NCBI RefSeq assembly: GCF_056712565.1
Contig: NZ_CM160072.1
DNA length: 64,000 bases
Direction: 5' to 3' (one strand)
Under the pieces are notes generated by a model. The model worked only from the letters and a program-made list of their open reading frames with translations, did no database searches and was not told the DNA's origin. Within the stretch, counting starts at the first letter, position 1. Each line of letters opens with the position of its first letter. Shown piece by piece: positions 1 through 64,000 of the stretch. The position numbers and the translations under genes are program-made.

Positions 1-19561: not shown

Positions 19562-20253
19562 TTCCCACCTCCCGCACTGATGTCGACATACTGCGGCGCG
19601 ACATCCTGGCTAAAGCGTCGCTGATATTGATTAAGCGGCGAGCTGTCACACGCCGTGGCGTTATCTTCAATAAACTTCACCTGTTCTTCTTCCCACACCG
19701 CATCCAGCGCCTGGTGGGTGTCGTCACGCTCTTCACTGCGAATCTGTTTTATGACACTGTCACTTGACAGAGGGCTTCCTGCCAGTTGCAACAGGGCGTC
19801 AAATAACGCGTACCACGGTGCCTCGCGTTGTTTTAAGCGTCCGCCAAGCAGGGCGAGGATCGGCGCAACGTTGAGTAATCCTTCTTTCGCCTGATCGTCC
19901 GGAAGTACGCTTAAATACTCCAGATACAGCGGTAGATAATCGGGCAGTTCCCTACAATTCAGTTGCAGACCGACCTTTTCATACTCCGCCAGCAGGTCCA
20001 CCATTGCCTGGCCGCGATCGCGGGACTCGGCATGAACATGTTCAAACAGCAGCAGCGACGTGGTGCGCCCGCGGTCAAACACTTCACACCATTCGGCCTG
20101 TTTATCCAGCAGCGGGGCGTTGAGCAGGTCGAGTGCAAAATCGGTGAGCATCGGCGCGTCGCGGCGGATAAGCGCCAGCGCGTCGTCCTTACACTCCCAC
20201 AACAACTCGTCTGGGTACTCCATCAACAGGCCGATCACTTTGAGGATCTGCAT
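19558..20253 (-). CDS. narW: Nitrate reductase Z assembly chaperone (delta subunit)
   Basis: 231-aa ORF between the beta and gamma subunit genes. Confidence 0.9.
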
Positions 20254-21797
20254 TATTCGCCCTCCGCTTTGTCGCGCACTTCGGTGATGTTGATGGCATC
20301 GATACGGCTACTGTTGAACAGGTTGAATTTGCTGTCCGAACCGTGGCAACCGTCGCCAAAGGTAAAACCGCAGCCGTTGCGTTCTGCGAAGGCATCGCCC
20401 GCCATTTCCCGATGGCTTGTCGGGATGACGAAACGATCTTCATAGTTGGCAATGGCGAGGTAACGATACATCTCTTCGACCTGGGCGACGCTCAGGCCTA
20501 CTTCGTCGATGGCACGAGTATCAGTAACGCCTTCCACGGTTTGTGAACGCATATAGTGGCGCATCGCCATCATCCGTTTCAGCGCCCGCAGTACCGGACC
20601 GGTATCACCGGCACTCAACATATTGGCGAGATATTGCACCGGAATACGCAGGCTTTCGATGGCGGGCAGCACGCCTTCGCTTTTCGGCAAGCCGCCCGCA
20701 TCAGCGTAGGACTGAATCGGTGACAGCGGAGGAACGTACCAGACCATCGGCAGGGTGCGGTATTCAGGGTGCAGCGGTAGCGCCAGTTTCCAGTCCATCG
20801 CCATTTTGTAGACAGGCGAACGCTGGGCAGCGTCAATCACGTTTTGTGGAATACCTTGTTTCAGGGCTTCTTCGATCACCGAGGGATCGTGCGGATCGAG
20901 GAACACTTCGCACTGGCGTTCATAGAGATCGACCTCTCGTTCGGTACTCGCTGCTTCTTCGATGCGGTCGGCGTCGTAGAGCAGCACGCCCAGATACCGG
21001 ATGCGACCCACGCAGGTTTCGGAGCAGACTGTTGGCTGACCGGACTCAATTCGCGGATAACAGAAAATACATTTTTCTGACTTACCGCTTTTCCAGTTGA
21101 AGTAGATTTTTTTGTATGGGCAACCGCTAATGCACAAACGCCAGCCACGGCATTTATCCTGATCGATCAGCACAATGCCGTCTTCTTCGCGTTTGTAGAT
21201 AGCGCCGCTGGGGCAGGTCGCTACACAACTGGGGTTAAGGCAGTGTTCGCACAAGCGCGGCAGGTACATCATGAAGGTGTTTTCAAACTGCCCGTACATC
21301 TCCTTTTGCATGGCCTCGAAGTTGCGGTCGCGGGCTCGTTTTTCAAATTCGCCGCCCAGCAGTTCTTCCCAGTTTGGGCCCCAGATCACTTTGTCCATCC
21401 GTTTGCCGTCAATCAGTGAACGCGGACGGGCGGTGGGAATATGTTTGCCTTCCGGCGCGCTATGCAAATGTTCGTAGTCGAAGGTGAAAGGTTCGTAGTA
21501 ATCGTCAATCTGCGGCACTACCGGGTTGGCGAAAATTTTGGTAATCACGCCCATTTTGCTGCCCAGACGCGGGCGTATCTTGCCATTCACATCACGCACC
21601 CAGCCGCCTTGCCATTCTTCCTGATCTTCCCAGTTTTTCGGATAACCAATGCCCGGTTTGGTTTCGACGTTGTTAAACCATGCGTACTCCATGCCTTCGC
21701 GTCCGGTCCAGACGTTTTTACAGGTCACCGAACAGGTATGGCAGCCGATACATTTATCGAGGTTAAGCACCATGCCGACTTGCGAACGTATTTTCAT
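20253..21797 (-). CDS. narY: Nitrate reductase Z beta subunit (iron-sulfur)
   Basis: 514-aa ORF with multiple Cys clusters (CIGCHTCSVTC, CEHCLNPSCVATCPSGA). Confidence 0.9.
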   Translation of the reverse strand: MKIRSQVGMVLNLDKCIGCHTCSVTCKNVWTGREGMEYAWFNNVETKPGIGYPKNWEDQEEWQGGWVRDVNGKIRPRLGSKMGVITKIFANPVVPQIDDYYEPFTFDYEHLHSAPEGKHIPTARPRSLIDGKRMDKVIWGPNWEELLGGEFEKRARDRNFEAMQKEMYGQFENTFMMYLPRLCEHCLNPSCVATCPSGAIYKREEDGIVLIDQDKCRGWRLCISGCPYKKIYFNWKSGKSEKCIFCYPRIESGQPTVCSETCVGRIRYLGVLLYDADRIEEAASTEREVDLYERQCEVFLDPHDPSVIEEALKQGIPQNVIDAAQRSPVYKMAMDWKLALPLHPEYRTLPMVWYVPPLSPIQSYADAGGLPKSEGVLPAIESLRIPVQYLANMLSAGDTGPVLRALKRMMAMRHYMRSQTVEGVTDTRAIDEVGLSVAQVEEMYRYLAIANYEDRFVIPTSHREMAGDAFAERNGCGFTFGDGCHGSDSKFNLFNSSRIDAINITEVRDKAEGE

Positions 21798-24700
21798 TTT
21801 TTCGCCTCCTGTACCTGATCGCGACCTTCATCATCCAGCCAGTTAACGTTCTTCATCTTGCGGATCATGATGAATTCGTCGCGGTTTGAGCCGACGGTGC
21901 CGTAGTAGTTAAAGCCCCAGGCCAGCTGCGCGTAACCGCCAATCATATGCGTTGGTTTCGGACAAACGCGGGTGACCGAGTTATGAATGCCGCCGCGCAT
22001 GCCAGTTACTTCCGAACCAGGAATATTCATAATGCGTTCCTGAGCGTGATACATCATGGTCATGCCCGGCGGTACACGCTGGCTGACCACCGCGCGGGCA
22101 GTCAGCGCGCCATTGGCGTTAAACACTTCCACCCAGTCGTTATCGACAATGGTCAGTTCACGGGCATCGGTTTCGCTGAGCCAGACAATCGGTCCACCGC
22201 GAGAGAGCGTCAGCATTAGCAGGTTTTCACTGTAGGTTGAGTGAATGCCCCATTTCTGGTGCGGCGTCAGGAAGTTAAGGGCTTTCTCCGGGAAGCCGTT
22301 TGGCGGTATCTGGCGCATTTCACTGACGCTACGGGTGTCGATAGGCGGGCGATAAGCCACCAGACTTTCACCAAAAGCACGCATCCACGGATGATCCTGA
22401 TAGAGTTGCTGGCGTCCTGACAGCGTGCGCCACGGAATTAACTCATGAACGTTGGTGTATCCCGCGTTATAGGAAACGTGATCGCTTTCCAGACCAGACC
22501 ATGTGGGGCTGGAGATAATTTTACGCGGCTGCGCCTGAATATCGCGAAAGCGAATCTTCTCGTCCTCTTTGTGCAGCGCCAGATGGGTATGTTCGCGTCC
22601 GGTGATCTCGCCCAGCGCTTGCCACGCTTTGACTGCAACATGGCCGTTGGTTTCCGGTGCCAGTGCCAGAATCACTTCTGATGCGTCAATGGCGGTGTCA
22701 ATCAGCGGACGCCCCTTTGCCGGGCCATCACGCTTGGTGTAATTGAGTTTACCGAGGAAATCAATTTCATCCTGGGTATTCCACGAAATCCCTTTACCGC
22801 CGTTGCCAAGTTTGTCCATCAATGGCCCGAGTGAGGTAAAGCGTTCATAGGTAGCAGGGTAGTCGCGCTCCACCGCCACAATATTCGGCGCGGTTTTGCC
22901 TGGAATCAGATCGCACTCGCCTTTGCGCCAGTCGAGCACTTCACACGGCTGTGAAAGCTCTGCCGGGGAGTCATGCAGCAGTGGTTGTAATACCACGTCG
23001 GTTTCTTTGCCGAGATGCCCTATGCACACTTGCGAAAAGGCTTTAGCGATACCTTTGTAGATTTCCCAGTCGCTGCGTGATTCCCACGCCGGATCGACCG
23101 CCGCAGAAAGCGGATGAATAAATGGATGCATATCCGAGGTATTCATATCGTCTTTTTCGTACCAGGTGGCGGTGGGCAGAACGATATCGGAGAACAGGCA
23201 GGTACTGGACATGCGGAAGTCGAGCGTCACCAGCAGGTCGAGCTTGCCTTCAATCGCCGCAGTTTGCCACTCGACTTCTTCTGGTTGGATTCCCTCCGTC
23301 GGTCCAAGTTCTTCCCCCTGAATGCCACTTTTCGTACCCAGCAGATACTTCTGCATATACTCGTGGCCCTTGCCGGAAGAGCCAAGCAGGTTTGAACGCC
23401 AGACAAACAGGTTACGCGGATGGTTGCTGCCGTTGTCCGGCTGTTCGCAGGCCATGCGTAATTCGCCTGACTTCAGTGCCTGGACGGTAAATTCGGCGGG
23501 TGACAATCCGGCCTTGTCGGCTTCGGCTTTCAGGGAGAGCGGGTTACGCCCCAGCTGCGGCGCAGAAGGTAGCCAGCCCATACGTTCGGCGCGAACGTTG
23601 AAATCAATCAGGTGACCGCTGTATTTACTGGCATCGGCGAGCGGTGAGAGCAATTCCTGCGCGGTGACTTTTTCATAGCGCCACTGGCTGGAGTGATTGT
23701 AGAAAAACGAGGTGCTGTTCATCTGGCGCGGTGGTCGGTTCCAGTCGAGCGCAAAGGCCAGAGGCAGCCAGCCGGTTTGCGGGCGCAGTTTTTCCTGACC
23801 GACATAGTGTGCCCAGCCGCCACCGCTTTGCCCGACACAACCGCAGAAGATCAGCATATTGATCATCCCGCGGTAGTTCATGTCCATGTGATACCAGTGG
23901 TTAACACCTGCGCCGAGAATAATCATCGAGCGCCCATGCGTTTTATGGGCGGTATCGGCAAATTCACGGGCGATGGTTTCAATATACTGGCGCGGAACGC
24001 CGGTAATTTGCTCGCCCCAGGCAGGGGTATAAGGTTTGATTTCAGCGTAATCTTTCGCGCTGTTTTCATCTTCCAGCCCGCGATCGAGGCCGTAATTCGC
24101 CAGTACCAAATCATAAACGCTGACCACCGGACAGGTGCTACCATCGGCTAATGTCAGGTTTTTAACGGGCAATTGGCGCACCAGGACAGGATTGTGTTTT
24201 ACGCTGCGAAAATGTGGATTTTCAATGCCGCCAAAGTAGGGGAAGGCCACGCCTGCAACGGCGTCATGTTGACCGAGCAGGGTTAACGACAATTCGGTTT
24301 CCGTACCGGCGGCAATGGATTCCAGGTTCCATTTGCCTTTTTCTCCCCAGCGAAAACCAATCGAACCGTTCGGCACTACCAATTCACCTGCGGTATTAAC
24401 TGCCACGGTTTTCCACTGCGGATTATTGCTTTCGCCCAGTCCATCCACCAGGTCAGATGCGCGGACCATGCGCCCGGGAACGTAGCTGCCGTCGTCGCGA
24501 GGTTCCAGCATTACCAGCATCGGCATGTCGCTGTAGCGGCGGCAGTAGTTGATAAAATAATCGCTGGGATTATCGAGATGAAACTCTTTTAAAATGACAT
24601 GGCCCATTGCCATTGCCAGGGCACTATCAGTGCCTTGTTTCGGTGCCAGCCACTGGTCGCACAATTTGGCCACTTCAGAGTAGTCAGGGGTAATGGCGAT

Positions 24701-25534
24701 GGTTTTAGTGCCTTTGTAGCGTACTTCGGTAAAGAAATGGGCGTCCGGCGTACGTGTCTGCGGTACGTTAGACCCCCAGGCGATGATGTAACTGGAGTTA
24801 TACCAGTCGGCAGATTCCGGTACGTCGGTTTGCTCGCCCCAGGTCATCGGCGAGGCGGGCGGCAGGTCGCAATACCAGTCGTAGAAGCTTAAACAGGTGC
24901 CACCTAACAACGACAGATAGCGTGTTCCGGCGGCGTAAGAAACCATCGACATCGCCGGAATCGGCGAGAAACCGGCAACGCGATCCGGGCCGTAAGTTTT
25001 GATGGTCCAGACGTTAGCGGCGGCAATCAGCTGATTTAGCTCCTGCCAGTTGGAGCGGATAAAGCCACCGCGTCCACGCACTTGTTTGTAGCTCAGGCTC
25101 TTTTGCGGATCGTTCATAATCGATGCCCACGCCAGTACCGGATCGCTGTGTTGTTTGAGGGCTTCGCGCCACAGTTCAATCAGTCGTTTACGAATGAGCG
25201 GGTATTTCAGGCGGTTAGCGCTGTAGAGATACCAGGAGTAACTTGCGCCACGCGGGCAGCCGCGAGGTTCATGATTTGGCAGGTCAGGGCGAGTGCGCGG
25301 GTAGTCGGTCTGTTGGATTTCCCAGGTCACCAGACCATTTTTAACGTAGATTTTCCAGCTGCAGGAGCCTGTACAGTTAACACCGTGGGTGGAACGCACG
25401 ATTTTGTCGAACTGCCAACGCTGGCGATAGCTGTCCTCCCAGTCGCGGTTGCTATGCATCACCTGTCCGTGACCATCGGCAAAGGTTTCGCCCTTTTGTT
25501 TGAAGTAGCGAAAGCGATCCAAAAGTTTACTCAT
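21794..25534 (-). CDS. narZ: Nitrate reductase Z alpha subunit (molybdopterin catalytic subunit)
   Basis: Track ORF 21794..25657 trimmed to the internal Met (MSKLLDRFRYFKQKGETF...) to give 1246 aa. Confidence 0.9.
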   Translation of the reverse strand: MSKLLDRFRYFKQKGETFADGHGQVMHSNRDWEDSYRQRWQFDKIVRSTHGVNCTGSCSWKIYVKNGLVTWEIQQTDYPRTRPDLPNHEPRGCPRGASYSWYLYSANRLKYPLIRKRLIELWREALKQHSDPVLAWASIMNDPQKSLSYKQVRGRGGFIRSNWQELNQLIAAANVWTIKTYGPDRVAGFSPIPAMSMVSYAAGTRYLSLLGGTCLSFYDWYCDLPPASPMTWGEQTDVPESADWYNSSYIIAWGSNVPQTRTPDAHFFTEVRYKGTKTIAITPDYSEVAKLCDQWLAPKQGTDSALAMAMGHVILKEFHLDNPSDYFINYCRRYSDMPMLVMLEPRDDGSYVPGRMVRASDLVDGLGESNNPQWKTVAVNTAGELVVPNGSIGFRWGEKGKWNLESIAAGTETELSLTLLGQHDAVAGVAFPYFGGIENPHFRSVKHNPVLVRQLPVKNLTLADGSTCPVVSVYDLVLANYGLDRGLEDENSAKDYAEIKPYTPAWGEQITGVPRQYIETIAREFADTAHKTHGRSMIILGAGVNHWYHMDMNYRGMINMLIFCGCVGQSGGGWAHYVGQEKLRPQTGWLPLAFALDWNRPPRQMNSTSFFYNHSSQWRYEKVTAQELLSPLADASKYSGHLIDFNVRAERMGWLPSAPQLGRNPLSLKAEADKAGLSPAEFTVQALKSGELRMACEQPDNGSNHPRNLFVWRSNLLGSSGKGHEYMQKYLLGTKSGIQGEELGPTEGIQPEEVEWQTAAIEGKLDLLVTLDFRMSSTCLFSDIVLPTATWYEKDDMNTSDMHPFIHPLSAAVDPAWESRSDWEIYKGIAKAFSQVCIGHLGKETDVVLQPLLHDSPAELSQPCEVLDWRKGECDLIPGKTAPNIVAVERDYPATYERFTSLGPLMDKLGNGGKGISWNTQDEIDFLGKLNYTKRDGPAKGRPLIDTAIDASEVILALAPETNGHVAVKAWQALGEITGREHTHLALHKEDEKIRFRDIQAQPRKIISSPTWSGLESDHVSYNAGYTNVHELIPWRTLSGRQQLYQDHPWMRAFGESLVAYRPPIDTRSVSEMRQIPPNGFPEKALNFLTPHQKWGIHSTYSENLLMLTLSRGGPIVWLSETDARELTIVDNDWVEVFNANGALTARAVVSQRVPPGMTMMYHAQERIMNIPGSEVTGMRGGIHNSVTRVCPKPTHMIGGYAQLAWGFNYYGTVGSNRDEFIMIRKMKNVNWLDDEGRDQVQEAKK

Positions 25535-25559
25535 GACATAACTCCTGCTCCAGGAATGA

Positions 25560-25625
25560 ATTGGGATCTGATGCCTTGTCGGATGAGACACGGTTGTAGC
25601 CTGATAAGACGTGTCAGGCATCGAT
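25560..25625. repeat. REP-like palindromic element
   Basis: gcctgataagacgtgtcaggcatc-type palindrome between narZ start and narU stop. Confidence 0.4.
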
Positions 25626-25628
25626 CTC

Positions 25629-27017
25629 TTATTTTTGGCTGAACTTCCGCCGACCATAAACCAGCCAGGTCAGTAGCACACAAACGATGTAGAAGATTAA
25701 AAACACTTTCATCGCGCCCACCGGAGAGCCGGTCATATTGAGCGACATGCCAAACGCCTGCGGAATAAAAAAGCCGCCCACTGCGCCAATGGCTGAGATA
25801 AAGCCCAGAGCGGCTGCCGTTTCGGTGACGGCTTCTCTTTGAGCTTGCTCATCACTACTGCCTTTCATCTTCACCCGATAAATTGTTATCTGGCGAAAGA
25901 TGACGGCGATCATCTGGAAAGTAGAACCACTTCCCAGACCCGCGGTCAGAAACAGCCCCATAAATACGGCGTAAAATGCGATGAAATTACCGGAGCCTGT
26001 GCCCGGTAAGGTAAGGAACAGCAGGGCGCTGAAAATCGCCATAAAAATGAAGTTGATCAACGTCACCCGCACGCCGCCGAATTTATCGGAAATAGCACCA
26101 CCAACCGATCGCGCGATGGCACCGATAAATGGGCCAAAGAACGCCAGGCGCAGAATATTCACATCCGGGAACTGGGTTTTTGCCAGCATGGCAAAACCCG
26201 CAGAAAAACCGATAAACGAACCGAAGGTGGCAAGATAAAGCAGGCTCAGCAGCCAGAGATGCAGGCGTTGTAAGACAGGGAGCTGGTCGGCAATTGAGGC
26301 GCGTGAACTGGCGATATCATTCATCCCTGACCAGGCGGCGATCGTGGCAATCGCCAGTAATGGCACCCAAATCCATGCGGCATTCGCCAGCGACATCACC
26401 GAACCGTCGGCCTGCGGTACGCCATTGACGCCGAGAAAGGCAAATACGGGTACAAAAATGACCAGCGGTGCAACCAGCTGCATCACACTTACACCTAAGT
26501 TTCCTAATCCGCCATTAATCCCAAGAGCGCTCCCTTGTTTGGCTTTTGGAAAGAAGAAACTGATATTGCCCATGCTCGAAGCAAAGTTCGCACCTGCAAA
26601 ACCGCATAGCAAAGCGATAACGATAAATATCCCAAAAGGGGTATTCGGATTTTGCACGGCAATTCCGAGCCAGACGCAAGGAATAATCAGGATTGCAGTA
26701 CTAAAAACCGTCCATCGGCGTCCACCGAATATAGGCACCATAAAGGAGTAGGGGACACGCAATAATGCGCCAGAAACGGAGGGTAATGCGGTTAATAAAA
26801 AGAGTTGATCGGTAGTGAAATTAAAACCGATTTTATTGAGATTAACAGTAACTGCGCTAAATAGCATCCAGACACAGAAGGCAAGAAGTAGGCAACTGAC
26901 TGATATCCAGAGGTTTCTTCGTGCAATATGCTTTCCTTTATTTTCCCAGAAGGCCGGATTTTCTGGTTTCCAGTCGCGTAAAAGATAACGACTATTTTTC
27001 TCATTTTGCAGTGCCAT
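25629..27017 (-). CDS. narU: Nitrate/nitrite transporter (MFS)
   Basis: Track ORF 25629..27059 trimmed to MALQNEKNSRYLLRDW... to give 462 aa; 12-helix MFS-like hydropathy. Confidence 0.9.
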   Translation of the reverse strand: MALQNEKNSRYLLRDWKPENPAFWENKGKHIARRNLWISVSCLLLAFCVWMLFSAVTVNLNKIGFNFTTDQLFLLTALPSVSGALLRVPYSFMVPIFGGRRWTVFSTAILIIPCVWLGIAVQNPNTPFGIFIVIALLCGFAGANFASSMGNISFFFPKAKQGSALGINGGLGNLGVSVMQLVAPLVIFVPVFAFLGVNGVPQADGSVMSLANAAWIWVPLLAIATIAAWSGMNDIASSRASIADQLPVLQRLHLWLLSLLYLATFGSFIGFSAGFAMLAKTQFPDVNILRLAFFGPFIGAIARSVGGAISDKFGGVRVTLINFIFMAIFSALLFLTLPGTGSGNFIAFYAVFMGLFLTAGLGSGSTFQMIAVIFRQITIYRVKMKGSSDEQAQREAVTETAAALGFISAIGAVGGFFIPQAFGMSLNMTGSPVGAMKVFLIFYIVCVLLTWLVYGRRKFSQK

Positions 27018-27289
27018 ATTGTTCCTCACATGCACACATTGGTAATGAAAAAAAGACAAAACAGGAGGTAAGGCGCAATAGCCAGTTATTAGAATTAAGG
27101 ATGAATCAGGTGAAGTGCTGATTAGAAGAATAGATAAGAAAGCGTAACTGCGGGGGCAGAATGTGGATTAAACAGACAGATATGTGTTACTAAATGTAAC
27201 TAAAATGGCTTTCTGGTATTTGAAATTTATTTTTTAATATTGTCAGAATTTATCTGATTAACTGCCGGGCCGTAGACCCGACAATTATT

Positions 27290-28171
27290 TTAGCCACGAC
27301 GTGTCGCCAGCCAGCAGAGCAGGGAACCGCCGCAGACCATTAGCGCGCCTTGCCAGAACGAGAACGACAGCGGGGCGCTGAGCAGCACGGCTGCAAGCGC
27401 TGAGGAAAGGACGGGCGTAAAATACGAACCTACCGCCATTATGGTGACGTTGCCATGTAATATACCGACATTCCATGCAGCATAAGCAAATCCTAAGGTA
27501 AATGCCGCAGAGATGAGTTTAATCATGACGGGCGTGCTAAATACCATTTCTGGTTGTGGCGTAAGAAAATAGTAAACCCACAGACTTGCTCCCGTTAGCA
27601 GGACAAAAACGGTAATTCCGTTAAATCCGCGTGCGTATTTATTCGTTACTGTGCAGTAGGCTGCCCAGATAAACGCCCCAATGAACGCCAGGAAATAACT
27701 CAATGGGCTGGTGGTGATATTATTAATAATTTGATCATAATGTAACCCATTGTCACCGCCTAACACCCAGCAGACGCCGACCAGGGCTAATAATAATCCT
27801 GGTACAATCAGCCAGTTGGTTTTCTGACCATTAAACAGAATGGCAAAGAGAATTGTCAGGCTGGGCCACAGATAGTTCACCATACCCACTTCAATCGCCT
27901 GATGACGGGTCGCCGCATACCCTAAGGAAAGCGCCAGACAGATTTCATAGCTGACGAATAACAGACTCCCGGCGAGTAAATAGCCTTTCGGGATCTGTCG
28001 AATACGCGGAAATCCAACCGTGAAGATTAACAGCAGCCCGCTTAATGAATAGATAGCAGCTGCGCCGCCGACCGGGCCGAGTCCCTCACTGACACCGCGA
28101 ATCAATCCTACCATCGTGCTCCACAGGACGATCGCTATTAGCCCTATGAGCGTTGCTTTTTGTCGTGTCAT
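27290..28171 (-). CDS. yddG: Aromatic amino acid exporter (DMT superfamily)
   Basis: 293-aa hydrophobic ORF directly upstream (divergent) of fdnG. Confidence 0.85.
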   Translation of the reverse strand: MTRQKATLIGLIAIVLWSTMVGLIRGVSEGLGPVGGAAAIYSLSGLLLIFTVGFPRIRQIPKGYLLAGSLLFVSYEICLALSLGYAATRHQAIEVGMVNYLWPSLTILFAILFNGQKTNWLIVPGLLLALVGVCWVLGGDNGLHYDQIINNITTSPLSYFLAFIGAFIWAAYCTVTNKYARGFNGITVFVLLTGASLWVYYFLTPQPEMVFSTPVMIKLISAAFTLGFAYAAWNVGILHGNVTIMAVGSYFTPVLSSALAAVLLSAPLSFSFWQGALMVCGGSLLCWLATRRG

Positions 28172-28402
28172 GCTCGCTGTTTTGTCTCTCTTGCCGTTAA
28201 AAATTAAGCTGAATTTTATAGCATTTTTTTAACTGCCCTGTCAGGCAGTGGGGCGTTTTTCTACCGCTATTGAGGTAGGTCAATTTGCGCAGGCGGATTA
28301 TTTTGTGGCAAACACGTGTTCTTTTTGATTTCGCGCAAAAAGATTCAGAATTTTACTGTTAGTTTCCTCGCGCAGTAATACCCCTGAAAAAAGAGGAAAG
28401 CA

Positions 28403-31400
28403 ATGGACGTCAGTCGCAGACAATTTTTTAAAATCTGCGCGGGCGGTATGGCGGGAACAACAGTAGCAGCATTGGGCTTTGCCCCGAAGCAAGCACTGGC
28501 TCAGGCGCGAAACTACAAATTATTACGCGCGAAAGAGATCCGTAACACCTGCACATACTGTTCCGTAGGTTGCGGGCTATTGATGTATAGCCTGGGTGAT
28601 GGCGCGAAAAACGCCAGAGAAGCGATTTATCACATTGAAGGTGACCCGGATCATCCGGTAAGCCGTGGTGCGCTGTGCCCGAAAGGGGCCGGTTTGCTGG
28701 ATTACGTCAACAGCGAAAACCGTCTGCGCTACCCGGAATATCGTGCGCCAGGTTCTGACAAATGGCAGCGCATTAGCTGGGAAGAAGCATTCTCCCGTAT
28801 TGCGAAGCTGATGAAAGCCGACCGTGACGCTAACTTTATTGAAAAGAACGAGCAGGGCGTAACGGTAAACCGTTGGCTTTCTACCGGTATGCTGTGTGCT
28901 TCCGGTGCCAGCAACGAAACCGGGATGCTGACTCAAAAATTTGCCCGCTCCCTCGGGATGCTGGCGGTAGACAACCAGGCGCGCGTCTGACACGGACCAA
29001 CGGTAGCAAGTCTTGCTCCAACATTTGGTCGCGGTGCGATGACCAACCACTGGGTGGATATCAAAAACGCTAACGTCGTAATGGTGATGGGCGGTAACGC
29101 TGCTGAAGCGCATCCCGTCGGTTTCCGCTGGGCGATGGAAGCGAAAAACAACAACGATGCAACCTTGATCGTTGTCGATCCCCGTTTTACGCGTACCGCT
29201 TCTGTGGCGGATATTTACGCACCTATTCGTTCCGGTACGGACATTACGTTCCTGTCTGGCGTTTTGCGCTACCTGATCGAAAACAACAAAATCAACGCCG
29301 AATACGTTAAGCATTACACCAACGCCAGCCTGCTGGTGCGTGATGATTTTGCTTTCGAAGACGGTCTGTTCAGCGGCTACGACGCTGAAAAACGTCAATA
29401 CGATAAGTCGTCCTGGAACTATCAGTTCGATGAAAACGGCTATGCGAAACGCGATGACACGCTGACTCATCCGCGCTGTGTATGGAACCTGCTGAAAGCG
29501 CACGTTTCCCGCTACACGCCGGACGTAGTAGAAAACATTTGCGGTACGCCAAAAGCCGACTTCCTGAAAGTGTGTGAAGTGCTGGCCTCCACCAGCGCAC
29601 CGGATCGCACAACCACCTTCCTGTACGCGCTGGGCTGGACGCAGCACACCGTGGGTGCGCAGAACATCCGTACGATGGCGATGATCCAGTTACTGCTCGG
29701 TAACATGGGTATGGCCGGTGGCGGCGTGAACGCATTGCGTGGTCACTCCAACATTCAGGGCCTGACTGACTTAGGCCTGCTCTCTACCAGCCTGCCAGGT
29801 TACCTGACGCTGCCGTCAGAAAAACAGGTTGATTTGCAGTCGTATCTGGAAGCGAACACGCCGAAAGCGACGCTGGCTGATCAGGTGAACTACTGGAGCA
29901 ACTATCCGAAGTTTTTCGTTAGCCTGATGAAATCTTTCTACGGCGATGCCGCGCAGAAAGAGAACAACTGGGGCTACGACTGGCTGCCGAAGTGGGACCA
30001 GACCTACGACGTCATCAAGTATTTCAACATGATGGATGAAGGTAAAGTCACCGGTTATTTCTGCCAGGGCTTTAACCCGGTTGCGTCCTTCCCGGACAAA
30101 AACAAAGTGGTGAGCTGCCTGAGCAAGCTGAAGTACATGGTGGTTATCGATCCGCTGGTGACTGAAACCTCTACCTTCTGGCAGAACCACGGCGAGTCGA
30201 ACGATGTCGATCCGGCATCTATTCAGACTGAAGTATTCCGTCTGCCTTCGACCTGCTTTGCTGAAGAAGATGGTTCTATCGCTAACTCCGGTCGCTGGTT
30301 GCAGTGGCACTGGAAAGGTCAGGACGCGCCGGGCGAAGCGCGTAACGACGGCGAAATTCTGGCGGGTATCTACCATCATCTGCGCGAGCTGTACCAGGCC
30401 GAAGGTGGTAAAGGCGTAGAACCGCTGATGAAGATGAGCTGGAACTACAAGCAGCCGCACGAACCGCAATCTGACGAAGTAGCTAAAGAGAACAACGGCT
30501 ATGCGCTGGAAGATCTCTATGATGCCAATGGCGTGCTGATTGCGAAGAAAGGTCAGTTGCTGAGTAGCTTTGCGCATCTGCGTGATGACGGTACAACCGC
30601 ATCGTCTTGCTGGATCTACACCGGTAGCTGGACAGAGCAGGGCAACCAGATGGCTAACCGCGATAACTCCGACCCGTCCGGTCTGGGGAATACGCTGGGA
30701 TGGGCCTGGGCGTGGCCGCTCAACCGTCGCGTACTCTACAACCGTGCTTCGGCGGATATCAACGGTAAACCGTGGGATCCGAAACGGATGCTGATCCAGT
30801 GGAACGGTAGCAAGTGGACGGGTAACGATATTCCGGACTTCGGCAATGCCGCACCGGGTACGCCAACCGGGCCGTTTATCATGCAGCCGGAAGGGATGGG
30901 ACGCCTGTTTGCCATCAACAAAATGGCGGAAGGTCCGTTCCCGGAACACTACGAGCCAATTGAAACGCCGCTGGGCACTAACCCGTTGCATCCGAACGTG
31001 GTGTCTAACCCGGTTGTTCGTCTGTATGAACAAGACGCGCTGCGGATGGGTAAAAAAGAGCAGTTCCCGTATGTGGGTACGACCTATCGTCTGACGGAGC
31101 ACTTCCACACCTGGACCAAGCACGCATTGCTCAACGCAATTGCTCAGCCGGAACAGTTTGTGGAAATCAGCGAAACGCTGGCGGCGGCGAAAGGCATTGC
31201 CAATGGCGATCGTGTCACTGTCTCCAGCAAGCGTGGCTTTATCCGCGCGGTGGCTGTGGTAACGCGCCGTCTGAAACCGCTGAATGTAAACGGTCAGCAG
31301 GTTGAAACGGTGGGTATTCCAATCCACTGGGGCTTTGAGGGTGTCGCGCGTAAAGGTTATATCGCTAACACTCTGACGCCGAATGTCGGTGATGCAAACT

Positions 31401-41352: not shown

Positions 41353-42672
41353 TTAACTGCCCCAACGACTTTGCAGATAGCTGACCGCTTGTTGCGTCTG
41401 CGGTTTATTCAGATAGTCCTCACGGAACAAGATTGTGCCGCTAATTTCCGGCACAGCATCGTTAAGATCGAGCTGCTTTTTCAGTTCCGGTACGCCGCCA
41501 TTAATCATCCAGTCTGGCTCTATCTTTGAAGGTTCACCCACTTTATAGAAGGCGATACCGATATACAGGCGGGTCCTGGTCGGTTTAACGACATCCGCCC
41601 ACCATTTTGCCAACACGTCATAACGCGCGGCACTCCGTGAGAATGGCCAGTAAATTTGGGGAGCAATGTAATCCAGCAACCCTTGTTCCACCCATCGACG
41701 GGTATCAGCGTAGGATTCGTCATAGGCTGCCGCACCTCGGGTATCGGAACCGAGCGGATCGTGTGATCGGTTACGCCACACGCCTGCCGGGCTAACGCCA
41801 AATTCGACTTCCGGCTTAATGCTTTTAATGGTGTGCGATACCTTCGCAATTAACTGCTGAGTATTGTTGCGCCGCCAGTCTGCTTTTGACGCAAATGCGC
41901 CGCCGTATTTGCGGTACGTTTCGTTATCATTTAGCCGTGAACCTGGTGACTCAGTATAGAAATAGTCATCAAACTGCACGCCATCTACTGGATAGCGGGA
42001 AACCACTTCCGCGACTATTGATGTGATCCAGTCCTGAACCTCAGGGATGCCCGGGTCGAGGACAAAGCGATCGCCGGACGTTCTGATCCAGTCGCGGTGT
42101 TGCACATAGACGCTCGCCGGTTGTTGAGACAGAGTGCTATTCAGTTCCCTGATAGTACCGGGCTTCGTATTAACCGATACGCGATAGGGGTTAAACCAGG
42201 CGTGTACTTTCATCCCACGCTTGTGGGCTTCGTCGAGCATAAATTGCAGCGGATCGTAACCCGGATTTTCACCAATCTTACCGGTCATAAGATCGGACCA
42301 CGGCAAAATTTTCGATAGCCACAGGGCAGTACCATCCGGCTTGACCTGGAAAAAGACCGTGTTTATGCCGAGACGTTGCAGATGATCCAGTTTGTCGATC
42401 ATCGCCTGTTGTTGTACACGTGCCCGGCTGGTGGGGTTACTAATGTTAACCGAGGAAACCGGTGGCCAGTCGAGGCGAGACACCGTGGCCAGCCAGATGC
42501 CACGCATCGGTTGTGACGATTGTTGCGTCGTGGCTGGTGGCTTTGAGCCCGCTGGTGGTGTCACCATGGACTCTGGAGGCGTGCTTTTACAACTACACAG
42601 TAAAAGTGCCAGTGCAACCAGTATCGCTGGTCTTCTAATCGCTAATTTCTCGTTTCGGGAGCAGATATCCAT
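41353..42672 (-). CDS. yddW: Lipoprotein, glycoside-hydrolase-like
   Basis: 439-aa ORF with lipoprotein signal (…LLLCSCK…). Confidence 0.85.
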   Translation of the reverse strand: MDICSRNEKLAIRRPAILVALALLLCSCKSTPPESMVTPPAGSKPPATTQQSSQPMRGIWLATVSRLDWPPVSSVNISNPTSRARVQQQAMIDKLDHLQRLGINTVFFQVKPDGTALWLSKILPWSDLMTGKIGENPGYDPLQFMLDEAHKRGMKVHAWFNPYRVSVNTKPGTIRELNSTLSQQPASVYVQHRDWIRTSGDRFVLDPGIPEVQDWITSIVAEVVSRYPVDGVQFDDYFYTESPGSRLNDNETYRKYGGAFASKADWRRNNTQQLIAKVSHTIKSIKPEVEFGVSPAGVWRNRSHDPLGSDTRGAAAYDESYADTRRWVEQGLLDYIAPQIYWPFSRSAARYDVLAKWWADVVKPTRTRLYIGIAFYKVGEPSKIEPDWMINGGVPELKKQLDLNDAVPEISGTILFREDYLNKPQTQQAVSYLQSRWGS

Positions 42673-42802
42673 ATGTGCTGGTTTCCGGTAAACAGATGTG
42701 CGCTCATTCTCGTACTTATCCCGGTTAAGTCAATACGACAACAAGCACGAAAAAGGGAGCGATGAATTATCGCTCCCTTGTCTTATAACCATTCAGACAT
42801 GG

Positions 42803-44338
42803 TTAGTGTTTCTTGTCATTCATCACAATATAGTGTGGTGAACGTGCACGCGGGTGCAGGAAGAAGTGACCTTTTGGTGCGTTCTGACTGTTGATTGGCT
42901 CCAGAGTGACGCCGGTATTCGCTTTGCTTTTACGATCATGAACAGCATAGAGAATAAAGGGCAGGGCAAGTACCACCAGGAAACTAACGACCAGTAATTC
43001 AACATACATATCGGTAGAGTCACCCTGGATGTTATCCGGCGGCAGGAAGGAAACAATAAACGCCATAATTGAAGTCAGCAGACCGACAATAGCCACGACC
43101 AGTTTCACCCCTTTACCACCAGGGATATTAAATGTGCGTTTTAAGTCAGGATGTTTAAGAACCAACACAATGTAGCCAATAAACAGCATGAAATAAGCAC
43201 ACAGATAAATCACCACCGTCAGCGCCAGTGCGATCAGGAAGGACATGTTGTTACCGCCACCGGTATTGGTGAGGATGATCAACGCGATAGAAGTAATCAC
43301 CAACTGCGAAATGACCAGCGTTACCGGTACGCCATTTTTGTTCATTTTAGCGAATGCCGCTGGCAGCAGGTTTTTCTGCGCTGTGACATACATCCCGCGA
43401 GAAGGACCAACAATCCAGGAAGCGATTTCCGCCAGAACACCCAGCAACAGCAGTGCGGAGATCACGCGAACCGTCCACTCAATTTCCGGTGCCACATGTG
43501 ACATCAGAACGGTAAAGGTTTGCATTACCCCTGCGGAGAGGTTGATTTCATTACCCGGAATGACCATCGCAATAGACAAACCGCCAACAGAGCTTAAGCA
43601 GATTGCCGCCACCATCAGCAGTAACATAGCCAGTGGATAGTCGCGCCCGGGGTTGCTCATTTCATTGACGTGGGTTGCGGAAGCTTCAACGCCCATATAA
43701 CTCAAAATGAAGGCAACAAATACAACCAGGGTGCCCACTTTAGAGAAGTCAGGGAAGAAGGTCTTCGCATCCATTTCGATAGCAACGGGGGCACCGGAGT
43801 GCAGATAAATAGCCGCTAATGCGATCAAAATAAATGCAGGTAACAGGATACCGGCGAAGAAGCCAACTTTAGCAATTCGCGCCGTGTATTTCGTGCCACC
43901 AAACTGCGTTAATGCCAGCGCCCAAAGAATGATGAGTGCTGCAATAGTTTTGGTAATGGGGTCTTCATTCAGCGCTGGCCATTTCAGGATGTAGGAGAGT
44001 GCCCCTAACACGAAATAGAGCATCGGAATAAAACCAATGGCGATTTGCAGATAGCCAAATGAGATCGCTGCAAATCCCCATCTCGGCCCCAGAGTATTTG
44101 ATACCCAGGCGAAGACGCCACCTTCTTCCCAGCCGTCGACGGTAGCCATTTCCGCAGCACAAAGTCCCACGGGAATAAACCATAAAATCCCGCCTAATAG
44201 CAGGAAGAAGACTAATGAAAAGCCCGATGTTGCGAAGGTAGGGTATTCATAAACAGCCATTACCATCGATGCCGTTATGGCAAAAAATCCGAGTAATGTG
44301 AGCTGCTTAGCTTTACCTGTCTGTACTGATGTAGCCAT
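42803..44338 (-). CDS. gadC: Glutamate:GABA antiporter
   Basis: 511-aa APC-family membrane ORF directly downstream of gadB. Confidence 0.9.
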
Positions 44339-44493
44339 ATTATCCCCCTAAAACGGTATTCCTGTCGGAACCGCACCTGTTTTGTTCTGAAGCGTATTCA
44401 GAACAATATTTTCCGTTGCTAATGCCAGTGAACAGACTTTGGAAATTGTCCCGAAACGGCTTCGTTTCGGGACACCGTTACCGTTAAACGTTA

Positions 44494-45894
44494 TCAGGTG
44501 TGTTTAAAGCTGTTCTGCTGGGCAATACCCTGCAGTTTCGGGTGGTCGCTGAGATATTTCAGGGAGGCTTTGTAGTCTTCCAGCAACAGTTCAGCAAAGT
44601 CCATTTCGAAGCCGCGACGACACATAATGCGCATCACCACGATGTCGGTGGCTTCACCGCCGAGAGTGAAGGCCGGAACCTGCCAGCCGCGCAGACGCAG
44701 ACGTTCAGAGAGGTCATACAGGGTGTATCCCGGATCTTCACCATCTTTCAGTTTGAAGCAAACCGCCGGGATGCCTTCGTCCGGGCGACCGGTACAGATG
44801 AACTCATACGGCCCCAGTTTGGCGATTTCATCCGCCAGATAAGCAGCAACCTGGTAGGAAGCGTTCTGTACTTTGGTATAGCCTTCACGACCGAGGCGCA
44901 GGAATTCATAGTACTGTGCAATCACCTGACCCGCCGGGCGGGAGAAGTTGATGGCGAAAGTACCAATCTGACCGCCGAGGTAGTCAACGTTGAACACCAG
45001 TTCCTGCGGCAGCGCTTCTTCATCACGCCAGATAACCCAGCCGCAGCCCAGCGGAGCCAGACCGAATTTATGGCCTGAAGCACTGATCGATTTCACACGC
45101 GGCAGGCGGAAGTCCCAGACGATATCCGGGGCGACGAACGGTGCCAGGAAGCCACCGCTGGCGGCGTCGATGTGCATGTCGATGTCGATACCGGTGTCGG
45201 CCTGGAATTTATCCAGCGCATCGTGCAGCGGCTGCGGGAACTCATAGTTACCGGTGTAGGTCACGCCGAAAGTCGGCACCACGCCGATGGTGTTTTCGTC
45301 GCAGGCTTCAATCATGCGTTTCGGGTCCATAAACAACTGACCGGGGCGCATAGGGATCTCACGCAACTCCACATCCCAGTAGCGGGCGAATTTATGCCAG
45401 CAGATTTGTACCGGACCGCACACCAGGTTCGGTTTGTTAGTCGGCTTACCTGCAGCTTCCATACGCTTGCGCCAACGCCATTTCATCGCCATCCCGCCGA
45501 GCATACAGGCCTCGGAAGAACCAATGGTGTTGGTGCCAACGGCCTGACCATTTTTCGGTGCAGGCGCATGCCACAGATCGGCAACCATGTTTACGCAACG
45601 CAGATCGATTGCTGCAGATTGCGGATATTCTTCTTTGTCGATCCAGTTTTTGTTAATGGATAAATCCATCAACTTATGGACATTATCGTCGTCCCAGGTC
45701 TGGCAGAAAGTGGCCAGGTTCTGACGAGCGTTGCCATCAAGATATAATTCATCATTGATAATCTGGAATGCGACATCATCACGCATTTCGTGCAGCGGAA
45801 AACGTTTTGATTCTGCGATAGTGGAAATAGACTTCGCACCAAAACGTGAATCGAGTAGTTCCGACCTTAAATCCGTTACTTGCTTCTTATCCAT
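44494..45894 (-). CDS. gadB: Glutamate decarboxylase beta (PLP-dependent)
   Basis: Track ORF 44494..45963 trimmed to [19 protein letters not shown]... to give 466 aa; PLP-lysine motif SISASGHKF. Confidence 0.9.
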
Positions 45895-46254
45895 TTTAAA
45901 CTCCTTAAAATGATTGGATCGCATTAAAAAAGTAGGATTTATCGATAAAGTAAGCAAGTGCAAAGGACTCGGTTTTAAATAACAAAATCCTAATGTTATT
46001 TATCGCGAGATATTGCGTGAATAATGTATTTTTATTAAAAAACAACATAATAGAGAATTCTGTGTGGAGGTAAGGTGTTTTATGTTGTTATTTTATGTGT
46101 TTTCTATCGTCTCCTGAATTATCACGTAAAAATCAGACCTTATAATATCATTATTAGTACACGGTTATTTACTTTGAACACATTTATAAATTATTACATA
46201 AAAATAGCGAATATTGATAAAATCCCCGCCAACGATGTGTTGACGGGGCTGTGA

Positions 46255-49050
46255 TTATTTTGGCAATAATACTCCGGTATAGGTATTCACCGGATGAGAA
46301 AGATATTGTTTAACAGCAGTGTTAACATTCTCTACCGTCATTTGTTTCAACAATTGCTCCTGCTCAGTCCATGCTGCAGGATCGTCATATTGAATAAGAC
46401 TATTTACAATGGTATTCGCTAATTGTTGAACGCTACGCTGTTGGATATCGAGGCTGCGCTGAACGTTTTGCTGGTATTCGTTCAGTTCTTGCTCACTAAT
46501 CCCTTTGGCCAGACGCTTAACCATCACTTCATTCGCTAACGTTAACAGTTCATCATGTCGTTCTGGTTGACAAGTAAAAGCCAGCAAATGACTGATATCT
46601 TTGGCCTGAGGATCAACCGAGAGGCGAGAAGAAACGCTGTATGCTCCAGATGCCTGTTCACGAATATTAATGCGTAGATCTTTTGCCAGTGCGACGTTAA
46701 AAGCATCGAGCGCCATACGCGTCGCCAGATTAACAGGAGTCCGGGAATTATAACGCTTCCACTGTGAAACCTGTGCCACTGGTTCATTTTGTTCTTTTAC
46801 AGTAACCGATGCGTTGTCCGTCGCGCGAGTTAATGGTTTACCTGCGGCTAATGGCGAATCAGAGTGTTTGATTGATCCTAAGTAACGCGTAATTAACGCC
46901 ACGAGTTTGTCTTCTGCGACATTACCGACAATGACAAACGTGATATCCGCTGGAGATGAAAACAACTGGCGATCGGCAGCCAGCGCATCTGCGGCAGTAA
47001 ACTGTGCAATCTGATTTTCTTGCGGTAATTTCGTGCGGCCATCGGCATAGCGCGTCTCATACATCTGCTGGGCGAATTTCTCCGCTGGACGCTGGTCGAG
47101 CGTTTTCAACGCCTGAATTTGAGCATTTTGTAGCGATGCCCAAATATTGTCGTTAATCGTGCTGTGGTTGATTCGCTGGTTAATCAACTGGAAACCAGGT
47201 TCAGGGTTATTAGTCCGCGCGCTAACGGAGAGCAATGTATTCATGCCACTGACTTTACTGCTCATGGTTACCGAGTTTTCCGCACTCCAGCGTTTCAGGC
47301 TGGAAGAGGAGAGTTCACCAACGCCGCTTCCGCTTACTGCTTTATTTGCCAGCGCGATAAGTGATTTTTGCTGCGCAGGGAAACTTAAATCGCCTTTATT
47401 AGATACGGCAGTAATTTGTAGCTTTTGCTCTTCACCCGCGGATTTTGCCAGAATAACCCTGGCACCATTGGAAAGTGTTAATGATGTCAGATTCTCAGCC
47501 AGCGTTTCTTTGCTGCTAATTTCCGCCTGTGGGTCAGCGTCTACTGTTAACGATAAATTTCTGCCTGGGAAGATGTAAGCTGCCAGCTTTTTATTGGCGT
47601 ACTCTTTTTCCAGCGCCAGGATAGCCGCAGGAGACAATGCTTTTTTGGCGGCAACTTCATTGTTTACCATTTGCTCCCAAAATGCGTCCTGGTTCTTTCT
47701 TAACTGCTGCCATTTTTCCGCCAGACTTTGCACGGTAATTTGCTGCCACAGACGTTTCGAAAGTTGATATGTCTCTTCCGGCGACAAGAACGGCGTATTA
47801 TTTAATGAGCTGGATGCTAGGCGACTGGTCAGCATACGTAAATCACGCTCAGCTTGCTGATCAACCGCATTTTTCAGCCAGGTAAGGCGGGTAGATTTAA
47901 CATCATCGAGTTCTTCAGCAGAAAAACCATGCTGATCAATGGTTGCCAACTCTGCCATTAATGCATTCGCAGCATCCTGCATATTATCGTCTCGTGCATT
48001 TACACGGAAAAATAGCGACTGATAATCGGGTGCAATTTTGACGCTGCGCGCAGTGCCGCCAGAAATAGTCTTCAACTCGCCCGACTGTATGCGTTCCTGC
48101 AGACGTTGGTTGAACAGCTGAACCAACATGCTCCATTCAGCTTGTTCGATAAAGCTTTGCTCATCGTTCACTTGTACCATTGGCAGGCGATAATAGAGTG
48201 CGATGCCGTTCACCCGGTTTTCTTTATCATTGATGATATTAAAGCGCAGGTGGTTTTCGGCTTTTGTCGGCCAGACGCGATTTTCAGCTGCTTTGTTAGC
48301 CGGAAGCTTACTTAAATTATCCTTTATCAGCGCCAGCGCTTCTTTACTGTCGATATCGCCGACCACAATAAAGGTCATATTATTTGGTTGATACCAGCGT
48401 TGATAAAATTGGCGCAATTGTGCCGGTGTGACCGTGGCGACGGTATCCATCAGGCCGATAGGTTCACGGTCTAAATTACGGGTATTTGCCAGCAGGAAAG
48501 GGCGGCGCGCCTGAGAGGTGCGCCATTTCGCATCCTGATGGGCACGCCATTCCTCAGTAATTACGCCGCGTTCAGCGTCTACTTCGAGTTTTTCAAAGGT
48601 TGCGGCATTACTCCATTCACTGAAGATTGCCATCACTTGTTGCAGATTTTGTTTCTGCGTAGTCGGCAAACTCACCTGATACACTGTTTCGTCATAGCTG
48701 GTATAGGCATTAACATCGCGACCAAAACGCAGGCCCATTGACTCAAATGTTTCGATGACTTTATTACCCGGCCATGTTTTTGTGCCGTTAAACATCATAT
48801 GTTCTACAAAATGAGCCACGCCGCGCTCATTGTCTTCTTCCTGCAATGAACCGGTATGAATTTGCAGCCATAAATTTACCTGATCCTTTGGTTGAGCATG
48901 CGGATAAATCATATATCGCAAGCCATTGTCCAGTTGCCCGGTAATTAACTTTTCATCCTGCGGTAAGGCGGCGGCAATCAGTCGCCCGGGGAGCAACAGA
49001 GTTGCCACTAACGTCAGTAAGAAACAGAGGTTTCTCATAATTATCTCCAT
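46255..49050 (-). CDS. pqqL: Periplasmic M16-family zinc peptidase
   Basis: 931-aa ORF with signal peptide and inverted zinc-binding motif HFVEHMMFNGT. Confidence 0.9.
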   Translation of the reverse strand: MEIIMRNLCFLLTLVATLLLPGRLIAAALPQDEKLITGQLDNGLRYMIYPHAQPKDQVNLWLQIHTGSLQEEDNERGVAHFVEHMMFNGTKTWPGNKVIETFESMGLRFGRDVNAYTSYDETVYQVSLPTTQKQNLQQVMAIFSEWSNAATFEKLEVDAERGVITEEWRAHQDAKWRTSQARRPFLLANTRNLDREPIGLMDTVATVTPAQLRQFYQRWYQPNNMTFIVVGDIDSKEALALIKDNLSKLPANKAAENRVWPTKAENHLRFNIINDKENRVNGIALYYRLPMVQVNDEQSFIEQAEWSMLVQLFNQRLQERIQSGELKTISGGTARSVKIAPDYQSLFFRVNARDDNMQDAANALMAELATIDQHGFSAEELDDVKSTRLTWLKNAVDQQAERDLRMLTSRLASSSLNNTPFLSPEETYQLSKRLWQQITVQSLAEKWQQLRKNQDAFWEQMVNNEVAAKKALSPAAILALEKEYANKKLAAYIFPGRNLSLTVDADPQAEISSKETLAENLTSLTLSNGARVILAKSAGEEQKLQITAVSNKGDLSFPAQQKSLIALANKAVSGSGVGELSSSSLKRWSAENSVTMSSKVSGMNTLLSVSARTNNPEPGFQLINQRINHSTINDNIWASLQNAQIQALKTLDQRPAEKFAQQMYETRYADGRTKLPQENQIAQFTAADALAADRQLFSSPADITFVIVGNVAEDKLVALITRYLGSIKHSDSPLAAGKPLTRATDNASVTVKEQNEPVAQVSQWKRYNSRTPVNLATRMALDAFNVALAKDLRINIREQASGAYSVSSRLSVDPQAKDISHLLAFTCQPERHDELLTLANEVMVKRLAKGISEQELNEYQQNVQRSLDIQQRSVQQLANTIVNSLIQYDDPAAWTEQEQLLKQMTVENVNTAVKQYLSHPVNTYTGVLLPK

Positions 49051-49094
49051 GCGAAAACCGGGCGAATTTACCCGGTAAAGTAAAATCCGAACTA

Positions 49095-51467
49095 TTAAAA
49101 TTTCATGCTGACATCAAGCCAGAAAGTACGGCCACTGGCGTAGGTCGCCACGCCAGTATTCGTTGTATCAACAGCGGTTTTGCTATCCAGTACATTGAGA
49201 ATATCGGCACTGATCGTCAGGTTTTGTTGTTTCAGAAATTGTGGCGTCCAGGACAAGCGGGTGTCCCAGGTCAGGCTGCTATCCAGTTTCTCGTCAACAT
49301 ACTGCTTGTAATCTGAATATTCGCTGATGTATTGCGCATTCGTCTTACCCAGGATAATGCGAGCTTTACGCGCTTCTTGCCAGGTCAGCGTATTCGCCCA
49401 CACCAACCCGCTCGGTTGATGCGTGAAATCCATGTTTAAGGAGATCTTTAATGGATTATTAAAATCCGCCACTGGAACGCTATCGTAAGAGACCAGATTA
49501 CCGTTATAAACCACCCGGTTATCACCGGTATTGCTCTCCTCATAACCATTGTTTAACGACAAGTTGCCCTTGCTCTTGATATAGCTAAAGACAATTTGCG
49601 GGTTAATATCTACCTGGCTGATATGCAGGGGTTCGGCCAGTTCAAAACTGAGGTTAAACGAATGTGTTTTGGTTTTGCCATCGTTGTTATATTCAGTAAT
49701 GGTGGTTTTAGTCGCGCTGTCGGTACGACTGCTTTTGCTGATTTGATCATGCGCTTCACGGTAAACATAGTTTGCACGCGCAATAACGTTCTTACCGATT
49801 TTCTGCTGCAATCCCATTGCCAGTTCATCGTTATAAGGCGTTTTCAAATCCTGATAACGCGTCAGGGTTTTATTGCCTGATACCGATTCCGTCCAGCTAT
49901 TGCGGATATCACGTAATCCCATATCAAGAATATTCCCGCCATAGTAACGGTTATAACCTGCAGTAATCATTGAGGTTTGATCAGCAAAAATATCCCATTC
50001 CGTCATAAAGCGCGGGGAGATATTGTGGTTTGACAGATAGTTATCATAGTCATACCGCACGCCGGGCATTAACGACACATTACGCCAGCTAATGCGATCC
50101 GCCATATACAGCGTGTAATTGTCAATTCCCAGACTACCTTTACCTTTATGGTAAATTGTATGGTTAGTTTTCTTTCCGGCAGCATTAATCACATAGGATT
50201 CAGACTGGTTATGGCGTTCAGTCCATGCATCGGAATAGATGTATTCCGCGCCGAAGTAGGGTTGATGCGAAACATTACCCACGGCGAATTTTTGCCAGTC
50301 CAGGCGTGTTTTGAAGGTGTAATTATCTACAGCCTGGGAAATGTGTCCTAATCCGCCACGGGTGCAACGCCCTGAAATATCACCATATGTACATGAAAGT
50401 TCGGTGTACCAGATGTCATGATCGTGACGGGTATAATCACTAATATGATCCCAACCAACGGTGGTACGCAGTTTGGCCCATGCGAGCTGGGTATCCATAT
50501 CCCATGCCAGACCATAGGATTTATTACCCATTTCGCGATCAGACTCCGGGAAGGTGCTGGTATTATAATCACGGCTGGAGCCGGTATATTTTAAGGTTAA
50601 ATCGTGGGTAAAGCGGTCGCTGGCAAACCAGGTAAATTTGCTCAATGCAGTATCGATAACGTTTTTATACTGTGCCCTGCCGGCGACAATGCCGTCATTC
50701 GAAACATAATCCGCGCGGGTGATATCAGACTGGCGGCGCGATAAACCAGCGGTAACGCCAAAGTTATCAGCGAGTTCCTGATTAAACGACAAGGTATAAA
50801 AGTTCTTTTTAAAATCTGGAGAGTAATAAGTACTTCCTGAAGAACCTTGATTAAATGCGCTCTTGTTATTCTCATCGATATGCGATGTTAACCAGTCCGA
50901 ACGCGTAGTGCGATAACCCAGTTTCACGCTGCTATCATCAGCGTTGAAGCGTTTGATCTTTGCATCAATTACCCCGCCATTGAAGCGACCGAATTCAACT
51001 GGCACAAAACTGTCATAAAGCGTCACATTGTCCAGTAAGCTGACATCAAGATAATACCCCTGTGACATCCCGCTAATATTGGTTGCACTACTGGCATCGG
51101 ACTCATTCGCTGGGTTCAGGTTATTCGTTGCACTAATACCGTCAATCAAATAGGCATTCTGGTAGGGCGACGCACCGTGAATAGAGATTTTCTCCGGGCG
51201 AATATCTCCCTGGTTCAATGAGGTACTTTGCGTTGAATCCATGCGTACCGCAGGGTTGGTTCTCAGCAGATCGCTGATATTGCCATTCCCGGTCGGTAAA
51301 CGCTCGATGCTTTCACTGGTGTAATGCGTGTTGCCGTTTACGGGTACAGGGACAGGAGCATAGACCGTCATCTCTTCAAAAACATGCATGTACATATTTT
51401 TGTCATCGACGGCCTGCGCCACATCAGCGCCACATAAAATGACGCCAGGAATAAGAACTCGCTTCAT
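49095..51467 (-). CDS. yddB: TonB-dependent-receptor-like outer membrane protein
   Basis: 790-aa ORF with signal peptide and C-terminal Phe (…DVSMKF). Confidence 0.85.
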   Translation of the reverse strand: MKRVLIPGVILCGADVAQAVDDKNMYMHVFEEMTVYAPVPVPVNGNTHYTSESIERLPTGNGNISDLLRTNPAVRMDSTQSTSLNQGDIRPEKISIHGASPYQNAYLIDGISATNNLNPANESDASSATNISGMSQGYYLDVSLLDNVTLYDSFVPVEFGRFNGGVIDAKIKRFNADDSSVKLGYRTTRSDWLTSHIDENNKSAFNQGSSGSTYYSPDFKKNFYTLSFNQELADNFGVTAGLSRRQSDITRADYVSNDGIVAGRAQYKNVIDTALSKFTWFASDRFTHDLTLKYTGSSRDYNTSTFPESDREMGNKSYGLAWDMDTQLAWAKLRTTVGWDHISDYTRHDHDIWYTELSCTYGDISGRCTRGGLGHISQAVDNYTFKTRLDWQKFAVGNVSHQPYFGAEYIYSDAWTERHNQSESYVINAAGKKTNHTIYHKGKGSLGIDNYTLYMADRISWRNVSLMPGVRYDYDNYLSNHNISPRFMTEWDIFADQTSMITAGYNRYYGGNILDMGLRDIRNSWTESVSGNKTLTRYQDLKTPYNDELAMGLQQKIGKNVIARANYVYREAHDQISKSSRTDSATKTTITEYNNDGKTKTHSFNLSFELAEPLHISQVDINPQIVFSYIKSKGNLSLNNGYEESNTGDNRVVYNGNLVSYDSVPVADFNNPLKISLNMDFTHQPSGLVWANTLTWQEARKARIILGKTNAQYISEYSDYKQYVDEKLDSSLTWDTRLSWTPQFLKQQNLTISADILNVLDSKTAVDTTNTGVATYASGRTFWLDVSMKF

Positions 51468-51504
51468 TTATTTATATCTCCGTACAGCAGGGCTTTTATT
51501 GTTT

Positions 51505-53190
51505 TTATATAACCGCGCTAATGTCACAAATATCATCGACCAGGTTCCAGACACCGGGTTGATGTGTAACCATAATGACGCCGCTTGTGGGGAGTTTTTC
51601 TCGCACTAAACGCAGTAAGCGGATTGCCTCTTGTTCCTCAAGATGAGAGGTAGTTTCGTCAAGAAATATCCATTTCGGACGTCGTAAAATTAATCGAGCC
51701 AGGGCGATACGTTGTTTTTCGCCGCTGGAAAGAATATCTCCCCAGCGATCGTGATCATGAATACGCGCAGCCAATTTCCCCAGACCAACCTGATGCAGTA
51801 CTTCGCTCAACGATTTATCGTCTACGGACAGGGGAAGTGCTTTACAAATAATCTCTTTCAGTAAGCCGGTTTTGATTAACGGTGTTTGTGACACATACCA
51901 ACTGTCAGCAGGAGAAGAAATATCACCTTTAAACCACGGCCAGCAGTGGGATAATGTTTTAAGCAGTGTGGTTTTTCCCGCACCAGAGTAACCTTTCAGC
52001 AATAGCCATTTGCCTGGCGAAACATGAAAGTTCAGGTTCTCTAATATGATCTTATTATCAGGAGTACGAATACTCGCGTCAGCCACTTGTACCGCATGTT
52101 GACAATTTTTAGGCTTATTCGTAGGGCGCTGTTCGGTGAGTTGATGGAACTCATACAAGCGATCGATAACCGCAGCCAGTTCAGCAAGTTCATCATATTT
52201 ATAAATAAACCAGCTTAAATTGTTCGATACCAGCATAAATGCCTGGCGCGATTTCATCAGTCCGCCCAGATTGATCTGCCCGCTAATAAACTGCGGCAAT
52301 AACAGAAAGTAGGGAAGAACGCTAAGCGAGCGCGAATAAATATTCTGCCAGTAATCAAGCCACCGCTGACGATTCATTAAACGATGCCAGTTCTCTTTAA
52401 TGGTATGAAAATTTTCGCTCAACTCCTGGCGTTGTAGAGACTCAGCATTGCTTAGCGCAATCAGTTCTGCCTGCTTATTATGCTGCACAAGATTAGTTCG
52501 AAATGTCGCTTCGCTACGTTGTTTTTCCACATTAAGTGGACGAATACGTTTACCAACCTTATGGGTAAATAAAGTTCCACCGATCACAATGAGCACGACG
52601 GTATAGACCATATACCCCTGGATACTCCATTCAGTTCCACCAACAGTGAATGAGAGCGTACCCGCGCTTTGCCAAAGAATAACGGTAAAGGTGATCAGCA
52701 TGCTAAGTGACTGGATGAAGCCAAATGAAAGGCTGAGCGTTTTGCTGATCAGTAAGAGAATGTCTTCAGCGATACGTTGGTCAGGGTTATCTGTATTTTT
52801 ATGCTCGCCGTAGATCTGCGTGAAGTAGTAGTTTTTATCTGCAAACCAGCGATTAAGGTAGTAATCTGTTAACCATTCGCGCCAGCGAATAGTCAGTAGT
52901 TTAATTAACCATGTTTTGTTTACGGATATTAATACAAAGATCCCCAGCAGGGCAGGGAACCAAAGGACAAGCTGCCAAAGCTTATCAGTTTCTTTCTGGC
53001 TTAGCGCATTGAAAAAATCATTATTCCAGTCGTTTAACCAGACCTGAATTTTAACCACGCCAAGGATCATGGCGAGGATAATAATGATTAACAACACTGA
53101 AGTTTTATTATTCTTACGCAGCCAAAAGGGCTTCAGCAGACAGAGATACTTTGCTATCAACATACAAAACGTAATGGGAATGGTTATCAT
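51505..53190 (-). CDS. yddA: Fused ABC transporter permease/ATPase
   Basis: 561-aa ORF with N-terminal membrane domain and C-terminal Walker A (GYSGAGKTT) and ABC signature (LSSGEKQR). Confidence 0.85.
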   Translation of the reverse strand: MITIPITFCMLIAKYLCLLKPFWLRKNNKTSVLLIIIILAMILGVVKIQVWLNDWNNDFFNALSQKETDKLWQLVLWFPALLGIFVLISVNKTWLIKLLTIRWREWLTDYYLNRWFADKNYYFTQIYGEHKNTDNPDQRIAEDILLLISKTLSLSFGFIQSLSMLITFTVILWQSAGTLSFTVGGTEWSIQGYMVYTVVLIVIGGTLFTHKVGKRIRPLNVEKQRSEATFRTNLVQHNKQAELIALSNAESLQRQELSENFHTIKENWHRLMNRQRWLDYWQNIYSRSLSVLPYFLLLPQFISGQINLGGLMKSRQAFMLVSNNLSWFIYKYDELAELAAVIDRLYEFHQLTEQRPTNKPKNCQHAVQVADASIRTPDNKIILENLNFHVSPGKWLLLKGYSGAGKTTLLKTLSHCWPWFKGDISSPADSWYVSQTPLIKTGLLKEIICKALPLSVDDKSLSEVLHQVGLGKLAARIHDHDRWGDILSSGEKQRIALARLILRRPKWIFLDETTSHLEEQEAIRLLRLVREKLPTSGVIMVTHQPGVWNLVDDICDISAVI

Positions 53191-53480
53191 TAGCGAAAAT
53201 TGATTGTGCCACCCAATGATTATCTATGGCAATGATATACTGATGAAATTTATTTAAGTATCATTTAACAATATGAAATATAAAGAAATATTTAATTTTC
53301 AGTGGTTATGGTTATACTATTGATAATCAAGGGTATTGCTAATGCCCTGACGCATACCTCGTAAGCCAGGATTTTCGCAAAGGAAGATGATGAAGACGAA
53401 ACACCCGACAGGAATTTATGTCGGGTGCCTTGTTAAGGTCATAAGAAGGAGGCTAAGAATGGAGCTAAGGGGGAGCGTTA

Positions 53481-64000: not shown

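Follow-up and report, generated by a model that had tools for sequence, protein, structure and literature searches.

The in-frame TGA at 28988–28990 on the plus strand of the window, the 64,000-nt stretch of Escherichia coli chromosome analysed here, is, with a probability that we put at about 0.98, the selenocysteine (Sec) 196 codon of an intact fdnG gene, and a bacterial SECIS hairpin lies just downstream of it. We establish the codon, its reading frame and the identity of the protein, a match to a curated SECIS model with the matching geometry, selection at the RNA level and, in a nearly identical genome, the presence of selABCD. Nothing contradicts this reading.

A single fdnG frame runs through the UGA codon

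A single open frame extends from the ATG at 28403 to the TAA at 31448–31450 on the plus strand, and its sole internal stop is the TGA at codon 196. A mechanical list of open reading frames divides this stretch into two entries that share a frame, 28403–28990 (195 aa) and 29039–31450 (803 aa), the second beginning 48 nt past the TGA only because no start codon comes earlier than the ATG at 29039. The preliminary description had reported two open reading frames in one frame parted by a single TGA, and no other stop lies between them. Read through the TGA, fdnG (28403–31450) comprises 1015 codons plus the stop, and all 819 codons downstream of the TGA are intact.

The product of this frame is the alpha (catalytic) subunit of formate dehydrogenase-N (Fdh-N). 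It scores 1621 bits against TIGR01553, for which the curated equivalog cut-off is 814 bits (814.2), with residues 2–1014 aligned to profile positions 1–1009 in one stretch. Three Pfam domains are found (Molybdop_Fe4S4, Molybdopterin and Molydop_binding), and the Molybdopterin domain (residues 107–589) runs across the TGA. The window is nearly identical to the chromosome of E. coli strain ZJ3920, from which it is set apart by 5 substitutions, by a deletion of 3478 bp at 59363/59364 and by an insertion element (approximately 59906–61233); in that genome RefSeq annotates the equivalent of 28403–31450 as one CDS. Fdh-N is a periplasmic Tat substrate, and the fdnG translation, read with established knowledge of such signals, contains a putative twin-arginine export motif, S-R-R-Q-F-F-K, at 28412–28432 on the plus strand. 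The periplasmic location of the catalytic subunit has been reported (PMC3160892).

Around the TGA the frame reads V-[TGA]-H-G-P-T-V, which places a U-H-x-P motif at the position of the Mo ligand, the motif listed for the formate dehydrogenase-N alpha subunit (PMC13188914, Table 1). In an alignment with the Fdh-N crystal structure 1KQF, the TGA codon falls on the non-standard residue X196, and Sec196 of Fdh-N is a Mo ligand of the active site (PMC3160892). The selenocysteine previously placed at about residue 196 is thus at exactly residue 196.

The remainder of the operon follows on the same strand. The iron–sulfur beta subunit gene fdnH occupies 31463–32347 (TIGR01582, 482 bits) and the cytochrome b gamma subunit gene fdnI occupies 32340–32993 (NF007558, the FDH-N gamma model, 486 bits, versus 270 bits on the FDH-O-type gamma model); RefSeq agrees on both. 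Together with the TIGR01553 score and the single RefSeq CDS, these neighbours bear out the earlier assignment of the gene as fdnG. A terminator-like hairpin followed by a T run lies at 33014–33043 on the plus strand, 20 nt past the fdnI stop, and its match to the consensus makes it the probable operon terminator.

The same arrangement is found in E. coli K-12, where fdnGHI forms the same operon between the same neighbours, yddG and yddM. K-12 fdnG (b1474; Berg et al. 1991; structure 1KQF) is the same gene with the TGA at the same codon number. Its SECIS region shows zero nucleotide differences from ours, and across gene nt 560–680 only nt 678, outside the element, differs. The rest of the gene differs at 52 nucleotides and 5 amino acids, none of them near the Sec site; relative to K-12, the amino-acid changes are F342L, D352E, A366E, A666S and A933N. 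Five is also the number of residues at which the product differs from chain A of 1KQF, the solved K-12 protein. More distantly, periplasmic formate dehydrogenases of distant bacteria (such as 8cm4 and 6sdr), compared at the protein level, are full-length homologues (E ~1e-287) and are also selenoproteins, with the PDB chain name 'Formate dehydrogenase, alpha subunit, selenocysteine-containing'.

A SECIS hairpin directly follows the UGA

The region 28985–29043 on the plus strand matches the Rfam family SECIS_3 (RF01989) over the full model (positions 1–59) with 84.3 bits and an E value of 1.3e-19. This is far beyond chance: the gathering score is 63 bits, and this is the only gathering-level Rfam match in the whole 64 kb. 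The span flagged earlier, 28985–29040, nearly equals the match. Membership of SECIS_2, the fdhF type, is rejected (28.8 bits against a threshold of 70).

Numbering the U of the UGA as 1, the complete predicted hairpin runs from C6 to G46 (28993–29033, plus strand), within the fdnG coding sequence and directly 3′ of the in-frame UGA. Minimum free energy (MFE) and centroid structures agree, and the MFE is −12.7 kcal/mol (46 nt). Its upper stem-loop (nt 15–32; 29002–29019, plus strand) is the putative SelB-binding minihelix, judged from its fdhF-like geometry and from the fold of the 18-mer, ((.(((((...))))))). This minihelix carries a bulged U17 (29004) and an apical loop of G23-U24-C25 (29010–29012), and is separated from the UGA by an 11-nt spacer, CACGGACCAAC. 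The determinants of SelB recognition are U17, G23, U24 and the 11-nt spacing (PMC8659212). The hairpin also falls inside the published bSECIS model on every count: a loop of 3 nt (model, 3–9 nt), an upper stem of 7 bp (4–16 bp), a G first in the loop with U next (G in the first two loop positions), 19 nt from UGA to loop (16–37 nt) and −12.7 kcal/mol (MFE ≤ −7.5 kcal/mol).

The reference bacterial SECIS is that of fdhF (formate dehydrogenase-H), which is of the Rfam SECIS_2 type and serves Sec at codon 140 of a cytoplasmic 715-aa enzyme. The fdhF and fdnG elements share the UGA followed by CAC GG, the 11-nt spacer, G15-G16 paired with CC, the bulged U17, and G23-U24 in the apical loop. They differ in that the fdhF loop is GGUC (4 nt), whereas the fdnG loop is GUC closed by an extra A-U pair; the lower-stem sequences differ as well. 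Within the upper stem, pair 18–30 is A-U in fdnG, G-C in the SECIS_3 consensus and U-A in fdhF, and pair 21–27 is A-U in fdnG and C-G in the consensus. Both pairs change on both sides, so that pairing is kept while U17, G23 and U24 stay constant, in a cross-class comparison of three distinct sequences.

We claim compensatory changes for these two upper-stem pairs only. In the lower stem, the Rfam consensus register gives two non-canonical pairs in the fdnG sequence (A-G and A-C), and the MFE fold shifts the register by one with a G bulged; we therefore rejected the ':' marks of the cmscan alignment there as compensated pairs. Overall, the hairpin expected immediately 3′ of the UGA is supported by model match, fold and geometry, and its upper stem-loop lies in the register of the fdhF SECIS.

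Folding energy proved to be a poor guide. Measured against dinucleotide shuffles, the fdnG hairpin gives z-scores of −0.99 (56 nt), −1.37 (46 nt) and −2.06 (18-nt minihelix), and at 56 and 46 nt it is not significantly more stable than the shuffled sequences. The experimentally proven fdhF SECIS gives z = +0.08, no better than shuffled sequence. Hairpin stability alone is thus uninformative, and we rejected it as a discriminating test. The preliminary description would have abandoned its reading if no stable stem-loop followed the TGA and the genome had no selenocysteine machinery; the stem-loop is present, but its stability relative to shuffles is unremarkable, as it is for fdhF. What is convincing for the SECIS is the match to the covariance model together with the freezing of synonymous sites, not the folding energy.

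The selenocysteine machinery and reading of the UGA

The search for selABCD elsewhere in the genome, proposed earlier as a check, has a clear outcome in ZJ3920, which serves here as a proxy genome. It carries selD (1777287–1778330), selB (3915839–3917683), selA (3917680–3919071) and the tRNA-Sec gene selC (3995751–3995845), all intact and without pseudogene flags, and selAB is found in 5425 of 5426 complete E. coli genomes. The 64-kb window contains no tRNA genes and its annotation no sel genes; these are sited elsewhere on the chromosome, as in K-12.

The best-surviving alternative, itself very unlikely, is that the UGA is read mainly without SelB, by near-cognate suppression (for example with Trp) or as termination, and that the conserved RNA serves another purpose. 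Under selenium limitation, termination or near-cognate read-through is possible at Sec codons, and a hairpin that is thermodynamically unexceptional would be compatible with such a reading. Against it stand the curated SECIS model match and the SelB determinants, present in the register of the proven fdhF element, as well as genetics: a selC mutant of E. coli is devoid of Fdh-N and Fdh-O activity (PMC3160892). Decoding of the fdnG UGA without SelB would be at most a minor side reaction.

Selenocysteine decoding through SelB also has direct precedent. Two papers of 1991 (Berg et al., I and II, cited here through PMC13188914) found that the fdnG UGA encodes Sec and needs an mRNA stem-loop, and paper II (cited in the same source) showed SelB-directed Sec insertion experimentally for K-12 fdnG, whose SECIS is identical. 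Berg et al. (1991) tested read-through in K-12 with fdnG′-′lacZ fusions across the UGA and the hairpin, and loss of full-length FdnG on deletion of selB or selC has been reported for K-12. When TGA codons were recoded genome-wide, the three internal ones, in fdhF, fdoG and fdnG, were intentionally left in place (PMC11903333).

By analogy with this published E. coli K-12 work, we infer for the present gene that SelB binds the hairpin, that Sec is actually inserted and that residue 196 acts in catalysis. The upper stem-loop, with its bulged U17 and G23-U24 loop, would be bound by SelB carrying GTP and Sec-tRNA(Sec), the selC tRNA on which SelA would convert Ser to Sec with selenophosphate supplied by SelD. 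With the ribosome at the UGA, the hairpin would tether SelB at the A site, and Sec would be inserted instead of chain termination by release factor 2. The full-length 1015-residue subunit would then be exported by the Tat route, and Sec196 would be a ligand to the molybdenum of the formate-oxidising bis-MGD cofactor.

Synonymous sites are frozen from the UGA onwards

We compared 70 full-length fdnG orthologues from other enterobacterial species, with a mean pairwise DNA identity of 84% and 8.6% of third positions invariant. Just one run of 12 nt or more never varies among them, a 50-nt block at 28988–29037 on the plus strand, and it starts exactly at the TGA. Codons 196–211 each use one codon in 70/70 orthologues, and upstream of the TGA synonymous variation is ordinary. 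Purifying selection at the RNA level thus begins exactly at the UGA. Near-invariance extends about 20 nt beyond the 3′ end of the hairpin, to approximately 29053. As a lesson in method, a true SECIS is not recognised by its folding energy but is recognised by a stretch of frozen synonymous sites beginning exactly at the UGA.

A scan of genome contigs returned 80 fdnG loci, of which 77 cover the Sec site with the motif intact. The TGA is kept in all 77 of these loci from other species; a 71-nt block is identical in 70 of them, and the hairpin shows zero changes. Because the element is invariant, covariation among the 77 is unmeasurable, and the synonymous-site footprint was used instead. The same 71 nt (28985–29055) are identical in E. 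coli K-12 fdoG, the longest identical run between these paralogues. fdoG lies at another locus and shares 74.7% DNA identity overall with fdnG, yet its TGA is also codon 196 and its SECIS is of the same Rfam class, SECIS_3. Its regulation differs from that of fdnG. Within E. coli, all but one of the 5433 matching records (5432) carry the 71-nt block at ≥99% identity; they cover 5425 of 5426 complete genomes, mostly with two copies per genome.

The frozen region exceeds the 17–18-nt minihelix bound by SelB, and the stretch that fdnG shares unchanged with fdoG measures 71 nt, which raises the possibility that the lower stem and 3′ flank of fdnG/fdoG-type SECIS elements have an extra function beyond the needs of the minihelix. 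We regard this as doubtful. Such a function could be ribosome pacing, competition with release factor 2 or an alternative structure; alternatively, gene conversion may keep fdnG and fdoG identical there.

These comparisons bear directly on the notion that fdnG is a pseudogene in this strain, with the TGA as its nonsense mutation, which is exceedingly improbable. The mechanical call does split the gene into 195-aa and 803-aa pieces, and both are deposited publicly as separate proteins. A lesion of this kind would be expected as a lineage-specific stop with relaxed constraint downstream; instead the TGA is universal in the 77 loci, and the downstream codons are strongly constrained by purifying selection, with codon positions 1 and 2 conserved at 95–97% versus 74% at position 3. 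The same TGA occurs in K-12 and at the homologous position of the paralogues fdoG and fdhF, the surrounding block is near-universal in complete E. coli genomes, and a non-standard residue occupies this position in a solved structure. On comparative grounds the pseudogene reading is already refuted by conservation, in keeping with the preliminary description, which had denied that the TGA was a lesion.

Equally improbable is a reading as two genes, one for an N-terminal protein of 195 aa and one for a protein of 803 aa that begins at ATG 29039. Both are listed reading frames and database entries, but codons 197–212, from the TGA to that ATG, show perfect conservation at the protein level and align with 1KQF, in which the chain is unbroken, TIGR01553 is matched end to end, the Molybdopterin domain spans the TGA, and RefSeq holds one CDS.

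Discussion

The Sec codon of fdnG and its SECIS are already known biology, established since 1991 and confirmed by a crystal structure, and nothing new on selenocysteine decoding follows from this window. The value of the result is practical. The preliminary description had stated that automated pipelines often call such a gene as two, and both fragments (195 aa and 803 aa) indeed occur, letter for letter, as protein records of their own, each on at least 1000 contigs, although the current RefSeq annotation from NCBI gives one CDS. In public protein collections, such split fragments are widespread. What looks like an interruption of fdnG is a site of programmed recoding, and the gene should be annotated as one 1015-codon selenoprotein CDS, neither as two open reading frames nor as a pseudogene.

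An in-frame TGA at codon 196 of fdnG

The interval 28403-31450 (plus strand) translates in one frame as the 1016 codons of fdnG, encoding the formate dehydrogenase-N (Fdh-N) alpha subunit, with a TAA at its end and a sole internal stop at codon 196, the TGA at 28988-28990 (plus strand). In a mechanical ORF list this frame appears as a 195-aa ORF (28403..28990, plus strand) and an 803-aa ORF (29039..31450, plus strand), separated by 48 nt only because no start codon follows the TGA before ATG 29039. Translation and a frame check bear out the TGA coordinates and the shared frame of the two ORFs that a preliminary description gave, and the selenocysteine (Sec) it placed at about residue 196 falls at exactly 196. 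On the strand opposite fdnG, a 356-codon open frame (28577-29647, minus strand) crosses the SECIS region; RefSeq leaves it unannotated, and chance in a GC-rich coding region probably accounts for this antisense ORF.

A SECIS hairpin directly follows the UGA

The Rfam family SECIS_3 (RF01989, fdnG/fdoG type) matches 28985-29043 on the plus strand at 84.3 bits (gathering score 63, E 1.3e-19), and no other Rfam match reaches gathering level in the 64 kb; the fdhF-type SECIS_2 was rejected at only 28.8 bits. MFE and centroid folds concur on a hairpin spanning C6-G46 (28993-29033; U of the UGA is 1), whose upper stem-loop G15-C32 (29002-29019) carries a bulged U17 and the loop G23-U24-C25, 11 nt past the UGA. 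This fits the described E. coli SECIS geometry, in which an upper stem-loop of 17 nt lies 11 nt away from the UGA and U17, G23, and U24 are the SelB determinants (PMC8659212). The register is that of the K-12 fdhF SECIS, and the K-12 fdnG SECIS shows zero nucleotide differences from this region. A published bacterial SECIS model specifies a loop of 3-9 nt with an upper stem of 4-16 bp, a G in the first two loop positions, a UGA-to-loop distance of 16-37 nt, and an MFE of at most -7.5 kcal/mol; the fdnG element lies within all four constraints (loop 3 nt, stem 7 bp, G first, distance 19 nt, MFE -12.7 kcal/mol). The Rfam score, hairpin position, and SelB determinants thus place a SECIS immediately 3′ of the UGA, as had been expected. 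[quoted passage not shown]

Folding energy by itself does not show more than chance. Against dinucleotide shuffles, the z-scores of the fdnG hairpin are -0.99 (56 nt) and -1.37 (46 nt), and the fdhF SECIS, which is proven by experiment, scores +0.08; a "stable stem-loop" is therefore a weak test in both directions, and conservation is decisive. The folding check that had been proposed returned the predicted hairpin, with a stability that is unremarkable relative to the shuffles.

Covariation among orthologues could not be counted because the element lacks variation. Across SECIS classes, upper-stem pair 18-30 is A-U in fdnG, G-C in the SECIS_3 consensus, and U-A in fdhF, and pair 21-27 is A-U in fdnG and C-G in the SECIS_3 consensus, while U17, G23, and U24 are constant in the classes compared. 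Under the Rfam register, the lower stem of fdnG would contain A-G and A-C pairs; in the MFE fold the register is shifted and a G bulges out. On these three distinct sequences we claim some compensated pairing, for upper-stem pairs 18-30 and 21-27 and no further.

The TGA and its 3′ flank are frozen across enterobacteria

An orthologue scan covering a single genome from each species yielded 80 loci in enterobacteria, with protein identities of 85-100%. The TGA is present in all 77 loci where the site is covered and the motif is intact; the surrounding 71 nt are identical in 70/77, and the rest carry single changes, all outside the hairpin. Among 70 full-length ungapped orthologues, pairwise DNA identity averages 84%, and just 8.6% of third codon positions lack variation. 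The sole run of at least 12 invariant columns across the whole gene is 50 nt long (28988-29037) and begins at the T of the TGA. Codons 196-211 each use one codon in 70/70 sequences (including GGA, CCA, ACG, GTA, AGT, CTT, and ACA), and codons 181-195, just upstream, vary synonymously in the ordinary way. K-12 fdoG, the formate dehydrogenase-O paralogue, has 74.7% DNA identity to fdnG and the same codon at only 57.6% of conserved residues, and their longest identical run is the 71 nt around the Sec codon (28985-29055). Within E. coli, this block matched 5433 records (at least 99% identity in 5432) and occurs in 5425/5426 complete genomes, usually twice per genome.

Judged from these alignments, such a footprint is what selection on mRNA structure overlaid on coding sequence should leave. 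A nonsense lesion, in which the TGA would be a disabling stop, is excluded by its universal conservation and the strong constraint downstream; with the SECIS and a structural alignment on residue 196, this sustains the earlier reading of a Sec codon rather than a pseudogene lesion.

Cross-species near-invariance extends about 20 nt beyond the hairpin 3′ end. The frozen block exceeds what the SelB-binding minihelix needs; selection or gene conversion may account for the excess. Citrobacter sp. wls619 (NZ_SZXJ01000027.1, about 994-1010) has an fdnG orthologue with the TGA and a 56-nt deletion directly after TGA CAC GGA CCA, so that the whole hairpin is lost and the reading frame shifts. No other locus covering the site shows this, and the case reflects either a true pseudogene or faulty assembly.

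Gene identity and split annotation

With the stop replaced by Cys, the product matches the NCBIfam equivalog TIGR01553 end to end at 1621 bits (cut-off 814) and contains Fe4S4, molybdopterin, and MGD-binding domains, the TGA falling inside the molybdopterin domain. Five residues differ from K-12 FdnG, and residues 1-1015 align with the Fdh-N crystal structure (1KQF, chain A), whose non-standard residue X196 lies on the TGA. RefSeq annotates 28403..31450 as a single CDS, fdnG, in K-12 and in the near-identical E. coli genome ZJ3920. Directly downstream lie fdnH (TIGR01582, 482 bits) and then fdnI (NF007558, 486 bits), which completes the support for the assignment as fdnG. Two separate genes are excluded, as profile, domain, and structure alignments run on across the TGA.

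Past fdnI is a terminator-like hairpin (33014-33043). In the fdnI-yddM intergenic region (33067-33148), Rfam families of REP-derived small RNAs match below threshold (naRNA4, 38.2 bits, threshold 59.5; ES036, 25.9, threshold 37.6); the sequence looks like a REP element.

Gene callers do split fdnG, as the preliminary description held: the 195-aa and 803-aa fragments stand verbatim as separate proteins in a 15-billion-sequence collection, each in at least 1000 contigs and some of them under misleading names. NCBI RefSeq annotation leaves the gene whole. One 195-aa copy (EFN8991448.1) is named "sulfate ABC transporter substrate-binding protein" at source, a mis-annotation that arises because fdnG was split at the Sec codon.

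Selenocysteine machinery and neighbouring loci

A tRNA search and annotation found no tRNA or sel gene in the window, and ZJ3920 served as proxy genome. The window differs from NZ_CP020545.1 (ZJ3920) 1491536-1555535 by five substitutions up to 59363, with structural change beyond, and a 25-kb piece has 100% identity with several phylogroup-B2-like E. coli chromosomes. ZJ3920 carries selD (1777287-1778330), selB (3915839-3917683), selA (3917680-3919071), and tRNA-Sec (3995751-3995845), all annotated, none flagged as a pseudogene, in neighbourhoods as in K-12. The selB-selA DNA occurs in 5425/5426 complete E. coli genomes, and the selABCD check that had been proposed came out positive in the proxy genome.

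At 59363/59364, 3478 bp are absent relative to ZJ3920, leaving ydeP with its C-terminal 458 codons, fused to the 3′ end of a fimbrial usher gene. The deletion takes the 5′ part of ydeP (minus strand, 58055-59431), an FdhF/YdeP-family molybdoenzyme gene, plus ydeQ, ydeR, and ydeS. An IS3-family (IS2-like) insertion sequence (about 59906-61233; orfB 59917-60822 with rve integrase domains, orfA 60780-61190) interrupts the usher gene; it is absent in ZJ3920 and present at the same locus in other E. coli genomes. By ZJ3920 annotation, 9920-15906 and about 40811-40975 hold a frameshifted yncG, an orphan type VI secretion island (PAAR, VgrG, M35 peptidase, hypothetical, and an ISAs1 transposase remnant), and, adjoining dosP, only a short remnant of a diguanylate cyclase gene.

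Probable selenocysteine insertion at fdnG

The analysis confirms the observation and supports its interpretation, which is already known: this is the textbook case of the fdnG selenocysteine codon followed by a SECIS. Berg et al. 1991 (papers I and II), as cited in PMC13188914, reported for fdnG that the UGA encodes Sec and that the stem-loop is essential, and a TGA-free E. coli spared the internal TGAs of fdhF, fdoG, and fdnG on purpose (PMC11903333). The present analysis itself shows the UGA, a SECIS that carries the SelB determinants, selection at the RNA level, and, in ZJ3920, the sel genes. Going by K-12 work, the upper stem-loop would bind SelB carrying GTP and Sec-tRNA(Sec), which would place Sec at the A-site UGA while competing with release factor 2. 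In the Fdh-N structure Sec coordinates Mo (PMC3160892), and Sec196 would likewise ligate Mo in the periplasmic, Tat-exported catalytic subunit.
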